This document shows, piece after piece, positions 1 through 64,000 of a stretch of DNA of 64,000 bases. The notes beneath the pieces are model-generated. The model made no database searches and was not told the origin of the DNA. It saw nothing but the letters and a program-made list of their open reading frames with translations. The translations under genes and the position numbers were made by a program. Location: positions 243 to 64,242 of the forward strand of contig JAPLLX010000007.1 in assembly GCA_026387335.1 (NCBI GenBank). The letters run 5' to 3'. Position 1 is the first letter of the stretch. Every line of letters starts with the position of its first letter. This DNA comes from Candidatus Omnitrophota bacterium (GTDB lineage: Bacteria; Omnitrophota; Gorgyraeia; Gygaellales; Profunditerraquicolaceae).

Positions 1-2
1 CT

Positions 3-755
3 TATCCGGGGTTCCTGCAATCAATAGATCCCCGCGTCAAAACCGCTACCTTTTTATTACTTTGTATCGCGGTCTTAATCGCGCGCAATATATACCTGCT
101 GATTTTCCTGTATCTGTTCTGTCTATCTCTTGCCTGCGTTTCCAGGGTTAGCTTAAGATTTTTTATAAAAAGGACCTGGGTTTTTATACCGCTTTTTTCT
201 CTTCTTATCGCTATCCCGGCGTTGTTTAGTTTTATCAGCCCCGGTGAGCCGCTTTTTAGTTTTAAGCTATTCGGTTTAGGGCTGGTGATCACGCGTCCGG
301 GCCTTGCCGGCGCTGTTTTGTTTGTAGCCAGAGTCGCTACTTCAGTATCATTGGTAATTTTGCTTGGGCTAACTACCAGACACGCTACTCTGCTGAGGGT
401 TTTACGCGTTTTTAAGGTGCCGCAGATCTTTGTTATGGTCCTGGGGATGACTTACAGGTATATCTATCTCTTTACCGAGATTGTGGAGCATACGTATCTG
501 GCCATCAAAAGCCGCACCGGCGGGCTCATTCATTATAAAAAAGGCCAGTCAATAGTAGCCTGGAGTATCGCGAATCTCTGGCAAAGGTCTTTTAAGCTCA
601 ATGAAGATGTTTATGGCGCTATGCTTTCCCGCGGCTATACAGGAGAACCGGTTTTATTGGAGGGTTTTAGGAGCTCTCTTAAAGACTGGGTTTGGTTTTG
701 TTCAGTGGCAATAATATTTGTTTTCATAATTCTCTCTAAAATATGGATGAGTTGA
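3..755 (+). CDS. cbiQ: ECF/cobalt transporter transmembrane (T) component CbiQ/EcfT, 5' end cut by window edge
   Basis: Frame 3 is open from base 3 (YPGFLQSIDPRVKT...), so the listed TTG start at 222 is internal. Polytopic hydrophobic protein with a CbiQ-like C-terminal region (LRVFKVPQIFVMVLGMTYRYIYLF...AIKSR). Overlaps the downstream ATPase gene. Confidence 0.8.
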   Translation, partial: YPGFLQSIDPRVKTATFLLLCIAVLIARNIYLLIFLYLFCLSLACVSRVSLRFFIKRTWVFIPLFSLLIAIPALFSFISPGEPLFSFKLFGLGLVITRPGLAGAVLFVARVATSVSLVILLGLTTRHATLLRVLRVFKVPQIFVMVLGMTYRYIYLFTEIVEHTYLAIKSRTGGLIHYKKGQSIVAWSIANLWQRSFKLNEDVYGAMLSRGYTGEPVLLEGFRSSLKDWVWFCSVAIIFVFIILSKIWMS

Positions 756-1555
756 TTTTTAAGCTAAATAACGTGCATTTTTCCTATCTTCATAAATATC
801 CTGCTTTGTGCGGGATAGATATGGAGATCAGCAAGGGAGAGAAGATAGCGATTCTTGGCGCGAACGGCTCAGGAAAGTCCACACTTTTACAGCTTTTGGA
901 TGCCCTTATTTTCCCTCATAAAGGGAGGGTGGAGGCATTCGGCCGGGAATTAAATGAGACGGATTTTAACGCCGCTTCTTTTTGCCGGGATTTTAGGAGT
1001 AAAGTGGGCTTAGTCTTTCAAAATCCGGATATTCAACTTTTTTGTTCTACGGTAAAAGAGGATATTTTATTCGGGCCGCTGCAGCTTGGGTTGGATAGGC
1101 TCAGGATTAAGCAGAAGATGGATGCAATCGTTGAAGACCTAGGGATAGCGGATTTACTGGAGCGCTCTCCGCATCAGTTAAGCGTAGGCGAGAAACGCAA
1201 AGTTTCCATAGCAACTATTTTGATTATCGAGCCGGAGGTTATTCTTTTGGATGAGCCGACAGCCGGGCTTGATCCGCAGACCGCCAGGCACATTATGGAT
1301 ATTATTATCGAAGCTAATGCGTCCGGAAAAACCATAATTACCGCTACTCATGATTTGCATATTGTGGAAGAGATAGCCGATACCGCTTATATTTTAAACC
1401 GCCAAAAGCAGATAGCTAAGCGCGGTCCGGTGGGAGAGCTGTTATTAGATGAAGAATTACTGAAAAGCCATAATCTTACGCATATACATAAACACAGGCA
1501 TAAAGATGAAGTGCATATACATCCGCATCAGCATATAGACCATCATCAGCATTAA
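743..1555 (+). CDS. cbiO: ECF/cobalt transporter ATP-binding protein CbiO/EcfA with His-rich C-terminal tail
   Basis: Walker A GANGSGKST, ABC signature LSVGEKRKV, Walker B ILLDEPTAGLD, H-loop ATHD. C-terminus is HIHKHRHKDEVHIHPHQHIDHHQH. Confidence 0.9.
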   Translation: MDELIFKLNNVHFSYLHKYPALCGIDMEISKGEKIAILGANGSGKSTLLQLLDALIFPHKGRVEAFGRELNETDFNAASFCRDFRSKVGLVFQNPDIQLFCSTVKEDILFGPLQLGLDRLRIKQKMDAIVEDLGIADLLERSPHQLSVGEKRKVSIATILIIEPEVILLDEPTAGLDPQTARHIMDIIIEANASGKTIITATHDLHIVEEIADTAYILNRQKQIAKRGPVGELLLDEELLKSHNLTHIHKHRHKDEVHIHPHQHIDHHQH

Positions 1556-1598
1556 CTTGGTAATTTTAAGTTGAATTATTAAAACAAAGTGCTAAATT

Positions 1599-2780
1599 AT
1601 GGGTAATATGAAGAAAATAATATTTACAGTTACCATTCTTTTCTGTCTGCCTATATTTATAAATCTAAGTAAGGCATATGGCGATGACACACATACATTG
1701 ATGGTTTTTCATTCGCCAAGCTGTCACAGGTGTATTGAGGTTAAAAAGGATATTCTGCCTGCAATTGAAAAAGAATTTAAGGGTAGGATCCAGATAAAAT
1801 ATTACGATATTACGGATATTAATAATTACGCGTTAGTCTTCGGGCTTAAGGATAAATACAATAAGGATTTTGAGCTTACCCTGCCGGTATTTTTTATCAA
1901 TGGCCGCTTAATTAATGGCCAGGGCGATGTAAAAAGCAATCTTAAATTAGCTATTGACGTTTCTTTGGGAGAGGCCCGTAGGGAGGAAGGAGCGTTGAGA
2001 GTGGATTTAGCCAGTCGCTTCAGTAGTTTTAAACCTTTGGCTATTGCCGGCGCCGGCCTTACCGACGGGATTAATCCCTGCGCGTTTACGGTTATAGTGT
2101 TCTTTATTTCATATCTGGCGCTTCAGGGATACAAAAAGTTAGAACTTATTATCATAGGGCTTTCTTTTATATTCGCTGTTTTTTGCACGTATTTATTGAT
2201 CGGCCTGGGGATTTTTAATTTCCTTTACCAACTTGAGGGTTTTTGGATCCTGGCTAAAGTTTTTAATATTTCAATCGGGATATTCAGTTTAATATTAGGG
2301 GGACTGGCCCTTTACGATTTAATAAAGTTTAGCAAGACTAAAAGCTCGGATGGTCTGCTCCTGCAATTGCCGCAGGCCCTAAAGAATCAGATACATTCCA
2401 TAATCGGGATGCATTACCGTAAGCCTAAAGAGGCCGCTACAAAAAAGAACGCCTTGTTTAGGTTCGCCAGGTTAGTTTTAAGCGCGCTTATTACGGGATT
2501 TTTAGTTTCTATTTTAGAGGCAGTTTGCACCGGCCAGCTTTATCTGCCGACGATCACCTTTATTCTAAAGACTGACACATTTAAGCTAAAAGCGTTTACC
2601 TACCTGTTAATTTATAATATTATGTTTATTATACCGCTAGTCATAATATTTCTTTTGGCGCTCTGCGGAGTTACTTCGCAGCAGTTCGCTCAATTTATCA
2701 GGAAGCATATGGTGGGCATAAAATTGCTCATGGCGGTTGTATTTATCAGTTTAGGCGTATTATTAGTCTGGAGGGGATAG
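1599..2780 (+). CDS. Thioredoxin-fold domain (CxxC) fused to CcdA/DsbD-type thiol-disulfide transporter membrane domain
   Basis: Signal/TM segment, then SPSCHRC redox motif, then a multi-TM region with GINPCAFTV and a second Cys (EAVCTGQLYLP), typical of the DsbD/CcdA core. Confidence 0.7.
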   Translation: MGNMKKIIFTVTILFCLPIFINLSKAYGDDTHTLMVFHSPSCHRCIEVKKDILPAIEKEFKGRIQIKYYDITDINNYALVFGLKDKYNKDFELTLPVFFINGRLINGQGDVKSNLKLAIDVSLGEARREEGALRVDLASRFSSFKPLAIAGAGLTDGINPCAFTVIVFFISYLALQGYKKLELIIIGLSFIFAVFCTYLLIGLGIFNFLYQLEGFWILAKVFNISIGIFSLILGGLALYDLIKFSKTKSSDGLLLQLPQALKNQIHSIIGMHYRKPKEAATKKNALFRFARLVLSALITGFLVSILEAVCTGQLYLPTITFILKTDTFKLKAFTYLLIYNIMFIIPLVIIFLLALCGVTSQQFAQFIRKHMVGIKLLMAVVFISLGVLLVWRG

Positions 2781-3145
2781 TGCTTAAATCCTTCTTTATA
2801 TTTATTATTTTAGCGGCTGTTTTGTCTGTATGTCAGGCAGAAGATCCTTACGCCTGGGATTTTGGTCAGGTTAAGCCCGGGGAGGTTGTTACCCACGATT
2901 TTATATTCAAGAATGAGACAGGTAAGGAGCTGAAGATAAAAGATACAAATACATCCTGCGGCTGCACTGTTTCAGCGGTTGAAAAGAAAACTCTCCTGCC
3001 GGGGGAATCTACTAAGATCAGCGTTAAATTTAATTCCCAAGGCTATTCAGGCGCTGTGCAGCAGTTTATCTATGTCAACACGGATAATCTTGACAACCCA
3101 GTCATTAGGTTTATAATTAAAGCTAACGTAGCTAATAATAAATAA
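2780..3145 (+). CDS. DUF1573 domain secreted protein
   Basis: Signal peptide followed by a FxFxN..G...L.I....TSCGCT pattern (HDFIFKNETGKELKIKDTNTSCGCTV). GTG start overlaps the upstream stop. Confidence 0.7.
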   Translation: MLKSFFIFIILAAVLSVCQAEDPYAWDFGQVKPGEVVTHDFIFKNETGKELKIKDTNTSCGCTVSAVEKKTLLPGESTKISVKFNSQGYSGAVQQFIYVNTDNLDNPVIRFIIKANVANNK

Positions 3146-3159
3146 AACTTTAACATAAA

Positions 3160-3276
3160 AATACCAATTACCAAATCCCAATGACGAATGAATGATTTAA
3201 ATCCCAATTCCCAATTGGGACATTGGATAATTGTGATTTCATTTGACATTGGAACTTGGACATTGGGAATTAATAT
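3160..3276 (+). promoter_or_regulatory. Candidate operator/promoter region upstream of htpX: array of CCAAT and ATTGG half-sites around palindrome CCCAATTGGG
   Basis: CCAAT at 3164, 3179, 3204 and 3211. Palindrome CCCAATTGGG at 3210-3219. GACATTGG repeated at 3219, 3245 and 3259. Possible TTGGAA-N16-TAATAT promoter at 3249-3276. Confidence 0.4.
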
Positions 3277-3298
3277 GTTTATGAGGAGGTAAATTACA

Positions 3299-4261
3299 AT
3301 GTGGTCCTTACAATTAAGGATGTGGTTATTAGTGACAATTCTTTTCGGTTTTATCTACGCGCTTATTGTTGTCGTCGGAAGAACATTCCTGCACGTAGGG
3401 GATTTCAGTTTCTACCTGATTATTTCTCTTGTCCTTATGTTTGTGCAGTATATGATCGGGCCAAAGATCGTGGAATGGACGATGCGCGTTAAGTATATTA
3501 AAAGGCAGGACAACCCCAGATTATTCCAGATGGTAGAGAATTTAGCCAACCGGGCAAATATCCCCACGCCTAAAATCGGAATAGCCCAGATAGAAATCCC
3601 TAATGCTTTTGCTTTTGGCAGGAGTATAGGCGATGGAAGGGTTTGCGTTACGCAGGGTATTTTAGGTTTATTAAGCGATGAAGAATTAAGGGCGGTCTTG
3701 GGTCATGAGCTAAGCCATTTAAAGAACAGGGATGTTTTAACCATAACCCTGCTTTCGGTGATTCCTATGATTATGTACAGGATTGCCTGGCAATTTCTTT
3801 TTTACGGCCGCCGGCGCGACGAAAGGGGAGGAAATACCGTATTAATCGGTTTGGCAGCTTTCGTTTTTTATTTTATTACCAACCTTTTAGTGCTTTATGC
3901 TTCGCGTATCCGCGAATATTTCGCGGATAGGGGCTCTGTGGCTTTAGGTAATCGGCCCTCGGCGCTGGCCTCTAGCCTTTATAAGCTTGTTTACGGGTCT
4001 GCCCGTATGAGTCCGGAGGCGCTCAAGGAATCAGAAGGCCTGAAGGCATTTTTTGTAAATGATCCTTCGCAGGCAAGGAATGAAATCAGGGAATTGGCCC
4101 AACTAGACCTTGATAAAAGCGGGACTATTGACCCTGCGGAGTTAGATATATTAAGAAATAAGGATATACGCTTAAGTTTAGGGGATAAATTAATGGAATT
4201 GCTAAGTACGCATCCTAATATGCTTAAGCGCATCAAGAGGCTTTCGGAGCACAAGGCGTAA
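3299..4261 (+). CDS. htpX: M48 zinc metalloprotease HtpX homolog
   Basis: HELSHLKNRD zinc motif (HExxH), four TM segments, C-terminal STHP..RI motif. Strong RBS GAGGAGG upstream. Confidence 0.9.
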   Translation: MWSLQLRMWLLVTILFGFIYALIVVVGRTFLHVGDFSFYLIISLVLMFVQYMIGPKIVEWTMRVKYIKRQDNPRLFQMVENLANRANIPTPKIGIAQIEIPNAFAFGRSIGDGRVCVTQGILGLLSDEELRAVLGHELSHLKNRDVLTITLLSVIPMIMYRIAWQFLFYGRRRDERGGNTVLIGLAAFVFYFITNLLVLYASRIREYFADRGSVALGNRPSALASSLYKLVYGSARMSPEALKESEGLKAFFVNDPSQARNEIRELAQLDLDKSGTIDPAELDILRNKDIRLSLGDKLMELLSTHPNMLKRIKRLSEHKA

Positions 4262-4273
4262 CTTTCTAACGTT

Positions 4274-4318
4274 AGGGACGGTTCTATTCGTATAGCCTAA
4301 AGCAATAGAACCGTCCCT
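4274..4318 (+). repeat. Perfect 15-bp-stem palindromic element (AGGGACGGTTCTATT / AATAGAACCGTCCCT), probable terminator of htpX
   Basis: Arms at 4274-4288 and 4304-4318 are exact reverse complements. The same GGGACGGTTCT arm recurs at 26160-26234. Confidence 0.7.
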
Positions 4319-4361
4319 TTCTATTGACATAACCCCAATTCCACTATATAATTATAAAACT

Positions 4362-5813
4362 ATGGAGTTGAACGAACTTATCCAACAAAGAAAGGCTAAA
4401 GCCGAAGCGCTTAAAGCCAAAGGGGTTGTTTTATACCCTAGCCAAAGCTCTAAATATGTGAGCATAGGCCAGGTTTTGGTTGATTTTAAGGAAGGCCAGA
4501 AATTAGCCTTTTGCGGCCGCATTACTGCCAAACGTTCGCACGGAAAAGCCGCGTTTTTAGACTTAAGGGATTCAACCGGAAAGATTCAGCTTTATATCAA
4601 AAAGGATATCGTAGGAGAAGATAACTTTTTTATCTTCGAGAATATCGATATTGCTGATTTTGTCGAGGTAACCGGCGAACTTTTTAAGACGCATACCGGT
4701 GAGCCTACGCTTAAAGTAGAAGCAATGAAGGTTCTGGCCAAAGCTTTAAGGCCGCTTCCTGAAAAATGGCATGGCCTGCGGGATGTCGATATCCGCTACC
4801 GGCAGCGTTATCTGGATTTGATTGCGAATGAAGATGTAGCTAAAGTATTCCAGCAGCGTTCAAAAATAATTAAAGCGATCCGGGATTTTCTCGACGCCAA
4901 AGGCTTTCTAGAGGTAGAGACTCCGATGATGCATTCTATTCCGGGGGGTGCCGCCGGCAGGCCGTTTAAGACCTATCACAATGAATATAGTATGGATTTA
5001 TTCTTGAGGATTGCTCCGGAGCTCTATTTAAAACGGCTTTTAGTTGGAGGCTTGGACCGGGTTTACGAGATCAACCGCTCTTTCCGCAATGAAGGCGTAT
5101 CTACCCGGCATAACCCTGAGTTTACGATGTTGGAAGTTTACCAGGCTTATTCTGATTACGCCGGGATGATGCATTTAGCTGAAAGTTTAATAGTAACTTT
5201 AGCGCAAGGCATTTGCGGTAAAACGATTATCAATTATCAGGGTAAGGAGCTGGATTTTACTCCTCCCTGGAAGCGGATTTCTTTTAAAGAATTGGTCAAG
5301 AATGAATTTGGCATTGTTCCTGAGGATGACGCAGCCCAAATGCTCAAAAAGCTTAAAGCCAAAGGTTTTGCCAAAGAGGTAAATAAGCTTTCGCGCACGC
5401 AGATCGCCAAGATCATCGAGGAGGTTCTCGAAGGGCAGATGAGTTTAAATCCTACTTTCGTTACGGATTATTTCAGCAGCATGTGCCCGTTAGCTAAGAG
5501 TAAGTTGGACGAACCCCTAGTCTCGGAGAGGTTTGAATTATATATAGCCGGAATGGAAGTCGGCAATGCCTACTCCGAGTTAAATGATCCCCTTGAGCAG
5601 AGGGCTCGCTTTGAAGATGAGATTAAAGAGCTTGTAACTGCTGAACAGAAGAATATTGACGATGATTATTGCCTGGCGCTTGAGCACGGTATGCCTCCGG
5701 CAGGCGGGTTGGGTATCGGCATAGACCGGCTGGTAATGCTTTTAACCGATCAACCTTCAATCAGGGATGTAATTTTGTTCCCTCTTTTACGTTCGGAGCA
5801 AGAAGATAAATAG
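4362..5813 (+). CDS. lysS: Lysine--tRNA ligase (class II)
   Basis: OB-fold N-terminus and class II motifs (FRNEG, GGLGIGIDRLVMLL). The length of 483 aa is typical. Confidence 0.95.
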   Translation: MELNELIQQRKAKAEALKAKGVVLYPSQSSKYVSIGQVLVDFKEGQKLAFCGRITAKRSHGKAAFLDLRDSTGKIQLYIKKDIVGEDNFFIFENIDIADFVEVTGELFKTHTGEPTLKVEAMKVLAKALRPLPEKWHGLRDVDIRYRQRYLDLIANEDVAKVFQQRSKIIKAIRDFLDAKGFLEVETPMMHSIPGGAAGRPFKTYHNEYSMDLFLRIAPELYLKRLLVGGLDRVYEINRSFRNEGVSTRHNPEFTMLEVYQAYSDYAGMMHLAESLIVTLAQGICGKTIINYQGKELDFTPPWKRISFKELVKNEFGIVPEDDAAQMLKKLKAKGFAKEVNKLSRTQIAKIIEEVLEGQMSLNPTFVTDYFSSMCPLAKSKLDEPLVSERFELYIAGMEVGNAYSELNDPLEQRARFEDEIKELVTAEQKNIDDDYCLALEHGMPPAGGLGIGIDRLVMLLTDQPSIRDVILFPLLRSEQEDK

Positions 5814-5814
5814 A

Positions 5815-7005
5815 ATGAACTCAGAGTTAATGATAAGCTGGCGGTATTTGACCACTAAGAGAAAAGAAAAATTCATCTCTCTTATCAGTATCATCTCAAT
5901 TTTGGGGATAGCTATAGGAGTGATGGCTTTAATCATAGTTATCGCGGTTATGTCGGGTTTTGATAAGGACCTGCACGATAAGATAATCGGAAATTATTCA
6001 CACATTAATTTGACCGCTTTTAAGGCGATAGGGGATAGTGAATACGCGGTTATCGCCAAAAGCGTTTCCGCTAATCCGCACGTTATCGGAATAAGCCCTT
6101 ATATACAGGGACAGGTCTTATTGAAAGATAATAACCGCTATTTTGCCGTAGGATTAAAAGGGATCAACCCCGCGGCGGAAAGCAAAGTCACTAAAGTCAG
6201 GGAATATATAAAGCAGGGCAGTATTGATAATTTAGCGGAAGGCTCGATTATCGTCGGTAAAGAGTTAGCCGGATATTTAGGTTTAGAATTAAATTCTAAC
6301 CTTTCTCTGCAGTCGCCTTTAGGCAAACAATATACCCTGAAGGTCGCCGGGATCTTCAGTTCCGGGATGTATGATTACGACCTTAACCTGGTGTTTACGA
6401 ACTTAAAAACCGCGCAGGATATTTTTGGGCTGAATAACCAGATAACCAGCGTGGCCCTGAAACTGGATAATCCGGATTTAGCGGCTCAAATCAGGCAGGA
6501 ACTGGCTTTGGCATTAGGTTATAATTATAACCTAAAGACCTGGATGGAGGCGAACCAGAATTTCTTTGCGGCCTTAAAATTAGAAAAACTGACTATGTTT
6601 ATAATCTTGACTCTAATCATATTAGTCGCTTCATTTAATATCATCAGTACTCTCATAGTCATGGTGGTCGAGAAAACAAAAGATATCGGCGTATTAAGGG
6701 CGCTGGGGATGAGCGCTTTGAGCATAAGAAAGATATTTACTTATCAGGGTTTAATAATCGGGTCATTAGGGACATTGCTGGGGTCTTTTAGCGGAATACT
6801 TATATGTTTTTTGCTTAAAAAGTACCAATTTATAAAATTACCGCAGGATATATATTATATTGACCGCTTGCCTGTGATCATCCAGATTTGGCCGGATATG
6901 GTTTTAATCGTTGTGTCGGCTTTAGTCATAATTTTAGTGGCGACCATATATCCGGCGTCCCGGGCCAGCCGTTTAAAACCGGTAGAGGCATTAAGGTACG
7001 AATAG
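5815..7005 (+). CDS. lolC: Lipoprotein-releasing system permease LolC/LolE (FtsX-like)
   Basis: MacB/FtsX-type topology with a large periplasmic loop. C-terminus is ATIYPASRASRLKPVEALRYE. Followed by lolD. Confidence 0.85.
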   Translation: MNSELMISWRYLTTKRKEKFISLISIISILGIAIGVMALIIVIAVMSGFDKDLHDKIIGNYSHINLTAFKAIGDSEYAVIAKSVSANPHVIGISPYIQGQVLLKDNNRYFAVGLKGINPAAESKVTKVREYIKQGSIDNLAEGSIIVGKELAGYLGLELNSNLSLQSPLGKQYTLKVAGIFSSGMYDYDLNLVFTNLKTAQDIFGLNNQITSVALKLDNPDLAAQIRQELALALGYNYNLKTWMEANQNFFAALKLEKLTMFIILTLIILVASFNIISTLIVMVVEKTKDIGVLRALGMSALSIRKIFTYQGLIIGSLGTLLGSFSGILICFLLKKYQFIKLPQDIYYIDRLPVIIQIWPDMVLIVVSALVIILVATIYPASRASRLKPVEALRYE

Positions 7006-7013
7006 GGATAGAT

Positions 7014-7676
7014 TTGTTAGAAGCTAAAAATATACATAAAGTTTATAATGACGGCAAGCGCGATCTTCCGGTCTTAAAAGGCGTAAACTTAAAGATTGAA
7101 GAAGGCGCCTTTATTGCCATTGTCGGCCCGTCAGGCGCAGGTAAGTCCACTTTATTGCATATATTGGGCGGCCTGGATTCTCCTACGCAGGGAGAAGTCG
7201 TTTTGGGCCAAGAAGATATTTATAAGCTTAGCGATGTAGAGCTTTCACGCATAAGAAATGAAAGAATAGGGTTTGTCTTTCAATTTTATCACCTGTTGGG
7301 CGAATTGTCGGTTTTAGAAAATGTCCTTATGCCTGCCTGGATAAGGGCAAAAGCCTCAGGTGATATAAACGCAAGGGCGCTTAAACTTATTGCTCAGGTA
7401 AATTTAACTGAAAGGCTAACGCATTTACCCGCGCAATTATCCGGCGGAGAAAAACAGAGAGTGGCTATCGCGCGCGGCTTGATGAATAAACCCAGCCTGC
7501 TTTTCTGCGATGAGCCGACAGGTAATCTTGATTCCAAGACGGGTACGGAGATCATTGCTTTAATAAAGAAAGCCAGCTTGGAAGATAAAATGACGGTGGT
7601 TTTAGTAACGCATAACGTGGAATTGACTAAAATTGCGGACAAGGTCTATAATTTAAAAGACGGAGTGTTAATTTAG
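7014..7676 (+). CDS. lolD: Lipoprotein-releasing system ATP-binding protein LolD
   Basis: Walker A GPSGAGKST, signature LSGGEKQRVAIARG, Walker B LLFCDEPTGNLD. The track ORF start at 6888 overlaps lolC. TTG at 7014, just after the lolC stop, fits the conserved N-terminus (LLEAKNIHKVY). Confidence 0.85.
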   Translation: MLEAKNIHKVYNDGKRDLPVLKGVNLKIEEGAFIAIVGPSGAGKSTLLHILGGLDSPTQGEVVLGQEDIYKLSDVELSRIRNERIGFVFQFYHLLGELSVLENVLMPAWIRAKASGDINARALKLIAQVNLTERLTHLPAQLSGGEKQRVAIARGLMNKPSLLFCDEPTGNLDSKTGTEIIALIKKASLEDKMTVVLVTHNVELTKIADKVYNLKDGVLI

Positions 7677-7684
7677 GAGGTAAA

Positions 7685-8554
7685 ATGAAAATTTATATCA
7701 ACGGGAAATTTTACGAAAAGAACGAAGCAAAAGTATCTGTGTTTGACCATGGCCTGCTTTACGGTGACGGAGTATTTGAAGGGATCCGTTCGTATAACCG
7801 CCTGGTTTTTAAATTAAGGGAGCATATTGACCGGTTATTTGAGTCAGCCAAGAGTATTATGCTTAATATCCCTCTTTCTAAAGAAGAATTGATCAAGGCA
7901 ACCGTTCTTACGCTAAAGAAGAATAACCTTAAGGATTCCTATATCCGCCTGGTGGTTACGCGCGGAGAAGGGGACTTAGGACTTGACCCGCGTAAATGCA
8001 ACGGTAACGCGACAATTATTATCATTACCGATAAAATCAACTTATATCCGGATAAATTTTATAAACAAGGCCTAAAGATTATTACTGTGCCGACGATCCG
8101 GAATCTGCCGGAGGCGTTAAACCCCCAGATCAAGTCTTTAAATTACCTCAATAATATTTTAGCCAAGATTGAGGCGACCAACGCCGGCTGCGATGAAGCG
8201 ATCATGCTGGATTCTTTAGGTTATGTGGCTGAATGCACCGGGGACAATATTTTTATTGTGAAAGATAAACATCTTTATACGCCTCCGCAATGCATGGGCA
8301 CGCTTAGAGGCATTACTCGCGACGCGGTTTTAGAAATCGCCCGCAAGGAGAAAACTCCGGCGCACGAACATGTGATTACGCGCCATGAAGTTTATATCTC
8401 CGATGAGTGTTTTCTTACCGGAACAGCCGCGGAGATCGTCCCCGTGGTCATGGTAGACGGAAGGGTGATTGGCGATGGTAAACCCGGAAAAGTGACCTCA
8501 GCGCTTTTAAAGAAATTCCGGGAACTCACTAAGAAAGAAGGGGTTAAATATTAA
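7685..8554 (+). CDS. ilvE: Branched-chain amino acid aminotransferase (fold-type IV PLP enzyme)
   Basis: N-terminal VSVFDHGLLYGDGVFEGIR, EGDLGLDP and LNYLNNILAK motifs typical of the class IV aminotransferase IlvE. Confidence 0.85.
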   Translation: MKIYINGKFYEKNEAKVSVFDHGLLYGDGVFEGIRSYNRLVFKLREHIDRLFESAKSIMLNIPLSKEELIKATVLTLKKNNLKDSYIRLVVTRGEGDLGLDPRKCNGNATIIIITDKINLYPDKFYKQGLKIITVPTIRNLPEALNPQIKSLNYLNNILAKIEATNAGCDEAIMLDSLGYVAECTGDNIFIVKDKHLYTPPQCMGTLRGITRDAVLEIARKEKTPAHEHVITRHEVYISDECFLTGTAAEIVPVVMVDGRVIGDGKPGKVTSALLKKFRELTKKEGVKY

Positions 8555-8555
8555 T

Positions 8556-9056
8556 ATGCTTTGCGATATTTGCGGTAAGAATCCGGCAACCGTGCATCTG
8601 ACCGAGATCCTTAATGACCAGATGACTGAGCTGCACCTGTGTGAAGAATGCGCCAAGCAAAAGAGTATGGCGATGGAGCAGCAGTTTGGCTTAAGCGACC
8701 TTTTGGCCGGTATGGCTGATTCTGATAAACAGGGCAACGAATCCGAGGCCCTGAAAAACCTTAAGTGCCCTAACTGCGGCCTGACCTACGCTGACTTTAA
8801 GAAAATAGGCAGGCTGGGTTGCAGCGCCTGTTACAATACTTTCAGCAGATATCTTGGACCTTTATTGAAACGGATCCATGGCTCAACGCAGCACACAGGA
8901 AAATCTCCGCTTAAAGTGACCAAGGCCTTGAAGAAAGAGATAGGCGTACAGGTATTACGTAACCAACTGCAAAAAGCGATCCAGGCCGAGGCGTTTGAAG
9001 AAGCAGCCAAGTTACGCGACCAGATAAAGGAAGCCGAGAAGAAAGAAGAGAAATAA
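8556..9056 (+). CDS. mcsA: McsA-like activator of protein arginine kinase (zinc-finger plus UVR motif)
   Basis: Paired CxxC zinc-finger motifs (CDICG..CEEC; CPNCG..CSAC) and a C-terminal UVR motif (FEEAAKLRDQIK). Immediately upstream of mcsB-clpC. Confidence 0.85.
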   Translation: MLCDICGKNPATVHLTEILNDQMTELHLCEECAKQKSMAMEQQFGLSDLLAGMADSDKQGNESEALKNLKCPNCGLTYADFKKIGRLGCSACYNTFSRYLGPLLKRIHGSTQHTGKSPLKVTKALKKEIGVQVLRNQLQKAIQAEAFEEAAKLRDQIKEAEKKEEK

Positions 9057-9058
9057 AT

Positions 9059-10111
9059 ATGCAGTTAAACGATTTATTAAATCACACTAGCGAATGGCTT
9101 AAGGGAAGCGGGCCAAATTCGGATATTGTGATTTCCAGCCGCATACGCCTGGCGCGTAACCTGGATAAAGAGAATTTTCCGCATTGGGCCAACAAGTCTC
9201 AAGGCGCGACTGTTTTAAATATCATTAAAGAAGGCGTAGCTAAGGTGGATTATCTAAAACGCACGACATTTTTTAATTTGGCGGATATTGACAGCGTGGA
9301 TAAACAGTTTTTGGTCGAGCGGCATCTTATGTCGCTTGAGCAGGCCCAGAAGAGCGATAGCAAGGCGTTGGTAGTGGACGATGAAGAGATAGTCTCAATT
9401 ATGATTAATGAAGAAGACCATATCCGCATGCAGGTCATGCAATCCGGGTTTAATCTTTTTGAGGCCTGGAACATTATTAACGCGATTGATGATAATTTGG
9501 CTAGGGAGTTGAATTTCGCGTTTCTCTCTAATTGGGGCTACCTGACAGCCTGCCCTACCAATGCCGGGACAGGTATGCGCGGTTCAGTCATGCTACATCT
9601 TCCGGCGCTGGTCATGACCCGTTCAATTGAAAGGGTGATGGCCGCCATTGCCAAGCTTAGTTTTACCACCCGCGGGCTTTACGGCGAAGGAACGCAGGCA
9701 ATGGGGAACTTCTTTCAAATTTCTAACCAGATATCCTTGGGGCCAAGCGAAGGCGAGATTATTGAAAGCATAAACGGCCTGATCCGCCAGATCATTGAGC
9801 AGGAGAAACAAGCCAGAGAAAGCCTGCTTGCTAAAAACAGTCCGCTTCTGGAAGACAGGATCAACCGCAGCCTCGGTATCTTAAAGAGCGCCCGGATCAT
9901 CTCAAGCCAGGAGACAATAGAATTACTTTCAATGGTCAGGTTAGGATGCGACGCAGGAATTATTAAAGATATAGACCGTCGGGTCATCAACGAGTTATTT
10001 ATTATTACTCAGCCGGCGCACTTACAGAAATTAGAGAATAAAAAGATTTCCGCGCAGGAGCGGGATTTAAAGCGGGCGGAATTAATCCGGGACAAACTAA
10101 ATATTCATTAA
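9059..10111 (+). CDS. mcsB: Protein arginine kinase McsB
   Basis: Phosphagen-kinase-type catalytic core (EEDHIRMQ, CPTNAGTGMR). Sits between mcsA and clpC. Confidence 0.9.
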   Translation: MQLNDLLNHTSEWLKGSGPNSDIVISSRIRLARNLDKENFPHWANKSQGATVLNIIKEGVAKVDYLKRTTFFNLADIDSVDKQFLVERHLMSLEQAQKSDSKALVVDDEEIVSIMINEEDHIRMQVMQSGFNLFEAWNIINAIDDNLARELNFAFLSNWGYLTACPTNAGTGMRGSVMLHLPALVMTRSIERVMAAIAKLSFTTRGLYGEGTQAMGNFFQISNQISLGPSEGEIIESINGLIRQIIEQEKQARESLLAKNSPLLEDRINRSLGILKSARIISSQETIELLSMVRLGCDAGIIKDIDRRVINELFIITQPAHLQKLENKKISAQERDLKRAELIRDKLNIH

Positions 10112-10122
10112 GGGAGGGTTGC

Positions 10123-12543
10123 ATGTTCAATCGTTTTACGGAAAGGGCGCGGAAAGTAATCATCTTAGCTAAAGAAGAGGCCAGGCGTTTTAATCATGAC
10201 TATATCGGGACCGAGCATATACTTTTAGGCCTCATCCGTGAGGGAGAAGGTGTAGCCAGCACGGTATTGCAGAAACTCGGGCTTTCGTTAGAAAATATAC
10301 GGATTGAGGTTGAGAAATTAGTCCAGCCGGGGCCGACCACCCAGATTATCGGAGATATTCCTTTTACTCCGCGGGCAAAAAAATCATTAGAGCTGGCAGC
10401 TGAAGAAGCGCGTTCGCTGGGGCATAATTATATCGGCACCGAGCATCTTTTATTGGGCCTAATACGTGAGGGAGAAGGTATAGCTTCGCAGGTATTATTA
10501 AATTTGGGGCTGGATTTGAATTCTGTGCGTAACGAAGTCATGGAGTTGTTGGGTTCGGCTCTTCCCGGAGGCCAGGGCATCCCGGGACAGCAGGCAAAAA
10601 GCAAGACTCCGGCATTAGATGCTTTTGGCCGCGATCTTACCGCTTTAGCCAAAGAGAATAAATTGGATCCGGTTATTGACCGCGTCCAGGAGATTGAAAG
10701 GGTCATCCAGATTTTAAGCCGCAGGACCAAGAATAACCCCGTTCTTTTAGGCGAGGCAGGAGTCGGAAAGACCGCGATTGTCGAAGGCCTGGCTCAGTTG
10801 ATTGTTGCGGGTAATGTCCCGGAGTTATTGCGCGGTAAACGGCTTATTTCTTTAGATCTAGCCTTAATGGTCGCCGGGACCAAATACCGCGGCCAGTTTG
10901 AAGAGAGAATAAAAGCGGTCATGGAAGAGATTAAGCGTTCGCAGGATGTAGTTATTTTTATTGATGAGCTGCATACTTTAGTCGGGGCGGGCGCCGCGGA
11001 AGGCGCGATTGACGCTTCCAATATCTTAAAACCCGCTCTTTCGCGCGGAGAGATGCAGTGTATAGGCGCGACCACCATGGATGAATACAGGAAATATATA
11101 GAGAAGGACGCGGCTTTAGAGCGCAGGTTCCAGACGATTATGGTTGAGCCTCCTTCAGTCGACCAGACTGTGGAAATATTAAAAGGCCTGCGAGATAAAT
11201 ACGAGGCGCATCATCGGGTAACTTTTAAAGACGACGCGTTGGAAGCGGCGGTAAAATTATCCGACCGTTATATTTCCGGGAGATTTCTTCCGGATAAGGC
11301 GATTGATTTAATGGATGAAGCAGGCTCACGGGCCAGGCTTAATGTCCTGATTGTCCCGCCTGACATTAAAAAATTAGAGGAAAAGGTCGAGGGCTTAAGG
11401 AAAGAAAAAGAGTCGTTTATTAAGAGCCAGGATTTTGAAAAAGCCGCGTCTTTACGCGACCAGGAAAGGCAGACGCGCCAGGAATTAGAGCAATTGAATA
11501 AAGAATGGTCGCAGGCCAAAGATAAGATGCGGCCGGAAGTAAACGAAGAAGATATAGCTAAGATCGTGGCTCAATGGACAGGCATTCCCATATTTAGATT
11601 AGAAGAAAAAGAGAGCGAAAAATTACTTAAGATTGAAGAGGAATTACATAAGCGGGTAGTCGGCCAGAACGAAGCGATTGAAGCGATAGCCCACGCGGTC
11701 AGGCGTTCGCGCGCCGGTATTAAGGATCCCCGCAGGCCGATAGGTTCATTTGTATTCTTAGGCCCGACGGGCGTAGGGAAATCCCTGCTGGCCCGGGCAT
11801 TAGCGGAATTTATGTTTGGCGATGAAGACGCTCTAATCCAACTGGATATGTCCGAGTATATGGAGAAATTCAATGTTTCGCGTTTAATCGGCGCTCCTCC
11901 TGGATATGTCGGTTATGAAGAGGGCGGGCAGCTTACCGAAAGGATCCGCCGGCGGCCGTATTCGGTCATTCTTTTGGATGAAATTGAAAAAGCTCACCCG
12001 GATGTATTTAATTTACTGCTGCAGGTTTTTGAAGAAGGCCGCCTGACCGATAGTTTCGGCAGAAAGGTTGATTTCCGCAATACCGTGATCATTATGACTT
12101 CTAATGTCGGAGCGGACTTGATCCGTAAGGCCGGCTCACTGGGTTTTAAGACCCAAAAAGAAGAGGTTACTTACCAGGATATGAAAGATAAGCTGCTGGA
12201 GGAAGTGAAACATACTTTTAAACCGGAATTCTTAAACCGGATTGATGATATTATCGTCTTTAGGCAACTTCTCAAAGAAGACCTTACCCGCATTATTGAT
12301 ATTGAGATAGGGCATGTTGCCGCCAGATTAAAGGAGCAGAATATTTCCTTGGAAGTCAGCCCCGAGGCCAAAGAATTCCTTATTGATAAGGGGTTTGACC
12401 TGGTGTTTGGGGCCCGGCCCTTAAAGAGGACGATCCAGAGATACCTGGAGGACCCATTAGCTTCGGAGATAATATCCAAGAAATTTAAGGATGGCTCGGC
12501 GGTTAAGGTAACGCGTAAAAACGAGGAACTAATCTTTTCCTAA
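10123..12543 (+). CDS. clpC: ATP-dependent Clp protease ATP-binding subunit ClpC
   Basis: Duplicated Clp_N repeats, two AAA+ modules (GEAGVGKT, GPTGVGKS) and a UVR motif in the M-domain (FEKAASLRDQE). Confidence 0.95.
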   Translation: MFNRFTERARKVIILAKEEARRFNHDYIGTEHILLGLIREGEGVASTVLQKLGLSLENIRIEVEKLVQPGPTTQIIGDIPFTPRAKKSLELAAEEARSLGHNYIGTEHLLLGLIREGEGIASQVLLNLGLDLNSVRNEVMELLGSALPGGQGIPGQQAKSKTPALDAFGRDLTALAKENKLDPVIDRVQEIERVIQILSRRTKNNPVLLGEAGVGKTAIVEGLAQLIVAGNVPELLRGKRLISLDLALMVAGTKYRGQFEERIKAVMEEIKRSQDVVIFIDELHTLVGAGAAEGAIDASNILKPALSRGEMQCIGATTMDEYRKYIEKDAALERRFQTIMVEPPSVDQTVEILKGLRDKYEAHHRVTFKDDALEAAVKLSDRYISGRFLPDKAIDLMDEAGSRARLNVLIVPPDIKKLEEKVEGLRKEKESFIKSQDFEKAASLRDQERQTRQELEQLNKEWSQAKDKMRPEVNEEDIAKIVAQWTGIPIFRLEEKESEKLLKIEEELHKRVVGQNEAIEAIAHAVRRSRAGIKDPRRPIGSFVFLGPTGVGKSLLARALAEFMFGDEDALIQLDMSEYMEKFNVSRLIGAPPGYVGYEEGGQLTERIRRRPYSVILLDEIEKAHPDVFNLLLQVFEEGRLTDSFGRKVDFRNTVIIMTSNVGADLIRKAGSLGFKTQKEEVTYQDMKDKLLEEVKHTFKPEFLNRIDDIIVFRQLLKEDLTRIIDIEIGHVAARLKEQNISLEVSPEAKEFLIDKGFDLVFGARPLKRTIQRYLEDPLASEIISKKFKDGSAVKVTRKNEELIFS

Positions 12544-13328
12544 TGCTATATGAATTTTTTATTACTCTAGGCTCCCGCGTCATCTCCTTCATGTACTTTA
12601 TGGGAGGGATAAGCAACTTAGGTATTCAGACTGTTTGTTCCATTTTTGTCCCGCCGTTTAAAAAAGACCGCATATTTGAACAGATGAAGAAGGCCGGGTT
12701 TGATAGCCTCCCGATAGTCTCGCTGATCTCTTTATTTATCGGTTTTATATTTGCCCTGCAGTCCGCTTATTTTATGCAACGTATGGGCTCGGAGATCTAT
12801 ATCGCGAGTTTAGTCGCGCTAGCTATTGTGCGCGAACTTGGTCCCGTAATCACCGCTTTGATCGTAGCCGGCAGGGTAGGCGCTTCCATTACCGCGGAAC
12901 TGGGTTCAATGCAGGTCACTGAACAAATTGACGCTTTGGAGACTCTAGCGACTAATCCTATAAAATACCTGGTCATGCCGCGCTTCCTGGCTTTAAGCCT
13001 GATGCTGCCTTTATTGACCCTCTATTCTGACGCGATAGGTATCCTGGGAAGCTATATGATTTGCGTATTTAAGCTGGGCATATCTTCCAGTATGTATCTG
13101 CGGGTTACGGCTGAAGCCCTGTTTTATAAGGACCTCTTTACCGGTTTATTTAAGACTATATTCTTCGGAATGATTATTGCCCTGGTCTCCTGTTACGAAG
13201 GATTTAATGTCGTGGGAGGAGCGGAGGGAGTAGGCAGGGCGACTACCCGCTCGGTGGTTTTTAGTTTTATCATGATTATTATCGCCGACTGTTTCTTTAC
13301 GGCTATGTTTTATTTTATATTCCCTTAA
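12543..13328 (+). CDS. mlaE: Phospholipid/lipid ABC transporter permease MlaE
   Basis: MlaE-type polytopic permease (RELGPVITALIVAGRVGASITAELGSMQVTEQIDAL). Confidence 0.9.
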   Translation: MLYEFFITLGSRVISFMYFMGGISNLGIQTVCSIFVPPFKKDRIFEQMKKAGFDSLPIVSLISLFIGFIFALQSAYFMQRMGSEIYIASLVALAIVRELGPVITALIVAGRVGASITAELGSMQVTEQIDALETLATNPIKYLVMPRFLALSLMLPLLTLYSDAIGILGSYMICVFKLGISSSMYLRVTAEALFYKDLFTGLFKTIFFGMIIALVSCYEGFNVVGGAEGVGRATTRSVVFSFIMIIIADCFFTAMFYFIFP

Positions 13329-13333
13329 AAAAG

Positions 13334-14095
13334 ATGATTGAAATAACCGGATTGCATAAATCGTTAGGAGCGCATAGGGTCCTAAACGGGGTGCACCTAA
13401 GAATCGAAAAAGGAAAGACCTGCGTAATCATCGGCCGCTCCGGCTGCGGCAAATCTGTCCTGCTTAAACATATTGTAGGTATCTTAAAAGCCGATAAAGG
13501 AAAGATCTTAATTGATAATCAGGATGTCGGGGTATTAAGCGAAAAGGAATTGAATGCGTTGCGCCTTAAGATGGGCATGGTTTTTCAGGGAGGCGCGTTA
13601 TTTGATTCGATGACCGTAGGAGAGAACGTCGGTTTCGGGCTTATTGAATTTGACCACCTTACGCATAGGAAACTTTTAGAAAGAATAGAGTCGTCGTTAG
13701 CCATGGTGGGGCTGCATGGGATAGGCAGTCTTATGCCTTCGGAGTTAAGCGGCGGGATGCGTAAGCGCGTGGCTTTGGCCCGGGCAATCTGCATAAAGCC
13801 CGAGATTATATTGTATGATGAACCGACTACCGGCGTGGATCCGATCACGGCCGACAGTATAAATGAATTAATCAAAAGCATGCATGATAAGTTAAATGTT
13901 ACCTCTATCGTAGTCACTCATGATATAACCAGCGCCTATAAAGTTGCGGATAAAATAGCCATGCTTTATCAGGGCAGGATTATTGCCGAGGGCACTCCTG
14001 AAGAAATCCAGAAAACAAAAAATCCTGTTGTTCATCAATTTATTAACGGCTTAAGCACCGGCCCGATAACCGAAACGCTTGATCGTTCCAGATAA
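13334..14095 (+). CDS. mlaF: Mla system ATP-binding protein MlaF
   Basis: Walker A GRSGCGKS, signature LSGGMRKRVALARA, Walker B ILYDEPTTGVDP. Confidence 0.9.
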   Translation: MIEITGLHKSLGAHRVLNGVHLRIEKGKTCVIIGRSGCGKSVLLKHIVGILKADKGKILIDNQDVGVLSEKELNALRLKMGMVFQGGALFDSMTVGENVGFGLIEFDHLTHRKLLERIESSLAMVGLHGIGSLMPSELSGGMRKRVALARAICIKPEIILYDEPTTGVDPITADSINELIKSMHDKLNVTSIVVTHDITSAYKVADKIAMLYQGRIIAEGTPEEIQKTKNPVVHQFINGLSTGPITETLDRSR

Positions 14096-14109
14096 CCGGA
14101 GGAATTAAA

Positions 14110-14724
14110 ATGATATTTGGAAAGACAAAATTGGAATTAAAAGTGGGGATTTTTGTTTTTATAGGTTTGATTATACTTATGATTTTTGTCCTTTCTATAG
14201 GCGGGGTGAAGACCTGGGCTTCGGGTTACCGGGTAAATTTCATTTTTGGTTTTATAAATGGCGTCAAGACCGGCGCGCCGGTCAGGTTTGCCGGAGTGGA
14301 TTCCGGAGTGGTCAAAGCAATAAAATTCTATTACGACCCCGAGGCGTTAAAAACCAGAGTGCGTATAACCTGCTGGGTGCATAAGAATGTAAATATACCT
14401 CTGGATTCTAAGATCTGGGTGAATACCTTGGGTCTTTTAGGCGAGAAATATGTTGAGATCATGCCGGGTGAAAATTATAACAATCTGCTTTTGGCTAATC
14501 AGGAGATGTTCGGAGAAGACCCGCTTCCGATGAACGAGATCATGAAAGATGCCAAGCATATTACGGATAACCTGAATACGGGATTAGAGAAGATAATGAA
14601 TAAAGAAGGGACAGTAGGCAAGCTCTTATTTGATGACAAGGTCTATAATGAACTGGACGGTTTAGTCACTGACTTACGTAAGAATCCCTGGAAATTATTC
14701 TGGAAGGCTAAGGAAAAGAAGTAA
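14110..14724 (+). CDS. mlaD: MCE-domain protein MlaD
   Basis: N-terminal TM anchor followed by an MCE fold (GAPVRFAGVDSGVV). Third gene of the mlaEFD operon. Confidence 0.85.
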   Translation: MIFGKTKLELKVGIFVFIGLIILMIFVLSIGGVKTWASGYRVNFIFGFINGVKTGAPVRFAGVDSGVVKAIKFYYDPEALKTRVRITCWVHKNVNIPLDSKIWVNTLGLLGEKYVEIMPGENYNNLLLANQEMFGEDPLPMNEIMKDAKHITDNLNTGLEKIMNKEGTVGKLLFDDKVYNELDGLVTDLRKNPWKLFWKAKEKK

Positions 14725-16130
14725 TGGCCAAACTCAGAACTATATTTACCTGCCAGAGTTGCGGGTATCAATCTCCTAAATGGCTGGGCAGATGCCCGGA
14801 TTGCTCAAGCTGGAATTCTTTTGTGGAGGAGGATTATAGCGCTCCGTCTTCTAAAGGAAAAGAACGGGCCTCTTTATATAAAGATGAGCCGGTATTACTT
14901 AAGGACGTCGAGGCCAGGGAAGAGGAGCGGCTTAAAACAGGCATATCCGAATTAGACAGGGTTTTAGGAGGAGGGATAGTTGCCGGTTCGGTAATTTTAA
15001 TCGGCGGAGACCCGGGAGTAGGTAAATCCACGATATCCTTGCAAGTATCTAACCAGTTGACCAAGCAGGGAATAAAAGTCCTTTATGTAAGCGGGGAGGA
15101 GAGCGTTCATCAGACTAAGCTTAGGGCTAAGCGCCTGGGTTCGCATGAATCCGATTGTCTTTATATTGTCAATCAGACGGATCTATCCTTAATCGTTGAA
15201 TATATTAAGAAGCTTAAGCCGGGCGCTGTAATTATTGATTCTATTCAGGTTGTTTTTGACCCCGGGATCAGCTCTTCCGCCGGAAGTGTGAGTCAAGTAA
15301 GGGAATGCGCCGGGATCCTTACCCAATTAGCCAAAACAACCGGCACGCCGATTTTTATTATAGGCCATGTGACTAAAGAAGGCACAATCGCCGGCCCAAG
15401 AGTCTTAGAGCATATTGTAGATACGGTTTTATATTTTGAAGGTGATCGCTTCTCCCTTTACCGTATTTTACGGGCGGTAAAGAACAGGTTTGGTTCGACT
15501 AATGAGATAGGCGTTTTTGAAATGAACGCTCAAGGGTTAGCCGAAGTAAAAAATCCGTCGGAAATATTTTTATCCGAAAGGCCGCAGGATGTAGCGGGTT
15601 CAGTAGTTACTTCCATAATGGAGGGCTCTAGGCCGCTTTTAGTGGAAATGCAATCTCTGGTCAGTCGGTCAAGTTTTGGTTATGCCCGCAGGCGGGCCCA
15701 GGGATTTGATTCTAACCGGCTCAGCCTCTTGACCGCTGTTTTAGAAAAAAGGATTGGCTTAGCGCTTGAGGCCGAAGACATCTTTGTCAATGTCGCCGGC
15801 GGAATAAAAGTGGAAGACCCGGCGGCAGATCTGGGTTTGGCAGTAGCTATAGCTTCTGCGTTCCGTGAGCAATTAGTCCTGCCGGCTACGTTGATTTTGG
15901 GTGAAGTGGGCTTAAGCGGAGAAGTCAGGAGTGTTTCCCAGATTATGCTGCGGATAAACGAAGCCGAGAAGCTGGGTTTTAAACATTGCATTTTGCCTAA
16001 AAATAATCATAAAAATCTTAAATATTATAAGGGCGCTATTGAATTAATCCCGGTAGCGAATTTAAAGGAAGGATTAGATATCGCCTTAGGCAGACAGGCT
16101 GCGCCTTGCGGCAGCCAAGGAGGGAAATAA
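14724..16130 (+). CDS. radA: DNA repair protein RadA/Sms
   Basis: N-terminal zinc finger CQSCG..CPDC, Walker [15 protein letters not shown] motif and a Lon-like C-terminal domain. Confidence 0.95.
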
Positions 16131-17095
16131 TGAATTTATTCTTCGCGCGGGTTTTATTCTTGGTCGGTAGCATGACAGTGGGTTATCAGTCAGGAGATAT
16201 GCTCGGCATTCTTATCGGAGGCGGGTTAGGTTTATTAATTATTATTTTAGAAGTAGGTTTACGTAAGGTTTCGGTGAGCGGGCTCTCCAGCAGCGTTTTC
16301 GGGTTGATTCTAGGTTTAATTATGGCAAAACTTGTAGGGGATGCTTTCAGTGTTACTCCGCTTTCCCCCAGCGCGCTCTCTTCGGTCAGGGTGATACTGA
16401 CCCTGGTATTTTGTTATCTGGGTATGGTCATGGCGCTACGCGGTAAAGACGAATTCAGCGTTATTATTCCTTATGTCCGTTTGCGCCGGCAGGATAGCGC
16501 GGGGGATATCGTGATCTTAGATACAAGCGTAATTATTGACGGAAGGATCGTGGATATATGCAAGACCAAGTTCTTAAGCGGTAAAATTATTATTCCTAAA
16601 TTTGTTTTAAGGGAGCTTCAGCAGATCGCGGATTCAACCGACCCGATTAAACGCCAAAGAGGCAGGCGCGGATTAGAAATTCTGCATACAATACAAAAAG
16701 AATCCGGGTTGGATATTGTTATCCATGACGGGGATTTTGCGGAGACTTCGGAAGTGGACGCCAAACTGGTAAAGTTAGCCAAGCTCCTGGAGGCTAAGAT
16801 CCTGACTGTTGATTTTAACTTAAACCGCGTAGCCACCATCCAGGGGATAAAGGTTTTAAATATCAATGAACTGGCTAACGCGCTTAAGCCGGTAGTTTTT
16901 CCCGGTGAAGTGATGCAGCTTAAAATAATTAAAGAAGGGAAAGAGCATAATCAAGCGATAGGTTATCTTGATGACGGGACAATGGTAGTGGTGGAGGATG
17001 CCCGCCGCTTAATCGGACAGGAAGTCAAAGTCGCGGTTACCTCTGTCCTGCAGACGCAGGCAGGCAGGATGATTTTTACTAAGCTAGAACGATAA
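16130..17095 (+). CDS. PIN/TRAM domain membrane protein (YacL-like)
   Basis: N-terminal TM helices, a PIN domain ([12 protein letters not shown]) and a C-terminal TRAM-like domain. ATG at 16130 overlaps the radA stop, so the 16106 start in the track is probably an upstream extension. Confidence 0.8.
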
Positions 17096-17096
17096 A

Positions 17097-17783
17097 ATGT
17101 TTGTAAGCGCTATAATTGTTGCAGCCGGAAACAGCCGAAGATTCGGGAATAAGTTTTCTAAAGCTGTCTTAAGGATAAATTCTAAGCCGGTAATCGCTTA
17201 TTCGCTGGATGTTTTAAGCGAGCATCATAAGATAAAAGAGATTATTGTTGTAGGTAACCTTAAAAATATTGAGAGCCTGCGTGAGATTATCAGAAAAAAT
17301 AAGATACACAAAGCCGTTAAGGTAATTTTGGGCGGAAAAGAGCGCCAGGATTCCGTAGGTAATGGCCTAAAAGTAATAAATCCTAAAGCGGATTTTGTCT
17401 TGATTCACGACGCGGCGCGGCCTTTTATCACTAAAGGACTGGTAACTTTGGTCATCAAAGAGGCTCTGGAATCAAAAGCAGCCATAACGGGGGTACCGGT
17501 AAAGGCAACCATAAAAAAAGCCGATAATAAGGGTTGCGTAAAACGGACGATTGACAGGAATAACCTGTGGGAGATACAAACTCCGCAGGTTTTCTCAAAA
17601 AAGTTGATTTTAAATGCCTATAAAAAATTTGGGCGGTTTAAGGTTACGGATGACGCGATGCTGGTAGAGCGAACAGGGAGAAAAGTGAAGATGGTTTTAG
17701 GGGCGTATCACAATATCAAGATTACTACACCTGAAGATTTGATAATCGCTAAAGGAATAGCTCGATTATGGAAACCCGCATAG
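17097..17783 (+). CDS. ispD: 2-C-methyl-D-erythritol 4-phosphate cytidylyltransferase
   Basis: IIVAAGNSRRFG N-terminus and VLIHDAARPF motif. Adjacent to ispF. Confidence 0.9.
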   Translation: MFVSAIIVAAGNSRRFGNKFSKAVLRINSKPVIAYSLDVLSEHHKIKEIIVVGNLKNIESLREIIRKNKIHKAVKVILGGKERQDSVGNGLKVINPKADFVLIHDAARPFITKGLVTLVIKEALESKAAITGVPVKATIKKADNKGCVKRTIDRNNLWEIQTPQVFSKKLILNAYKKFGRFKVTDDAMLVERTGRKVKMVLGAYHNIKITTPEDLIIAKGIARLWKPA

Positions 17784-18250
17784 GCGTAGGTTATGATATT
17801 CATCGTCTAGTCTCCGAGCGTAAATTATTTATCGGAGGCGTAGAGATACCTTACATCAAAGGCCTGTTGGGCCACTCCGACGCGGATGTTTTAATCCATG
17901 CGATATGCGACGCTCTCTTAGGCGCTATAGCCGAAAAAGATATCGGCGAGCTCTTCCCGGACACTGACCCAAAATACCAGGGAATTTCCAGCTCGGAATT
18001 ATTAAAAGTAGTTTTAGAATTGGTGCGTAAAAAAGGCTATCAAGTTTCTAACTTGGACACGGTTATAATCGCCGAAGAGCCGAAGTTCGCGCCGTTTAAG
18101 AATAGGATCCAGGAATCTTTAAGCAAGATCATGAATATTGATAAAGACCGCGTGGGCCTAAAGGCTAAGACAAATGAGGGTTTGGGAGAGTTGGGGAGGA
18201 AAGAGGGGATTGCTTGTTACGCCACTGTTCTAATTAAGAAGGAGAGCTAA
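17768..18250 (+). CDS. ispF: 2-C-methyl-D-erythritol 2,4-cyclodiphosphate synthase
   Basis: RIGVGYDIHRL, GHSDADVLIHAICDALLGA motifs. Confidence 0.95.
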   Translation: METRIGVGYDIHRLVSERKLFIGGVEIPYIKGLLGHSDADVLIHAICDALLGAIAEKDIGELFPDTDPKYQGISSSELLKVVLELVRKKGYQVSNLDTVIIAEEPKFAPFKNRIQESLSKIMNIDKDRVGLKAKTNEGLGELGRKEGIACYATVLIKKES

Positions 18251-18928
18251 ATGGTTTGCCTTACACAGATATTATTATTTATTTTAGGGTTAATTATTCT
18301 TAAAAATATCGTGATTGCGATTTTTTTCTATTCCGAGATAAAAACAGCTCAGAAAAAGGATCCTGCCGCCAAGAGCTTTATTGAAATCTTACTTTTGTAT
18401 CAGGGTTTACACGCTTTAGTAGCTTATCGGACGGCAAATTTCTTCTATAGAATAAGATTTTTCTTTTTAGCCCGCTTTATTTCGCAGCTGGCGCGTTGGG
18501 CTACCGGTATTGAAATACACCCCGGAGCCAAAATCGGTAAAAGCCTTTTTATCGACCACGGTATGGGTGTGGTAATAGGCGAAACCGCGATAATCGGCGA
18601 TGGTGTGTTATTGTATCAGGGGGTTACTTTAGGCGGCACAGGCCTGGAGCACGGTAAACGGCATCCTACAATAGGAAATAATGTAGTTATCGGCGCGGGC
18701 GCCAAAGTTTTAGGAAATATAACCATTGGAGATAGTTCTTATATAGGTTCTAATGCCGTAGTCATAAAAGATGTCCCGGCAAATTCTACGGTTGTGGGGG
18801 TCCCGGGAAGAATAACCAAACAGGAAGGCAAGAAAATTGATATCAGCCTTGACCATATCCATGTGTTGGATCCCGTAATGCAGTTGATTGAAGAGTTGGA
18901 GCAGCGGATTAAAAAGTTAGAAAAATAA
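18251..18928 (+). CDS. cysE: Serine O-acetyltransferase (hexapeptide repeat)
   Basis: [14 protein letters not shown], then [26 protein letters not shown] hexapeptide repeats. The first ~20 aa are very hydrophobic, so an in-frame GTG at 18311 may be the real start. Confidence 0.85.
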
Positions 18929-18943
18929 ACTGCCTATCTTTTG

Positions 18944-20338
18944 ATGCCTATTTATATATATAATTCCCTAACCCGAAAAAAAGAAGAATTCATCCCTTTA
19001 AGCCCTCAAGAAATCCGGATGTATGTTTGCGGGCCTACGGTTTATGATGAGCCGCACATAGGCCATGCCCGCAGCGCCTACATCTTTGATGTCATCAGGC
19101 GCTACCTCACCTATAAAGGATACAAGGTAAAATTTGTCCGTAATATTACCGATGTGGACGATAAAATCATTAATAAGGCTAAGGAAGAATTCCCGGGCGA
19201 AGATTTAAATTCCAGCTTTAAGAAAGTAGCGCAAAAATACCTTAACTCTTATCACGAAGCCCTAAAAAGTTTAGGTATAGAGGCAAGCGGGATCATTGAA
19301 CCTAAAGCCAGCGAATATATTCCTAAAATGCTCTCCTTTATCCAGAAGTTAATTGATAGAGGAGCTGCCTATGTTGCGGACGGGGATGTCTATTTTGATA
19401 TTACGAAAGCCAAGAATTACGGGAAGTTATCCAACCAGTCATTAGCTAAAATGGAGTCGGGTGCCAGGGTTGTGGTGACGGAGAATAAACATAATCCTTT
19501 GGATTTTGCTCTCTGGAAGTCGGCTAAGGAAAATGAGCCGTCTTGGATGAGTCCCTGGGGAAAGGGCAGGCCCGGTTGGCATATTGAATGTTCCGTAATG
19601 AGCTCGGATATTTTAGGTAATGAATTTGATATCCACGGAGGAGGAATAGACCTGATTTTCCCGCACCATGAAAATGAAATCGCTCAATCCGAAGCCGCCG
19701 GAGAAAAATTCGCTAAATACTGGATGCATCACGGCCTACTTACCATCAACGGTCAAAAAATGTCCAAGTCCCTGGGAAATTTTGTAACGGTAAATAGTTT
19801 TCTGGAGAAATATAAAAACGCCGACTTATTAAAATTGTTATTTTTAGCTACTCATTATTCTCACCCCGTTGATTATACCGATGATAAAATTCAGGAAGCC
19901 AAGCAGGCGTTAGAGAGAATTGTTATCTTACTGGAAAAGACAGACGACAAGAAACCTTGTTCTAAGGCGAAAGATACCGGCTTAGCCGCTCTAAAAAATA
20001 AATTTATGGAAGCAATGGATGATGATTTTAATTCCCCGCAGGCGTTAGCTTCTATCTTTGAATTAGCCAACGCTATGAATAAAAATATCAATGATTCTGT
20101 TTTTATATGCGAGGCTAAGGCTTTGTTGTTGGAATTGAGCGGAATATTAGGTTTGCAATGGGATAAAACAAGCGATAAAGATATATCAAAGGAAGAGCAG
20201 TCCTTAATCAATAAGCGTAATGAAGCTAAGAAGCAGCGCAATTTCGCTGAAGCTGATAAGATAAGAAAAGAATTAGAAGAAAAAGGTATTATCTTAGAGG
20301 ATACTAAAGACGGCACAACTTGGCGTCGTAAGTTATAG
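18944..20338 (+). CDS. cysS: Cysteine--tRNA ligase
   Basis: HIGHARS (HIGH) and KMSKS motifs. CGPTVYD N-terminus. Confidence 0.95.
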   Translation: MPIYIYNSLTRKKEEFIPLSPQEIRMYVCGPTVYDEPHIGHARSAYIFDVIRRYLTYKGYKVKFVRNITDVDDKIINKAKEEFPGEDLNSSFKKVAQKYLNSYHEALKSLGIEASGIIEPKASEYIPKMLSFIQKLIDRGAAYVADGDVYFDITKAKNYGKLSNQSLAKMESGARVVVTENKHNPLDFALWKSAKENEPSWMSPWGKGRPGWHIECSVMSSDILGNEFDIHGGGIDLIFPHHENEIAQSEAAGEKFAKYWMHHGLLTINGQKMSKSLGNFVTVNSFLEKYKNADLLKLLFLATHYSHPVDYTDDKIQEAKQALERIVILLEKTDDKKPCSKAKDTGLAALKNKFMEAMDDDFNSPQALASIFELANAMNKNINDSVFICEAKALLLELSGILGLQWDKTSDKDISKEEQSLINKRNEAKKQRNFAEADKIRKELEEKGIILEDTKDGTTWRRKL

Positions 20339-20343
20339 TTTAT

Positions 20344-20430
20344 AGCGTATGGCTTGGCTTGTTTCTAAGCAGGGCATGTGAAGTCCAGTAGGCAAGTGTC
20401 CCTGCGGGAAACAAGACAAGGCCAGACGCT
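20344..20430 (+). repeat. Long imperfect extended hairpin in the cysS-tmk spacer (possible terminator, REP-like element or structured RNA)
   Basis: Outer arms at 20344-20365 and 20408-20430 pair over ~20 bp with a few mismatches and one bulge. Inner GCAGGG/CCCTGC stem. GC-richer than its surroundings. Confidence 0.45.
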
Positions 20431-20446
20431 AAGGATATAAGATACC

Positions 20447-21061
20447 ATGAGGGGTAAATTCATTACATTTGAAGGTTCGGAAGGCTGCGGCAAGAGCACG
20501 CAGTCGCGTATGCTTTATGATTATCTTAAGGCCAAAGGCAAGCGCGTCATTTATCTACGCGAGCCGGGCGCAACCAAAATAAGCGAGAAGATCCGGGATA
20601 TTTTGCTGGATGCCAAAAATCAGGCGATAATCCCAGAATGTGAAATGCTCCTTTATATGGCTGCCCGGGCGCAAATCGTAGGCGAAGTAATCTTGCCCGC
20701 GCTTAAAGACGGTAAAGTTGTTATCTGCGACAGGTTTCTGGATTCAACCCTGGCTTATCAGGGCTATGGCTTAGGTATGGATATTGATTTAATCAAGAAA
20801 GTCGGGAAATTTACCACTCGCGGCATAACCCCGGATCTAACTTTGTTTTTAGACCTGGCGGTCAAACGCGGGCTTAAGCACCGGCAAGCCAATCTGGATC
20901 GTATTGAGATGCGCTCGGTTAATTATCATTTACGCGTGCGCAAGGGGTATTTAAAATTAGCCAGGCAGGAGCCGGAAAGAATTAAAGTCGTTAAAGTAGA
21001 GAAAGATAAATTCCAAACTCAATCCAAGATAAGAGAGTTGGCTGAAGATTATGTCTTTTAG
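20447..21061 (+). CDS. tmk: Thymidylate kinase
   Basis: FITFEGSEGCGKST P-loop, DRF..S..AYQG motif. Confidence 0.95.
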   Translation: MRGKFITFEGSEGCGKSTQSRMLYDYLKAKGKRVIYLREPGATKISEKIRDILLDAKNQAIIPECEMLLYMAARAQIVGEVILPALKDGKVVICDRFLDSTLAYQGYGLGMDIDLIKKVGKFTTRGITPDLTLFLDLAVKRGLKHRQANLDRIEMRSVNYHLRVRKGYLKLARQEPERIKVVKVEKDKFQTQSKIRELAEDYVF

Positions 21062-21956
21062 CGCGATAAAAGGGCAGGATAAGCCGATAGGGATGCTTAA
21101 AACTTATATCGAGAATTCCTGCCTTGAGGGCGGGTATTTATTTGCCGGGCCTGAAGGGATAGGTAAGAAAATGACAGCCCTGGCTTTGGCCGAAGAACTA
21201 GTCGGAAGCAGCCAGCATCCGGATGTGCATGTGATTTCCAATGAAGATACGCAGATAAAGATAGATGTAATCCGCCAGCTGCAAAAAGATATAAACTTAA
21301 AAGCCTATGCAGGCCCTTATAAGGTTTTTATTATTGATAATGCCCATACCTTAACGCCTGAAGCGTCAAATTCTTTATTAAAGATATTGGAAGAGCCGCC
21401 TAAAAAAAGCCTGATTATCCTCATTAGCGACAAACCGAATCTGCTTTTTAAAACGGTTATCTCGCGCTGCAAGATTTTAAAATTCTTACCTCTTAAGAGA
21501 ACGGTGTTAGAGGATATTTTAAGAAAAGATTATAAATTAGATAACGCTTTAGCGCATTTCCTGGCATATTTCTCCGAAGGCAGGCTGGGGGGAGCGTTAA
21601 AATCAATGGACGAGGATATAATTAACAAAAAGAACAGCCTTATTGATAAATTTGTTCTAGCCGCTCGTCCGGCCCTGGATAGTTTCGCCGGGCAAAGCCG
21701 GCCGGAAGTGCGTAATGGTTTAAATTTACTGGTTACCTGGTTTCGGGATATTTATTTACTTAAGTCAGGCATGCCACTGGATGAGGCTATAAATTACGAC
21801 CGGGGGACAGAATTAACACAAGGCGCCCGCCGCCTTTCATTTTCGGATTTAGATATGATATTCGGGAATATAACAGCCGCGATAGCGTATCTAGAGATGA
21901 ATGTAAATACGAGATTATTAATATATAATCTGGGGATGGAGTTATGGAAGGTTTAA
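21051..21956 (+). CDS. holB: DNA polymerase III delta-prime subunit
   Basis: AAA+-like GPEGIGK, IIDNAH..T.EA.N.LLK.LEEPP, SRC motif. Conserved tmk-holB-yaaT order. Confidence 0.85.
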   Translation: MSFSAIKGQDKPIGMLKTYIENSCLEGGYLFAGPEGIGKKMTALALAEELVGSSQHPDVHVISNEDTQIKIDVIRQLQKDINLKAYAGPYKVFIIDNAHTLTPEASNSLLKILEEPPKKSLIILISDKPNLLFKTVISRCKILKFLPLKRTVLEDILRKDYKLDNALAHFLAYFSEGRLGGALKSMDEDIINKKNSLIDKFVLAARPALDSFAGQSRPEVRNGLNLLVTWFRDIYLLKSGMPLDEAINYDRGTELTQGARRLSFSDLDMIFGNITAAIAYLEMNVNTRLLIYNLGMELWKV

Positions 21957-22786
21957 TTTTTGTGCGCTTAAGGGATTCCGGCCAGGTCTATGCCTATAAT
22001 GCTTTAGGGTTTGCGGTTAAAGAGGGGGATTATGTAATAGTGGAGCATGACCGCGGCCAGGATTACGGCCAGGTAGTGCCGTCCTGCGATGCCAGTCATT
22101 GTAAAGTTAAGGATTCAGCTCCACAAGCAGCCGCGGGAAGCGCTGAAGCAGCTAAAGAGCAGCCTAAGAAAATATTACGCCTAGCCAGAGAAGCGGATAT
22201 AAAGCAGATCGAGGATAATCGGGTAAAAGCAAAAGAGGTGTTTAATTCTTGCGTTAAAAAAATAGAAGAGCATAAATTGGATATGAAACTGGTCCAGGCC
22301 GAGTATTCTTTTGACCGTTCAAAGATCGTATTTTATTTTACAGCTAACGGCAGAGTGGATTTCAGGAATTTAGTAAAGGACCTGGCCAAGATCTTTAAAG
22401 CCAGGATCGAATTGAGGCAGATAGGTGTGCGCGACGAAGCCCGGCTTTTCGGCGGATTTGGCCCCTGCGGAAGAGAGCTCTGCTGCGCGCGGTTCTTAAA
22501 AGATTTTGAACCGGTCACTATTAAGATGGCCAAGGAAGAGGGGCTTCCGTTAAATCCTCCCAAGATTTCAGGTATTTGCGGAAGGCTTATGTGCTGCCTT
22601 TCTTTTGAATATGAAAGTTATAAATTGCTCTCTAAGGGCCTTCCCCGCGAAGGAGAGCATGTGAATACCGCCCAGGGTAAAGGTAAGATCATGAGTGTAA
22701 ATGTATTTAAGCGTTCCGCTTCAGTGCAACTGGAAGACGGGACCTGGATAACGGTAAGTTATAGGGAAAAAGAGTATGGGAAATAA
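21944..22786 (+). CDS. PSP1 domain protein (YaaT/RicT-like)
   Basis: PSP1 C-terminal signature with a Cys cluster (GPCGRELCCARFL, GICGRLMCCLSFE). Confidence 0.85.
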   Translation: MEGLIFVRLRDSGQVYAYNALGFAVKEGDYVIVEHDRGQDYGQVVPSCDASHCKVKDSAPQAAAGSAEAAKEQPKKILRLAREADIKQIEDNRVKAKEVFNSCVKKIEEHKLDMKLVQAEYSFDRSKIVFYFTANGRVDFRNLVKDLAKIFKARIELRQIGVRDEARLFGGFGPCGRELCCARFLKDFEPVTIKMAKEEGLPLNPPKISGICGRLMCCLSFEYESYKLLSKGLPREGEHVNTAQGKGKIMSVNVFKRSASVQLEDGTWITVSYREKEYGK

Positions 22787-24278
22787 GTTTTATATAACTA
22801 CTCCTCTTTACTACGTAAACGCCTCTCCGCATATCGGCCACTCCTATACTACGATTGCCGCCGATACTCTCAGCCGCTATTTGCGTAAAGTAATAGGAGA
22901 GGATAAGGTTTGGTTTCTTACCGGTACTGATGAACACGGCCAGAAGATCCAGCGCGCCGCGGATGAAGCGAAACTAAACCCGCAGGATTTTGCGGATAAG
23001 ACGAGCTTGCAGTTTAAAAGCCTCTGGAAGGCGTTGGATATTTCCTATAACGATTTCATCCGTACTACTGAAGAGCGGCACATTAAAACCGTGCAAAAAG
23101 TTTTAGCTATCCTCTATAAGAAGGGGGATATTTATGAAGGAAAATACGTTGGCTTGTATTGCACACCCTGTGAAACCTTCTGGCTGGAATCGCAAGCTAT
23201 AGGGGGAGTATGTCCTGATTGTAAAAGGCCGGTAGATAAAATTACTGAGACAAATTATTTCTTTAAATTAACCAAATACCAGGACTGGCTGGTTAAATAT
23301 ATCGAGGCTCCGGCGAATAGTAAATTTATTTTACCGGCAATGAGACATAATGAAGTCTTAAGTTTCCTAAAATTAAATAAGTTGACCGACCTGTGTATCT
23401 CCCGGCCCAAGGAAAGATTAAACTGGGGTATCCCTTTGCCGTTTGCTCCCAGTCACGTTACTTATGTCTGGTTTGACGCGTTGATAAATTATATCAGCGC
23501 GGTCGGAGAGTTTGACGCTAAAGATAAGTATCATTCCAAATGGTGGCCGGCTGACCTGCATTTAATCGGTAAGGATATTTTAAGGCAACATGCGGTATAT
23601 TGGCCGATAATCCTGCAGGCTTTAGGGATAGAGCAGCCTAAGACAATATTCGCCCACGGCTGGTGGATGATCAATCAGGATAAGATGTCTAAATCCAAAG
23701 GCAACGTAATCAATCCGGTTGATATGGTAAATAAATTTGGCCTGGACGTTTACCGGTATTTTATATTACGCGATGTGCCTTTTGGTCTGGATGGAAATTT
23801 TTCGCCAGACGCGATTATTAAAAGATTTAATGGCGATTTAGCGAATGATTTAGGAAATTTAGTTTATCGCACGCTTACGATGGTTGAGAAATATTACGCG
23901 GGGAATATCCCTCCTTTGGATATCTACGGTCTTAAACTTAATGAGCGCGAGGAATTGATCAAGAAGTCTATCCAGGGCCTGCAGCAGGCAGTTTATGCGC
24001 CATTAAGTTCTGATTTTGATTTTAGTTTGGCCCTTGAGAAAATTTGGGAATTGATAAATATGGCGAATAAATACGTTGAAGAGACCAAGCCCTGGAATTT
24101 AGCAAAAGAAAAGAAGGACGCGGAGCTTAAAATATTTATCCGTCTCTTAGTGGAAGTAATCAGAAAAGTCAGCGTTGAGCTCGGCGCGTTTATGCCGCAG
24201 ACAGCCGCTTTGATCAATGAGCAGATCGGTAATGATTCAATCAAGAAAGGCGCTCCGTTATTCCCCCGCATATGTTAG
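22776..24278 (+). CDS. metG: Methionine--tRNA ligase (short form with zinc knuckle)
   Basis: PHIGHSYT (HIGH), KMSKSKGN (KMSKS), CxxC...CPDC knuckle. Confidence 0.95.
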   Translation: MGNKFYITTPLYYVNASPHIGHSYTTIAADTLSRYLRKVIGEDKVWFLTGTDEHGQKIQRAADEAKLNPQDFADKTSLQFKSLWKALDISYNDFIRTTEERHIKTVQKVLAILYKKGDIYEGKYVGLYCTPCETFWLESQAIGGVCPDCKRPVDKITETNYFFKLTKYQDWLVKYIEAPANSKFILPAMRHNEVLSFLKLNKLTDLCISRPKERLNWGIPLPFAPSHVTYVWFDALINYISAVGEFDAKDKYHSKWWPADLHLIGKDILRQHAVYWPIILQALGIEQPKTIFAHGWWMINQDKMSKSKGNVINPVDMVNKFGLDVYRYFILRDVPFGLDGNFSPDAIIKRFNGDLANDLGNLVYRTLTMVEKYYAGNIPPLDIYGLKLNEREELIKKSIQGLQQAVYAPLSSDFDFSLALEKIWELINMANKYVEETKPWNLAKEKKDAELKIFIRLLVEVIRKVSVELGAFMPQTAALINEQIGNDSIKKGAPLFPRIC

Positions 24279-25030
24279 TTGAAACGCATTGCCATTTAGA
24301 CTTTCCGGAATTTGACCACGATAGAGATGAAGTCATTCAGCGCGCCAAAGACCAGGGTATTGATTATATCGTCAATATCGGCTCAAGCCTGAAGGGTTCT
24401 CTGGCCTCCGTAGAATTATCCCGGAAATATGAATCCATATACGCTACAGTGGGTATCCATCCTCACGAAGCAGACACATTTGATCTAGAAACGGGAGAAA
24501 CTATTAAAGGTCTGGCTAAAAATAAAAAAGTTGTCGCTATAGGAGAAATAGGCCTGGATTATTTCAAGCGCTATTCTAAGAAGGAAAACCAGCTCCCGTT
24601 ATTTCTTGCCCAGTTAAATTTGGCAAAAGAACTAAATCTTCCGTTGGTTATACATACCAGGGATGCTCAAGCTGACACCTTAAAGATTTTAAAAGAAGCA
24701 ATGCCGGTAAGGGCGGTAGTGCATTGTTTCTCGGGTGATAACCTTTTTTTAAAAGAATGCCTGGACTTAGGTTTTCTAATTTCATTTACCTGCAATATTA
24801 CTTATAAAAAAGCGCAAGATTTAAGGGAAATAGTTAAATTTACCCCCCTTGATAGATTGATGCTTGAGACAGACGCGCCTTATTTGTCGCCGGAAGGTTT
24901 CCGGGGAAAAAGAAATGAACCTGCTCAGATAAGGTTGTTAGCTGAAGCTGTCGCGGCTCTTAAGGGTTTAAAATTAGATGAAGTAGAACGCGCTACTACA
25001 GAAAACGCCCGGAGGTTCTTTAGTTTTTAA
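24272..25030 (+). CDS. tatD: TatD family metal-dependent hydrolase
   Basis: VETHCHLD N-terminus, IGEIGLDY, HCFSG, ETDAPYL motifs. Confidence 0.9.
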   Translation: MLVETHCHLDFPEFDHDRDEVIQRAKDQGIDYIVNIGSSLKGSLASVELSRKYESIYATVGIHPHEADTFDLETGETIKGLAKNKKVVAIGEIGLDYFKRYSKKENQLPLFLAQLNLAKELNLPLVIHTRDAQADTLKILKEAMPVRAVVHCFSGDNLFLKECLDLGFLISFTCNITYKKAQDLREIVKFTPLDRLMLETDAPYLSPEGFRGKRNEPAQIRLLAEAVAALKGLKLDEVERATTENARRFFSF

Positions 25031-26152
25031 ATGAGCTCACAGGTAAGCATTATAAAATGCGCTAGTTACAACCCGGTATTGGTGGAAGTAGCGTTAAGGA
25101 AAGCTATAAATGCAATCGGCGGGATAACCCATTACGTTAAATCGCAGTCAAAAGTATTGGTTAAGCCCAATTTGCTTATGGCGAAGCCGCCGGAGTGCGG
25201 GATTGATACGCATCCGGAGGTGCTGCGGGCGGTGATCAGGGTTTTAAAAGATATTAATTGCCATATCTTTGTCGGAGACTCTCCCAGCGTCTGGGGGAAT
25301 GAAATCGAGAACGTGGATGAGGTTTACCGCAGGTCAGGCATTACGGATGTTTGTGGGCAAGAAAAAGTGGAGCTGGTTAAGTTTGATAAGAGGCGTATGC
25401 GGGCCAAGTTCCCTTTAACTACCTGGCTTGACCATTGCGATTATTTAATCAGTATACCGAAGTTTAAGACTCACGAGCTTACACTATTAACCGGCGCCAT
25501 TAAAAACCTGTTTGGTTTGGTCTCGGGGACTTTTAAGACAGAGCTGCACAAAAATTATTTTCAGCTAGAAGATTTTTCCAGGATTTTAGTGGATATTTAC
25601 GCCGAGGCTAAGCCGGCCCTGACTATTGTAGATGGTATTGTGGCCATGGAAGGCGATGGCCCGGCAACCAGCGGAAAATTGCGGGACTTAGGGATTCTCT
25701 TAGTGGGAGATGACTGTGTGGCGCTAGATAGTATTATGGCTAAGATAATGGGAGTTGAGCCTTTGGATGTATTAAGCACTAAAGAAGCAGCCAGAAGGGG
25801 CTTGGGAGTAGCCGATATAAATGATATAAAGATCTGTGGAGAAACACTCAAGGGTTTAAATACCCGGCCGTTTCTGCTTCCTTGCGCGTCGCGCTTACAA
25901 AGGAGAATCCCTCAGCCGATAATCAAGCTGGCTAAATTATTAATTAAATATTATCCTCATCCTGTGCCTAAGAATTGCACCAGGTGCACAGCTTGTATTA
26001 AGATCTGTCCGGGTAATTGTATAAGTATGGCTAAGCAAGGGATTGTTTTTAATTATAGGAAATGTATCTCCTGTTTTTGTTGCCAGGAGGCCTGTCCGGC
26101 TAAAGCCATTAGAGTGAAGAAGAGCTTATTTGCCAAAATCATCGGCCTTTAA
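25031..26152 (+). CDS. DUF362 domain protein with C-terminal 2x[4Fe-4S] ferredoxin domain
   Basis: DUF362-like core (VLVKPNL, KTHELT, DGIVAMEGDGP) and two Cys clusters (CTRCTACIKICP; CISCFCCQEACP). Confidence 0.75.
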   Translation: MSSQVSIIKCASYNPVLVEVALRKAINAIGGITHYVKSQSKVLVKPNLLMAKPPECGIDTHPEVLRAVIRVLKDINCHIFVGDSPSVWGNEIENVDEVYRRSGITDVCGQEKVELVKFDKRRMRAKFPLTTWLDHCDYLISIPKFKTHELTLLTGAIKNLFGLVSGTFKTELHKNYFQLEDFSRILVDIYAEAKPALTIVDGIVAMEGDGPATSGKLRDLGILLVGDDCVALDSIMAKIMGVEPLDVLSTKEAARRGLGVADINDIKICGETLKGLNTRPFLLPCASRLQRRIPQPIIKLAKLLIKYYPHPVPKNCTRCTACIKICPGNCISMAKQGIVFNYRKCISCFCCQEACPAKAIRVKKSLFAKIIGL

Positions 26153-26159
26153 TTAAAAT

Positions 26160-26234
26160 AGGGACGGTTCTCAACTCAAAGCAAAAGTGTCCCCTAGATG
26201 GGGACAGTTTAAGATTGGCTTGAGAACCGTCCCT
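26160..26234 (+). repeat. Nested palindromic element sharing the GGGACGGTTCT arm (probable terminator or structured repeat)
   Basis: Outer arms AGGGACGGTTCTCAA (26160-26174) and TTGAGAACCGTCCCT (26220-26234) are exact complements. Inner stem TGTCCCC/GGGGACA at 26188-26206. Confidence 0.7.
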
Positions 26235-26244
26235 GGAGAAAACT

Positions 26245-27285
26245 ATGAAAATAATTACTATCGAATGGAGAAATAATAAAATCAAGCTGATTGACCAGAC
26301 TAAGCTTCCGCATAAGCTGGAATACCTATATATAGATAAGTTAGAAGATTTGTGGCAGGCGATCAAACAGTTAAAAGTCCGTGGCGCCCCCGCGTTAGGG
26401 GCGGCAGCCGCGTTAGGGATGTATCTGGGGATCAAGGATGCAAAAGCAAAAGATTTTAAGCTTTTTACTAAAGAGCTGGAGAGGGTCAGCCGTTATATTG
26501 GCAGTTCCCGCCCGACGGCCAGAAATCTTTTTTGGGGGATAGAAAGAGTACGCCGGGTGTTAAAGGTAAACAAAAACAAAAGTGTGCCTACGCTTAAAAG
26601 ACTTATACTGGAAGAAGCTCATAAAGTTATTGCCAGCGATATGGCCAGCTGCCGAAAGATCGCTCAATACGCAAGTAATTTAATCAAAGATAATGACACA
26701 GTGTTAACTATTTGTAACGCCGGGATCCTGGCTACAATTGATTATGGCACAGCCTTAGGCGTGCTTTACCGGGCTAAGGAAGAAGGGAAAAGAATAAAAG
26801 TTTTTGCCTGCGAGACCCGGCCGCTTCTTCAGGGTTCCCGGCTTACTGCCTGGGAGCTTAAGCAGCGCGGTATTGATGTAACTGTAATCTGCGATAATAT
26901 GGCGGCTACGCTTATGCGCCAGGGTAAAATTAATAAAGTAATTACCGGAGCTGACCGGATTGCCGCCAACGGGGATACCGCCAATAAAATCGGCACCTTT
27001 AATCTGGCAGTCTTAAGCAAGTACCATAACATTCCTTTTTATATTGCCGCTCCCGTATCCACCTTTGATTTAAATACGCAATCCGGCGCTGGTATACCGG
27101 TTGAAGAACGCGGAGCCCGTGAGGTGAGGGAGTTATTATTTAAGAAAATAGTCGCGCCCAAGGGGATTAAGGTATTTAACCCGGCGTTTGACATAACGCC
27201 GCATAATTTAATCAGCGCGATCATTACGGATAAGGGAGTTATCCGGCAGCCGTCCAGAAAGAAGATTAAAAAGATATTAGGTTAG
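26245..27285 (+). CDS. mtnA: S-methyl-5-thioribose-1-phosphate isomerase (eIF-2B family)
   Basis: IDQTKLP, VRGAPALG, CETRPLLQG..LTAWEL, GADRIAANGDTANKIGT motifs. Confidence 0.9.
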   Translation: MKIITIEWRNNKIKLIDQTKLPHKLEYLYIDKLEDLWQAIKQLKVRGAPALGAAAALGMYLGIKDAKAKDFKLFTKELERVSRYIGSSRPTARNLFWGIERVRRVLKVNKNKSVPTLKRLILEEAHKVIASDMASCRKIAQYASNLIKDNDTVLTICNAGILATIDYGTALGVLYRAKEEGKRIKVFACETRPLLQGSRLTAWELKQRGIDVTVICDNMAATLMRQGKINKVITGADRIAANGDTANKIGTFNLAVLSKYHNIPFYIAAPVSTFDLNTQSGAGIPVEERGAREVRELLFKKIVAPKGIKVFNPAFDITPHNLISAIITDKGVIRQPSRKKIKKILG

Positions 27286-27301
27286 TATTGGGGGAGAATA
27301 A

Positions 27302-28198
27302 ATGCAGGCAAAAGATATAGGCGAATTCAGGCTCATTCAGAGGTTTAAGCGGGAAATCCGGGTAGATTCCTCGGTAATTACAGGAAGCGGCGATGACTGC
27401 GCTGTTTTGAAGTTGGATAAACAAAACTACCAGCTTTTAACCTGCGATATGCTTATTGAAGGGGTGGATTTTACCCTTAAAGATAACCCTTATCTTATCG
27501 GAAGAAAAGCTATCGCGGTCTCGCTTAGCGATATAGCTGCCTGTTCCGGCCAGCCCCGTTATTGCGTTATTTCTTTGGGGCTACCCGGGAATACAGCTAT
27601 AAAGTTTATAGATAAACTTTTTCAAGGTATGTTAGATATTTCTAGGAAGTATAAAGTAAATATTGTAGGCGGTGATTTAAGTCGCAGTAAAAAAATTATT
27701 ATTGATGTAAGTATGCTCGGGCAGGTAGAGAAGAAGCGCCTTACCTTAAGGAGTAAGGCTTTACAGGGAGACATAATTTTTGTCAGCGGGCCCCTCGGAG
27801 GGTCTATTTTGGGCAAGCATCTTAAGTTTACGCCGCGCCTGAATGAAGCCAGGTTCTTGAGCCGCAATTTTAAGATTAACGCCATGATTGACATATCCGA
27901 CGGATTAGCCCAGGATTTGGGCCATATTTTAAATCAGAGTAATTGCGGAGCCGTAATATACGAGGATTTGATCCCTTTAAGCAAGGAAGCGGATGGTTTA
28001 TCCGCTGCCTTAAATGGGGGAGAGGATTTTGAGCTGCTCTTTACTCTCTCCAGGAAAGAAGCCGGGAAACTCTTAAAAGTGAAGCGTCCTCACTTTAGGC
28101 CTATCGGGGAAATAATGGCTAAAGATTACGGTTTTAAATTAATAGATAAGCAAAAAAGAGCGCTAAATGTCCGGCCAAAAGGATTCCAACATTTCTAA
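27302..28198 (+). CDS. thiL: Thiamine-monophosphate kinase
   Basis: GEF..I, GDDCAV, VGGDLS, DISDGL motifs of the AIR-synthase-related ThiL family. Confidence 0.9.
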   Translation: MQAKDIGEFRLIQRFKREIRVDSSVITGSGDDCAVLKLDKQNYQLLTCDMLIEGVDFTLKDNPYLIGRKAIAVSLSDIAACSGQPRYCVISLGLPGNTAIKFIDKLFQGMLDISRKYKVNIVGGDLSRSKKIIIDVSMLGQVEKKRLTLRSKALQGDIIFVSGPLGGSILGKHLKFTPRLNEARFLSRNFKINAMIDISDGLAQDLGHILNQSNCGAVIYEDLIPLSKEADGLSAALNGGEDFELLFTLSRKEAGKLLKVKRPHFRPIGEIMAKDYGFKLIDKQKRALNVRPKGFQHF

Positions 28199-28668
28199 TG
28201 AAGATAATCTCTAATTCCGTTAAAGAGACTTTAAATTTGGGAGCGCTTTTAGCTAGGCATCTTCAGGCAGGGGATATAATCTGTTTACAGGGAGATTTGG
28301 GAACAGGTAAAACTACCTTAACCAAAGGAATTGCCGAAGGGCTGGGCGTAAGTCGAGCCGAAGTCACCAGCTCTTCGTTTATACTTATCCGTCAGCATTT
28401 AGAAGGCAGAGTCCCGTTATTTCATTTCGACCTTTACCGCCTTAAAGAAGCGTGTAATATAGCTGTTTTAGGTTACGAGGAGTATTTTTACGGTGAGGGG
28501 GTATCAGTGATTGAATGGGCCGAGAATTTAAAATACCTTATGCCTAAAGAGCGGCTTATGGTAGAATTATCATATCATGCGGGGAACAAGAGGGCGTTTA
28601 ATTTCGCTGCGATAGGCGCTCGTTATAAAGAATTGCTTGGGAGGCTACGTGAAGATACTGGCCATTGA
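28198..28668 (+). CDS. tsaE: tRNA t6A37 biosynthesis ATPase TsaE
   Basis: GDLGTGKTTLTKG P-loop, HFDLYRL motif. Adjacent to tsaB. Confidence 0.9.
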   Translation: MKIISNSVKETLNLGALLARHLQAGDIICLQGDLGTGKTTLTKGIAEGLGVSRAEVTSSSFILIRQHLEGRVPLFHFDLYRLKEACNIAVLGYEEYFYGEGVSVIEWAENLKYLMPKERLMVELSYHAGNKRAFNFAAIGARYKELLGRLREDTGH

Positions 28669-29332
28669 TACCGCGACTAAATATTTATCTCTGGGAATTT
28701 ATGACGGTGATAAAACCTATGAATATAATCTGGAGGTAGGTCCGAAACTCTCCTCGCTTCTGGCGTTGACTATAAAGAGAACGCTTGAGGCAATAGGTTT
28801 AGGCATAGGCGATTTGGATTATTTTGCCTGCGGCCTGGGTCCGGGTTCTTTTACCGGGATGCGGGTCGGCTTAAGCACAATGAAAGGATTAAGTTGGGCA
28901 GCCGCTAAGCCGCTTATCGGGATATCTACCCTGGATATACTGGCGATGAACGCGCTTGCTTATGGCAATAAGATGATTATTCCGGTAATTGACGCCAGAA
29001 GAAATCTTATATATTCTTGTTTTTATAAGAACCAAAACAACCTGCCTAAAAAAATATCTCCATACCTGCTTGTTACCAAGGGAGAATTATTTAAGAAGCT
29101 TAAACAGCCAGCCGCGATATTCGGGGACGCCCTTATTTTATACAAAGAGGATATTTTAAAAAGTATGCCCGCCGCTACACTATTAGATAAAGACGCATGG
29201 TATCCTAAGGCGCACAATATTATTCAGCTTGCGCTCCTGCGTATAAAAAATAAAAAGTTTGACGATTTGTTAAAAATAAATCCTATTTATATCTATCCTA
29301 AAGAGTGCCAGATCAAAAATGCTCATAAATAA
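28649..29332 (+). CDS. tsaB: tRNA t6A37 biosynthesis protein TsaB
   Basis: ILAIDTAT..., GPGSFTGMRVG motif. GTG at 28649 fits the conserved N-terminus better than the upstream TTG at 28637. Confidence 0.85.
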   Translation: MKILAIDTATKYLSLGIYDGDKTYEYNLEVGPKLSSLLALTIKRTLEAIGLGIGDLDYFACGLGPGSFTGMRVGLSTMKGLSWAAAKPLIGISTLDILAMNALAYGNKMIIPVIDARRNLIYSCFYKNQNNLPKKISPYLLVTKGELFKKLKQPAAIFGDALILYKEDILKSMPAATLLDKDAWYPKAHNIIQLALLRIKNKKFDDLLKINPIYIYPKECQIKNAHK

Positions 29333-30437
29333 TAATAAAATAGGCTACCGGCCGACCTGGGCCCAGATTGATTTGAATAACCTGGAGCATAATTTTCTTG
29401 AAATAAAGAAAAGGCTTGCTCCCGGGACAAAAATCCTGGTCACGGTTAAGGCGGATGCTTACGGCCACGGTTTGATTCCTGTCTCTAAAAGGCTGGTGGC
29501 TTGTAAAGTAGATTTCTTAGGAGTCGCTTCAATAGATGAGGGGATAACTTTAAGAAAGGCGGGGATCAAGGTCCCTATCCTGATATTAGGTTTAATACTC
29601 AAAGATGATATTCTTCCTCTCTTTGAGTATAATCTTTCTACTTCTGTCTGCGACGTAGGGCTAAGCCGGGCCTTGAATAAGAAAGCCGCTTTAAAACGTA
29701 AGAAACTTAACGTGCATATTAAAGTGGATACCGGAATGGGCCGTATAGGTGTGTCTCATTATGACGCGCATAAGCTGGTCAAGAATATTCATAATCTTAA
29801 ACACCTAAGGATTGAGGGGTTATTTACGCATTTTGCCTTCGCTGATCTGAACCGGGAGTTTACTTTTCATCAGATAGATTTATTTAATAAACTTATCCGG
29901 AAATTGAGTAAGGATAACATTAATATTCCTCTGGTGCATGCCGCCAACAGCATCGGCCTGCTTGATTATAAATATAGCCATTTTAATATGGTCAGGCCGG
30001 GCCTGATAATTTACGGCCTGCATCCCAAGGAAGAATTAAAGATAAACCTTAAACCGGTTTTAAGCCTAAAGACTAAAGTTATCTTCGTTAAAAAAGTTCC
30101 CGCCGGCAGCGGCATAAGCTACGGGCACGATTATATTACGAGTAGAGCCACCAAAATAGCCACTTTGCCTATCGGTTATGGCGACGGTTATCCGCGTAAC
30201 CTCTCCAATAAGGCCCCTGTTTTAATAAGAGGGAAGCGTTTTAAGATCTGCGGCAGGATTTGTATGGACCAGATCATGGTTGATGTAGGAAATGCTCCGG
30301 TAAAAGTAGGCGATGAGGTAGTCTTGATCGGTTCGCAGGGAAAAAATAAGATTACCGTCGAGGAATTAGCTGAGCTCTCCAATACTATTCCCTACGAAAT
30401 TGTCTGTGGCTTAGGCAGCCGGATCCCGCGAATCTGA
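29319..30437 (+). CDS. alr: Alanine racemase
   Basis: VKADAYGHG PLP-lysine motif, HFA.AD, GYGDGYPR, CMDQ motifs. Confidence 0.95.
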   Translation: MLINNNKIGYRPTWAQIDLNNLEHNFLEIKKRLAPGTKILVTVKADAYGHGLIPVSKRLVACKVDFLGVASIDEGITLRKAGIKVPILILGLILKDDILPLFEYNLSTSVCDVGLSRALNKKAALKRKKLNVHIKVDTGMGRIGVSHYDAHKLVKNIHNLKHLRIEGLFTHFAFADLNREFTFHQIDLFNKLIRKLSKDNINIPLVHAANSIGLLDYKYSHFNMVRPGLIIYGLHPKEELKINLKPVLSLKTKVIFVKKVPAGSGISYGHDYITSRATKIATLPIGYGDGYPRNLSNKAPVLIRGKRFKICGRICMDQIMVDVGNAPVKVGDEVVLIGSQGKNKITVEELAELSNTIPYEIVCGLGSRIPRI

Positions 30438-30439
30438 TT

Positions 30440-31537
30440 TTAAGGCAGCCGGTTGATTAAAGAGATACTGAAGGCAAGAGCGATTATATGGGCCAGAGAA
30501 GCAGCCAGAAACGGCGGGAGGACCCCCCCGCGGCCTATAGCGATACACACCGCATCGACTATATAATATAAAAATCCCACGATAATTGAAATCCCGATAG
30601 AAGAAATGCCGGTGGCGCGTTTTTGGATCATCAGGGAAAAAGGTATTCCCAGTAGGATTATCACTAAGCTAGCGAAGGGCGCGGTAAATTTCTGATAGAG
30701 GTCTATTTTTAAGTTGCGGATAACCGTTGTTGCTCCGCTGCGGGATAGTTTCCAGATATAATTATCCAATTGATTAATGGTCATATATTCCGGACGCTGC
30801 CTTTGGGCCAGAAAATCATTCGGCGTCTCCGGTATCGTCATTATTTCTTCATCCAGGTATTGCGGTTCTTCAATGATTTGGCCGTTACGGTCAAAGTTGT
30901 AAGTGATTGACTGGTAAAATTTCCACAGCCCATCCTCATAGACGCCCTTGTTGGCCACCACCTTACGGGTCAGGTTCTGCTCTTCGTCCTGCTCAAGTAT
31001 GATTATCCCGTCCATTGTTTTAGTCGAGGGGTAAAACTTGTTGACAAAGAAAAGCCTGTTTTTTGAGCCGTACATGGAAAGGTTGATCAGCGACTCGGTT
31101 TTTTCTTTCTTGCCTATTTTGCCTTCGGCCATTTTGGCCTGTATTCTTTTGGTTTCCAGCATTGCCTGTGGCGCAAAACGGTCGTTGATCCAGAAAACAA
31201 GCAGGCTTATCATAATACCAAAGAGGATAACTGTTTTGGCAATATAAAAGATACTTAAGCCGGACGCGCGCATAGCTATGATTTCGTTATTATGGTTGAG
31301 TTTGCTGAAAGTATAGAGCGTGCTTAAAAGGCAGGCAAAAGGAGCCACCTGAACAAACATGATCGGCAGGTAGGTTAAATAATATTTGATCAGGAGCGTG
31401 TAATGGGTCTGCTGCCTTAGGATATCATCCAGATGCGAAAGCACGTCGATTACTACGTACATAAAGAGGAAGACGAATATGCAGGAGACAAAAATAGAGA
31501 CGACCGATTTTAAGATATATCTGTCTAGGATACGCAT
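30440..31537 (-). CDS. lptG: LPS export ABC permease, LptF/LptG family (second gene)
   Basis: MRILDRYILK N-terminus typical of YjgP/YjgQ permeases. Six TM segments and a periplasmic beta-jellyroll insert. Confidence 0.8.
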   Translation of the reverse strand: MRILDRYILKSVVSIFVSCIFVFLFMYVVIDVLSHLDDILRQQTHYTLLIKYYLTYLPIMFVQVAPFACLLSTLYTFSKLNHNNEIIAMRASGLSIFYIAKTVILFGIMISLLVFWINDRFAPQAMLETKRIQAKMAEGKIGKKEKTESLINLSMYGSKNRLFFVNKFYPSTKTMDGIIILEQDEEQNLTRKVVANKGVYEDGLWKFYQSITYNFDRNGQIIEEPQYLDEEIMTIPETPNDFLAQRQRPEYMTINQLDNYIWKLSRSGATTVIRNLKIDLYQKFTAPFASLVIILLGIPFSLMIQKRATGISSIGISIIVGFLYYIVDAVCIAIGRGGVLPPFLAASLAHIIALAFSISLINRLP

Positions 31538-32631
31538 AATCTAAAGGTTAGGATTGAGCCGAGTGTCCCGAATATTATATTGGGGATCCAAATGGCCAGG
31601 GCCGGGTTGATAGCGCCTTGTATCCCTAAGGATTCGCATCCGATAAGCAGCGGATAATAGACCACGATAATGAGTATGGCAATACCGATATTAATGGATT
31701 TTTCCCTGCGCCGGGTAATTATGGCCAGGGGTATACCCATAAGTATAAAGACAAGGCAGGAGAAGGCGAGGGTCAATTTCTCGTGGATCTCATTGATGAG
31801 CGGAGCGGGGTTTATGCCTTCTTTTCTTAATTTCTTTACTTCTTTACTTAATTCCTGGATGGTCATCTCTTTATATTTTTTTTCTATATTAGTGTTTTTT
31901 TGCGCGTCAGCCATGTTTAAATTCATAAAGTAGGTCTTAAAATTGAGCTTATAAAAATTAGTCGGGTTATTCGGGTCAGGCTCATCGCTTGTGCCGTCCA
32001 TAAGTTTTAATTTTACGTTATTTTTCTCCGGGACGCTTATAAACTCACCGCTTCTGGCAACGATTGTGCGCGTAGGCTTATCTTCTCCCTGGGGCTCATA
32101 TATGCGCACATTAAGCAGCCGGTTACGTTTTTGGTCCACCTTATAGATAAAAAGCACGTATTTCTGGAAGGAATTAATAAAAACCCCTTCTTCAAACGCG
32201 GCTGTCGGGTTTTTTACGCCTATTTCAATCAAGGTCTTGCGGTATTCATAATGCGCGTAGGATGCTGCCCGGTCATTGAACAAGACCAGGCCCAGGCTTA
32301 GGATCAACCCCAACGTAAGCACGGGGAGTATGAGTTTAAAAATATTTATGCCGCTGGCCCTTATGGCGATAATCTCATTATCGCTGGAGAGCCTTCCCAG
32401 GGACATAAGCACGGCGACGAGGATAGAGATAGGCAGGGCATAGGTGATTATATAAGGAGTCATCAGCAGAAATACTTTGATCACGCTGATTATATCCACG
32501 CCTTTATTGATGACCAGGTCAGCGATCTTTTTTAAGTTGCCTACTACGACCATAACGAAGCTTAAAACCCCCAGGGTCAGGAAGAAGGGGCCGATAAATT
32601 CTTTTAACAGGTAATTACGCAGTATTCGCAT
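31525..32631 (-). CDS. lptF: LPS export ABC permease, LptF/LptG family (first gene)
   Basis: MRILRNYLLKEF N-terminus and the same architecture as its neighbour. 13-nt overlap with the downstream gene. Confidence 0.8.
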   Translation of the reverse strand: MRILRNYLLKEFIGPFFLTLGVLSFVMVVVGNLKKIADLVINKGVDIISVIKVFLLMTPYIITYALPISILVAVLMSLGRLSSDNEIIAIRASGINIFKLILPVLTLGLILSLGLVLFNDRAASYAHYEYRKTLIEIGVKNPTAAFEEGVFINSFQKYVLFIYKVDQKRNRLLNVRIYEPQGEDKPTRTIVARSGEFISVPEKNNVKLKLMDGTSDEPDPNNPTNFYKLNFKTYFMNLNMADAQKNTNIEKKYKEMTIQELSKEVKKLRKEGINPAPLINEIHEKLTLAFSCLVFILMGIPLAIITRRREKSINIGIAILIIVVYYPLLIGCESLGIQGAINPALAIWIPNIIFGTLGSILTFRLCVS

Positions 32632-32634
32632 ATT

Positions 32635-33360
32635 TTAATTGGCTAAAGTCAATACAAAGACTATATTTGCTCCGGCATTTTTCATTGTGTGGGCCGCTTC
32701 GGAAGAGGTGGCGCCGGTAGTCAGGACATCATCAACTAACAATACATTCTTATTCCTTAAATCATAACTAGCCGCGACGGAAAAGCTCTCTTTTACATTC
32801 AGGAAGCGTTTATTTATAGGCAGTTCTGTCTGGGTCCGCGTCAGCCGATGCCGGATAAGGGCCTGGGGTGCTAAGTTTTTATTAAACTCAGTCGCGATAT
32901 GCCTGCTTAAGGCTTCCGCCTGGTTAAACTCTCTTTCGCGCAAACGCGTTTTATGTAACGGCATAGGGATTATAAAGTCCAGGTAATCAATAGGCAGGTC
33001 ATATTCCCTGATAAATTCAGTCATTAGCTTACTTAAAGGCTTAGCCAGATGCGCCTTGCCTTTATATTTAAATTCATGGATCAATTCTTTTATCACTCCT
33101 TCATATAAGCAGGGGCTAAAGGCGCGGTCAAAACTTAAAGCCTTTTTTAAGCAACCCAGGCAGATATTTTTATGCAGGCTATCTTTCTCCAGGTGCCTTC
33201 CGCAGCTTGAGCAGAAAGGAGGGATATTCCTCTTAATTTTGAGCCGGCATGAGCCGCAGATGTATTCTTCTGTTGCTTGAGCCGTAAGCTTGTGTTTACA
33301 GCTCAAGCACGTTTTTGGATACGCGATATCCGTTAATCCCCGGATAAAACGACGCAACAT
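32635..33360 (-). CDS. comF: ComF family protein (phosphoribosyltransferase domain with N-terminal zinc ribbon)
   Basis: CLSC...CGSC / CSSCG...CLGC zinc ribbons. C-terminal PRT motif VLLVDDVLTTGAT. Confidence 0.85.
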   Translation of the reverse strand: MLRRFIRGLTDIAYPKTCLSCKHKLTAQATEEYICGSCRLKIKRNIPPFCSSCGRHLEKDSLHKNICLGCLKKALSFDRAFSPCLYEGVIKELIHEFKYKGKAHLAKPLSKLMTEFIREYDLPIDYLDFIIPMPLHKTRLREREFNQAEALSRHIATEFNKNLAPQALIRHRLTRTQTELPINKRFLNVKESFSVAASYDLRNKNVLLVDDVLTTGATSSEAAHTMKNAGANIVFVLTLAN

Positions 33361-33405
33361 AAAGATATGATAACAGCTAATTTACTAAAAGTCAAAAGTA
33401 AAAAG

Positions 33406-33434
33406 TTGACACAGGCAGTTAAGGATAGTAGAAT
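33406..33434 (+). promoter_or_regulatory. Sigma-70-type promoter for pyrE (TTGACA-N17-TAGAAT)
   Basis: TTGACA at 33406-33411, a 17-nt spacer and TAGAAT at 33429-33434, in the divergent comF/pyrE spacer. Confidence 0.5.
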
Positions 33435-33443
33435 AAATAAACT

Positions 33444-34001
33444 ATGGGCAACGGTATAAAAGAATTAAAAACCCAGCTACTAGCGCTCCTGGATAAAGAG
33501 GCGTTAAAAAGGGGTAATTTTGTCCTCTCTAGCGGTAAAACCAGCAATTATTATCTTGATGGCCGCGTAATCACCCTGACTCCCGAAGGCGCGTATCTGG
33601 TGGCGAGTATTATACTGGAGCTGCTTAAGGATAAAAAAATAGACGCGCTGGGCGGCCCGACTTTAGGGGCAGACCCTATAGTGGGAGCGGTTGCCTGCCT
33701 TAGCCACATGAAAAATATTCCTTTAAAGACGTTTATTGTAAGAAAAGCGACTAAAGAGCATGGTATGACCCGTCAGATTGAGGGCCCGGAGATAAAAAAA
33801 GGGAGCCGGGTAATTTTGGTTGATGATGTGGCGACAACCGGAAAAGCCCTCCTGGAAGCAAAACATGCCCTGGATAAGATCGGCGTCATTGCCGATACTG
33901 CCCTGGTCATTGTAGATAGATGCGCAGGCGCCACAGAGAACTTAAGTAAAGAAGGTTTGCAGCTGGAATCTATATTTACTATAAAGGATTTCGGTCTCTA
34001 G
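33444..34001 (+). CDS. pyrE: Orotate phosphoribosyltransferase
   Basis: F.LSSGK.S.YY.D N-terminus and PRT motif VILVDDVATTGKA. Confidence 0.9.
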   Translation: MGNGIKELKTQLLALLDKEALKRGNFVLSSGKTSNYYLDGRVITLTPEGAYLVASIILELLKDKKIDALGGPTLGADPIVGAVACLSHMKNIPLKTFIVRKATKEHGMTRQIEGPEIKKGSRVILVDDVATTGKALLEAKHALDKIGVIADTALVIVDRCAGATENLSKEGLQLESIFTIKDFGL

Positions 34002-34016
34002 GGGCCTCTAAACAAA

Positions 34017-35258
34017 GTGTTAAAAAAAAAGATAATAGTAGTCGGCGCAGGCCCAGCCGGAATGATGGCTGCGATAAAAGCGGGCTCACTAGCTCAAGAA
34101 GTAATCCTCGTTGATAAAAATCCATCCTTAGGCAAGAAACTCCTCCTTAGCGGTAAAGGCCGCTGTAATTTAACCAACGCCAGCGATCTAGACTCATTCT
34201 TAAAAAGATTCTCCAAAAACGGGGAATTCTTAAGGGATGCCTTTAAGAAATTCTTTAACCAGGAGCTGATGGATTTTTTCCAGGAGAGAGGGCTGCCCCT
34301 AAAAGTAGAGAGGCAGTTACGCGTTTTTCCGGTTACGGATAGTTCAAACAGCATCGTAAATACGCTGGAGAAAGAATTGCTTAAGCAGAATGTAAAGATC
34401 AAGCTTAATTCCAAAGCAACAGATGTGTTGGTAGAAAATAATCAGATCAAGGGGCTGTATTTAGAGGAGGAAGAGTTTATTCCTTGTGACAAAATAATTT
34501 TAGCCACCGGAGGCGTCTCTTATAGTTTTACCGGCTCAACCGGCGAGGGTTTGGAATTGGCCAAAAAAACAGGCCATAATATTGTAGCCTTACGGCCGGG
34601 CCTGGTCCCGTTAGTCGTGAGTGAAAAATATATTAAAACATTAGAAGGCCTGACCTTAAAAAACATCCGCCTTAAATTTGGCGCGGGCAGAAAGGAGATT
34701 ATCTCCGAGGTCGGGGAGTTGTTATTTACAAGTTTTGGGATATCCGGACCGTTAGTCCTTACTCTCAGCGCTAAGATAGCGAATTGGTTGGCTGACAAGA
34801 AGGAAGTCTTTGCCGATATAGATTTAAAACCGGGGTTAACGGTTGAGCAACTCTCTGCCCGTTTTTTGCGGGAATTTAAGACTAACGCCAAGAAGGGGAT
34901 TAAAAATGTTATGAAGAGTTTATTGCCTATAAAGTTGATTGATTTGTTTATGGAGTTGGCAAAAATAAATCCGCATAAAAAGGCCAATCAGGTTACGCAA
35001 AAGGAACGCGAGACGCTTGTCACTTTGCTTAAGGGCTGGCGTTTAAATATCTCCGGCACAAGGCCGATAGAAGAGGGGATGGTCACCCAGGGCGGAGTTT
35101 CTTTAAAAAACATCAACCCGCGTACTATGGAATCGCGGATAATTAAGGGGTTGTATTTTTGCGGAGAGATGATTGATGTGGACGCGGATACCGGAGGATT
35201 TAACCTTCAGGCGGCATTCTCTACCGGATACTTAGCAGGAGAAAGCGCGGCATTATGA
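34017..35258 (+). CDS. FAD-dependent oxidoreductase, HI0933/BaiN family
   Basis: GAGPAGMMAA dinucleotide motif, GKGRCNLTN, ATGG.SY..TGSTG.G, GG.NLQ.AFSTG C-terminus. Confidence 0.85.
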   Translation: MLKKKIIVVGAGPAGMMAAIKAGSLAQEVILVDKNPSLGKKLLLSGKGRCNLTNASDLDSFLKRFSKNGEFLRDAFKKFFNQELMDFFQERGLPLKVERQLRVFPVTDSSNSIVNTLEKELLKQNVKIKLNSKATDVLVENNQIKGLYLEEEEFIPCDKIILATGGVSYSFTGSTGEGLELAKKTGHNIVALRPGLVPLVVSEKYIKTLEGLTLKNIRLKFGAGRKEIISEVGELLFTSFGISGPLVLTLSAKIANWLADKKEVFADIDLKPGLTVEQLSARFLREFKTNAKKGIKNVMKSLLPIKLIDLFMELAKINPHKKANQVTQKERETLVTLLKGWRLNISGTRPIEEGMVTQGGVSLKNINPRTMESRIIKGLYFCGEMIDVDADTGGFNLQAAFSTGYLAGESAAL

Positions 35259-36601
35259 AAAATATATATTTAGCTTCTCACTCTAAGGCTCGCCAAAAAT
35301 TATTAAAATCACTGGGCCTGAAATTTAAAGTCCTTCCCGCTAGAATTAAAGAGAGAAGGAGCGCAAAAGGGATATCCTATGCTGACCTTGTAAAGCTAAA
35401 CGCGCGCCAGAAAGCCGAAACTGCTTCCCGAAAAGTAAAGTCCGGGATTATTATTGCCGCGGATACGATTCTGGTCCAGGACGGCAAAATATATGGTAAG
35501 CCCAAAGACTTAAAAAGCGCCCGGCGCATGCTTAAAACAATATCCGCCAAACCGCAAACTGTCTATACCGGTATTGCCGTAATAAAAAAGGGAGAGGGCA
35601 GGGAAAAAATACTGCTGGATTACGAAAAGACCGATGTTTATATGGATAAGTTAAGCGATAAAGATATAGATGCTTATTTTAAGAAAGTTTCTCCTTTAGA
35701 TAAAGCCGGAAGTTTTGACATCCAGGCCAAAGGCGCTCTTTTTATCCGGGGGGTGAGGGGCTGTTTCTATAATGTGGTAGGTCTGCCTTTAAGAAAACTT
35801 TATACGATGTTTAAAAAACTGGATATAAGGTTATATTTGTTTTTTCTGGCTCTGGTTTTCTTAGCCGGTTGTTCTACGGAATATAATATCGTTACCGGAG
35901 AACAGGAGGTCTACTACTATAGCACGGATAAAGAAGTCCAGATGGGCCAGGCTGTTGCCCGGGAAGTGGCCAAGCAATATAAATACACCGATGACCCGCT
36001 GTTACAAAAGCGGGTTGAGGATATCGGTAAGAAAATAGTCGCGGTGAGCGATAGGAAAGAAATAGATTACCATTTTTTTGTATTAGACGAGGATGAGGTA
36101 AATGCCGTTTCCCTGCCCGGAGGTTATGTTTATATATTTAAGGGGTTAGTGGATAAAGTAGCTAACGATGATGAGCTGGCCGGAGTCATAGCCCACGAAG
36201 TCGGCCATATAGTCGCTCGCCACAGCATCAAGAAACTGCAGGCCCTTCAGGGTTATTCCATATTAAGAATACTTGTAGCGGCAGCCCCGTCTTCGGGCGA
36301 AGTAGGAAATGCCGCGGATGTCGCTTTTACCGAGCTGCTTCTAGGCTATTCCCGGGAAGATGAACTGCTGGCTGATCAGTTAGGCGCTCGGTACATAAAA
36401 TCAGCCGGGTATGACCCGCATGCTATGATTTCATTTTTACAGAAACTTCAGGAGGTCAATCGCCGAAGGCCTCTTCAGCCAAAATCATATTATAAAACTC
36501 ACCCCTATACTCCGGACAGGATCAGGGTAGTCAAGGAAGAATTGGGAGAGCGGATTGATTTTGACGATTACATTAATATTGAACAAAATAAACATAAGTA
36601 G
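35255..36601 (+). CDS. maf: In-frame fusion: Maf nucleoside-triphosphate pyrophosphatase (aa 1-~190) plus M48 metalloprotease lipoprotein (BepA/YfgC-like). An internal ATG at 35807 precedes a lipoprotein signal peptide.
   Basis: Maf motifs (LASHSKARQKLL, IIAADT, AGSFDIQ). Then MFKKLDIRLYLFFLALVFLAGC (lipobox LAGC) and HEVGHIVARH (HExxH). No stop codon separates the two parts. Confidence 0.8.
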   Translation: MKNIYLASHSKARQKLLKSLGLKFKVLPARIKERRSAKGISYADLVKLNARQKAETASRKVKSGIIIAADTILVQDGKIYGKPKDLKSARRMLKTISAKPQTVYTGIAVIKKGEGREKILLDYEKTDVYMDKLSDKDIDAYFKKVSPLDKAGSFDIQAKGALFIRGVRGCFYNVVGLPLRKLYTMFKKLDIRLYLFFLALVFLAGCSTEYNIVTGEQEVYYYSTDKEVQMGQAVAREVAKQYKYTDDPLLQKRVEDIGKKIVAVSDRKEIDYHFFVLDEDEVNAVSLPGGYVYIFKGLVDKVANDDELAGVIAHEVGHIVARHSIKKLQALQGYSILRILVAAAPSSGEVGNAADVAFTELLLGYSREDELLADQLGARYIKSAGYDPHAMISFLQKLQEVNRRRPLQPKSYYKTHPYTPDRIRVVKEELGERIDFDDYINIEQNKHK

Positions 36602-36612
36602 GCTAAATTTAT

Positions 36613-37602
36613 ATGAATAATCCTTTCGGGGTATTGGAATTTTTGCACTGGAACCATCCCTGGAATAATTATAAGTATTCCAGCCCGGCGCACTGGCAAA
36701 AGGTAATAAAGCTGATGAAAGAAGCGGGAGTCGGCTGGGTGAGGATGGATTTCTTGTGGCAGGATATTGAACCCAAGGAAGGTAAGAGCGTATTTGATAA
36801 ATATGATCAGGTCGTAGATTTATTAAATAAGAATAAGATACATATTCTGGGTATTCTTAATTATGGCGTTGAATGGGCTGGGGACTCTAAAAAATGGAAC
36901 TGCCCGCCGAAAGATAACAATCTTTTTGTTAAATACGCTGTCAGGGTAATCCGGCGTTATAAGGATAAAATAAAACATTGGGAGGTTTGGAATGAGCCTG
37001 ACTCCGGAGTTTACTGGTCAGCTCAGGACGGATTAAAGAGCTATTGCGCTTTGCTCAAGTCTGTCTATATCGCCGCTAAAAAGGTTGATCCGGATTGTAA
37101 AATCTTAAACGGCGGTTTAGCCAACGGCTCAAACAGCATTAACAACCTTTATGCTAATGGCGCCAGGAAATATTTTGATATCCTGAACCTGCATTTTTTT
37201 GAAACTCCTTTGCATAAAGGGGGAATAAAGGGGGTAAGCGCTTATACAAAATTGGCCCGTAAGATAATGGTCCGCAACGGCGATGGAAATAAGAAGATAT
37301 GGCTTACTGAAACCGGCTGCCCCGGAGTTAAGCGGGGCCTGAAGACCGGTAATTGGTGGATAGGTAAGAACCCCAGTGAAAGAGAGCAGGCTTCCTGGGT
37401 CAGAAAAGTTTATACTGAATTGCTTAAGAATAAGAATGTAGAGAAGGTCTTTTGGGCATTTTTCCGCGATTGTTCAGGCCATTGGGATAATGGCGTGGAT
37501 TATTTTGGCCTGGTCCGTTGGGATTATTCCCGTAAACCCGCGTTTAAAGCCTATAAAGAATGTTTTAATAAATGGAAAAAAGGAAAAAATGCGAAAAATT
37601 AA
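36613..37602 (+). CDS. Clan GH-A (GH5/GH39-like) TIM-barrel glycoside hydrolase, no signal peptide
   Basis: Acid/base motif HWEVWNEPD and nucleophile motif WLTETGCP. Family assignment is not resolvable by eye. Confidence 0.6.
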   Translation: MNNPFGVLEFLHWNHPWNNYKYSSPAHWQKVIKLMKEAGVGWVRMDFLWQDIEPKEGKSVFDKYDQVVDLLNKNKIHILGILNYGVEWAGDSKKWNCPPKDNNLFVKYAVRVIRRYKDKIKHWEVWNEPDSGVYWSAQDGLKSYCALLKSVYIAAKKVDPDCKILNGGLANGSNSINNLYANGARKYFDILNLHFFETPLHKGGIKGVSAYTKLARKIMVRNGDGNKKIWLTETGCPGVKRGLKTGNWWIGKNPSEREQASWVRKVYTELLKNKNVEKVFWAFFRDCSGHWDNGVDYFGLVRWDYSRKPAFKAYKECFNKWKKGKNAKN

Positions 37603-39166
37603 AGAATTCATCCGCGCCTGCGAAGAGAGCCGCTTAGGTTTTGGTTTATGGATAACATCAGCTTTGTTTATAATCCTTATTCGCGATTCCATTGAGAGCC
37701 TGGTCAGCACGAATTCCTTCCCGCCGCTAAATGCCTTCCATTTTCTGCATGTCCCGGTATTCTTTCTAACGGCGCTTTTGTCAATAATTATCCTGCTGCG
37801 TTTGTTCACCAAAGAAGATATTCTAAAAGTCTCAAAAATATGCCTTTTCTTTTTTGCGGTGATAATCTTTCCGGCTGGCCTGGATTTAATAGTCTCTTTA
37901 ATAACTAAGACCAATATATCGTACGGTTATATTGACCAGAATGTTATAAGGTCAGTTACGAATTTCTTTAATCCGATTTATAAGATTCCCGCTGTTCCCT
38001 ACAGCCTGCGCCTGGAAATCTTATTTATTTGTATTTTCTCTTTTCTATATATACAGATCAAGACTAATAAAATATTTCTTTCTATCCTGGGGGCATTCTT
38101 AGTTTTTTGTTTGTGCACTCTTTACGGAGCCTTACCCGGATTATTGGTAAGCGCTTTCGTAAAGGTAATCGCTTTCCTGTTTCACATTTTTCATCCTTTG
38201 TTCTTTGGAAAGGAAGTCAGGGGTGTGGTGGATGAAAATATTATAGTCATAGTCGAACTGATTTTGGCTTCTTTAGCAGCCGGGTTATGGTTTTGGCTTT
38301 ATGACCCCAAAAAATTCCAGGTTGTCCTGAAAGATTTCAGGTTCAACCGCTACTTTTGCTGCTTTATATTACTGACAATAGGCGTGGGATTGTATCTATA
38401 CTCAGCTAAAGGCTTAGATGTCTTTATCGGGCTTAAGATTTTAGCCATGTTCTTAGCTTTATTCTTCGCTGTGCGTTTTTCGGCGCTGCTCAACGATATA
38501 TTTGACGTAGATTGCGACAGGGTCTCCAATAAGGAGAGGCCGTTAGTAAGCGGAATAATCAGCGCCGGCGAATATCTAAAGGTCGGTTTAGTTTATTTAA
38601 CTTTTTCTTTATTTTTTAGCATCTGGGTAAGTCAGAATTGCTTTGTGCTTAATCTGCTTTTTATAGGAGTATATTTCTTATATTCTGTCCCGCCTTTTAG
38701 GCTCAAGCGTTTTTTTGTCTTCTCTTCTTTGATTACCGGGCTACAGGCATTATTGATCCTGTTAATGGGTCAGGTCTCATTAGCCAAGGATGATACCACT
38801 GTATTATTGTATCCGCCTTTATTATGGTTGGCCTTCCTGATTTTCTTCTTAGGTTCCAATATAAAAGACTTAAAAGATATAGAAGGGGATAGGCTTTGCG
38901 GAGTTTATTCTCTGCCGGTTATCTTCGGAGAGAGGAAAGCCAGGAAAATAATAGGCTTTTTGGTATTTTTAAGCTATCTTTTGTTCCCGGTATTCCTGGC
39001 GGATGTCATCTGGGATATTAAAATAACCGCGCTCTCTTTAATTTTCGCTTTCTTGAGCTATTTTTATATCCGTAAGCCGGATTCAAATGAGCGGATAATA
39101 TTTCTACTCTATTTTCTCTATGTATTTATCGCCGCCTGCTTTTTTATTTTTCCTATTGGAGGATAA
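37589..39166 (+). CDS. Large polytopic membrane protein with C-terminal UbiA-family prenyltransferase domain
   Basis: UbiA Asp-rich motifs NDIFDVDCDRVSNKERPLVSG and KDLKDIEGDRLCGVYSLPVIFG in the C-terminal half. The N-terminal ~300 aa are extra TM helices. ATG at 37589 has an AAAGGA RBS, and the track start at 37490 overlaps the GH gene. Confidence 0.7.
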   Translation: MRKIKEFIRACEESRLGFGLWITSALFIILIRDSIESLVSTNSFPPLNAFHFLHVPVFFLTALLSIIILLRLFTKEDILKVSKICLFFFAVIIFPAGLDLIVSLITKTNISYGYIDQNVIRSVTNFFNPIYKIPAVPYSLRLEILFICIFSFLYIQIKTNKIFLSILGAFLVFCLCTLYGALPGLLVSAFVKVIAFLFHIFHPLFFGKEVRGVVDENIIVIVELILASLAAGLWFWLYDPKKFQVVLKDFRFNRYFCCFILLTIGVGLYLYSAKGLDVFIGLKILAMFLALFFAVRFSALLNDIFDVDCDRVSNKERPLVSGIISAGEYLKVGLVYLTFSLFFSIWVSQNCFVLNLLFIGVYFLYSVPPFRLKRFFVFSSLITGLQALLILLMGQVSLAKDDTTVLLYPPLLWLAFLIFFLGSNIKDLKDIEGDRLCGVYSLPVIFGERKARKIIGFLVFLSYLLFPVFLADVIWDIKITALSLIFAFLSYFYIRKPDSNERIIFLLYFLYVFIAACFFIFPIGG

Positions 39167-39169
39167 GGT

Positions 39170-40120
39170 ATGCTTAAGCCGATAATTAACTGGCTGGTAT
39201 TTGATGTTCTTAAAATGCGGCAAGGGTCTTTGTTTTCCGAAGCCCTGAACTTTTTCCTCTATGACACGATTAAGATATTCTTTTTGTTGACCGGCATTAT
39301 CTTTGTTGTCGCCATCATCAGGACGTTTTTCTCGCCAGAGAAAACCCGGGCGATTTTAAGCAAAAGCCAAGGCTATTGGGGCAACGTGTTGGCGGCGCTT
39401 TTAGGAATCGTGACGCCTTTTTGCTCGTGTAGCGCAGTCCCCTTATTCTTGGGTTTTTTAGAGGCAGGGGTTTCATTGGGAGTAACGTTTTCTTTTTTAG
39501 TGGCTTCGCCTATGATTAATGAAGTGGCGCTGGTTATGCTATGGGGGCTTTTTGGTTGGAAAATATCCTTTATCTATATCGGTAGCGGGCTGGCTATAGC
39601 TATTTTTTCAGGAATAGTCATCGGTAAACTTAAAGTTGAAGGATTAGTTGAACAACTCGCTCATGTCAAGCAGGGGTGCTGTGCTCAATCAATCAGTATG
39701 GCGTTTAAAGATAGGATTGCTTACGCTAAGGAATATACGGGGAATATTTTGAAGAGTATATGGCTGTTTGTAATTATTGGCATTGGTTTGGGGGCGTGGA
39801 TTCATGGATATGTGCCGGCAGATTTTCTGGCGAGGTATGCAGGCAGGGAAAATTGGTTTGCCGTGCCTTTGGCGACGCTTATCGGCATTCCTCTTTATTC
39901 TAACGCAGCCGGGGTTATCCCTCTGGTCAGCGCATTAACCGAAAAAGGCGTAGCTATGGGAACGGCGCTTTCTTTTATGATGGCAGTAACTGCGCTTTCG
40001 CTGCCAGAATTTATAATACTGCGAAAAGCTATGAAATTGAAGTTGCTTGTAATTTTTGCTTCGGTCGTGGGTATAGGAATTATATTTACGGGATATATGT
40101 TTAATTTTATTCTCAAATAA
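39170..40120 (+). CDS. COG0701/ArsP-like permease
   Basis: Polytopic protein with the vicinal-Cys motif TPFCSCSAVPLF characteristic of this permease family. Adjacent to an ACR3 gene. Confidence 0.7.
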   Translation: MLKPIINWLVFDVLKMRQGSLFSEALNFFLYDTIKIFFLLTGIIFVVAIIRTFFSPEKTRAILSKSQGYWGNVLAALLGIVTPFCSCSAVPLFLGFLEAGVSLGVTFSFLVASPMINEVALVMLWGLFGWKISFIYIGSGLAIAIFSGIVIGKLKVEGLVEQLAHVKQGCCAQSISMAFKDRIAYAKEYTGNILKSIWLFVIIGIGLGAWIHGYVPADFLARYAGRENWFAVPLATLIGIPLYSNAAGVIPLVSALTEKGVAMGTALSFMMAVTALSLPEFIILRKAMKLKLLVIFASVVGIGIIFTGYMFNFILK

Positions 40121-40142
40121 AAAAGTATAAGGAGAGATAGCG

Positions 40143-41186
40143 ATGGCGGAATGTAACGTGAAACAGTTATCTTTTTTAGACAGGTTTCTGACGCTCTGGA
40201 TATTCCTGGCGATGGCCTTGGGAGTTCTGCTTGGCTATTTATACCCGCCGATAGTCAGTTTTTGGAATAGATTTCAGGTAGGAACGACCAATATCCCTAT
40301 TGCCGTAGGCCTTATTTTAATGATGTATCCGCCGCTGGCCAAGGTTAAATACGAAGAAATGGGGGATGTCTTCCGCAATACCAAAATACTAACGCTTTCA
40401 CTTATTCAAAACTGGATAATCGGGCCTGTCCTGATGTTTATTCTGGCCGTGGTATTTTTGAGGGGGTATCCTGAATACATGGCAGGCTTGATTATGATCG
40501 GCCTGGCGCGTTGTATCGCTATGGTCATTGTGTGGAATGAACTGGCCAAAGGTGACACTGAATATTGCGCTGGTCTGGTGGCTTTTAATTCCGTGTTTCA
40601 GGTGCTTTTTTATTCCGTATATGCCTGGATTTTTATTACAGTATTACCGAGCTGGCTGGGACTTAAAGGGTCAATAGTGCGGGTTACTATCGGACAGATC
40701 GCCTGGAGTGTTTTTATTTATCTGGGGATACCGTTTCTGGCCGGGATTATCAGCCGTTTCAGCTTGATTAAACTTAAAGGCCAAGATTGGTATGAACAGA
40801 AGTTTATTCCCCGGATCAGCCCCTTGACGCTTATCGCGCTTCTTTTTACCATAGTGGTTATGTTTTCTTTGAAAGGCGAATATATCGTCAAGATTCCGCT
40901 GGATGTGGTGCGTATAGCGATTCCGCTGGTCATCTATTTCATAGTTATGTTTTTGGTCTCTTTTTATATGGGCAAGAAAGCAGGAGCGGATTATTCCAAG
41001 ACAGCCACGCTTTCTTTTACCGCAGCCAGTAATAATTTTGAGTTAGCGATTGCGGTGGCAGTCGCTGTTTTCGGGATTAATTCCGGCGCTGCGTTTGCCG
41101 CGGTGATAGGGCCGTTAGTAGAAGTTCCTGTCCTGATAAGCCTGGTGAATGTCGCGCTCTACTTTAAAAAGAGGCATTTCGCATGA
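40143..41186 (+). CDS. acr3: ACR3 family arsenite efflux transporter
   Basis: [14 protein letters not shown]-terminus, GLARCIAMV (conserved Cys), 10-TM BART-superfamily pattern, [10 protein letters not shown] motif. Confidence 0.85.
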
Positions 41187-41203
41187 AGGGGTGTTTTTAA
41201 AAC

Positions 41204-41231
41204 TTGACAAATATAGAAAGAATGGTATATT
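41204..41231 (+). promoter_or_regulatory. Sigma-70-type promoter (TTGACA-N16-TATATT) upstream of the riboswitch leader
   Basis: TTGACA at 41204-41209 and TATATT at 41226-41231. The flanking ACTTGACAAATA is identical to the promoter at 62032. Confidence 0.5.
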
Positions 41232-41309
41232 TAATCCAATAAGGCACAAAGAAGTGTCAAAGATAATACAAAGGCGTTCTTTAATGGGAGCGTCTTTTTG
41301 TTTTATATA

Positions 41310-41452
41310 CACGCTTAATCCTCTTTAATGTTAATTAAATAGAATTAAAGGGGAGCGGGGGAACCAAGTTTTTGGGGCGAATATCTAGAGTTCTAGATTA
41401 GGGATTCTCAATCCGAGCCCGGCAGCTAACCTCGTCAGCATATTTTTGAGGA
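41310..41452 (+). promoter_or_regulatory. c-di-AMP riboswitch (ydaO/kimA class)
   Basis: Contains the conserved blocks ACGCUUAAUC, GGAGCGGGGGAACCAA, GGGGCGAAU and CCGAGCCCGGCAGCUAACCUCGUCAGC, in the order and spacing of the ydaO motif as I recall its consensus (...CCGAACCCGNCAGCUAACCUCGUAAGCG). Confidence 0.8.
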
Positions 41453-41456
41453 ATGT

Positions 41457-41488
41457 AACCAGAGAAAACATTCTCTGGTTTTTTATTT
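41457..41488 (+). terminator. Intrinsic terminator (expression platform of the riboswitch)
   Basis: Perfect 10-bp stem AACCAGAGAA/TTCTCTGGTT (41457-41466 / 41471-41480), loop AACA, then TTTTATTT. Confidence 0.85.
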
Positions 41489-41543
41489 CAGAAGGAAATA
41501 CACCCGCCACTCCGATATGGCGGGGTGTAATCAGGGGGCTTAT

Positions 41544-44500
41544 ATGAAAATATCAGAATTAGTTTCTAAGGACTCGGTCAATATTAATTTAAAATCCCGG
41601 ACTAAAAAAGCGGCTATAGCTGAAATTATTGACCAGCTATATAAAACCCGCAAGATCAAGAATAAAGAAGAAGTCTTAAAAGCCATCTTAAAAAGAGAAA
41701 GCGAGAATTCTACCGGTATAGGGCATGGCCTTGCTATACCGCATGCCAGGATTGAGAATTTAAGAGAGGCAATGGTTTTTATAGGCATTTCCAAACATGG
41801 CATAGATTTTTCTTCCTTGGATGCGAAGCCAGTGTATATAGTTGTGCTTTTCCTTACTCCACTTTTCGATACCGCTACTCATCTAAAGATTCTATCCAGG
41901 CTTGGCGTAATGTTTAACGATGGGCTGCTCTTGGGAGAACTGAGGAGCGCTTCATCCAGCAATGAACTATACTTTATTCTTAAACAGGGAGATCTTGAAA
42001 GAGATGATTTTCGCGCCTTAAATAAAGAAGAGATATTTCTTGAATTAGAAACCAGCGCTGATGGGCTTACTGAGACAGAAGCAAAAAGTCGCTTAGGAGA
42101 ATATGGTTCCAATAGGTTAAAAAGAATAAAAAAGACTCCCCTTCTAGTGCGTTTTGTCTCTCATTTTACGAATCTTCTCGCTATTTTAATGTGGCTTGGT
42201 AGCGGTTTATCTTTTTGGGCTCAGATGCCGGAAGCCGGATGGGCATGCATAGCGGTAATTTTTATTAATGCGATTTTTAGCTTTTGGCAGGAATTTAAAG
42301 CAGAAAAAGCGATAGAGGCATTAAAGGGACTGCTACCTTCATATGCTCGTGTAATCAGGGGAGGGGAAGAGAAGAAGGTGCTTTTAAGCGACCTGGTGCC
42401 GGGAGATATTATATTTATTGAAGAAGGGGATAGTATTCCAGCAGATGCCAGGATTATCGAGGCTCAGGAGTTAAGAGTTAACAATAGCGCATTTTCCGGA
42501 GAATCTAAGCTTTCGCATAAAATAGCCGAAGGATTTGAAACAAAAGGTGATTTTCTATGGTTAGAAATACCAAATCTTGTATTTGCAGGTACTAGCGTTG
42601 CCTCAGGTATGGGTAAAGCCGTAGTCATTGCTACCGGCATGGGCACAGAAATAGGCAAGATCGCCTATTTGACCCAAACCATTAAAGAAGAATTGAGCCC
42701 TTTGCAGAGAGAGGTAAATCGTATTAGTAAATTGATTGCCGCAATTTCGGTTATTATGGGTTTCGCCTTCTTTTTTGTAGGCTTAGCATTTACTAAGATG
42801 ACCCTTATCGCTTCAACAATGTTTGCCATAGGAATTATCTTAGCCAATGTTCCGCAAGGATTGATGCCTACGCTTACTTTGGCGCTTTCCATGGCTGTGC
42901 AGAGGATGGCAAGGAAACATGCGCTTATTAAGAAGCTTTCTTCAGTAGAAACTCTAGGTTGCACTAGCGTCATCTGTACCGATAAAACAGGTACGCTTAC
43001 TACTAATCAGATGAGTGTCAGGAAAATCTGGATTAATCAGAAGGTGATTGAGATTTCCGGGACCGGTTATGAACCAGTCGGTTCATTTAATTTTGAAGGA
43101 AAAGAGCTTCCTCCAGATTCATTTACAGAGGATAATCTTGAGCTTCTATTGAGGATAGGAAGTTTATGTAATACGGCAAAGTTAGTTGTGCCTTCAGAAT
43201 CTCAAAACTATTGGAGTATTATTGGGGATCCTACAGAAGGGGCTTTATTGACCTTAGCCCAGAAAGCAGGCTTCAATAGTGAGCAAGAACGCAAGGCGCA
43301 TATTCTAGAAAAACGTTTTCCTTTTGATTCGGTCCGTAAAAGAATGAGTTGTATAAATAAGCTCGCTAACGGGGAGTTAAATATCTTTGTTAAAGGAGCG
43401 CCTAAAGAACTCCTGGATCTTTCTACCAAAATAATTCTTGGTCATAAGATTGTTGAATTAACAGCCGAGATAAGGACAGAAATTATTTCCAGAATAAATA
43501 ATTTTGCAGAAGATGGCCTGCGCGTTCTCGGATTTGCTTATCGTAAATTTGAGGGCGAGAATGTTGCAGAGGTTACCGTTCAAACAGTAGAAAATGATTT
43601 AATCTTTATCGGAATAACGGCTATGTATGATCCTCCTCGCCCGGAAGTTAAAGATGCTGTTGCTATTTGCAAAAGAGCGGGCATACGGGTAGTTATGATT
43701 ACAGGCGATTATCAAGTCACAGCTTTGTCCATTGCTAAACAGGTTGGTATTGTTAACTCTGAAGATGCAATTGTTATTACCGGAGCGGAGTTTTCTGATA
43801 TAGATGACGATCAGCTAAAAGAAAGGTTACTTAAGCAAGAGGTTGTATTTGCTCGAGTCAATCCCGAACATAAATTGAGAGTTGTGAATATATTCAAAGA
43901 TTTGGGTAATATCGTAGCTGTTACCGGAGACGGAGTTAACGATGCCCCGGCACTTAAGCGAGCAGATATCGGAGTAGCTATGGGTTTACGCGGGACAGAC
44001 GTGGCTAAAGAATCGGCAGAAATGATACTAACTGACGACAATTTTGCCAGCATTGTTTCGGCTATTGAGGAAGGCCGTGCCGTATTTGACAATATCAAGA
44101 AATTCATTACTTATATTTTTGCGCATCTTGTCCCTGAGGCAATACCGTATATTTTCTATGCCTTGCTTAAAATCCCTGTACCTATTACGGTAATGCAAAT
44201 ATTGGCAATTGATTTGGGTACAGAAACTATTCCCGCGCTTGCATTAGGCGTTGAAAAGCCTGAGCCGGGTATTATGGAACTTGCGCCAAGGCCGAGAAAA
44301 AAGGGGGTTATTGATAAGATAGTGCTTTTCCGCGGTTACATAGTCTTGGGGCTACTTAATACAGCCGCGGTGTTAAGCGCTTATTATTTTGTTCTTTTTC
44401 AAGGAGGATGGAAGCCGGGAATGCAGCTTGAGCCTAATGACACGACATTTACAAATCCTCTGCATCTTAAGGCGATGACTATTGTTTTTGTCGGTATAGT

Positions 44501-44765
44501 GGTTATGCAAATTGCCAACATTTTTGCCTGCCGTAGCGAAAAATACTCAGCATTTAAATTAGGTTTCTTCAATAACAAGCTTATTCTTTGGGGAATTCTC
44601 TTTGAGCTTGTTTTTGCTTCCGTAATAATATATACGCCCTTTGCTCAAAAGATATTTAATACGATTGGCTTGGGATGGCAGGATTGGGGGATATTGTTTG
44701 CATTTATGATTGTTGTATTCTTCCTAGAAGAATTACGAAAAAAGATGTCTGTATTAAAAAGGTAG
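41544..44765 (+). CDS. PTS EIIA(Ntr)-like domain fused to a type-II (Na,K/Ca-like) cation-translocating P-type ATPase
   Basis: N-terminal ~150 aa carry the PTS_EIIA type-2 pattern (RESENSTGIGHGLAIPHAR; His codon at 41742-41744). ATPase motifs are DKTGTLT (Asp codon 42981), TGDGVNDAPAL and TGES-like SGES. TM4 reads ANVPQGL instead of PEGL. ATG at 41544 has an AGGGGG RBS. Confidence 0.85.
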   Translation: MKISELVSKDSVNINLKSRTKKAAIAEIIDQLYKTRKIKNKEEVLKAILKRESENSTGIGHGLAIPHARIENLREAMVFIGISKHGIDFSSLDAKPVYIVVLFLTPLFDTATHLKILSRLGVMFNDGLLLGELRSASSSNELYFILKQGDLERDDFRALNKEEIFLELETSADGLTETEAKSRLGEYGSNRLKRIKKTPLLVRFVSHFTNLLAILMWLGSGLSFWAQMPEAGWACIAVIFINAIFSFWQEFKAEKAIEALKGLLPSYARVIRGGEEKKVLLSDLVPGDIIFIEEGDSIPADARIIEAQELRVNNSAFSGESKLSHKIAEGFETKGDFLWLEIPNLVFAGTSVASGMGKAVVIATGMGTEIGKIAYLTQTIKEELSPLQREVNRISKLIAAISVIMGFAFFFVGLAFTKMTLIASTMFAIGIILANVPQGLMPTLTLALSMAVQRMARKHALIKKLSSVETLGCTSVICTDKTGTLTTNQMSVRKIWINQKVIEISGTGYEPVGSFNFEGKELPPDSFTEDNLELLLRIGSLCNTAKLVVPSESQNYWSIIGDPTEGALLTLAQKAGFNSEQERKAHILEKRFPFDSVRKRMSCINKLANGELNIFVKGAPKELLDLSTKIILGHKIVELTAEIRTEIISRINNFAEDGLRVLGFAYRKFEGENVAEVTVQTVENDLIFIGITAMYDPPRPEVKDAVAICKRAGIRVVMITGDYQVTALSIAKQVGIVNSEDAIVITGAEFSDIDDDQLKERLLKQEVVFARVNPEHKLRVVNIFKDLGNIVAVTGDGVNDAPALKRADIGVAMGLRGTDVAKESAEMILTDDNFASIVSAIEEGRAVFDNIKKFITYIFAHLVPEAIPYIFYALLKIPVPITVMQILAIDLGTETIPALALGVEKPEPGIMELAPRPRKKGVIDKIVLFRGYIVLGLLNTAAVLSAYYFVLFQGGWKPGMQLEPNDTTFTNPLHLKAMTIVFVGIVVMQIANIFACRSEKYSAFKLGFFNNKLILWGILFELVFASVIIYTPFAQKIFNTIGLGWQDWGILFAFMIVVFFLEELRKKMSVLKR

Positions 44766-44796
44766 AATTGATGCGATGATAAAAAGGAGGGGAAAG

Positions 44797-45162
44797 ATGA
44801 AAAAGACTATTTATGTTTTGTTCGTGTTTGGCTTTGTTTGTTCTCTCTCTCTCGTTAAATCGACTCTAGCGGTCGTGCCTGCCCCGATTTCCCCGCAAGA
44901 CTTGGGAATTGTGACTGTTACCGGGAAAATCGAATCCATATCCAAGGAATGTTCTTCAGAAGGGGTGATGGCAGCGATCACTATTGTTGATAAGATTGGG
45001 AAAAGGGTGGTCGTAGAAGTCAAGGCGGATACGGTGATTTATGACGAAGGCGGGAAAACTATCGCTTTGGATAAGGTTCAAAAAGGCGATAAAGTCATCA
45101 TTGAATACCGAGAAGCGAGAAAGACGGTAGAGAAAGCAGAATCCATCAAATTGACAAGATAG
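44797..45162 (+). CDS. Small secreted protein of unknown function
   Basis: AAGGAGG RBS and signal peptide MKKTIYVLFVFGFVCSLSLVKSTLA. ~95-aa mature part with no recognisable motif. Starts 32 nt after the ATPase stop. Confidence 0.6.
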   Translation: MKKTIYVLFVFGFVCSLSLVKSTLAVVPAPISPQDLGIVTVTGKIESISKECSSEGVMAAITIVDKIGKRVVVEVKADTVIYDEGGKTIALDKVQKGDKVIIEYREARKTVEKAESIKLTR

Positions 45163-45182
45163 GGGTTAACCGTACAATTTAG

Positions 45183-45263
45183 TGCGGAAGGAGGGAGTTG
45201 AACCCTCAAGGGTTTCCCCACATGCTTCTGAGACATGCGCGTATGCCATTCCGCCACTTCCGC
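45183..45263 (-). tRNA. tRNA-Leu (anticodon CAG), class II with long variable arm
   Basis: The reverse complement folds as GCGGAAG / D-arm / CATGT-CTCAGAA-GCATG / long variable arm / GAGGG-TTCAACT-CCCTC / CTTCCGC-A. Confidence 0.9.
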
Positions 45264-45383
45264 ATTGTGAGCCATTTAAGTATAGCCTAGCCCGCCTCTC
45301 CTGTCAAACATAAAAGCATTGCCTGCCCATTGTTTTATTGTTATAATATTAATCTTAAACTATTCACAATAAGAGGGTAAATT

Positions 45384-46340
45384 ATGCCTTTAGAGCACTT
45401 TAAGATTACCGGGATTGCTGTATCCCAGATCTTCCTTCTGGCGGCCATGGGCTTTTTTTTGGTTAAAAGGAAGTTTCTGGAGGGCGCGGGGCTGGATGCT
45501 GTCAGTAATTTGGTTTTGGACGTTACCCTGCCGGTGCTTATTTTCTGCCAACTAATCAAGGATTTCTCTTTTCAGGCGTATCCGGACTGGTGGATTTTTC
45601 CCTTACTGAGTATTGGCGTTACGGTCATAGGTTTGGTTGTTGGGTTCTTGCTCCTGCCTTTGATAAAAGGAGAGCAGCATAAATTACAATTTTTAAGCCT
45701 GGTCGGGTTTCAGAATTCCGGATATTTACCTTTGGCGCTGGCAGCGGCTTTGCTTGCGCAAGGGGAATTAAACGCGATGTTTATCTATCTGTTTTTATTT
45801 CTCTGCGGGTTTAACCTGGTGATGTTTTCCGTCGGTGTGTACATATTGAATTTCCATAAAGAGAGAAAATTCGATTGGCAAAACTTTTTGAGTATGCCGG
45901 TTACGGTCACCTTATTTAGCCTGTTAATTATATTTTTTGGTTTAAATAAATTTGTTCCGGATGCCGTTATTAAGCCGTTAAGGATGCTGGGGGATAGCAC
46001 TCTGCCTTTAGCTATGCTGGTAGTGGGAGGAAACCTGGCTGAATTAAATCTTAAGAATATTAATAAGAGAGCGATTTCGCTGTTGATATTGGCAAAAATG
46101 ATTATTCTGCCTGCTATAGGCTTAGGCCTGATTATTGTTTTGGGCATCCCGAAGCTGATAGGTTTACTGATTCTTATCCAGCTGGCTATGCCATCGGCAG
46201 TGACTTTATCGGTAATCTTAAGAAACTATAAAAAAGAGGACCTTTTGGTGAGCCAGGGCATACTCCTTACGCATTTAGCCAGCGTAATCACTATACCCCT
46301 ATTTTTGATTTTATATTTTAGCCGGATTATGCTAAAATGA
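45384..46340 (+). CDS. AEC (auxin efflux carrier) family transporter
   Basis: ~10 TM segments with a two-repeat architecture typical of AEC/membrane transport family permeases. Assigned from overall pattern only. Confidence 0.65.
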   Translation: MPLEHFKITGIAVSQIFLLAAMGFFLVKRKFLEGAGLDAVSNLVLDVTLPVLIFCQLIKDFSFQAYPDWWIFPLLSIGVTVIGLVVGFLLLPLIKGEQHKLQFLSLVGFQNSGYLPLALAAALLAQGELNAMFIYLFLFLCGFNLVMFSVGVYILNFHKERKFDWQNFLSMPVTVTLFSLLIIFFGLNKFVPDAVIKPLRMLGDSTLPLAMLVVGGNLAELNLKNINKRAISLLILAKMIILPAIGLGLIIVLGIPKLIGLLILIQLAMPSAVTLSVILRNYKKEDLLVSQGILLTHLASVITIPLFLILYFSRIMLK

Positions 46341-46792
46341 GTAAAATTATCGCTTCTAATCATAAGGGTTACCGGGATTACGCGGTTATCGAATCTTTAG
46401 AGTGCGGTATAGAGCTAAAAGGAAGCGAAGTAAAATCCATCCGCCAGGGTTATATCAACTTGAATGATAGTTTTGCCCGCGTTGAAGAAGGCGAATTGAT
46501 TTTATATAACACGCATATAAATCCTTATACTGAAGCAAGTTATATGAATGTTGAGCCGACAAGAAAACGGCGGCTGCTTCTGCATAAGAACCAAATAGAT
46601 AAAATAGAGGGTAAGCTGACCCAAAAAGGGCTTACCTTGATTCCCTTAAAGGTATATTTTAATGCCAGAGGGTTTGTGAAACTGGAACTCGCTCTGTGTA
46701 AAGGAAAAAAACTCTACGACAAAAGAGATGATATCAAGCGCCGCGAATCGGATCTAACGCTGCGCAGGATCTTGAAAAACAGAAGGAAATAG
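46337..46792 (+). CDS. smpB: SsrA-binding protein SmpB
   Basis: NRKA-like start (NHKGYRDY), GIELKGSEVKS, LLLHK.QI motifs. tmRNA lies immediately downstream. Confidence 0.95.
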   Translation: MSKIIASNHKGYRDYAVIESLECGIELKGSEVKSIRQGYINLNDSFARVEEGELILYNTHINPYTEASYMNVEPTRKRRLLLHKNQIDKIEGKLTQKGLTLIPLKVYFNARGFVKLELALCKGKKLYDKRDDIKRRESDLTLRRILKNRRK

Positions 46793-47222
46793 GGGGTGAA
46801 TTGGGCTCGACTTAGGCCGTCGGGTAAGAGCAGCATGTCGCGGACGCATGGTTAGCCGCGTTAATAACCCGTGCACAATATAAACGCAAGAACAGTATCA
46901 AGTTCTATAGCAAACGAGAGATATAGTGTTGTTCCGCAAATCGGAATGCCTATGTCTTTTCCTGCTATGGCGTTAAAAGCCATTCCTTAATAAAATAAGG
47001 AATGCCTCAATCTGATCTGCCTAAGGGTTGGAATTGAGCGCTAATTTAGGCTGGTCTTCTGCTAGTTGCCTTGCGGCAGGGGATAAGAGCGGTAAAAGGC
47101 TGCGCTTTGCAAATCCTGCCCCGCAGGAGTTGCAAGAGCAAGTTTAAAATGCGGGGCTAAACATGTAGCGGCTTTTATTCGTTTGTTTAAGGACGCCGGT
47201 TCGATTCCGGCCACCTCCACCA
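46792..47222 (+). ncRNA. ssrA: tmRNA (ssrA)
   Basis: 5' GGGGGUGA..GGCUCGAC and a 3' tRNA-like end GGACGCCGGUUCGAUUCCGGCCACCUCCACCA. Internal tag frame ends in UAAUAA (46988-46993) at the top of a 9-bp hairpin. Confidence 0.9.
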
Positions 47223-47250
47223 AATTTTTGCGACAAGCAAAAATTTGGTG
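47218..47250 (+). terminator. Perfect 12-bp hairpin overlapping the tmRNA 3' CCA end (terminator or processing signal)
   Basis: CACCAAATTTTT (47218-47229) and AAAAATTTGGTG (47239-47250) are exact complements. No U-tract follows. Confidence 0.5.
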
Positions 47251-47263
47251 GCACTCAATAAAT

Positions 47264-48355
47264 ATGAAACCTAAAAACCAGATAATCTTAGCCTTTATTT
47301 TCTGCGCGGTTATTACTTTCTCCGGCTGCGCCACAGCTCCGCTTAAAGAAGCTCTTCCTGTTTACAATATAAAGGGAGCGACTTATTATCCGCTTATTCC
47401 GCTCTGTGAACTAAGAGGAGTAAACTGGCAATACGATACATTCACCAGGATTGTCAGCCTAAGCAAGGGCGCGCATAGGGTAAGCCTTAAGGCCGGGGAT
47501 GATCTAGTCTTGGTAAACCAGAGAGCTTTAATACTTAATCATCCGGTGGATATCTATGAAGGTACAATAGTTGTCCCGGCTAAATTTAAAGAACAGGTTA
47601 TAGATGTATTATTCAAAACGTTAAAATCCACTCCTGCGAAACCCGTAGGTTTTAACATCTCCGCTAAAATCCGGAAGGTGATTATTGACGCCGGCCACGG
47701 CGGTAACGACCCCGGGGCAATAGGCAGGACCGGCTTAAGAGAAAAGGATGTTAACCTGGATATCGCCAAGAGGCTGGCTATACTCCTAAGGTCGGAAGGA
47801 GTCAATGTGGTGATGACCCGCAGCACCGATAGGTTTATCCCTTTGGATATGCGGGTGCAGATCACCAATAACGCCAAGGTGGATTTATTTATAAGTATTC
47901 ATTCCAACGCCAATCATGCAAGAAGCATGAATGGTTTTGAAGTTTATTATGTAGCTACAAGTTTGAATGACGCCAAACGCGCGCTTTTAGCTGCCCGCAG
48001 CGCCAACCTCAATTTAGAGAGCGCGTCTTTTGCCAGTAATTCCCTGGAGCTAAGAGCTATACTTTGGGATATGCTTTATGCTTATGACCGCGCGGAGTCA
48101 ATACAATTGGCCCGCAATATTTGTAAATCGGTCGGCAGTAATATGGATGTCCGGGTCATCGGAGTAAAAGACGCGCGTTACGAAGTTTTGCGCGGGGCGC
48201 GTGTGCCGGCGGTTTTAGTCGAAACCGGATTTTTATCTAATTATAAAGAAGAGCGTATGCTTAAAAATGGATATTACCGCCAGAAGGTCGCGGAAAGTAT
48301 AATGGAAGGCCTGCGCGATTACGCTCAAGGATTAGCATCAACGGAGGGCGTTTAA
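47264..48355 (+). CDS. N-acetylmuramoyl-L-alanine amidase (Amidase_3) lipoprotein
   Basis: Lipoprotein signal (FSGC), IDAGHGGNDPGA, SIHSNA, ETGFLSN motifs. The listed ORF start at 47183 lies inside the tmRNA, so ATG 47264 was chosen. Confidence 0.9.
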   Translation: MKPKNQIILAFIFCAVITFSGCATAPLKEALPVYNIKGATYYPLIPLCELRGVNWQYDTFTRIVSLSKGAHRVSLKAGDDLVLVNQRALILNHPVDIYEGTIVVPAKFKEQVIDVLFKTLKSTPAKPVGFNISAKIRKVIIDAGHGGNDPGAIGRTGLREKDVNLDIAKRLAILLRSEGVNVVMTRSTDRFIPLDMRVQITNNAKVDLFISIHSNANHARSMNGFEVYYVATSLNDAKRALLAARSANLNLESASFASNSLELRAILWDMLYAYDRAESIQLARNICKSVGSNMDVRVIGVKDARYEVLRGARVPAVLVETGFLSNYKEERMLKNGYYRQKVAESIMEGLRDYAQGLASTEGV

Positions 48356-48358
48356 GAG

Positions 48359-49150
48359 ATGAGACCTATAGGAGTTTTTGATTCCGGTGTCGGGGGATTG
48401 ACCGTGGTCAAGGAATTGATCCGTCAGCTTCCGCACGAAAATATAGTCTACTTTGGCGATACCGCGCGTGTGCCTTACGGCATTAAGTCCAAGGAAACAG
48501 TGATCCGTTTTTCTATTGAAAATATCCTTTTTCTTCTAAAGCGCGACGTTAAATTTATCTGCGTTGCCTGTAATACCGTATCTAGCTTTGCGCTCCCGGA
48601 GATTAAAAATCATTTTAGGGTCCCTATCGTCGGCGTGATCACCCCCGGCGCGAGAGAAGCGGTTTATGCCACGCGCAATAAACGCGTAGGAGTTATCGGC
48701 ACTAAGGGCACGGTTAAGAGCCGGGCTTATGAAAAAGAGATCAAACAATTTGATCCTCAGGTCAAAGTCACGGCAGTCGCCTGTCCGTTATTCGTCCCGT
48801 TTGCCGAAGAGGGATGGACCAGCGGCGCAGTTGTTACCACGGTAGCCAAGCATTATTTAAAGCCCCTAAAAGTTGCGGGGGTGGATACAGTCATCCTGGG
48901 GTGCACGCATTATCCGCTGCTTAGAAAAATAATCCAAGATGTACTTGGTAGTAATGTTACTTTGATAGATTCCGCCAAACAAGTGGCTATTGAGGTAAAT
49001 GAAATCTTATCCAACGAAGGCCTGCTGAATAAAAAAGGAAAAGGTAAACAGGATTTTTTTGTCAGTGATAATCCGGAATGGTTTAGCAACCTGGCCCAGC
49101 GTTTTTTAGGCAAGCCGGTAAGAAACGTGAAGAAGGTGAATAATGTATAA
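48359..49150 (+). CDS. murI: Glutamate racemase
   Basis: GVFDSGVGGLTV, ACNT, GCTHYPLL motifs. Confidence 0.95.
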   Translation: MRPIGVFDSGVGGLTVVKELIRQLPHENIVYFGDTARVPYGIKSKETVIRFSIENILFLLKRDVKFICVACNTVSSFALPEIKNHFRVPIVGVITPGAREAVYATRNKRVGVIGTKGTVKSRAYEKEIKQFDPQVKVTAVACPLFVPFAEEGWTSGAVVTTVAKHYLKPLKVAGVDTVILGCTHYPLLRKIIQDVLGSNVTLIDSAKQVAIEVNEILSNEGLLNKKGKGKQDFFVSDNPEWFSNLAQRFLGKPVRNVKKVNNV

Positions 49151-49502
49151 AATAAAAATAGAGGGGGATTTTAGCTCCGCGCATAACTTAAGGGGTTACA
49201 AAGGCAAATGCGAAGAGCTGCACGGCCATAATTGGAAGGTAGAAGTCATAGTCGCCAGCAATAAGCTAGATAAGATCGGCATGGTTATGGATTTTAAATT
49301 CTTAAAACAAAAACTCCATAGTCTTTTGGAGAAATTAGACCATAAGTACTTAAATAAACTAGCCTATTTTAAGAAGGTGAATCCTACTTCCGAAAATATC
49401 GCCAAATATTTATATGACCGGCTGAAAACCGAAGCCGCGAATCTTTACTCCGTGACTGTTTGGGAGTCGGATAAGGCCAGCGCCACTTATTATGTTGAAT
49501 AA
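49143..49502 (+). CDS. queD: 6-carboxy-5,6,7,8-tetrahydropterin synthase
   Basis: FSSAH.L......C..LHGHNW motif. First gene of the queDCEF cluster. Confidence 0.9.
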   Translation: MYKIKIEGDFSSAHNLRGYKGKCEELHGHNWKVEVIVASNKLDKIGMVMDFKFLKQKLHSLLEKLDHKYLNKLAYFKKVNPTSENIAKYLYDRLKTEAANLYSVTVWESDKASATYYVE

Positions 49503-50142
49503 AAAAGCAGTCGTTCTTTTATCCGGCGGCTTGGATTCAGCCACGGCTTTATATGTAGCTAAAGCAAAAGGGTATAAGTGCCAGTGTTTGATCTTTGATT
49601 ACGGCCAGCGCCACCGTCGGGAAATCAACGCGGCTGTAAAGATAGCCAAGAAGTGCGGTTGCGCCTACCGGATTATAAAAATAAGTTTACCCTGGAAAGG
49701 TTCCAGCCTTTTAGATAAGAAAAAAAAGATTGCGCGTAGCTTTGGGTCGATTATCCCCAATACCTATGTTCCGGGCCGCAATATTATTTTCTTAAGTTTT
49801 GCTCTTTCTTTTGCCGAAAGCATCGGCGCCGCGGCGATATTTATCGGAGCGCACGCGCATGACTATTCAGGGTATCCTGATTGCCGTCCGGAGTTTTTCC
49901 GGGCGTTTAGAAAAGTAGTTTTAACCGGCACAAAAGCGGGAGCGGGCAATAGCGGAATTAAGATTATTACGCCCTTGCTCCATAAGGGTAAAGCGGATAT
50001 CATCAGGTTAGGTTCGCGCCTAAAGGTTCCTTTTGCATTGACCTGGTCCTGTTATCTGGGAGGAAAGAAGCCCTGTGGCAGATGCGATAGCTGTTATTAC
50101 CGCAACAAAGGATTTAAGGAAGCAGGAATAAAGCAAATATGA
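49492..50142 (+). CDS. queC: 7-cyano-7-deazaguanine synthase
   Basis: LLSGGLDS PP-loop and a C-terminal zinc Cys cluster (CGRCDSC). Confidence 0.95.
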   Translation: MLNKKAVVLLSGGLDSATALYVAKAKGYKCQCLIFDYGQRHRREINAAVKIAKKCGCAYRIIKISLPWKGSSLLDKKKKIARSFGSIIPNTYVPGRNIIFLSFALSFAESIGAAAIFIGAHAHDYSGYPDCRPEFFRAFRKVVLTGTKAGAGNSGIKIITPLLHKGKADIIRLGSRLKVPFALTWSCYLGGKKPCGRCDSCYYRNKGFKEAGIKQI

Positions 50143-50810
50143 AAGGAAGAATAGCCGAGGTTTTTGACAGTATTCAGGGCGAAGGCCTGTATCTGGGCGA
50201 AAAACAGATCTTCGTGCGTTTCTACGGTTGTAACCTGGAATGCCGATACTGCGATACAAAATTAAGCAGTTTTATGGAATATGAACCGGAGGAATTATTT
50301 AATGAACTGAAGCTTTACCGCGATAAGTATCATTCAGTATCGTTTACCGGCGGAGAACCGCTTTTACAAAAAGATTTCTTAAGAGAAATATTAAAGTTGA
50401 CCGGGAAGGGCAATTTTAAGAATTATCTTGAGACTAACGGCACCCTGCATAAAGAATTAAAAGAGGTCATAGATTATATTGATATCGTAGCCATGGATCT
50501 AAAACTTCCCAGTTCAACAGGTTTAAGTGATATGTGGGAAGAGCACCGCTTGTTTTTAGAAATCGCCTCTCAGCGGGAAGTTTTTGTCAAGACGGTTATT
50601 TGTACTTATACCAAAGAGGAAGATTTTATAAGGGGCTTACGGCTGATCCGGGAAGCCGCGCAGGAAGCGATTTTGATACTTCAGCTTAACAGCAACGAAG
50701 ACCGGGCTTACTTGCACGATAAATTAGAGACTTTTAAAGACCTCTGCAGAAGAGAGAGGGTTACCTGCTGCGCTGTGGAGCAGATCCATAAGGTGATAGG
50801 AGTAAAATGA
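50139..50810 (+). CDS. queE: 7-carboxy-7-deazaguanine synthase (radical SAM)
   Basis: EVFDSIQGEG, modified radical-SAM cluster CNLECRYCDT. Confidence 0.9.
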   Translation: MKGRIAEVFDSIQGEGLYLGEKQIFVRFYGCNLECRYCDTKLSSFMEYEPEELFNELKLYRDKYHSVSFTGGEPLLQKDFLREILKLTGKGNFKNYLETNGTLHKELKEVIDYIDIVAMDLKLPSSTGLSDMWEEHRLFLEIASQREVFVKTVICTYTKEEDFIRGLRLIREAAQEAILILQLNSNEDRAYLHDKLETFKDLCRRERVTCCAVEQIHKVIGVK

Positions 50811-51208
50811 AAAATAAATCCGCTTATGAAGGGTTACAGTCAAATATAAGAAAGCTTAAAACGCCGAAGATTGAAAGCTGGAAGAATCAGTATCCGGATA
50901 AAGAATATACAATTGTTTTGGATATTCCGGAATTTACCTGTATTTGCCCGAAGACCGGCTTACCGGATTTCGCTACCATAAAAATAGAGTATGCGCCGAG
51001 GATTTATTGCGTTGAACTTAAATCTTTTAAGATGTACACGATATTTTACCGCAATATCGGCATATTCCACGAGCACCTGACCAATAAAATGCTGGAAGAT
51101 TTTGTGAATGCCTGTAAACCCCGTTGGGCAAAGATAACCAGCGAATTTAATCCCCGCGGCGGGATAAAGACTACGGTTACGAGGGAATATAAAAATGAAG
51201 ATTATTAA
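50807..51208 (+). CDS. queF: NADPH-dependent 7-cyano-7-deazaguanine reductase (unimodular type)
   Basis: EFTCICPKTGLPDFA catalytic Cys motif, E(S/L)KS.K.Y and IFHE motifs. Confidence 0.9.
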   Translation: MKNKSAYEGLQSNIRKLKTPKIESWKNQYPDKEYTIVLDIPEFTCICPKTGLPDFATIKIEYAPRIYCVELKSFKMYTIFYRNIGIFHEHLTNKMLEDFVNACKPRWAKITSEFNPRGGIKTTVTREYKNEDY

Positions 51209-52016
51209 AGCTGAAAAAATTACCAAAACTGTGGCGGATTTATGCCTGAAGGCTAATTGCGTCTTGAGGAAGGACATATTACGTAAACTTAAATCAGCTT
51301 ATAAGCAGGAAAAAAATAGCCGGGCCAAGAAGGCGTTGGGAGCGATTATCGAGAATGCCCGGATAGCGCGCGAAGAAAAACTGGCGATTTGCCAGGATAC
51401 GGGCTTGCCGATTGTTTTTGTTAAATTAGGACAGGACGTGAGGATTACCGGTGATTTTAAAAAAGCAGTGCTTAAAGGGATTGCGCTCGGTTACCAGAGG
51501 GGTAATTTCAGAGAATCCATTATTCAGGATCCGCTAAAAAGGGGAAAGTCCTCATATAAGGGAGCGATCATTCATATAGATATAGTCCGGGGGAATAAGT
51601 TAGGACTTACTGTTTTGCCAAAAGGTTTTGGCTGTGAAAATAAATCTCAAATGAAGATGTTTAATCCTACTGCCGGTATAGAAGAAGTGAAAAAGTTCAT
51701 AGTCAATACGGTTAAATCCAGCGGAGCGGATGCCTGCCCGCCTTATGTAGTCGGAGTTGGTATTGGGGGGAGCGCGGATTATGCCGGATTTCTGGCTAAG
51801 GTAGCGTTGTTAAAGAAGATTGATACTAAAAGGTCAAGCCTTGAGCGGGACTTGGAGAAGGAAATCGGAAAATTAGGCATCGGGCCGATGGGCTTGGGCG
51901 GGAAAGTGACTTGTTTAGCGATTAAAATTGAGAGCTATCCGACCCATATCGCCGGGCTTCCCGTAGCCGTCAATATAAGTTGCCACGCTTTGCGCAGCGC
52001 CAGCGCCACATTATGA
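51195..52016 (+). CDS. Class I (Fe-S) fumarate hydratase / L(+)-tartrate dehydratase, alpha subunit
   Basis: CQDTGLP motif, GIGGS, GPMGLGG patterns of the two-subunit class I hydro-lyase family. Confidence 0.85.
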   Translation: MKIIKAEKITKTVADLCLKANCVLRKDILRKLKSAYKQEKNSRAKKALGAIIENARIAREEKLAICQDTGLPIVFVKLGQDVRITGDFKKAVLKGIALGYQRGNFRESIIQDPLKRGKSSYKGAIIHIDIVRGNKLGLTVLPKGFGCENKSQMKMFNPTAGIEEVKKFIVNTVKSSGADACPPYVVGVGIGGSADYAGFLAKVALLKKIDTKRSSLERDLEKEIGKLGIGPMGLGGKVTCLAIKIESYPTHIAGLPVAVNISCHALRSASATL

Positions 52017-52534
52017 AGAAGATAAATACTCCATTAAGCGAAAATGATATTTTAAATTTACGCGCCGGAGATGAGATCTTATTAAGCGGTGAAATCTATA
52101 CTGCCCGGGATCAGGCGCATAGAAGGGTGGTTGATGCAATAAAAAAAGGCAGCCGACTGCCTTTTGCGCTAAAAAATGCGGTTATCTATTATTGCGGCCC
52201 GGCCAAAACTCCTAAAGGAAAAATCATCGGTTCCTGCGGTCCGACAACCAGTTCGCGGATGGACGCGTTTACCCCTTTATTGCTGAGTAAAGGCTTAAAA
52301 GGGATGATCGGTAAGGGCGCTCGCTCAAAAGAGGTAAGGTCAGCAATTAAAAAGAACAAAGCAATATATTTATTGGCTCCCGCCGGCTGCGGGGCGCTTA
52401 TATCAAAATATGTCAAAAGCGCAAAACCAATCGCGTATCAGGATTTAGGGCCGGAGAGGATTACGAAGTTGGAAGTAAAGGACTTTCCGTTAATCGTAGG
52501 AATAGACGCTAAAGGAAGGAGTATTTATGCTTAG
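52013..52534 (+). CDS. Class I fumarate hydratase / tartrate dehydratase, beta subunit
   Basis: [32 protein letters not shown] motifs. ATG at 52013 overlaps the alpha-subunit stop (ATGA), so the track start at 51980 is an upstream extension. Confidence 0.85.
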
Positions 52535-53240
52535 GCTGGATGGCCGCGGAGCGGATAAAATCCGCAAAGTAAATATTACCCGTAATTATATTAAGTATCC
52601 GGAAGGTTCATGTCTTATTGAACTCGGAAATACCAAAGTTATATGCACTGCTTCAGTTGAAGAAAGCGTGCCTCCTTTTCTAAGAGGATCGGGTACTGGC
52701 TGGGTCACTGCTGAATACGGGATGCTTCCGCGTTCCTGCAATACGCGTATTCCCCGCGGTAAAGATTCCGGCCGCACTTATGAAATACAGCGGCTCGTAG
52801 GAAGGTCTTTGCGCACGGTCACTGAAATGAAATCTTTAGGCGAACGCTGCATCTGGTTGGATTGCGACGTGATTCAGGGAGACGGCGGAACGCGCACTGC
52901 CGCGATTACCGGAAGTTTTATCGCTCTGGTTGACGCGTTGAGTAAAATAAAAAAAGCCGGGTTAATCAAGGATATTCCGATTAAAGATTATGTCGCCGCC
53001 ACCAGTGTCGGCATAGTTAACGGAGAACTGCTTTTAGATCTATGTTATGAGGAAGATTCAAAAGCCGAAGTGGATATGAATATAGTTATGACCGGCTCAG
53101 GCGAATTTATTGAAATTCAGGGCACAGCCGAACGCAACCCTTTTCCAAAAGAGAAGATGGATAAGATGCTCGTGGCTGCTCAAAAAGGAATTGAAGATTT
53201 ATTCAGCATCCAACGTAAATTAGTCGGCGACCTCATCTAA
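52527..53240 (+). CDS. rph: Ribonuclease PH
   Basis: R.DGR..D.IR, GWVTAEY.MLP, DCDVIQ.DGGTRTA motifs. Confidence 0.95.
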
Positions 53241-53253
53241 GGTTATCTCGATA

Positions 53254-53853
53254 ATGGAATTAATCGTAGCCACGAAGAATAAGAAGAAGCTTAAAGAAAT
53301 AAAAACAATCCTCAAGGGTTTTGGATTAAAAATAAGTTCTTTAGCAGATTATGGCGCTCTCCCTAGAGTAATTGAAAACGGAAAGACCTTTAAGGAAAAT
53401 TCCATAAAAAAAGCGGTTAAAATCGCTCAGGCCACCGGAAAACTTACTCTGGGCGAAGATTCCGGTCTCTGTGTAGAGGCGTTAAATGGCGGTCCCGGGG
53501 TTTACTCGGCGCGTTTTTCAGGAAAAGGCAAGAGCGACAGCCAAAACAATTTAAAATTGCTCAAGCTTCTTAAAGGAATGTCTCTCAGTAAAAGAAAAGC
53601 ACATTATGTTTGCGCTGTTGCTTTAGCGGATAAGGGTGGTTTAGTTGGTGTAGTAGAAGGAAAATGTAACGGCCTGATTGGTTTTAAGTTAAAAGGCAGA
53701 AGCGGCTTTGGCTATGACCCGTTATTTGTCATTCCTAAATACCAAAAGACTTTCGCCCAGTTAGGCGAGAAGATAAAGCATACGCTGAGCCATCGTTACC
53801 ACGCTCTCAAAAGAGCCAAAATAATTATCAAGAAATATATTGAGAAGCGCTGA
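53254..53853 (+). CDS. rdgB: dITP/XTP pyrophosphatase (RdgB/HAM1 family)
   Basis: ATKNKKKLKE, EDSGL.V.AL.G.PGVYSAR, GFGYDP.F, SHR motifs. Confidence 0.9.
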   Translation: MELIVATKNKKKLKEIKTILKGFGLKISSLADYGALPRVIENGKTFKENSIKKAVKIAQATGKLTLGEDSGLCVEALNGGPGVYSARFSGKGKSDSQNNLKLLKLLKGMSLSKRKAHYVCAVALADKGGLVGVVEGKCNGLIGFKLKGRSGFGYDPLFVIPKYQKTFAQLGEKIKHTLSHRYHALKRAKIIIKKYIEKR

Positions 53854-53876
53854 CGGGTTGATATAATAAAATTTCG

Positions 53877-53954
53877 CGGGGGATGGCTCAGTTTGGCTAG
53901 AGCGCTTGCTTTGGGAGCAAGAGGTCGAGAGTTCAAATCTCTCTCCCCCGACCA
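53877..53954 (+). tRNA. tRNA-Pro (anticodon TGG), CCA encoded
   Basis: CGGGGGA / GCTC-AGTTTGGCTA-GAGC / CTTGC-TTTGGGA-GCAAG / GAGAG-TTCAAAT-CTCTC / TCCCCCG-A-CCA. Confidence 0.95.
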
Positions 53955-53979
53955 TATTTGACAATTTGAATAAAGAAAT

Positions 53980-54053
53980 GCGCCTGTAGCTCAAATGGAT
54001 AGAGCAATTGCCTTCTAAGCAATAGGTTGGCCGTTCGATTCGGCCCAGGCGCA
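53980..54053 (+). tRNA. tRNA-Arg (anticodon TCT)
   Basis: GCGCCTG / GCTC-AAATGGATA-GAGC / ATTGC-CTTCTAA-GCAAT / GGCCG-TTCGATT-CGGCC / CAGGCGC-A. Confidence 0.95.
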
Positions 54054-54066
54054 TAAAAATAAAGTT

Positions 54067-55242
54067 ATGAATAAGACTGAAAAAATCTTAGGACTAAGTA
54101 TCATAAGCCTAGCCATTATATTTGGGGCAATATATATATTCTTAAGCGTAGCCGGCAAGTCAATTATCGCTAAAACCCTTGAGTCCTTGACCCATAAGAA
54201 AACGACCGTAGGTTATTTTAACCTTAGCCCGACGCTGGATTTAGAAATCAAGAAGCTGGATATTGACGGCCTGGCTAAAATAGATTCAATTTATATTTCG
54301 CCCAACCTCTTAAGTCTTTTTAGCGGAAAAGTTATCGTTAACAGTTTTAAACTTGTTTCTCCGGAGTTTACTATTACTAAAGCTCCTCCCGCGGTAGTGA
54401 ATGAGCAAAAAACCAGCGTTGACCTTATTTCGGCGGCGCCGCCTACACCGCCTGAGTCTATCCAGCCTAAAGAATTAAAACTCCTGCCGTTTGGTTTTAA
54501 GCGTATCAGGATTGAAAACGGCATAGTTAATTACATTGATCAAAGTATAAGCGCCAACGGAATAAAAATAGTTTTAAAGGATATAAGTTGTAAAATATCC
54601 AACCTTTATTTTTTCCCGCGGCGCGGAATCACTAATTTTGAGTTAAAAGGGAAGATCCCCTGGAGAGAAGGACAGGTAAACGGCCAGTTGGATATTGAAG
54701 GATGGCTTAATTTCTTTAAGAAGGATATGCAGGCAGCTTTAAAGATCAAGGATATTGACGCTATTTATCTATATCCTTATTATTCTAATTGGGTAAATTT
54801 GGAAAAAGCGCGCATAGAAAGGGCCAAGCTCAATTTTTCAGTCGATATTAACGGTTTAAACAATAATATTATCGCGGAATGCCATTTGGCTCTGACCGAT
54901 ATGGTGCGCAAGCCGCTGGAAGCCGGAGAAGCCGAAGAAAAGGCGTCTAAGCTTACGAATAAAGTTTTAGATATGTTTAAAGCTGTTGATCAGGGCAAGG
55001 TGGAATTGAATTTTAGCGTAAAGACTAAAATGGATAATCCGCAATTTGGATTTGGTAATTTCAAAATGGCTTTTGAGGATAAGATTACCAAAGGTATGAG
55101 TTTGGGCTTTAAGCCGGAGAATGCTTTAGTTTTTCCGCTTAAGGTTATGGAAGGCGGAGTCAGAAGTTTCGCGGATTTGACCCGGGCGGCGATTGACGGG
55201 ATCTTTGCCATCGGTAACGGAGTTATCCAATCCGCTAAATAA
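54067..55242 (+). CDS. Membrane-anchored protein, DUF748/AsmA-like (tentative)
   Basis: Single N-terminal TM helix, then a long beta-rich periplasmic region with repeated (I/V)x(I/V)xNG(x)(I/V)x(Y/F)xD-type strands. Family call is tentative. Confidence 0.45.
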   Translation: MNKTEKILGLSIISLAIIFGAIYIFLSVAGKSIIAKTLESLTHKKTTVGYFNLSPTLDLEIKKLDIDGLAKIDSIYISPNLLSLFSGKVIVNSFKLVSPEFTITKAPPAVVNEQKTSVDLISAAPPTPPESIQPKELKLLPFGFKRIRIENGIVNYIDQSISANGIKIVLKDISCKISNLYFFPRRGITNFELKGKIPWREGQVNGQLDIEGWLNFFKKDMQAALKIKDIDAIYLYPYYSNWVNLEKARIERAKLNFSVDINGLNNNIIAECHLALTDMVRKPLEAGEAEEKASKLTNKVLDMFKAVDQGKVELNFSVKTKMDNPQFGFGNFKMAFEDKITKGMSLGFKPENALVFPLKVMEGGVRSFADLTRAAIDGIFAIGNGVIQSAK

Positions 55243-55304
55243 CGGGGCAATAATTTATTAGTAAGATTGCTCTATTTGTGTTAGGCTTTATTTGATAATT
55301 TAAT

Positions 55305-55379
55305 GGTGGCTATAGCTCAATTGGTTAGAGCGTTAGACTGTGGCTCTAAAGGTTGCGGGTTCGATCCCCGTTAGCCACC
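55305..55379 (+). tRNA. tRNA-His (anticodon GTG) with encoded G-1
   Basis: G-GTGGCTA / GCTC-AATTGGTTA-GAGC / TTAGA-CTGTGGC-TCTAA / GCGGG-TTCGATC-CCCGT / TAGCCAC-C. Confidence 0.95.
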
Positions 55380-55434
55380 CATAACTTATTGTGCCACAAC
55401 GATTTACAACATTATTTGAAAATTATAAGAATCC

Positions 55435-55467
55435 AGAGCGTTAGACTGTGGCTCTAAAGGTTGCGGG
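55435..55467 (+). pseudogene. Partial duplicate of tRNA-His (D-stem 3' strand through T-stem 5' strand), non-functional
   Basis: 33 nt, AGAGCGTTAGACTGTGGCTCTAAAGGTTGCGGG, identical to 55327-55359 at an offset of 108 nt. The flanks diverge: no acceptor stem and a degenerate T-arm. Confidence 0.8.
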
Positions 55468-55496
55468 ATCGTTCTCCTCGCATAACGGGATAGTTT

Positions 55497-55533
55497 AAGG
55501 CCTATGGTCTGAATTTAGATCATAGGCCTTTTT
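55497..55533 (+). terminator. Intrinsic terminator after the tRNA-His locus
   Basis: 14-bp stem AAGGCCTATGGTCT/AGATCATAGGCCTT with one G-U pair, followed by TTTTT. Confidence 0.8.
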
Positions 55534-55550
55534 AAAAGGACAACTTTTAT

Positions 55551-57362
55551 ATGCTTAGATTGGGAAAACAGGTAGACCTCAAGATAATCATTACAATTGC
55601 CTCCATTTTAATTATAACTTTCTTTTCTTTTTATCCCTGCCTTAAAAATAATTTTACGAACTGGGACGACAATTCATATGTAACAAACAATACAAGCGTG
55701 CGTAATTTATCAACAGGCAATATAAGACGTATTTTTTCCTCTTTTTCTGTGGGCAATTATCAGCCCGCGGTTATCTTGTCCTATTTATTTGAATACCGCT
55801 TCTTTAAGTTGAAACCATTCGGGTATCATTTAACTAACCTTATACTGCACTTACTTAATTGTCTATTTGTGTTTTGGCTGTTTTATCTGCTTACCCGCAA
55901 GATCTCGGTTTCTTGGCTAACAGCCGTCCTCTTTGGCCTACACCCTTTACATGTGGAATCAGTCGCCTGGATCAGTGAGAGAAAAGACGTGCTTTACGCG
56001 TGTTTCTTCTTAGCTGCGCTTATTTGCTATTGTTATTACCTGCGGAAGGAAAAAATAGGAAAATATTATTATTCTTCTTTAATTTTATTTATTTTCTCTC
56101 TTCTATCAAAAGCAATGGCCATCACTTTGCCCGCCGTGCTGTTGCTTATAGATTATTTTTTGCATAGAAAGCGCAGTAAAACCGCGCTCCTGGATAAAAT
56201 TCCCTTCTTTATTCTCTCTTTTATATTCGGGATAATCGCTGCTATCGGCCAATACTCAAGCGGAGCCGTAAGGCAAGAGAGTTTACTTAATTTTGTGAAT
56301 AAAATCGCGGTTTCTAGCTACGGCATAATTTTTTATCTTAATAAAATATTAGTCCCGATCAAGCTTTCTTGTTTTTATCCTTATGCGGGAACAAAAGAAA
56401 TTTCCTTATTTCCCTATACTTTTATCACAGTTGTTATCCTGTTGGCCGCTGTAATTATTTCAAGTAAGCGCACAAGGAAAATTATTTTTGGCAGTTTTTT
56501 ATTTTTAATTACTATTTTACCCGTTTTACAATTTATACCAATAGGCAATATCATCGTTGCCGATCGTTATATTTATATCTCATCGTTAGGAATATTTTAT
56601 CTTATTTCCGAGGGGTTTATCTGGTTATGCGCTTTGAAAACAAAACACCTTTATTTTTTACAAAGTTTGATGATGTTGATAATTTTAACCGGCGCGCTAG
56701 GCATTTTGGCCACATTAACCTGGAAAAGATGCCAGGTCTGGAATAATAGTATAGTTTTGTGGAGTGATGTTTTGAAGAATTATCCTAATGAAGCGACTGC
56801 TTACAAAAACCGGGGAGTGGCCTACCGGGATCAAGGTAACTTTACGCAGGCCATCTCTGATTATAATCGGGCGATAGAACTTAATCCTAATGATGCCGAT
56901 CCTTACAACAACCGCGGAGTGGTCTACCGGGACCAGGGTAACTTTACGCAGGCAATCTCTGATTATAATAGGGCGATAGAACTTAAACCTAACTATGCCG
57001 ATGCTTACTACAACCGTGCCCTTGCTTATCAAGCCCAGGGTAGCCCCGCCCAGGCTATTTCTAATTTCAGTAAGGCCATTAAAATTGATTCCCATCTTGT
57101 TAAAGCTTACAACAACCGCGCGACAGCCTATGTTCAAGAAAAAAATTATGAACTGGCTTTATCCGATCTTAATAAGGCTATTGAAATTACCCCTAATGAT
57201 GGAGAGGTATTTTACAACCGGGCGGTAGTGCGTTTTTTAATGAAAGAATATGATAAGGCCTGGATGGATATTCATCGAGCAGAAGAATTGGGAGAAAAAG
57301 TAGACCCTAAGCTTATTGAATTGCTCCGGAAAGCCTCTAAAAACAAGGAATTGCCTCTCTAA
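55551..57362 (+). CDS. TMTC-like membrane protein: polytopic N-terminal domain (DUF1736-type motif) plus C-terminal TPR repeats
   Basis: ~11 TM helices with HPLHVESVAWISERKDVLY (DUF1736-like). The C-terminus has about six 34-aa TPR units (A..Y.NRG.AY...G....AI.DY..AIEL.P). Confidence 0.75.
   Translation: MLRLGKQVDLKIIITIASILIITFFSFYPCLKNNFTNWDDNSYVTNNTSVRNLSTGNIRRIFSSFSVGNYQPAVILSYLFEYRFFKLKPFGYHLTNLILHLLNCLFVFWLFYLLTRKISVSWLTAVLFGLHPLHVESVAWISERKDVLYACFFLAALICYCYYLRKEKIGKYYYSSLILFIFSLLSKAMAITLPAVLLLIDYFLHRKRSKTALLDKIPFFILSFIFGIIAAIGQYSSGAVRQESLLNFVNKIAVSSYGIIFYLNKILVPIKLSCFYPYAGTKEISLFPYTFITVVILLAAVIISSKRTRKIIFGSFLFLITILPVLQFIPIGNIIVADRYIYISSLGIFYLISEGFIWLCALKTKHLYFLQSLMMLIILTGALGILATLTWKRCQVWNNSIVLWSDVLKNYPNEATAYKNRGVAYRDQGNFTQAISDYNRAIELNPNDADPYNNRGVVYRDQGNFTQAISDYNRAIELKPNYADAYYNRALAYQAQGSPAQAISNFSKAIKIDSHLVKAYNNRATAYVQEKNYELALSDLNKAIEITPNDGEVFYNRAVVRFLMKEYDKAWMDIHRAEELGEKVDPKLIELLRKASKNKELPL
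56808..57011 (+). repeat. Two near-identical 102-bp tandem units encoding adjacent TPR repeats
   Basis: Units 56808-56909 and 56910-57011 align with roughly 90% identity by eye (NRGVAYRDQGNFTQAISDYNRAIELNPNDADPYN / NRGVVYRDQGNFTQAISDYNRAIELKPNYADAYY). Confidence 0.85.
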
Positions 57363-57443
57363 ACCCAGAATATTCTTGATATGAGGTATTGCGCATATAA
57401 TTAGGTTAATAAATTGAGAGAGACCCCAAAATTTTTTTAGATT

Positions 57444-57689
57444 ATGCCTTGGTCACTTTACATAGTTAAATGCCAAGATACATCCCTTTACACCGGCATC
57501 ACAACCGATATCCCCCGTCGGCTCAAAGAGCATAATGCCAAGAAGGGCGCGTTTTATACCAAGAATAAGATTCCGGTTGAGCTTGTGTACCAAGAGCCAA
57601 TGCGGAATCGCTCCGAAGCCCTTAAACGCGAATCCGCCATTAAGAAGCTGACAAGGAAACAAAAGCTGCAATTGTTACCCACTAAATAA
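57444..57689 (+). CDS. Small stand-alone GIY-YIG nuclease-domain protein (UPF0213-like)
   Basis: SLYIVKC.D.SLYTGITTD..RRL.EHN motif (GIY-YIG) and a conserved downstream Glu (EALKRE). Confidence 0.85.
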   Translation: MPWSLYIVKCQDTSLYTGITTDIPRRLKEHNAKKGAFYTKNKIPVELVYQEPMRNRSEALKRESAIKKLTRKQKLQLLPTK

Positions 57690-57738
57690 AATTCTGCGTT
57701 AGATTTTGCCACCTCCTCCGTCTATTTAAGTAGGGTAT

Positions 57739-58026
57739 ATGACTAATGCAATTTCGGTTGAAGTTATAGCTACAAAGATCTTAGAGATAAGAGGTAAAAA
57801 GGTTATGCTGGATAGCGATCTGGCTAAGCTTTATGGCGTAGAAACCAAAGTATTAATTCAGGCTGTAAGAAGAAATAAGGCGCGCTTCCCGCTCGACTTC
57901 ATGTATATACTCACAAGACAAGAGGTTATGAACTTGAGGTCACAAATTGTGACCTCAAGTTGGAGCGGGAGAAGAATTGAGTTATCTTCTTCGTTGTCAA
58001 GCCTACCCAAAAGTGCTATAATTTAA
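57739..58026 (+). pseudogene. ORF6N (KilA-N-related) domain gene, apparently truncated after the conserved LRSQ.VTSSW.GRR segment
   Basis: KVMLDSDLAKLYGVETKVLIQAVRRNKARFPLDFMY.LT..E..NLRSQIVTSSWSGRR matches the ORF6N pattern. The usual continuation (YLPYAFTE...) is absent in all frames. Confidence 0.6.
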
Positions 58027-58090
58027 CAACTTAGGAGAAAATATGTCTTTAGCTGAGTTTGCGATCACCTTATATTTATAACTATATTTA

Positions 58091-58117
58091 ACCCAGCCAC
58101 GTAGACTGGGTTTTTTT
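58091..58117 (+). terminator. Intrinsic terminator separating the ORF6N remnant from the MazG/DUF2075/HNH module
   Basis: Stem ACCCAG/CTGGGT (58091-58096 / 58106-58111) followed by a T7 tract. Confidence 0.7.
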
Positions 58118-58142
58118 GTTTCACTTTAGAAAAGGAGTTTTG

Positions 58143-58490
58143 ATGAACGAAATGAAAGAAATTACTGAAAAAATCAAGAAATTTAGAGATGAGCGTGACT
58201 GGATGCAATTTCATGATCCTAAGAATATGGCTGTTTCAATAATACTCGAAGCTTCTGAGCTGCTTGAGCATTTTCAATGGAAAACTACCGAAGAAGTAGA
58301 AAGATATTCAAGGAAAAATCTCGCTGAGATTAAGGATGAAATTGCAGACATAGCCTTATATCTTTTTGAATTAGCCGATAATCTCGGTATCAATTTAATT
58401 GATGCGATGGATCAAAAACTTAAAAAAAATGAAATGAAATATCCGGTGGAAAAAGCTAAAGGAAAGCATACAAAATACAATAAGCTATGA
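58143..58490 (+). CDS. MazG-like all-alpha nucleoside-triphosphate pyrophosphohydrolase (DCTPP1/YpjD-like)
   Basis: F...RDW.QFH.PKN....I..EA.EL.E.FQW......E...EIADI..YL..LA pattern with EExxE/D metal motifs. AAGGAG RBS before ATG 58143. Its stop overlaps the next start (ATGA at 58487-58490). Confidence 0.8.
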   Translation: MNEMKEITEKIKKFRDERDWMQFHDPKNMAVSIILEASELLEHFQWKTTEEVERYSRKNLAEIKDEIADIALYLFELADNLGINLIDAMDQKLKKNEMKYPVEKAKGKHTKYNKL

Positions 58491-60865
58491 GACTCTATGA
58501 GGGGTCAATCAAGGAATTTTCGGAAGACGTAATACATAATCGTATCGCAGATATATTAAAAGATAACTTTCTCGCCTACTATAGAAGACCACCCTCAGAA
58601 CCAGAATATCGTTCCTGGCAGCAGTCACTAAATTTCCTAAATAACGCATTCACGTATTCAGATTTATTGAATAATAAAATAATAGTGGAGTATGAATTAC
58701 CATATTCAACTCGGCGCATCGATGTGTTGGTGTTTGGGAAGAATAATTCAAATAAGGATAGTGTTGTTTTAATGGAGTTAAAGCAATGGTCTAATGAACA
58801 TGTCTATGATTGTGAAAATGAAGGTAATGTAATAATAGATTTTCTTGGTAAGAGAGAGGTAGCTCATCCTTGTTTACAAGTTGAAGGATATCATTTTGAT
58901 TTATTAGATTTTCTGTTGATTTTTAATAGTGATGACGCAGTGCAGCTAAATTCTTGCACATATTGTCACAATTATACTAAGCAAAAAGAAAACATACTCT
59001 CGCTCCCCAAATTCCATAAATTCACCAAGGCTTTTCCTCTGTTTCTCAAAGAAGATGTCAGAGAATTGGGCCTTTATTTGCAGGAGAGATTAAAGAATAG
59101 TGACGGGCTAGAAGTCTTTAGTCGTTTTTTAAATAGCCCTGTTCGACCTTCGAAAAGATTACTAGATCACACTGGCGATATGATTCATAAGCAGCAAATA
59201 TTTACGCTTATTGATGATCAAATCGCTGCTTATAATGCGATTATTAGCAAAGCTAAGCAGTTAACTAAGACAAGTACAAAGTCTATTATTGTTGTAAAGG
59301 GTGGTCCTGGAACAGGCAAGTCAGTAATTGCATTAGAAGTTATGGGCGAGCTGATGCGTCAGGGTAAGGTTGTATATCATGCTACCGGTTCATCCGCATT
59401 TACAAATACATTGAGAAAAATTGTTGGACGTAGAGCATCAAATCTCTTCAAATTCTTTTTTAACTTTACGCAGCACAAGGAGAACGAAATCGATGTTCTG
59501 ATATGCGATGAGGCCCATAGGATTAGGTCGGATAGCAATGATTATGGGGTGCCTTCTAAATTTAAATCAAAAAACCCTCAAATAGATGATCTTATAAGGC
59601 CCGCAAAGTTATCGATATTTTTTATAGATGAATTCCAGATTGTCCGTCCAAAGGAGATTGGTAGTGCTGAATTAATAAAAAGTTCAGCCGCTAAATTTGG
59701 CGTAAATGATAAAGACATTGTAGAATTCGAACTTAGGACGCAGTTCCGTTGTTCCGGGTCAGATGCATATTTACAGTGGTTAGACAAGCTACTGGAGATT
59801 AGAGAGTCTGATATAGATATTTTTGATGCAAAAATGGAGTTTAGAATTTTTGAAACTCCAGTAGATTTAAAAAGAGCAATTGATGAGAAAAATAGACACA
59901 AGGAGAATTTAGCTAGAATTGTTGCTGGTTTCTGTTGGAAATGGAGTGAACCGAATCCAGACGGTTCATTAGTAAAAGATGTTCAAATAGGTGACTTTCA
60001 AATGCCCTGGGAGAAGAAGGATGAATTTTGGAAGTGGGCTACTGATAAGAGTGGTATGGAGCAGGTTGGGACAGTCTATACAGCTCAAGGTTTTGAATTT
60101 GACTATATAGGTGTAATCTTTGGAGACGACCTCGTTTGGCGCAAAGATAAAGGTTGGATTAGTATTCCTGAGAATTCTTTTGATAAACAGGTTTTAAGAG
60201 GGAATCAAAAGCTAACTGATCATCTTAAACATGTTTATAGAGTGTTGATGTCGCGCGCTCATAAGGGAGTTTATTTGTATTTCATGGACAAAGAAACAGA
60301 AATGTTTTTTAGGACTAAGATTGAAAGCAGGGATGGCGCTTTGATGTTTTCTGATATTGTTAAAGAGGATGAAAAGCAGTCTAAAGAGCCAGTGCCGACG
60401 ATCCCGGAAAATCTGCAGTTTAGAGATTATCTCCCTATTTTATCACTTGAAGCGGTTGCAACGTCATTCGGTAAAGAAACACAGGTTGAACAAGAACCGA
60501 TTGGTTGGATCAAGGCCGATATCCCTAGAACTTTGAATAAAGACATGTTTGTTGCGAAAGTGGTAGGTAAGTCAATGGAACCGACTATTCCTGATGGAAG
60601 CTATTGCGTATTTCGCTTTGACAAAGGAGGGACCAGGAATGGATTAGCTGTCCTTGTGGAGTGTCATTTAATTTCTGACCCTGAAACGACGAGGCAGTTT
60701 ACAATAAAGCGGTATAAAAGCGAGAAAGAATATTTTGACGATGGGACATGGAGACATAAGAAAATAATTCTTTCTCCTGATAATAATGATTTTAAAGATA
60801 TCGTTTTGGAAGATGTGCCCGCTATCGAATTTCGAGTTGTAGCGGAGTTTATGTGTGTTTTATAA
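58487..60865 (+). CDS. DUF2075-type protein (N-terminal PD-(D/E)xK-like nuclease plus P-loop SF1-like helicase/ATPase) with C-terminal S24 LexA/UmuD-type peptidase domain
   Basis: N-terminus has SE.E.RSWQQSL and RRIDVLVFG...VLMELKQW (D...ELK). Walker A GGPGTGKS (aa 272-279), Walker B/DEAH ICDEAHR, helicase C-terminal motif TVYTAQGFEFDY. C-terminal aa ~645-792 have VVGKSMEPTIPDGSY (Ser codon 60572-60574) and FTIKRY (general-base Lys). Confidence 0.8.
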   Translation: MRLYEGSIKEFSEDVIHNRIADILKDNFLAYYRRPPSEPEYRSWQQSLNFLNNAFTYSDLLNNKIIVEYELPYSTRRIDVLVFGKNNSNKDSVVLMELKQWSNEHVYDCENEGNVIIDFLGKREVAHPCLQVEGYHFDLLDFLLIFNSDDAVQLNSCTYCHNYTKQKENILSLPKFHKFTKAFPLFLKEDVRELGLYLQERLKNSDGLEVFSRFLNSPVRPSKRLLDHTGDMIHKQQIFTLIDDQIAAYNAIISKAKQLTKTSTKSIIVVKGGPGTGKSVIALEVMGELMRQGKVVYHATGSSAFTNTLRKIVGRRASNLFKFFFNFTQHKENEIDVLICDEAHRIRSDSNDYGVPSKFKSKNPQIDDLIRPAKLSIFFIDEFQIVRPKEIGSAELIKSSAAKFGVNDKDIVEFELRTQFRCSGSDAYLQWLDKLLEIRESDIDIFDAKMEFRIFETPVDLKRAIDEKNRHKENLARIVAGFCWKWSEPNPDGSLVKDVQIGDFQMPWEKKDEFWKWATDKSGMEQVGTVYTAQGFEFDYIGVIFGDDLVWRKDKGWISIPENSFDKQVLRGNQKLTDHLKHVYRVLMSRAHKGVYLYFMDKETEMFFRTKIESRDGALMFSDIVKEDEKQSKEPVPTIPENLQFRDYLPILSLEAVATSFGKETQVEQEPIGWIKADIPRTLNKDMFVAKVVGKSMEPTIPDGSYCVFRFDKGGTRNGLAVLVECHLISDPETTRQFTIKRYKSEKEYFDDGTWRHKKIILSPDNNDFKDIVLEDVPAIEFRVVAEFMCVL

Positions 60866-60875
60866 TTTCTAAATA

Positions 60876-61571
60876 ATGTTTAAAGCCGGTGATGTAATTT
60901 CATACATTGAAATGTGCCAAGAAGAAGGTATAAGTCTTCAAAGAGGAATGAACTTTCGACTTAAAGGAAGACACAGTGTAATATTGATGAGTCTCAGACG
61001 CAATGCTCCATATGCTGATAAGGTTGAAGATAATGGCAAGACATTAATATACGAAGGTCATGATATCCCTCGGTTTAATAGAGCTCAAGATTCAAAGCTG
61101 GTTTCTCAACAAATGCAGAATCCCGGAGGTAGTTTAACTCAGAATGGGTTTTTTTATAAAGCAGCGCATGATTACAAAAATAAGAAGTCTGATGCAGAGC
61201 TAGTCAAGGTATATGAAAAAATTCATTCAGGAATATGGGCTTATAACGGTTTATTTAAACTAGTTGATTCGTGGCAAGAAGAATCGAATAAAAGAAAAGT
61301 ATTTAAATTCAGACTTGAAATAGATAAAATAAATTCTAAGGGCAAACAGCCAGAAAATTTTGATTTGGATCGTAACAGATTAATACCTGCATCTGTAAAG
61401 CTAGCGGTTTGGAAGAGGGATAAGGGGAAGTGTACTAAATGCGGCAGCCCTGATAATTTACATTTCGACCACATAATTCCTTATTCAAAAGGCGGGTCTT
61501 CTTTAGTTGCAGAAAACATTCAGTTGTTATGCGCAAGACATAATATTGAAAAGCGAGATAGGATTGAATAA
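60876..61571 (+). CDS. SRA (YDG)-like domain fused to HNH nuclease: type IV (modification-dependent) restriction endonuclease candidate
   Basis: N-terminus GMNFRLKGRHSVILMSLRRNAPYADKVEDNGKTLIYEGHD and VKVYEKI..GIWAYNGLFKLVDSWQEE..KRKVFKFRLE parallel the SRA blocks (GIHG..GAYSLVL.GGY.DD.D.G....YTGSGG; VRV.R.....YDGIYKVV.YW.E.G..G..V.RY.L.R). C-terminus CTKCG..DNLHFDHIIPYSKGG......NIQLLCARHN is an HNH motif. Confidence 0.75.
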   Translation: MFKAGDVISYIEMCQEEGISLQRGMNFRLKGRHSVILMSLRRNAPYADKVEDNGKTLIYEGHDIPRFNRAQDSKLVSQQMQNPGGSLTQNGFFYKAAHDYKNKKSDAELVKVYEKIHSGIWAYNGLFKLVDSWQEESNKRKVFKFRLEIDKINSKGKQPENFDLDRNRLIPASVKLAVWKRDKGKCTKCGSPDNLHFDHIIPYSKGGSSLVAENIQLLCARHNIEKRDRIE

Positions 61572-61657
61572 AGGTTATGAGATGGATAGCGCCGCTTCTA
61601 ATTTTTAGGAAGTAGAAATGCCAATAAAACTAGGGGATGCTTCGGGGGTTTTAAGAT

Positions 61658-62017
61658 ATGTTTGAACAGAAACATCAAAAAATAGCTCCGGTTTCGGTAT
61701 TCATAAGAAGAGTGGCTGTATATATTGGAATCGCCATTCTGGTGATTTTAATCGCCCTGTTCATTGGGGTTGCCGGATATCATTGGATAGCTGGTTTTAG
61801 TTGGGTTGATTCATTGCTAAATGCGTCTATGATCCTGGGTGGCATGGGTCCGGTAAACCTGTTGAGTAATGCAAGCGCAAAAGTATTCGCCTCCCTGTAC
61901 GCGCTTTTCAGCGGTCTTGTATTTATTGCCGTAATGGGAATAGTTTTTACGCCAATCGTGCATAGAATGCTCCATAAATTTCATATGGATGAAAAAGATT
62001 TAAAGGGTTCGATATAA
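61658..62017 (+). CDS. Small 2-TM membrane protein with K+-channel-like pore architecture (degenerate filter)
   Basis: TM1 (VAVYIGIAILVILIALFIGVAGY), pore-helix-like SWVDSLLNASMIL, loop GGMGP where channels have T(V/I)GYG, then TM2 (VFASLYALFSGLVFIAVMGIVF). Confidence 0.45.
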   Translation: MFEQKHQKIAPVSVFIRRVAVYIGIAILVILIALFIGVAGYHWIAGFSWVDSLLNASMILGGMGPVNLLSNASAKVFASLYALFSGLVFIAVMGIVFTPIVHRMLHKFHMDEKDLKGSI

Positions 62018-62033
62018 AGAGGGGAAATAATAC

Positions 62034-62061
62034 TTGACAAATAGAGAACAAGTGTTATACT
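62034..62061 (+). promoter_or_regulatory. Sigma-70-type promoter (TTGACA-N16-TATACT) upstream of the porin-amt genes
   Basis: TTGACA at 62034-62039 and TATACT at 62056-62061. Confidence 0.5.
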
Positions 62062-62094
62062 TTTAATAACAGCGATGTTAAAGAGGCACAGAAG

Positions 62095-62119
62095 CCCCAA
62101 AAATGTTTTGGGGTTTTTT
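62095..62119 (+). terminator. Intrinsic terminator-like hairpin ~35 nt downstream of the promoter (leader attenuator or tiny RNA)
   Basis: Perfect 8-bp stem CCCCAAAA/TTTTGGGG (62095-62102 / 62106-62113), loop ATG, then T6. Confidence 0.6.
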
Positions 62120-62253
62120 CATTTTTAAGGACAAGGACGCCCTTTTTAAGGCAAAAACGCTTTGAAAGGGGCTTATTTTTTATAGACGATGGCGTCTTAA
62201 ATCCAGCGATGGATCAACGACGCCTTTTTTGTTTAGGCGGGAAAAGGGGATAA

Positions 62254-63051
62254 ATGAAAAAGTTGGGGATTCTCTTAATGGTTTTGTTAATGAGTACGCT
62301 AAGTTTTAGCGCGCTTTATGCTACCCCCACAACGCTTATCTGGGCGCCATCTACAGACGTAAAGCCGTTGGGGGTCTTCCATCTGGATGTAGATAATTAC
62401 ACTCCGGTAAGAAGCAGGGACCATAATGATAATAAATTATTTGTTCTGCAGGATTACGGTCTAATGGCCGGGTTGTTGCCGGATAATCCGCAAGAAAATC
62501 CTCTTGGTAAACTTTGGTCTCCTTTAGGCAAGATTTTGGCGGAAACAGGTTTTGACTATAAAAAAGGTTTAGGTTCAACATTAGACAAGTGGCCGGTGTA
62601 TTTCCATTTTAAACTCGGGATTCCCGAGGATGCCTATTTTAGAAATATGCCCGCGTTTGCCGTTGGTTGTTATGATATGGGTTATAAGCATAATTATACC
62701 AACTATAATGTCTGGTATTTAAGGGGGGCAAAGACTATTAATATAGGTAAGATTAATTTAGGCAGGTTCTCCGCCGGTTATTTTAACGGTAATGCCAGGT
62801 TATTGCGCGATAAAAACAGCGAGCGTGATAACGCCGGCGCGATGGTTGCCTGGGAACGGGTTATGACGGAGATAAGCGACAGGCTTTGGATATGCGTGGA
62901 TTATCAGGGTACCCAGTCAACATATGGAGCGCTCAACTACGGTTTATCCTGGAAATTCACCAATAATATTGCGGCTATCCTGGCTTACGATGTATATAAC
63001 AACCCGAATTCGAAGAATACTGTGACATTTCAACTAGACGTTGACTTTTAG
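62254..63051 (+). CDS. Secreted beta-barrel outer-membrane protein (porin-like), unknown family
   Basis: Signal peptide, alternating-hydrophobicity strands rich in Y/G/N, and a C-terminal ...FQLDVDF ending in Phe as in OMP beta-signals. Directly upstream of amt. Confidence 0.6.
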   Translation: MKKLGILLMVLLMSTLSFSALYATPTTLIWAPSTDVKPLGVFHLDVDNYTPVRSRDHNDNKLFVLQDYGLMAGLLPDNPQENPLGKLWSPLGKILAETGFDYKKGLGSTLDKWPVYFHFKLGIPEDAYFRNMPAFAVGCYDMGYKHNYTNYNVWYLRGAKTINIGKINLGRFSAGYFNGNARLLRDKNSERDNAGAMVAWERVMTEISDRLWICVDYQGTQSTYGALNYGLSWKFTNNIAAILAYDVYNNPNSKNTVTFQLDVDF

Positions 63052-63074
63052 CTAAAAATAAAGGAGAAGAAAAA

Positions 63075-64000
63075 ATGATTAATTCAGGAGATACGGCGTG
63101 GGTTTTAATTTCATCGGCCCTGGTTTTATTAATGACGCCCGGCCTGGCTTTTTTCTACGGAGGTATGGTCAGAAAAAAGAATATTCTGAGCGTGCTGATG
63201 CAATGTTTCATTATTATGTGTGTTTTAAGCCTTCAGTGGGTCCTCTTCGGCTATAGTCTTTCTTTCGCGCCGAATCAAGGTTTTTGGGGCGGTTTTAACT
63301 GGGTTGGTTTAAAGAATGTCGGTTTTACGCCGTATCCGGATTACGCGGCAACGATTCCGCATCAGGCATTTATGATTTTTCAGGCAATGTTCGCGATTAT
63401 CACCCCAGCTTTGATTATCGGCGCCTTTGCGGAGAGGATGAAATTTTCCGCCTTCCTTTTATTTACGCTTCTTTGGGCTACATTTGTATATGATCCGCTC
63501 TGTCACTGGGTTTGGGGTATGGGAGGCTGGTTAAGGAATTTAGGAGCGCTGGATTTTGCCGGTGGAACAGTGGTGCATATCAATGCCGGGATTGCCGCGC
63601 TGGTTACCGCTCTAATATTAGGTAAGAGGGTTAATCTAGATAAGAATGTCCCTACTCCGCATAATATGCCTTTTGTGGTTTTAGGCACGGGCCTCTTATG
63701 GTTTGGTTGGTTTGGATTTAATGCGGGTAGCGCCTTAGCGGCAAATGGCTTGGCGGTCAACGCTTTTGTGGTGACTAATACTGCCGCCGCCGCAGCAGGT
63801 TTGAGTTGGGCGTTTGTTGAATGGATACATAATGGCAAGCCGACAATATTCGGTGTTTGTTCCGGAGCTGTCGCCGGTCTAGTCGCGATTACTCCGGCTG
63901 CTGGTTTTGTTAGCGTGATCCCGGCGATCATTATAGGATTGTTAGTCAGTGTATTTTCTTTTATCGCGGTTACCGTGATTAAGCCAAAATTAGGCTACGA
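63075..64000 (+). CDS. amt: Ammonium transporter Amt, 3' end cut by window edge (absent from the ORF track because there is no stop)
   Basis: AAGGAGAAG RBS. MINSGDTAWVLISSALVLLMTPGLAFFYGGMVRKKN, DFAGGTVVHINAG, GWFGFNAGSA motifs. The frame is open to base 64000. Confidence 0.9.
   Translation, partial: MINSGDTAWVLISSALVLLMTPGLAFFYGGMVRKKNILSVLMQCFIIMCVLSLQWVLFGYSLSFAPNQGFWGGFNWVGLKNVGFTPYPDYAATIPHQAFMIFQAMFAIITPALIIGAFAERMKFSAFLLFTLLWATFVYDPLCHWVWGMGGWLRNLGALDFAGGTVVHINAGIAALVTALILGKRVNLDKNVPTPHNMPFVVLGTGLLWFGWFGFNAGSALAANGLAVNAFVVTNTAAAAAGLSWAFVEWIHNGKPTIFGVCSGAVAGLVAITPAAGFVSVIPAIIIGLLVSVFSFIAVTVIKPKLGY

Follow-up and report, generated by a model that had tools for sequence, protein, structure and literature searches.

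LexA, UmuD and lambda CI are autoproteases of the S24 family (MEROPS S24, PF00717), in which a Ser-Lys dyad lies within the motifs G-x-S-M and T-[VI]-K-R and the cleaved bond follows an Ala or Cys residue (position P1) in a strand of the form LPxx..xA-AG, cut between its last two residues and placed approximately 35-38 residues upstream. The scissile bond is separated from the serine by 35 residues in LexA and 36 in UmuD, position G85 of LexA is reportedly highly intolerant to substitution, and the ClpX degron of LexA is said to be VAA; in S24-like repressors that do not cleave, 186 CI among them, the dyad has been lost. It has been demonstrated that LexA-like proteins possess C-degrons beside the autocleavage site which are read by ClpXP after cleavage (PMC5742171), that F111 of LexA lines the RecA-F203 pocket (bioRxiv 10.1101/2023.10.30.564768), and that the LexA-like protein IrvR cleaves itself independently of RecA (PMC7101444). 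Among defence systems, Nhi of S. epidermidis (SERP2475) and Nhi-like proteins unite a PD-(D/E)xK nuclease with a DUF2075 SF1B helicase and occur in a defence-island context; Nhi is active as a dimer, contains a metalloenzyme-type domain, and some of its homologues are toxic when expressed (bioRxiv 10.1101/776245). HsdR is subject to proteolytic restriction alleviation after DNA damage or hypomethylation (PMC4231737, PMC11109961; bioRxiv 10.1101/2024.10.21.619520), and the known cases, ClpXP acting on EcoKI HsdR and the Lon/AsrA-dependent loss of HsdR in P. aeruginosa, use an external protease on the stalled or translocating enzyme.

The window analysed here, a stretch of 64,000 nucleotides from a Candidatus Omnitrophota bacterium (contig JAPLLX010000007.1), encodes a predicted nuclease-helicase that ends in an S24 domain and is preceded by a MazG-like gene. 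The features of this locus are the following:

57994..58022, forward strand: promoter-like site upstream of the MazG-like gene (TTGTCA-17-TATAAT, 11/12 matches, extended -10 TG)
58143..58490, forward strand: gene for a MazG-like/DCTPP1-like all-alpha NTP pyrophosphatase of 115 aa (Pfam MazG-like, E=4.9e-20)
58487..60865, forward strand: nuclease - SF1B helicase - linker - S24 autoprotease gene, an uninterrupted ORF of 792 aa plus stop
58487..59191, forward strand: NERD-like PD-(D/E)xK nuclease domain (about aa 1-235; E68, D79, E97, K99), assigned from conservation and predicted topology
59279..60289, forward strand: DUF2075/Schlafen group-3 SF1B helicase core, aa 265-601 (Pfam PF09848, E=1.1e-83)
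59300..59323 and 59507..59518, forward strand: Walker A and DEAH motifs, respectively, both within the helicase core
60326..60427, forward strand: flexible linker, aa 614-647 (AF2 pLDDT below 50 for residues 615-632)
60431..60472, forward strand: cleavage-site strand L649-G662 (LPILSLEAVATSFG), predicted scissile bond A658-T659 in codons 60458-60463
60503..60862, forward strand: S24 catalytic beta-domain, aa 673-792, with Ser696 (60572-60574) and Lys741 (60707-60709)

A preliminary description of this protein had listed a series of motifs, all of which were located as described (RIDVL at residue 77, ELKQW at 97, GGPGTGKS at 272, DEAH at 341 and TVYTAQGFEFDY at 529), and the codon positions of Ser696 and Lys741 were checked and agree. 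That description had allowed for two separate genes having been joined by an assembly error or frameshift, a reading to which a few assemblies that place helicase and S24 in separate frames lend some colour (Halomonas PA16-9, locus L044 and the HsdR of L084-L086). Such an artefact is effectively refuted, because more than 100 protein clusters at 55-91% identity, from independent samples and several phyla, share the full-length DUF2075-S24 architecture in a single ORF; furthermore, the window shows no break in the ORF, and a separate Logan contig carries it in identical form. Locus L044, considered as a variant truncated at the cleavage site, was rejected: it copies the L023 gene, which is intact, but is plainly riddled with indels.

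The earlier domain calls, namely a PD-(D/E)xK-like N-terminus, a DUF2075 helicase and an S24 fold with a Ser/Lys dyad, were supported. In the N-terminal domain, E68, D79, E97, K99, Q100 and W101 are invariant among 75 sequences, and the AF2 model predicts an alpha-beta-beta-beta-alpha topology with D79 and E97-x-K99 on consecutive strands; the Pfam NERD match is below threshold (E=0.016, 16.2 bits versus a cutoff of 22.1), the PADLOC NERD+UvrD match is weak, and the domain is a putative nuclease. The helicase core aligns with PF09848 (SLFN-g3_helicase/DUF2075) over profile positions 1-354 of 354 and thus belongs to this family, GGPGTGKS and DEAH (the Walker A and B residues) being invariant among the 75 aligned sequences. 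An SF1B fold is also indicated by the top Foldseek matches of the full-length model (human SLFN11, SLFN14, RecD2 and Dda), and an NCBIfam search with the window protein gave no informative match. Although the Schlafen group-3 helicases (SLFN11, SLFN14, SLFN5) share its Pfam helicase family and provide the best structural matches of the full-length model, they are only about 13% identical, have the Schlafen tRNase core in place of PD-(D/E)xK and are without S24; SLFN11 responds to replication stress and ssDNA. Relatives lacking S24 interleave with those bearing it, with up to 89% core identity, which indicates that the core enzyme can do without its S24 part.

The combination of PD-(D/E)xK nuclease and DUF2075 SF1B helicase in a defence-island setting is shared with Nhi, and the window family is described here as a candidate defence nuclease-helicase. 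The PADLOC matches to Nhi (E=1.1e-12) and AbiO (2.4e-13) are partial and weak, covering residues 155-470 only, and a match to PDC-S41 (3.3e-17) covers residues 524-598. Unlike Nhi, with its metalloenzyme-type domain, the window protein has an S24 C-terminal domain and an obligatory-looking MazG-like partner, none being mentioned for Nhi (bioRxiv 10.1101/776245). Nhi is a stand-alone single gene, whereas of 80 related GTDB loci 56 have a MazG-like gene directly next to that for DUF2075, as do L081-L083 and every close context examined. The suggestion in the preliminary description that this protein resembles single-protein immunity factors is consequently not supported, since the conserved operon with a DCTPP1-like MazG pyrophosphatase does not correspond to a single-protein system.

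In the window, the stop codon of the MazG-like gene overlaps the start of the DUF2075 gene (ATGA, checked in the sequence), and an alternative TTG start for the former is present at 58116. The promoter-like site is probably the start of the operon, as a match to the consensus only, the total of such sites in the region not being above shuffled expectation. The MazG-like protein matches solved structures of pyrophosphatases (4qgp, 5e-25; DCTPP1/RS21-C6, 1.4e-18), and the metal-binding motif ExxE...ExxD is kept in 57 sequences (that of the window and 56 partners); unlike DCTPP1 and RS21-C6, the window's gene is the dedicated operon partner of a nuclease-helicase. An SRA-HNH gene was rejected as a member of the system, being common only to L002 and the window's own duplicate contig.

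The S24 assignment of the C-terminal region relies on several profile comparisons. Residues 679-783 match Pfam Peptidase_S24 (PF00717) at 28.5 bits, above the curated gathering cutoff of 23.3, relatives score up to E=4.6e-16 against the same profile, and PHROGs phrog_4 (CI-type repressor) covers residues 649-776, including the cleavage-site strand. When the last 158 residues were compared with the PDB as a single sequence, nothing meaningful was returned and a family profile was needed, with which only LexA and UmuD chains were matched. In hhalign against the C-terminal domain of E. coli LexA (probability 94.8%, E=5.5e-8), GKS696ME pairs with GMS119MK and TIK741RY with TVK156RL, so that the dyad proposed earlier is confirmed as equivalent to S119 and K156 of LexA and the S24 fold, whose absence in an HMM analysis had been considered, is upheld; the catalytic domain has the LexA-type beta-barrel fold. 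Taken together, these matches far exceed what chance would produce. Ser696, Lys741, Gly694 and Met697 are invariant in 115/115 full-length sequences, and across 376 modules the dyad serine is kept in 375 and the lysine in 376. Invariant F688 aligns with LexA F111, the other pocket positions being hydrophobic. In contrast to LexA, UmuD and CI, the subfamily contains two inserted segments, namely PETTR and an extended beta-hairpin (744-757), and a conserved signature of its own (W674, Y743, S745, H757), and its cargo is a nuclease-helicase of about 650 residues (restriction enzymes in relatives) rather than a small HTH domain or the short UmuD arm. The N-terminal HTH or winged helix that is the hallmark of LexA/CI-type repressors is absent from the window protein, its N-terminal 650 residues being nuclease and helicase, and a transcriptional role is not expected. 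The earlier idea of an SOS-type sensing fold wired to a nuclease-helicase is supported by the domain evidence.

It had also been stated that no AG or CG cleavage site is visible, which is literally true of the window protein, but the homologous site is clear at A658-T659, 38 residues before Ser696, in a UmuD/LexA-like strand (LPxxSLxAxA followed by G, T or S, then.FG) to which the phrog_4 and Pfam alignments of relatives extend. Among 115 full-length relatives this bond is A-G in 56, C-G in 13, A-S in 13 and A-T in 33, that is, P1 is Ala in 102 and Cys in 13 whereas P1' is Gly in 69, Thr in 33 and Ser in 13, with P650 and F661 invariant. Across the 376 modules the principal pairs are AG (216), AT (81), CG (47) and AS (24), so about 70% of relatives have Ala-Gly or Cys-Gly here; at P1, every aligned module but one (Ser) carries Ala or Cys, and P1' is only Gly, Thr or Ser. 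The near-invariant dyad and this restricted choice at P1 and P1' argue for selection on both catalysis and the scissile bond. In the window protein, Ala658 and the distance to the serine are canonical and Thr at P1' is non-canonical, its own clade toggling between Thr and Ser only. The A-T variant recurs on HsdR, TnsA-like and DUF2075 hosts, which points to a maintained subtype and not to decay. The scissile region forms a short helix (654-659) in the AF2 model, and the preceding linker is poorly conserved with frequent indels among the 115 homologues. Residues co-varying with P1' are inseparable from shared ancestry and no inference was drawn from them.

A search with the module yielded 2,420 clusters (50% identity) at a threshold of E<=1e-3, of which 493 remained at E<=1e-30, and in 363 of 376 proteins it stops no more than 15 residues short of the C-terminus. 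The N-terminal partners among 91 representatives included DUF2075 (14), ResIII (14), Type_ISP_C (12), Eco57I (5), N6_Mtase (4) and RE_AlwI (3), with one each of T1RH-like_C, Mrr_cat, RE_LlaJI, MmeI and DUF3427, HTH domains occurring in only 2/91; HsdR contexts were found in L084-L086. The module is mobile, as copies carried by HsdR share 61-70% identity with that of the window and DUF2075-hosted ones of other clades only 41-50%; in P0117 the core is 53% and the S24 domain 73% identical. By sequence comparison, this distinct S24 subfamily is a portable tail at the C-terminus of DNA-cutting defence enzymes of many kinds, comprising Type ISP, MmeI/Eco57I-type, Type I HsdR, AlwI, LlaJI, Mrr, DUF3427 and DEAD-MZB nucleases. 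S24 was present in 0/12 assessable archaeal loci versus 16/65 bacterial loci, a marginal difference (p=0.06) that fits a dependence on bacterial RecA/Clp machinery; one archaeal S24-less relative has a core 80% identical to that of an S24-bearing protein, and one S24 protein, P0138, comes from a MAG labelled archaeon.

The best explanation of these data is that this gene specifies the effector in a defence-island module of two genes, in which a MazG pyrophosphatase accompanies a NERD-like nuclease/DUF2075 SF1B helicase, and that the effector in this lineage acquired a complete LexA/UmuD-type S24 cassette with cleavage strand, Ser696 and Lys741. A DNA-damage signal, most probably RecA-ssDNA filaments present while the cell's own chromosome is cut or repaired, would stabilise the cleavable conformation; Ser696 would cut the A658-T659 bond, the S24 domain of about 134 residues, likely a dimeriser, would be shed, and the remaining 658-residue enzyme would carry a new Ala-rich C-terminus (...LEAVA-COOH) resembling the latent ClpXP C-degron of cleaved LexA. 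The net effect would be that the nuclease is down-tuned or removed when the cell's own DNA is endangered, which would amount to a restriction-alleviation or autoimmunity brake inside the enzyme itself. Self-cleavage of the cassette is probable and RecA* as its trigger comes close to an even chance, while inactivation as the overall outcome is proposed tentatively, as is a LexA-style damping switch as the best overall explanation. The likeness to Type I restriction alleviation lies in the post-translational proteolytic shut-off of a translocating nuclease and in the occurrence of the module on HsdR-type proteins; it is a functional analogy only, the known cases having no self-cleaving domain whereas here the proposed sensor and first cut would reside within the enzyme. 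Several observations weigh against a damping switch: Thr replaces the canonical Gly at P1' of the window protein; the scissile region is modelled as a short helix; the 658-aa product would resemble natural S24-less and presumably active relatives, so activation fits equally unless loss of the dimer or exposure of a degron matters; and a degron function of Ala-rich C-termini (AVA/AAA type) in these mostly uncultured phyla is an assumption. The merely marginal contrast between archaea and bacteria, the origin of P0138 and the RecA-independent autocleavage of IrvR count against this explanation as well.

A host-agnostic mechanism is argued for by the attachment of the same module to at least 10 unrelated nuclease architectures via a disordered linker, and such a cassette appears to fit a LexA-style switch best and a specific activating latch less well. 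The latter had been raised in the preliminary description; on this reading, S24 would keep the nuclease-helicase inactive until RecA*, assembled on replication or recombination intermediates of a phage or on DNA that has been damaged, triggers self-cleavage and frees the active 658-aa enzyme in an infection-triggered, possibly abortive response. Activation by S24 cleavage has a precedent in the processing of UmuD into UmuD', the product would match natural S24-less members (608-641 aa) in length and sequence, and latency would be useful because some Nhi homologues are toxic on expression (bioRxiv 10.1101/776245). However, a specific autoinhibitory docking surface would be required on all of those unrelated architectures across a linker of roughly 30-45 disordered residues, and many hosts are classical restriction enzymes that must act on incoming DNA before RecA* could form, so that this latch is disfavoured and considered rather unlikely.

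A self-cleaving switch could also respond to something other than RecA*, the cassette cleaving spontaneously or on cues such as pH or stress, helicase-bound ssDNA, a phage-encoded protein or, in connection with the MazG partner, altered nucleotide pools, and the S24 domain being likewise shed. IrvR is a precedent for RecA-independent autocleavage (PMC7101444), the PETTR insertion, the 744-757 hairpin and W674/Y743/S745/H757 could form a different interaction surface, and there is the S24 member from an archaeal MAG; the invariant F111 equivalent, the hydrophobic pocket positions and the lack of S24 in all 12 assessable archaeal relatives, despite the core of 80% identity, nevertheless make such a trigger improbable. 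The remaining alternative, also raised in the preliminary description, is that S24 does not cleave and serves as a dimerisation domain or as a tether to RecA filaments or nearby ssDNA, the A-T bond being a dead pseudo-substrate in this clade. Thr in place of the canonical Gly at P1', the dimerisation of the S24 C-terminal domains of LexA, CI and UmuD, and the dimeric nature of Nhi would agree with it; on the other hand, Ser696 and Lys741 are invariant in all 81 A-T and 24 A-S modules, and the dyad conservation, the P1 and P1' constraints and the recurrence of A-T on different hosts described above render a non-cleaving role quite improbable.

How nuclease defences spare the host after DNA damage, hypomethylation or acquisition of a new system is understood for few model enzymes (ClpXP on EcoKI, Lon in P. 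aeruginosa). Descriptions of S24 fusions to DUF2075 or restriction enzymes were not found in the literature searched, whose coverage was incomplete, so that this is absence of evidence only; a 2025 review of R-M biology (270k characters) contains neither "S24" nor "LexA". The data suggest that the S24 tail on defence nucleases may be an undescribed built-in switch tying DNA-cutting enzymes to a DNA-damage signal. With greater reserve, the distinct S24 subfamily might be viewed as a portable, host-agnostic 'self-destruct/uncoupling' cassette that wires defence nucleases to RecA*, possibly extending to Type I, ISP, IIG/L, IIS and IV restriction enzymes and DUF2075 nuclease-helicases. If so, it would provide built-in, protease-autonomous restriction alleviation and autoimmunity control as a simple, transferable solution to self-harm, carry the S24 autoprotease principle beyond transcription factors and UmuD into the regulation of enzymes, broaden the known S24 scissile-bond specificity through the A-T and A-S variants, define a two-gene MazG plus nuclease-helicase defence candidate, and give engineers a natural degron/uncoupling cassette that depends on a signal. 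Should activation of the nuclease prove to be the role of the module, this would be a new RecA*-sensing immunity trigger, either outcome being informative.

Regarding the provenance of the module, a phage origin was rejected, as there was no GenBank phage match and IMG/VR relatives reach only about 30% identity, and plasmid searches revealed a single cultured example, Halomonas sp. PA16-9, in two frames. Apparently stand-alone S24 proteins, for example P0147 and P0237, were also discarded, being C-terminal pieces of split or frameshifted HsdR genes.

The open reading frame at 58487..60865 (+) is unbroken on translation and encodes a protein of 792 aa, in which the motifs quoted in the preliminary description all lie where it had placed them (RIDVL at residue 77, ELKQW at 97, GGPGTGKS at 272, DEAH at 341 and TVYTAQGFEFDY at 529), as do the catalytic residues Ser696 (codon 60572-60574) and Lys741 (codon 60707-60709). 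The helicase assignment is confirmed by the Pfam family SLFN-g3_helicase (formerly DUF2075), whose entire profile is covered by residues 265-601 (E=1.1e-83), and the S24 fold proposed for the C-terminus by Pfam Peptidase_S24, which matches residues 679-783 with 28.5 bits against a curated cutoff of 23.3. In addition, the CI-type repressor family phrog_4 (PHROGs) matches residues 649-776, and LexA and UmuD chains are the sole PDB matches of a profile of the C-terminal domain (A2, built from 37 domains). The proposed Ser/Lys dyad holds when the profile is aligned with the C-terminal domain of E. coli LexA (probability 94.8%, E=5.5e-8), GKS696ME being paired with GMS119MK and TIK741RY with TVK156RL. 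The predicted full-length model (pLDDT 82) resembles SLFN11, SLFN14, RecD2 and Dda, with residues 615-632 modelled as a disordered linker. The N-terminal ~235 residues give a sub-threshold NERD match, and E68, D79, E97-x-K99 and Q100-W101 are invariant on consecutive predicted strands; we infer that this region is a PD-(D/E)xK-type nuclease.

It had also been considered that an assembly error or frameshift might have joined two genes. Against this, an identical copy of the protein is encoded by an independent contig, and PF09848 and PF00717 share a single ORF of ~790-810 aa in more than 100 protein clusters (55-91% identity) from Omnitrophota, Elusimicrobiota, Nitrospira, Syntrophaceae, Verrucomicrobia, Bacillota, Bacteroidaceae and others, leaving an artefactual fusion with next to no probability.

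The statement that no canonical AG/CG cleavage site is visible stands for the window protein itself, which has A|T (P1|P1'), but does not extend to its family, in which the homologous site is clear on alignment. The strand flagged earlier, LSLEAVATSFG, aligns with the UmuD/LexA-like motif L-P-x-x-S-L-x-A-[AV]-[AC]|[GTS]-x-F-G, which puts the predicted scissile bond at A658|T659, 38 residues N-terminal of Ser696. Among 115 full-length homologues Gly694, Ser696, Met697 and Lys741 are invariant, P1 is either Ala (102) or Cys (13), to our knowledge the only P1 residues of LexA/UmuD-type proteins, and P1' is Gly in 69, Thr in 33 and Ser in 13; the Omnitrophota clade to which the window protein belongs is of the A|T type. 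Across a larger collection of 376 modules, the module being the S24 cassette with its cleavage strand, the commonest pairs are AG (216), AT (81), CG (47) and AS (24), and the dyad Ser and Lys are present in 375/376 and 376/376, respectively. Substitution of LexA Gly85 is reportedly not tolerated. Judged from these alignments, the site is restricted to small residues and selection on the dyad persists where the pair is A|T or A|S, which argues against a dead S24 domain. The scissile region of the window protein is modelled by AF2 as a short helix.

A profile of the module, searched against 1.84 billion representative proteins, matched 2,420 clusters with E<=1e-3, of which 493 reached E<=1e-30, in host proteins of ~150 to 1,878 aa, and the module ends at most 15 residues from the C-terminus in 363 of the 376 proteins. 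The Pfam domains N-terminal to it in 91 representatives are most commonly DUF2075 (14), ResIII (14) and Type_ISP_C (12), followed by Eco57I (5), N6_Mtase, DEAD and MrfA-Zn (4 each), RE_AlwI and SWI2/SNF2 (3 each), RE_endonuc, Methylase_S and GIY-YIG (2 each) and, once each, T1RH-like_C, Mrr_cat, RE_LlaJI, MmeI_Mtase and DUF3427; HTH domains occur in only two of the 91. Hosts verified one by one comprise an MmeI/Eco57I-type protein (P0259), Type ISP enzymes (P0287, P0307, P0279), ResIII/SNF2 proteins (P0293, P0335) and a DEAD-MZB-REase (P0288), all with A|G, C|G or A|S sites, and in three further loci (L084-L086) the module closes Type I hsdR genes adjoining hsdM and hsdS. The AVA|T subtype is found on HsdR-C, TnsA-like and DUF2075 hosts. 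HsdR-hosted modules are 61-70% identical to that of the window, as against 41-50% for DUF2075-hosted modules of other clades, and a relative sharing the AVA|T type (P0117) is 53% identical in the core (nuclease and helicase) and 73% in S24; together these identities argue that the module is transferred between host proteins and swapped between lineages. No copy of it turned up in GenBank phages, and its relatives in IMG/VR are all distant.

Several irregular forms were observed. The S24-bearing hsdR is called as at least two overlapping ORFs on three independent contigs (L084 2890-5771, L085 152-3033, L086 4421-7492), the break lying inside or before the T1RH-like_C domain, which could reflect indels from assembly or else a split or frameshift that recurs. 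The module is not terminal in 7/376 proteins (P0259, P0307, P0279, P0311, P0316, P0332, P0334) but has a tail of 50-200 residues behind it, so cleavage there would free a different C-terminal piece; in the first three it lies at 1163-1311 of 1490, 814-963 of 1166 and 306-454 of 651, and their tails gave no Pfam match. Two S24 stretches occur in P0241 (287 aa), which looks like a tandem S24-S24, and in P0071 and P0366. Module-bearing sequences derive almost wholly from uncultured bacteria; a single example from a cultured organism was found, Halomonas sp. PA16-9 (NZ_CP040452.1, at 4920-7390, essentially unannotated), where DUF2075 (686 aa) is encoded in one frame and S24 (159 aa, with an IAAG site and a GESMNRR motif) in another, and where the upstream MazG gene is missing.

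Within the DUF2075 enzymes the S24 extension is present in just 16 of the best 80 GTDB loci, and proteins with and without it, the latter 608-641 aa long, are intermixed, their cores sharing up to 89% identity. It was seen in 0/12 assessable archaeal loci versus 16/65 bacterial loci (p=0.06), one S24-less archaeal core sharing 80% identity with an S24-bearing protein from bacteria, and the module appears confined to bacteria. The sole archaeal-labelled occurrence observed is in a MAG (L087 2220-7843), where a 280-aa protein with an unassigned N-terminal half and an AVA|T module follows an HNH_2 gene and two N6_N4 methyltransferase genes in an R-M-like context.

The S24 cassette that a flexible linker joins to these unrelated DNA-cutting enzymes is complete and held under purifying selection, and the core enzyme can do without it. 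Because it serves more than 10 unrelated hosts, the cassette should work by a host-independent principle. One LexA-like principle would be that the cut severs the functional domain from S24, the part that dimerises. Another is suggested by LexA itself, in which, according to PMC5742171 (with reference to Neher 2003 and Niu 2010), cleavage bares a latent C-degron beside the scissile bond that is recognised by ClpXP; here the cut would leave ...LEAVA-COOH on the whole nuclease, the corresponding ends in relatives being AAA, AAC or VAA. LexA F111 lines the RecA-F203 pocket (bioRxiv 10.1101/2023.10.30.564768). The trigger would most simply be RecA*, since the equivalent of F111 in the alignment to LexA, F688, is invariant, the remaining pocket positions are hydrophobic and the module is seemingly bacterial only. 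A nuclease that turns on the chromosome of its own cell generates precisely this signal. Damage to self-DNA would, via RecA*, lead to autocleavage, with dimerisation lost and/or the nuclease degraded.

A precedent for such restraint is HsdR, which undergoes proteolytic restriction alleviation by external proteases after DNA damage or hypomethylation (PMC4231737, PMC11109961, bioRxiv 10.1101/2024.10.21.619520). On the strength of this precedent, the host-independent LexA principles and RecA* as a self-attack signal, a built-in brake on the nuclease is tentatively favoured, as possible if short of probable; this hypothesis is of wide relevance and simple to test. An activating latch, in which S24 cleavage switches the enzyme on, has UmuD as a precedent and would yield a product similar to the natural S24-less enzymes, but would require a specific inhibitory interface on each host and seems rather unlikely. 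Self-cleavage might also answer to a trigger other than RecA, as in the LexA-like protein IrvR (PMC7101444), which we consider distinctly unlikely, while a module that serves as a non-cleaving dimeriser or tether is very unlikely given that dyad and site are both conserved.

By fold, HMM and dyad the C-terminal domain belongs to family S24, although the canonical P1' Gly, present in most of its subfamily, is absent from the window protein, which also lacks the HTH cargo by which LexA/CI repressors are defined. The core is a genuine DUF2075/SLFN-g3 helicase whose architecture resembles that of Nhi, the anti-phage nuclease-helicase of S. epidermidis. However, the Nhi, AbiO and PDC-S41 models each match in part only and the system differs from Nhi in having a partner gene, for which reasons it is not classed as Nhi, while probably working like Nhi-type nuclease-helicases. 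Two known kinds are combined here, the S24 switch and the DUF2075 defence enzyme. No published description of S24 fused to DUF2075 proteins or restriction enzymes was found in a literature search of incomplete coverage, and databases give the fusion proteins automatic annotation only (e.g. the relative P0095).

The gene stands among the following features:

57444-57689, + strand, stand-alone GIY-YIG domain protein (81 aa), on the upstream border of the islet
57739-58026, + strand, small ORF6N-domain protein (PADLOC candidate PDC-S05, E=3e-28), shortly upstream of the gene pair
57994-58022, + strand, candidate strong promoter-like site, from sequence match
58143-58490, + strand, MazG-like gene (115 aa), upstream of the DUF2075-S24 gene and overlapping it by ATGA
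60876-61571, + strand, SRA(SAD)-HNH gene (231 aa), Type IV modification-dependent-restriction-like, 10 bp 3' of the S24 gene

The resemblance to single-protein immunity factors does not extend to the setting of the gene, as a MazG-like gene is present in 56/80 related GTDB-genome loci of bacteria and archaea, and this recurrence indicates a two-gene module. The end of the MazG-like gene falls nearly always exactly at the DUF2075 start, with or without S24, its ExxE...ExxD metal-binding motif is conserved, and the protein it encodes has DCTPP1/RS21-C6 and an archaeal pyrophosphatase among its relatives (1e-18 to 5e-25). The pair may be an undescribed two-gene defence candidate: none of the PADLOC models matches the MazG-like gene, and no description of MazG paired with DUF2075 was found in the literature searched, the coverage of which was incomplete. 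The SRA-HNH gene also lies downstream in one other locus (L002, 66% identity) and is absent from every other related locus. G+C is 0.33-0.38 across 58.0-61.5 kb (MazG/DUF2075-S24/SRA-HNH) as opposed to 0.41-0.46 in the flanks, a dip that suggests a small, horizontally acquired defence islet near a tRNA cluster; tRNA-Pro/Arg/His genes lie upstream of it at 53877-55380. The MazG-DUF2075 pair is also found in L081-L083, amid toxin-antitoxin and ORF6N genes, and ORF6N genes likewise lie near the pair in several unrelated loci (L083 at 2935-3264 and 9308-9661, L018 and L050).

Follow-up and report, generated by a model that had tools for sequence, protein, structure and literature searches.

What does a small nucleotide pyrophosphatase do when it is encoded directly against a large nuclease-helicase? 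The question is raised by a window of 64,000 nucleotides from Candidatus Omnitrophota bacterium (GCA_026387335.1 JAPLLX010000007.1:243-64242), in which a MazG-like gene of 115 codons for amino acids (58143..58490, plus strand; ATG at 58143, TGA at 58488-58490) overlaps the start of a gene for a DUF2075 protein. A sequence-only reading of this locus had proposed that the first gene product is a small all-alpha NTP pyrophosphatase, made in stoichiometric amounts with its partner, and that it either depletes or sanitises dNTPs during infection or destroys a nucleotide signal.

The 115-aa product matched the MazG-like family PF12643 over profile positions 2-85 of 85 (3.9e-20; 72.3 bits against a cutoff of 27). 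Its nearest solved structures by sequence were Archaeoglobus AF1178 (PDB 4qgp, 5e-25) and mouse/human DCTPP1 (1.4e-18). The AF2 model of MazG, all-helical and of moderate confidence (pLDDT 70), returned 4qgp and DCTPP1 chains as its best Foldseek matches (TM 0.65-0.72, probability 1.0), so that sequence and structure comparison agree with the proposed all-alpha fold and narrow it to the DCTPP1/RS21-C6 type. MazG is like DCTPP1/RS21-C6 and AF1178 in catalytic-core fold and size, with 35-44% identity over about 100 residues. Common to all of them are an E-x2-E...E-x2-D metal site, a Trp/Trp sandwich, equivalents of His51, Phe41, Phe50 and Tyr129, and a KN..KYP motif at the C terminus. Unlike DCTPP1, MazG has neither the eukaryotic N-terminal nor the C-terminal extension and carries an aliphatic residue at the His38 position; and whereas DCTPP1 is a stand-alone housekeeping enzyme, MazG lies in an operon with a nuclease-helicase.

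Residue roles described for DCTPP1 (PMC13291643) were transferred to MazG through a HMMER alignment. The metal ligands Glu63, Glu66, Glu95 and Asp98 are predicted to correspond to E36, E39, E66 and D69, the tryptophan sandwich of Trp47 and Trp73 to W20 and W46, and the cytosine N3 filter His51 to H24, while the pocket-lining Phe41, Phe50, Tyr102 and Tyr129 would be F14, F23, Y73 and Y100. The cytosine O2 filter, His38, aligns with I11. Among 93 MazGs paired with DUF2075, residues E36, E39, E66, D69, W20, H24 and Y100 were kept in every one (93/93) and W46 in 90, the pocket positions F14, F23 and Y73 were conserved, and the His38 position was always occupied by Ile, Val or Leu. The analogy with DCTPP1 drawn earlier therefore holds for the metal ligands, the tryptophan pair and the His51, Phe41, Phe50 and Tyr129 equivalents and fails at His38; as the equivalent of His38 is aliphatic, specificity may differ from that of DCTPP1. 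In comparisons with close MazG relatives, dN was 0.04-0.18 and dS at least 0.7, saturated in most cases, and omega was about 0.02-0.09 wherever dS could be estimated. These values point to an enzyme under strong purifying selection, neither decaying nor purely structural. That MazG is an active enzyme, judged by its intact predicted active site, forms part of our best overall explanation and shares its grade, a little short of an even chance.

The downstream gene encodes a Nhi/AbiO-like nuclease-helicase of 792 aa (58487..60865, plus strand), with matches to PF09848 (1.1e-83), the former DUF2075 family now named SLFN-g3 helicase, and to PF00717 (1.3e-6). A PD-(D/E)xK-type nuclease motif, RRIDVLVFG...VVLMELKQW (58712..58789, plus strand), contains D79, E97 and K99, which are invariant in the DUF2075 alignment; the assignment is at motif level, with no Pfam match and an AF2 model that is weak beyond residue 100. 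Also invariant in the alignment are a Walker A motif, GGPGTGKS (aa 272-279; 59300..59323, plus strand), and a Walker B DE (aa 341-342; 59507-59512, plus strand). The PF00717 match marks a Peptidase S24 (LexA/UmuD-like) domain (60521..60835, plus strand) with a Ser696/Lys741 dyad, both residues being nearly invariant, and its presumed cleavage-loop motif reads LEAVATSFG against L.AAAG.F in most relatives. The AF2 model of the whole protein was poor (pLDDT 64) and was used solely to confirm the helicase class, its Foldseek neighbours being Dda, RecD2, Upf1, Dna2 and SLFN11. The predicted architecture is thus an N-terminal PD-(D/E)xK-like domain, an SF1B helicase core and a C-terminal LexA-like S24 domain.

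The layout predicted for the MazG partner, a nuclease plus a DUF2075 SF1B helicase, is also that of Nhi of Staphylococcus epidermidis, the Nhi-like proteins and lactococcal AbiO. Nhi, Nhi-like (Millman et al. 2022) and AbiO have been described as one-gene defences. PADLOC matches of the 792-aa protein were partial, with AbiO at 2.4e-13 and Nhi at 1.1e-12, each over aa 155-470 only, and PDC-S41 at 3.3e-17. PDC-S41, a single-gene DUF2075 candidate in PADLOC, is defined without MazG, and the window holds no second paralogue that matches it over its full length; a second DUF2075 paralogue (658 aa; full-length PDC-S41 match, 2e-287) follows the pair in 12 of 81 loci. Unlike the one-gene Nhi and AbiO, the proteins studied here have MazG as a near-constant, translationally coupled partner, and about half of the paired DUF2075 proteins, the 792-aa one included, carry the extra LexA-like S24 domain. 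The MazG-DUF2075 pair would appear to be a two-gene form, so far without a name, of a known Nhi/AbiO-like anti-phage system. A full-text literature search found no paper linking MazG/DCTPP1-like genes with DUF2075, Nhi or Schlafen-type helicases.

The signals around the MazG reading frame bear on how the two proteins are made. The Shine-Dalgarno sequence AAGGAG (58132..58137, plus strand) stands 5 nt 5' of the MazG ATG, and an SD-like motif precedes MazG in 37 of 72 related loci. The ORF finder offered a longer alternative from a TTG at 58116, which is unsupported because homologues (66 loci) begin at the ATG-equivalent position with M-[SN]-E. At the junction, stop and start codons share the 4 nt ATGA (58487..58490, plus strand; GCT-ATGA-GAC at 58484-58493). 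The same overlap was found in 30 of 93 related MazG-DUF2075 pairs, most others having gaps of 3-12 nt, and an SD-like motif at -18 to -4 of the DUF2075 start was found in none of the 30 overlapping pairs. Ribosomes that complete MazG are therefore probably needed for DUF2075 to be translated, and translational coupling can be regarded as a trait of the family. Both the strong ribosome-binding site and the ATGA overlap that had been read from the sequence are present, and co-expression is upheld in the sense of coupled translation; that it is stoichiometric is not established by the overlap and SD data.

Further upstream, a sigma-70-like promoter candidate (TTGTCA-17-TATAAT, TG-extended, 11/12 match; 57994..58022, plus strand) sits within the 3' end of an ORF6N gene and is possibly the promoter of the MazG operon, a weak case because the scan gave no more sites than shuffled sequence. 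Between this candidate and the MazG ribosome-binding site lies a short GC hairpin with a T7 run (CCCAGCC..GACTGGGTTTTTTT; 58092..58118, plus strand), seen by direct reading and absent from the terminator-scan list. It could terminate the upstream unit or act as an attenuator in the leader, and comparable hairpin-plus-T runs occur 20-40 nt 5' of MazG in four related loci (L003, L005, L006 and L016). A structured leader RNA or riboswitch 5' of MazG was rejected, as Rfam gave no match and folding equalled that of shuffles (z = 0).

Conservation of the pair was assessed from both sides. Starting from MazG, we scanned one genome for each GTDB species and obtained 71 loci, with partners identified by tblastn and ORF calling. 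A DUF2075 homologue lay directly 3' of MazG in about 37 of these 71 species-representative loci, mostly with gaps of -4 to +4 nt, and the loci came from Omnitrophota, Planctomycetota, Elusimicrobiota, several Patescibacteria, Bacillota, Phocaeicola dorei and archaeal MAGs. On the DUF2075 side, a metagenome scan with the DUF2075 alignment gave 80 loci, 71 of them with room upstream. MazG was directly 5' of DUF2075 in 50 of the 71, about 0.7 kb 5' with one RadC/JAB gene between in 10 more, and 3' on the other strand in 2. It was within about 1.1 kb in 62/71, a count that describes loci retrieved by sequence patterns, mostly on MAG contigs, and not a random sample. For the S24-bearing DUF2075 form of about 792 aa, MazG was present in 22 of 23.

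Taken over about 93 loci, this co-occurrence survey shows the pairing to be conserved elsewhere, in many phyla (Omnitrophota, Planctomycetota, Elusimicrobiota, Patescibacteria, Bacillota, Bacteroidota, Pseudomonadota and Archaea), on plasmids and chromosomes and in either gene order. Reversed order, or an intervening RadC/JAB or HNH gene, was seen in many loci. The pair is also found on replicons of cultured strains in a plasmid collection. Priestia aryabhattai has DUF3578/MrcB_N, then a nucleotide pyrophosphohydrolase, then DUF2075, with a type I RM system alongside; Halalkalicoccus jeotgali B3 has a pyrophosphohydrolase followed by DUF2075, and Halomonas sp. PA16-9 has DUF2075-S24 followed by MazG. 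On B. thuringiensis plasmids, an all-alpha NTP pyrophosphatase of the PRA-PH family (PF01503) and an HNH gene precede a distant DUF2075 (24% identity). The Bacillus PRA-PH protein looks, from its family and placement, like a second, different NTP pyrophosphatase recruited to the MazG position, and it seems that pyrophosphatase activity rather than the particular protein matters to the pairing with DUF2075.

The gene that follows the pair in the window starts 10 nt after DUF2075 and encodes an SRA-HNH endonuclease (60876..61571, plus strand), predicted to be modified-cytosine-dependent and type IV-like (HNH 4.6e-9; SAD_SRA 6.7e-7, just under the gathering score). SRA-HNH genes adjoin the pair in 13 of 81 loci and MrcB_N-HNH genes in 4 of 81, giving 17/81 (about 21%) with one or the other, and SRA-HNH is an optional accessory of the module. 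The link that had been suggested between this neighbour and a preference for 5-modified dCTP is weak, since adjacency is a minority feature. A RadC/JAB gene accompanies the pair in 21 of 93 loci and a small GIY-YIG gene in 7 of 82, and neighbours from defence families include type I RM, type IV HNH enzymes, SoFic and others. In loci without MazG, DUF3883/NOV_C and HNH genes lie upstream of DUF2075. DUF2075 NTPases have been described beside modification-dependent nucleases in the McaZI group (Lutz et al. 2019, PMC6765204). There, as in our loci, DUF2075 adjoins a nuclease that reads modified cytosine (SRA-HNH here; MrcB_N-HNH or DUF3883 elsewhere); unlike the MazG-DUF2075 loci, the McaZI paper mentions no pyrophosphatase.

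Within the window, the GC content of the module is 0.33-0.39 against 0.40-0.46 in the flanks. A phage origin was rejected, as 2.9 million viral contigs gave only 3 weak matches, the best of which adjoins a DUF2075-like gene. Island att sites were likewise rejected: the only duplicate was a 43-nt copy of the 3' part of tRNA-His, 108 nt from the tRNA and not bracketing the module.

The explanation we favour, at slightly less than an even chance, is that MazG would be a pool-sanitising (d)NTP pyrophosphatase of dCTP type, probably with base-modified substrates, that acts alongside the nuclease-helicase in an anti-phage operon. One promoter and coupled translation would produce both proteins. The helicase-nuclease, with its PD-(D/E)xK, SF1B ATPase and S24 parts, would be the DNA-attacking arm of the module, and MazG the small-molecule arm, converting dCTP-type nucleotides, most probably base-modified ones (C5- or N4-substituted), to the monophosphate. 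Phages that build modified DNA would be starved of precursors, and modified nucleotides, whether phage-made or freed by DNA degradation, would be kept out of host DNA. The nucleases of the module, including the adjoining modification-dependent SRA-HNH, would thereby still tell self from non-self.

Such a role matches the precedent of DCTPP1, which is documented as preventing misincorporation of methylated dCTP (PMC13291643, PMC7162842), and the proximity of DUF2075 to modification-dependent nucleases (PMC6765204). A modified-cytosine theme recurs around MazG as well, in the adjacent SRA-HNH or MrcB_N-HNH genes and in a derived MazG clade coupled to an RsmH-type (N4-cytosine) methyltransferase. 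The analysis shows the family of MazG, its intact active site, its coupling to DUF2075 and the two-way association of the genes; the substrate of MazG, the defence role and the logic joining the two proteins are what we infer from these observations. Because only about 21% of pairs lie beside a recognisable modified-base reader, hydrolysis of modified dCTP may be a feature of some loci only; and because one gene is reported to make up each of the Nhi, Nhi-like and AbiO systems, defence may not need MazG. A bolder proposal would make MazG and the S24-bearing DUF2075 protein the two components of a distinct immune system that is widespread among bacteria and archaea. Here the pyrophosphatase would be required, its destruction of modified dCTP would set the boundary between self and non-self for nucleases attacking modified or replicating phage DNA, and the LexA-like domain would be a switch triggered by DNA damage and RecA. 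We consider this rather unlikely. The two parts of that proposed system are homologues of two human proteins, DCTPP1 and an SLFN11-type helicase.

Enzymes that act on dNTPs inside a defence locus are known from the dCTP deaminase, dGTPase and PUA-Calcineurin-CE-HAD systems, and the nearest defensive precedent for MazG comes from rare PUA-HAD systems, where a MazG-like phosphoesterase is predicted to be an effector that targets NTPs. A module resembling the dCTP deaminase, dGTPase and PUA-Cal-HAD defences could work by infection-triggered depletion: the helicase would sense phage replication intermediates and free or activate MazG, canonical dCTP or dNTPs would be destroyed, and phage DNA synthesis would stall. 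Canonical dCTP can be hydrolysed by this enzyme class (DCTPP1, PMC7162842), and the tight co-translation of MazG with the helicase would suit such a trigger. Yet the nucleotide-depleting defences differ from our locus, which has no PUA, HAD, deaminase or HD domains and pairs a MazG free of any sensor domain with a nuclease-helicase. MazG matched no PADLOC model at E <= 0.01, the deaminase and HD-dGTPase effectors included. It is a bare 115-aa catalytic fold with no regulatory domain, and fusions were found neither in the 150 best MazG representatives, which held only tandem MazG duplications of 187-323 aa, nor, as MazG-DUF2075 fusions, in 120 DUF2075 homologues with precomputed domains. Divergence of the two proteins is scarcely correlated (Mantel r 0.22), evidence against an interface between them by which one would specifically inhibit or activate the other. 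The MazG subfamily is also coupled to a non-defence methyltransferase, and the intact nuclease motif of the DUF2075 partner is a plausible effector already. Depletion is, in our judgement, improbable.

MazGs with other partners bear on whether the pairing has any function at all. A nested Omnitrophota clade is coupled to an RsmH-type (N4-cytosine) methyltransferase, often by an ATGA overlap, and one genome has both a MazG-DUF2075 and a MazG-RsmH pair (L024, L038). Other MazGs precede a type ISP RM enzyme or come after RecQ or PIF1 helicases. From these arrangements MazG appears to act as an enzyme in its own right, joined time and again to partners that are DNA-directed or modify cytosine. The window itself has no RsmH gene. 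That the RsmH neighbour marks a housekeeping dcw-cluster site is not supported: the pair at L013 is followed by an unassigned 100-aa ORF, a 237-aa ORF and a histidine kinase, with no recognisable ftsL/ftsI.

The same subfamily also stands beside non-defence genes (RsmH-like methyltransferase, OmpA and hemerythrin), which fits a generic house-cleaning enzyme: MazG would sanitise the nucleotide pool of the cell, and DUF2075 cassettes would merely tend to land nearby. About 40% of the MazG loci in the genome set are indeed without DUF2075, and in related Omnitrophota MazG seems to keep its chromosomal place while another gene follows it (L018 shares the upstream 391-aa gene, L025 the downstream 119-aa membrane protein). 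MazG as a nucleotide-level recombination anchor for such downstream cassette swaps was rejected, with nucleotide identity of only 72-87% and dS from 1.3 to infinity; given this identity and the saturated synonymous sites, conservation of MazG is at the protein level. Purely positional linkage is hard to square with adjacency that recurs across phyla, on plasmids and among Archaea, whichever gene comes first, and with overlaps of 4 nt, or with adjacency in 22 of 23 members of the S24 subfamily. Nor does it account for the recruitment of a different NTP pyrophosphatase family in Bacillus, and in an NJ tree the DUF2075-linked MazGs spread over the whole subfamily while the RsmH-linked ones form a single nested clade. 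We give generic house-cleaning a low probability.

A small upstream gene that overlaps, and is translationally coupled to, a large downstream one is also the layout of a toxin-antitoxin pair, and MazG might, by binding or through its product, keep a toxic nuclease-helicase in check before infection. Toxicity at high copy number is known for AbiO (PMC13064643), and a small XRE HTH regulator lies just 5' of the pair in 12 of 82 loci. Against such an antitoxin or safety-catch, the catalytic residues are invariant (93/93), which would be unexpected in a pure binder. The MazG and DUF2075 trees are largely incongruent, and the weak co-divergence with the supposed toxin shows discordance in both directions: some pairs of loci have MazGs of 96% and DUF2075 proteins of 45% identity, others MazGs of 45% and DUF2075 proteins of 83%. 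The order is reversed, or a RadC/JAB or HNH gene intervenes, in many loci, and Bacillus uses a non-orthologous NTP pyrophosphatase. A co-evolving pair with a non-enzymatic small partner, as in type II toxin-antitoxin systems, is not what we found for MazG and DUF2075. Weak co-divergence, an active site that does not vary, a gene order that does and the PRA-PH substitution in Bacillus together argue against an antitoxin-like interface and for a link between MazG and DUF2075 through enzyme chemistry, and we hold the antitoxin explanation to be quite improbable.

Hydrolysis of (p)ppGpp has been ascribed to MazG of the E. coli type, and the destruction of a nucleotide signal had been offered as an alternative role. 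That MazG degrades a second messenger or (p)ppGpp controlling the module, as proposed for E. coli MazG, is very improbable: we found no positive evidence for it, the classical MazG family PF03819 scored 16.9 bits, under its gathering threshold of 22, the DCTPP1-like pocket suits a pyrimidine dNTP, cyclase, TIR and CARF families are absent from the commonest neighbour families of the pair, and no mazE or mazF was found among the ORFs neighbouring MazG.

Cultured carriers of the pair (Priestia aryabhattai NM1_A2, Halalkalicoccus jeotgali B3, Halomonas sp. PA16-9 and B. thuringiensis kurstaki plasmids) make experiments feasible. The human relatives of the two partners, DCTPP1 and the SLFN11 helicase domain, are discussed in connection with nucleoside-analogue and DNA-damaging drugs, and a link in function between the prokaryotic proteins could therefore prompt a search for a eukaryotic one. 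If the pool-sanitising explanation is true, bacterial DCTPP1 homologues would gain a concrete and testable role, and modification-dependent nucleases would avoid self-damage because modified dNTPs are kept out of host DNA. A near-obligate pyrophosphatase partner would then add a metabolic component to a class of Nhi/AbiO-like defences described as single genes.

In the window, MazG is closely preceded by two genes, one for a small GIY-YIG protein of 81 aa (57444-57689) and one for a short protein of 95 aa that is ORF6N/KilA-N-like (57739-58026). The ORF6N protein aligns with only the N-terminal part of the PADLOC PDC-S05 candidate defence models (177-306 positions), and the GIY-YIG gene is again upstream of MazG in 7 of the 82 loci counted for accessory neighbours. 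Ahead of MazG we identified a leader (57994-58118) that carries a strong promoter-like site, TTGTCA-17-TATAAT. This is followed by a TAGGAGA ribosome-binding site, a 12-codon ORF (MSLAEFAITLYL, 58044-58082), a hairpin with a run of seven T and then the MazG ribosome-binding site. An analogous mini-ORF and hairpin were found in one relative, L003. Searching the leader against Rfam gave no match, and its folding energy was not unusual.

Two sets of repeats were noticed further upstream. The 3' part of tRNA-His recurs as a 43-nt copy (93% identical) at a distance of 108 nt on the downstream side of the gene (copies at 55327-55369 and 55435-55477), which may be an att-like scar of integration or excision; the MazG module is not bracketed by the two copies. 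Three tandem 102-nt repeats (56782-57087; 88% and 61% identity) lie within the gene of a 603-aa TPR protein and match its TPR units.

The window DUF2075 protein carries a LexA/UmuD-like Peptidase_S24 domain fused C-terminal to the nuclease-helicase (60521-60835, aa 679-783), and its Ser696/Lys741 dyad is intact. Among DUF2075 proteins linked to MazG, 45 of 93, or about half, have this domain. Most relatives have the loop L.AAAG.F, similar to the LexA Ala-Gly cleavage site. In the window's clade the loop reads LEAVATSFG, which may alter self-cleavage.

The pair is elaborated in several ways among relatives. In a three-gene variant, a RadC-like JAB/MPN protein (PF04002, approx. 230 aa) is encoded between MazG and DUF2075, as at L115:2213-5127 and likewise in L112, L127, L133, L137, L139, L141, L142, L144 and L146; RadC lies inside or adjoins 21 of the 93 pairs. 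Elsewhere, a second DUF2075 paralogue of 658 aa directly follows the pair (L001:3258-5234, and nine more loci), and this protein is a full-length match to PDC-S41, the PADLOC single-gene DUF2075 candidate (2e-287). We further noticed a conserved 365-370-aa protein encoded downstream of MazG (L028:10345-11457, L036:10343-11440, L037:4936-6033); a Pfam scan of the L028 member gave no match, and a PDC-S41-type DUF2075 gene comes next in that locus. Other DNA enzymes adjoin MazG in one locus each: a type ISP restriction-modification enzyme downstream (L056:10424-13540), a RecQ helicase whose gene overlaps the start of MazG (L045:7722-9644) and a PIF1 helicase upstream (L055:8654-9916).

Plasmid records matching the window DUF2075 protein were mostly from Bacillus (69 of 111). 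The one inspected, from B. thuringiensis (L159, NZ_ON470186.1, 1823-5414), carries three genes in an operon-like arrangement, which encode an NTP pyrophosphatase of the PRA-PH type (PF01503), an HNH protein and a distantly related DUF2075 helicase. From this plasmid, the helicase family looks to have recruited a different NTP pyrophosphatase family.

The MazG partner varies too. One nested clade of the window's MazG subfamily is coupled, frequently through an ATGA overlap, to an RsmH/MraW-type methyltransferase of approximately 357 aa with a basic N-terminal extension of 55 aa (L018:10001-11418; also L013, L019, L020, L022, L024-L026 and L051). No recognisable dcw cluster was found at L013, the sole such pair whose downstream genes were checked. 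A 391-aa gene upstream of the window module is also present in L018, and a 119-aa membrane protein gene downstream of it in L025. These common genes suggest that MazG in L018 and L025 occupies the same chromosomal site as in the window, with a different downstream gene swapped in.

Follow-up and report, generated by a model that had tools for sequence, protein, structure and literature searches.

What does the last gene of a short low-GC block in this Omnitrophota contig encode, and against which DNA would its product be directed? The whole stretch of DNA that was analysed, 64 kb in length, is referred to here as the window. A public database entry identical to the protein (P0001) is named 'HNH endonuclease [Candidatus Omnitrophica bacterium]', and this existing name describes the C-terminal half only. 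The original prediction regarded the gene as a candidate for an SRA-HNH type IV restriction enzyme, and this reading is supported by the domains, the fold, the invariant residues and the gene neighborhood. It is quite probable that the open reading frame encodes a modification-dependent (5mC/5hmC-type) type IV restriction endonuclease with the SRA-HNH architecture, which would cut foreign methylated DNA. SRA-HNH type IV enzymes themselves are already known, and the window protein adds a new member in a distinct subfamily.

The open reading frame lies exactly where it had been placed, on the plus strand, and encodes 231 amino acids (Table 1). The strings that had been quoted for the SRA half are all located in the protein (SVILMS at residues 34-39, YADKVEDNGKTLIYEGHD at 46-63, WAYNGLFKLVDSWQEE at 121-136, and RKVFKFRLE at 140-148), as are those of the HNH half (CTKC at 186-189, HFDHIIPYSKGG at 196-207, N214, LLC at 217-219, and HN at 222-223), and the occurrence of these motif strings is far beyond chance. 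The HMM search that had been proposed as a check gave a clear result for the HNH half, which scores above the cut-off with the Pfam models HNH (E = 4.6e-9) and HNH_5 (E = 4.4e-7), the two covering residues 186-230. For the SRA half, SAD_SRA (PF02182) matches residues 31-148 with an E value of 6.7e-7, yet its score of 29.6 bits is 1.1 bits under the gathering score of 30.7. In a family alignment of 36 homologues, which are 65-85% identical to the query, SAD_SRA is matched by all 36 members (best E = 1.2e-9), and HNH is likewise matched by every one of them. When the family profile was compared with the PDB, the SRA domains of Arabidopsis SUVH5 (E = 5e-4), SUVH9, and SUVH6 were matched, with E values ranging from 5e-4 to 0.06.

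Table 1. Features of the SRA-HNH gene and of its upstream neighbors in the window.
Feature	Position	Strand	Remarks
Sigma-70-like promoter match	57994..58022	+	11/12, TG extended; consensus scan; upstream of MazG-like gene
MazG-like all-alpha NTP pyrophosphatase gene	58143..58490	+	first gene of probable operon; Pfam MazG-like, E = 4.9e-20
DUF2075/SLFN-g3 helicase-like ATPase gene	58487..60865	+	792 aa; Pfam SLFN-g3_helicase, E = 1e-83
SRA-HNH gene	60876..61571	+	ATG-to-TAA ORF, 231 aa plus stop; Pfam SAD_SRA and HNH
SRA (SAD/SRA, YDG-type) domain, predicted modified-cytosine reader	60876..61325	+	residues 1-150
Q22, thumb residue	60939-60941	+	
Y46, pocket wall	61011-61013	+	
D48, carboxylate facing cytosine edge	61017-61019	+	
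Y59, pocket wall	61050-61052	+	
Variable interdomain linker	61326..61385	+	residues 151-170; alignment indels, low pLDDT
HNH (beta-beta-alpha-Me) nuclease domain	61386..61568	+	residues 171-231
HNH predicted catalytic residues D198-H199, N214, N223	61467-61472 (D198-H199)	+	
HNH zinc ligands C186, C189, C219, H222		+	

An AlphaFold2 monomer model of the protein (mean pLDDT 73.5, pTM 0.70) assigns pLDDT values of 80-94 to the core strands of the SRA domain and low confidence to the HNH half. With this model as the Foldseek query, the SRA-DNA complexes of SUVH5 were the top matches (E = 3e-7), followed by KRYPTONITE, UHRF1/UHRF2, ScoMcrA, and MspJI. A structural comparison gave its higher values for SUVH5 (12.3), KRYPTONITE (11.9), LpnPI (11.3), TagI (11.3), UHRF1 (11.2), and SUVH6 (10.9), and then ScoMcrA (10.3), MspJI (10.0), SUVH9 (9.0), AbaSI (8.7), AspBHI (8.7), SauUSI (8.4), and PvuRts1I (7.7). 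The original prediction had been staked on an SRA HMM hit or structural similarity, and both were found, in the form of the SAD_SRA hits and the Foldseek matches to SRA domains. The SRA domains of SUVH5, KRYPTONITE, and UHRF1 are the best matches in both sequence and structure, and the domain from the window is closer in sequence to the plant SUVH domains than to those of the characterised bacterial enzymes. In contrast to the window protein, these three read chromatin, carry SET or RING domains, and are not nucleases. Judged from the alignment, a UHRF1-type NKR finger does not appear to be present in the window protein.

The resemblance to SUVH5 extends to the residues that handle the flipped base. 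In the pairing obtained from the profile alignment, for which the PDB chain of SUVH5 comprises residues 362-528, Q22 corresponds to Gln392, by which the thumb loop occupies the vacated space and pairs with the orphan guanine, and G24 corresponds to Gly394, a backbone contact of the same loop; Y46 and Y59 correspond to Tyr416 and Tyr428, which stack on the flipped 5mC or 5hmC, and D48 to Asp418, which forms a hydrogen bond to the Watson-Crick edge (roles in SUVH5: PMC4740795). All five residues are invariant in the 36 aligned sequences, and the Tyr/Asp/Tyr pocket and the thumb Gln are shared with SUVH5. Y46, D48, and Y59 are also equivalent to the pocket residues Tyr55, Asp58, and Tyr67 of TagI (PMC6212794). 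As read from the aligned residues, the putative flipped-base pocket set, consisting of two aromatic walls, a carboxylate, and a thumb residue, is present in the SRA-HNH protein.

The pocket also shows differences that are fixed in the family. The namesake YDG motif of SRA domains is YNG here (Y123-N124-G125), a difference from SUVH5, KRYPTONITE, and UHRF1, with N124 being invariant. E60 stands where TagI has Thr68 and SUVH5 has Thr (in the aligned IYTG), and H62 stands where SUVH5 has Gln431. Because both E60 and H62 are invariant, the preference for the substituent on the base could differ. Taken further, the three changes could mean that the SRA-like domain recognises some other flipped base, a cytosine with a bulkier hypermodification, N4-methylcytosine, damaged DNA, or a target of yet another kind, or that reading has been lost and the protein is a toxin or an HNH nuclease that lacks specificity or has different targets. 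Precedents for this are available: the SRA domain of HHPV4I appears inactive, with no detectable reading of cytosine modification (PMC10101028), and Sco5333 cleaves methylated and unmethylated DNA alike in vitro with Mg2+ (PMC4333417), so that an SRA domain alone is no guarantee of a response to modified cytosine. However, both aromatic walls are kept and invariant, and so are the thumb glutamine and the carboxylate that selects cytosine; the authors of the TagI study argue that the pocket carboxylate favors cytosine derivatives and that such a combination bars thymine and purines (PMC6212794). In addition, the 231 residues contain no second domain for reading DNA, of which the winged helix of HHPV4I is an example. 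There is, in our estimate, only a slight chance that the domain has another target or none, and a reader of C5-modified cytosine is preferred.

The second half of the same polypeptide is a C-terminal HNH domain with intact catalytic and zinc residues. The four zinc ligands, D198-H199, N214, and N223 are all invariant in the 36 sequences. The catalytic set has the H-N-N arrangement found in the HNH domains of Cas9 and IscB, and the HNH domain of the window protein is closest to those of the IscB/Cas9 type. Matches to the NCBIfam models of IscB and Cas9d, which cover the HNH part only, are far below threshold (28.7 and 20.9 bits, where the cut-offs are 175 and 375, respectively) and are explained by the H-N-N arrangement; membership in these families was therefore rejected, and Pfam detected no RuvC-type domain in the 231 residues. 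PADLOC related the HNH part to type II restriction endonuclease models, with a weak match to PDC-M39B, and assigned the protein to no named defence system. [quoted passage not shown]

From the conserved residues and the homologous structures, we infer a mechanism in which the SRA domain would grip duplex DNA and flip out a C5-modified cytosine (5mC and/or 5hmC). The flipped base would be sandwiched by Y46 and Y59, with D48 contacting its Watson-Crick edge and thus selecting cytosine, and Q22 of the thumb loop would plug the gap in the helix and pair with the orphan guanine. The zinc-stabilised HNH domain, held on a flexible linker of ~20 residues, could then nick or cut this DNA at a variable position close by, with H199 as the presumed general base and D198 and N223 as the presumed metal ligands. 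A dimer formed through the HNH domain is probable by analogy with TagI. In this way, foreign DNA bearing the modification would be destroyed, and the host would be spared because the cognate cytosine methylation would be absent from its own DNA.

The surroundings of the gene were examined with respect to this last point. The absence of a visible methyltransferase from the window, as originally stated, agrees with a motif scan, in which no window ORF of at least 100 aa contained PCQ or [DNS]PP[YFW], although such a scan is a crude test. The C5-methyltransferase triple (PCQ, ENV, and FxGxG) occurs in no ORF of the window, nor in the 1.22 Mb of sequence lying within 10 kb of 80 homologous loci, and surveys of the Pfam families of neighbors at these loci showed no enrichment of DNA methyltransferase families. 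The same 80 loci revealed no conserved partner gene and no obligatory partner. The neighbors are heterogeneous, with many housekeeping genes such as those for tRNA synthetases and CoA transferases, and the only recurrent upstream neighbors are a small HTH_3 protein (6/63) and DUF2075-S24 (4/63). Type IV enzymes are typically encoded by solitary genes (PMC6765204), and the neighborhood, together with the motif-level absence of a methyltransferase from the window and the 80 loci, fits a solitary type IV enzyme.

The window protein represents a large family. A word-indexed search produced over 7,900 significant hits. Among the top 120, nearly all are full-length, with lengths of mostly 228-240 aa and identities of 66-85%. 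With one genome counted per species, at least 582 bacterial and archaeal genomes carry a relative. The best 80 of these are 59-71% identical and belong to bacterial hosts (Dehalococcoidia, Omnitrophota, Nitrospirota, Acidobacteriota, Planctomycetota, Desulfobacterota, and a Mycobacterium isolate) and archaeal hosts (Bathyarchaeia and Micrarchaeota). Overall, identity within the subfamily is 59-85%, and the gene is usually solitary. In a library clustered at 50% identity, E <= 1e-30 was reached by only 138 representatives, including many fragments, so that the family, though widespread, is compact and strongly conserved. That hosts as different as Omnitrophota, Bathyarchaeia, and Mycobacterium have proteins 59-71% identical points to strong constraint and to frequent horizontal transfer. 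One homologue (P0022), located in a 23-Mb record, was considered as a possible eukaryotic copy and rejected, its neighbors being bacterial (PglZ, AgrB, and MobA).

Such high identity across remote lineages of bacteria and archaea, combined with unrelated gene neighborhoods and so few clusters at 50% identity, is also what a selfish homing-type HNH element might display, in which case spread and conservation would result from its own mobility and not from host defence. Against this, the window locus shows neither flanking repeats nor a conserved insertion target, SRA-HNH genes are not placed inside other genes, and the collections of phage records, plasmids, and IMG/VR contigs, where the family is nearly absent, gave matches to the HNH domain and one partial family match only. 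Moreover, a base-flipping reader of modified cytosine would be pointless for homing. A homing element thus has next to no probability, and the restriction endonuclease remains the favored identity.

Among the characterised SRA-HNH type IV restriction endonucleases are TagI, ScoA3IV (Sco5333), and TbiR51I. Neither phmmer with the single protein nor the family profile run against the PDB matched TagI or ScoMcrA at E <= 1, which places the window protein in a separate subfamily that has the SRA-HNH architecture and lies outside the TagI/ScoA3IV sequence clade. It follows that function is transferred here across ~18% identity (the structure-based value for TagI is 18%) and that the link rests on structure. 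The host range also differs; the published description of the TagI/ScoA3IV group is based mostly on Actinobacteria and Proteobacteria that are GC-rich (PMC6765204), whereas the hosts of the present subfamily are Dehalococcoidia, Omnitrophota, Bathyarchaeia, and other mostly uncultured lineages. Other modification-dependent enzymes differ in design. MspJI, LpnPI, and AspBHI, as well as PvuRts1I and AbaSI, combine an SRA-like domain with PD-(D/E)XK instead of HNH and differ in domain order and oligomeric state, the N-terminal reader domain of EcoKMcrA is unrelated to SRA, and ScoMcrA has an extra sulfur-binding domain and a length of at least 500 aa, compared to the 231 aa of the window protein.

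At its own locus the gene does not stand alone. The stop of the MazG-like gene overlaps the start of the DUF2075 gene by 4 nt, and 10 nt separate the DUF2075 stop from the SRA-HNH start; this tight spacing on one strand argues for a three-gene operon, of which SRA-HNH is probably the third and last gene. A consensus scan detected the promoter-like site listed in Table 1 upstream of the MazG-like gene and no comparable site between the three genes, and the count of such sites in the region is not above that in shuffled sequences. The block from 57.7 to 61.6 kb has a GC content of 33-38%, compared to 42.5% for the window, which suggests horizontal acquisition. No tRNA gene lies at the borders of this island, the tRNA genes being at least 2.3 kb upstream of it, and no convincing flanking direct repeats were found. 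Taken together, SRA-HNH is the last gene of an apparently horizontally acquired low-GC island and is probably co-transcribed with the genes of a DCTPP1-like pyrophosphatase and a DUF2075 nuclease-helicase.

The two upstream products have recognizable relatives. In the PDB, the MazG-like protein matches an archaeal pyrophosphatase (4qgp, E = 5e-25) and mammalian DCTPP1 (RS21-C6; 6sqw and 2a3q, E = 1.4e-18). The DUF2075 protein has an N-terminal PD-(D/E)XK-like motif (D79, E97-x-K99), a Walker A motif at residues 272-279, and a DEAH motif at 341-344, all invariant in 20 homologues. At its C-terminus, Pfam detects the LexA-like Peptidase_S24 above the cut-off (E = 1.3e-6), with a conserved S696/K741 dyad. 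In PADLOC, it gives weak matches to PDC-S41, AbiO, and Nhi.

MazG-like and DUF2075 genes form a conserved pair. At 84 DUF2075 loci, 72 of which had sufficient room upstream, a MazG-like gene was found upstream in 62 and directly adjacent in 55. The link of SRA-HNH to this pair is real and recurrent, but facultative. DUF2075 lies directly upstream of SRA-HNH at 4 of the 80 species-genome loci and also on two further contigs (P0003 and P0004), the second of which was rejected as an independent context because it is syntenic with the window (fumarase, RNase PH, Ham1, and DUF748). The complete trio recurs with different flanks in other Omnitrophota and in Planctomycetia genomes. Seen from the other side, no other single type of gene fills the slot 3' of DUF2075 as often as SRA-HNH, which is there at 5 of 54 metagenome loci (~9% of the modules), with a spacing that ranges from -4 to +6 nt; SRA-HNH follows long DUF2075 forms as well as short forms without S24, and at one locus the order is SRA-HNH, MazG, DUF2075. 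The other occupants of the slot include HNH_2, PDDEXK_1, Mrr_cat, RadC, and HAD proteins, and at one locus (L088) a DpnI-like gene is located two genes downstream of DUF2075. The DUF2075-linked SRA-HNH genes are scattered over at least six separate positions of a neighbor-joining tree. Their divergence is also incongruent with that of DUF2075; relative to the window, locus L079 has 83% identity in DUF2075 and only ~60% in SRA-HNH, and locus L008 has 43% and 69%, respectively. The scattered placement and the incongruent divergence indicate that the association has been formed or exchanged repeatedly.

Such recurrence could reflect either a joint mechanism or a favored insertion slot in a defence island. 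In the former case, SRA-HNH would not be autonomous; it would work together with the other two gene products in a defence against phages whose DNA contains modified cytosine in place of cytosine. The MazG protein related to DCTPP1 would hydrolyse modified dCTP and drain its pool, the DUF2075 nuclease-helicase, with its LexA-like S24 domain as a self-cleaving switch, would process or degrade DNA as an effector triggered by damage or RecA*, and SRA-HNH would serve as the DNA-sensing arm that marks or nicks modified DNA in order to load or trigger the helicase-nuclease. The MazG-DUF2075 core could then take interchangeable modification-dependent nucleases at its 3' side (SRA-HNH, Mrr, DpnI-like, and HNH_2), in line with the occupants of the slot. 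The tight spacing, the recurrence of the trio, the variant gene order, and the scattered positions in the tree are all in favor of such a system. DCTPP1 is also known to act on 5-methyl-dCTP, which it hydrolyses (PMC4491611), and this makes a shared 'anti-modified-cytosine' theme attractive. On the other hand, the nuclease clearly functions without DUF2075, given that only 4 of the 80 SRA-HNH genes in species genomes have it as a neighbor, and SRA-HNH occurs in only the ~9% of MazG-DUF2075 modules mentioned above. Clustering of defence genes has causes besides a shared mechanism, and a literature search found no publication linking DUF2075 with MazG. We consider a dependence of SRA-HNH on the other two products rather unlikely and favor a type IV endonuclease that acts by itself, with the MazG-DUF2075 pair as a facultative companion.

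These results bear on the annotation and biology of the family in several ways. The name 'HNH endonuclease' in the databases could be upgraded to that of a protein that appears to hold the full apparatus of methylcytosine-directed restriction, and the window protein stands for a very large uncharacterised SRA-HNH subfamily. As a small and conserved SRA-HNH enzyme, it could serve as a reagent for epigenetic mapping. The recurrent coupling with MazG-DUF2075 suggests that there may be a multi-layer defence against modified-cytosine phages. Furthermore, the finding that this SRA domain resembles plant SUVH proteins more than the bacterial enzymes characterised so far is relevant to the proposal that eukaryotic 5mC readers originated in bacteria.

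The genes for a DCTPP1-like MazG pyrophosphatase and a DUF2075 protein form a conserved pair, found in the window, where it precedes the SRA-HNH gene, and in related loci (L088-L171). Of the 72 related loci with room for a 5′ neighbour, 62 have the MazG gene 5′ of DUF2075, directly adjacent to it in 55 cases. The DUF2075 protein resembles an SLFN-g3 helicase and carries a PD-(D/E)XK motif, and PADLOC reports weak similarity of the pair to Nhi, AbiO, and PDC-S41. A literature search found no publication naming DUF2075 together with MazG, and the pair looks like an undescribed two-gene module.

The slot 3′ of this pair is often occupied by other nucleases, including HNH_2, PDDEXK_1, and Mrr_cat proteins (loci L088 and L089, and the downstream genes of alignment A5), and modification-dependent kinds are among them; a DpnI-like gene lies two genes 3′ of the pair in L088. 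The DUF2075 protein of the window ends in a LexA/UmuD-type domain, whose Ser696-Lys741 dyad is invariant across 20 homologues. Directly N-terminal to this domain, the family consensus shows an AAAG-like stretch, which reads AVATS in the window copy. Together, the invariant dyad and this stretch suggest that self-cleavage could act as a switch in the protein. The domain is absent from many DUF2075 relatives, which are about 618 aa long.

Coordinates of features in the window and in homologous loci
Feature	Position	Remarks
QueC and radical-SAM (QueE-like) genes	window 49492-50810	side by side
tRNA genes Pro-TGG, Arg-TCT, His-GTG	window 53877-55380	amid housekeeping genes
ORF6N-domain protein, 95 aa	window 57739-58026	E 5e-25
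Perfect 15+15-nt palindrome	window 57931-57961	inside ORF6N gene
MazG-DUF2075 pair	window 58143-60865	
LexA/UmuD-type S24 peptidase domain	window 60440-60865	residues about 650-792 of 792 aa; C-terminal end of DUF2075 protein
SRA-HNH neighbourhood	L001 7795-11736	HTH_3, SRA-HNH, N6_N4-type methyltransferase (faint match), NotI-like endonuclease
Broken SRA-HNH frame	L022 10001-10690	two ORFs, 72+156 aa
Broken SRA-HNH frame	L029 10001-10702	two ORFs, 88+108 aa

The ORF6N protein sits at one edge of the low-GC island. It gives strong matches (E 3e-28) to PDC-S05, a candidate family of PADLOC, and is probably a truncated remnant, since the profiles of this family are 177-306 long. The three tRNA genes lie at least 2.3 kb upstream of the island, and the border itself is without them. 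The QueC and QueE-like genes point to biosynthesis of 7-deazaguanine (preQ0), most likely for tRNA queuosine, and nothing resembling a dpd cluster for DNA modification was seen in the window.

A 70%-identical SRA-HNH homologue is located on a 23-Mb record (GCA_900198705.1, FZPS01000029.1; L087). Its surrounding genes are bacterial (PglZ, helicase, AgrB, MobA, and recombinase), which argues against a eukaryotic chromosome; the record probably stems from concatenation or from metagenomic assembly instead. In two other loci the SRA-HNH frame is broken, apparently through pseudogenisation of the copy or a frameshift introduced by sequencing.

A small HTH_3 gene, possibly encoding a controller protein, precedes SRA-HNH in 6 of the 63 loci surveyed. 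In Candidatus Tritonobacter lacicola and related contigs (L001-L003 and L005), its product is 67 aa long and its stop codon abuts the SRA-HNH start. There, SRA-HNH is followed by an N6_N4-type methyltransferase gene (a faint match) and then by a NotI-like endonuclease gene, an order that, judged from these matches, would place the type IV gene of this lineage beside a type II restriction-modification system.
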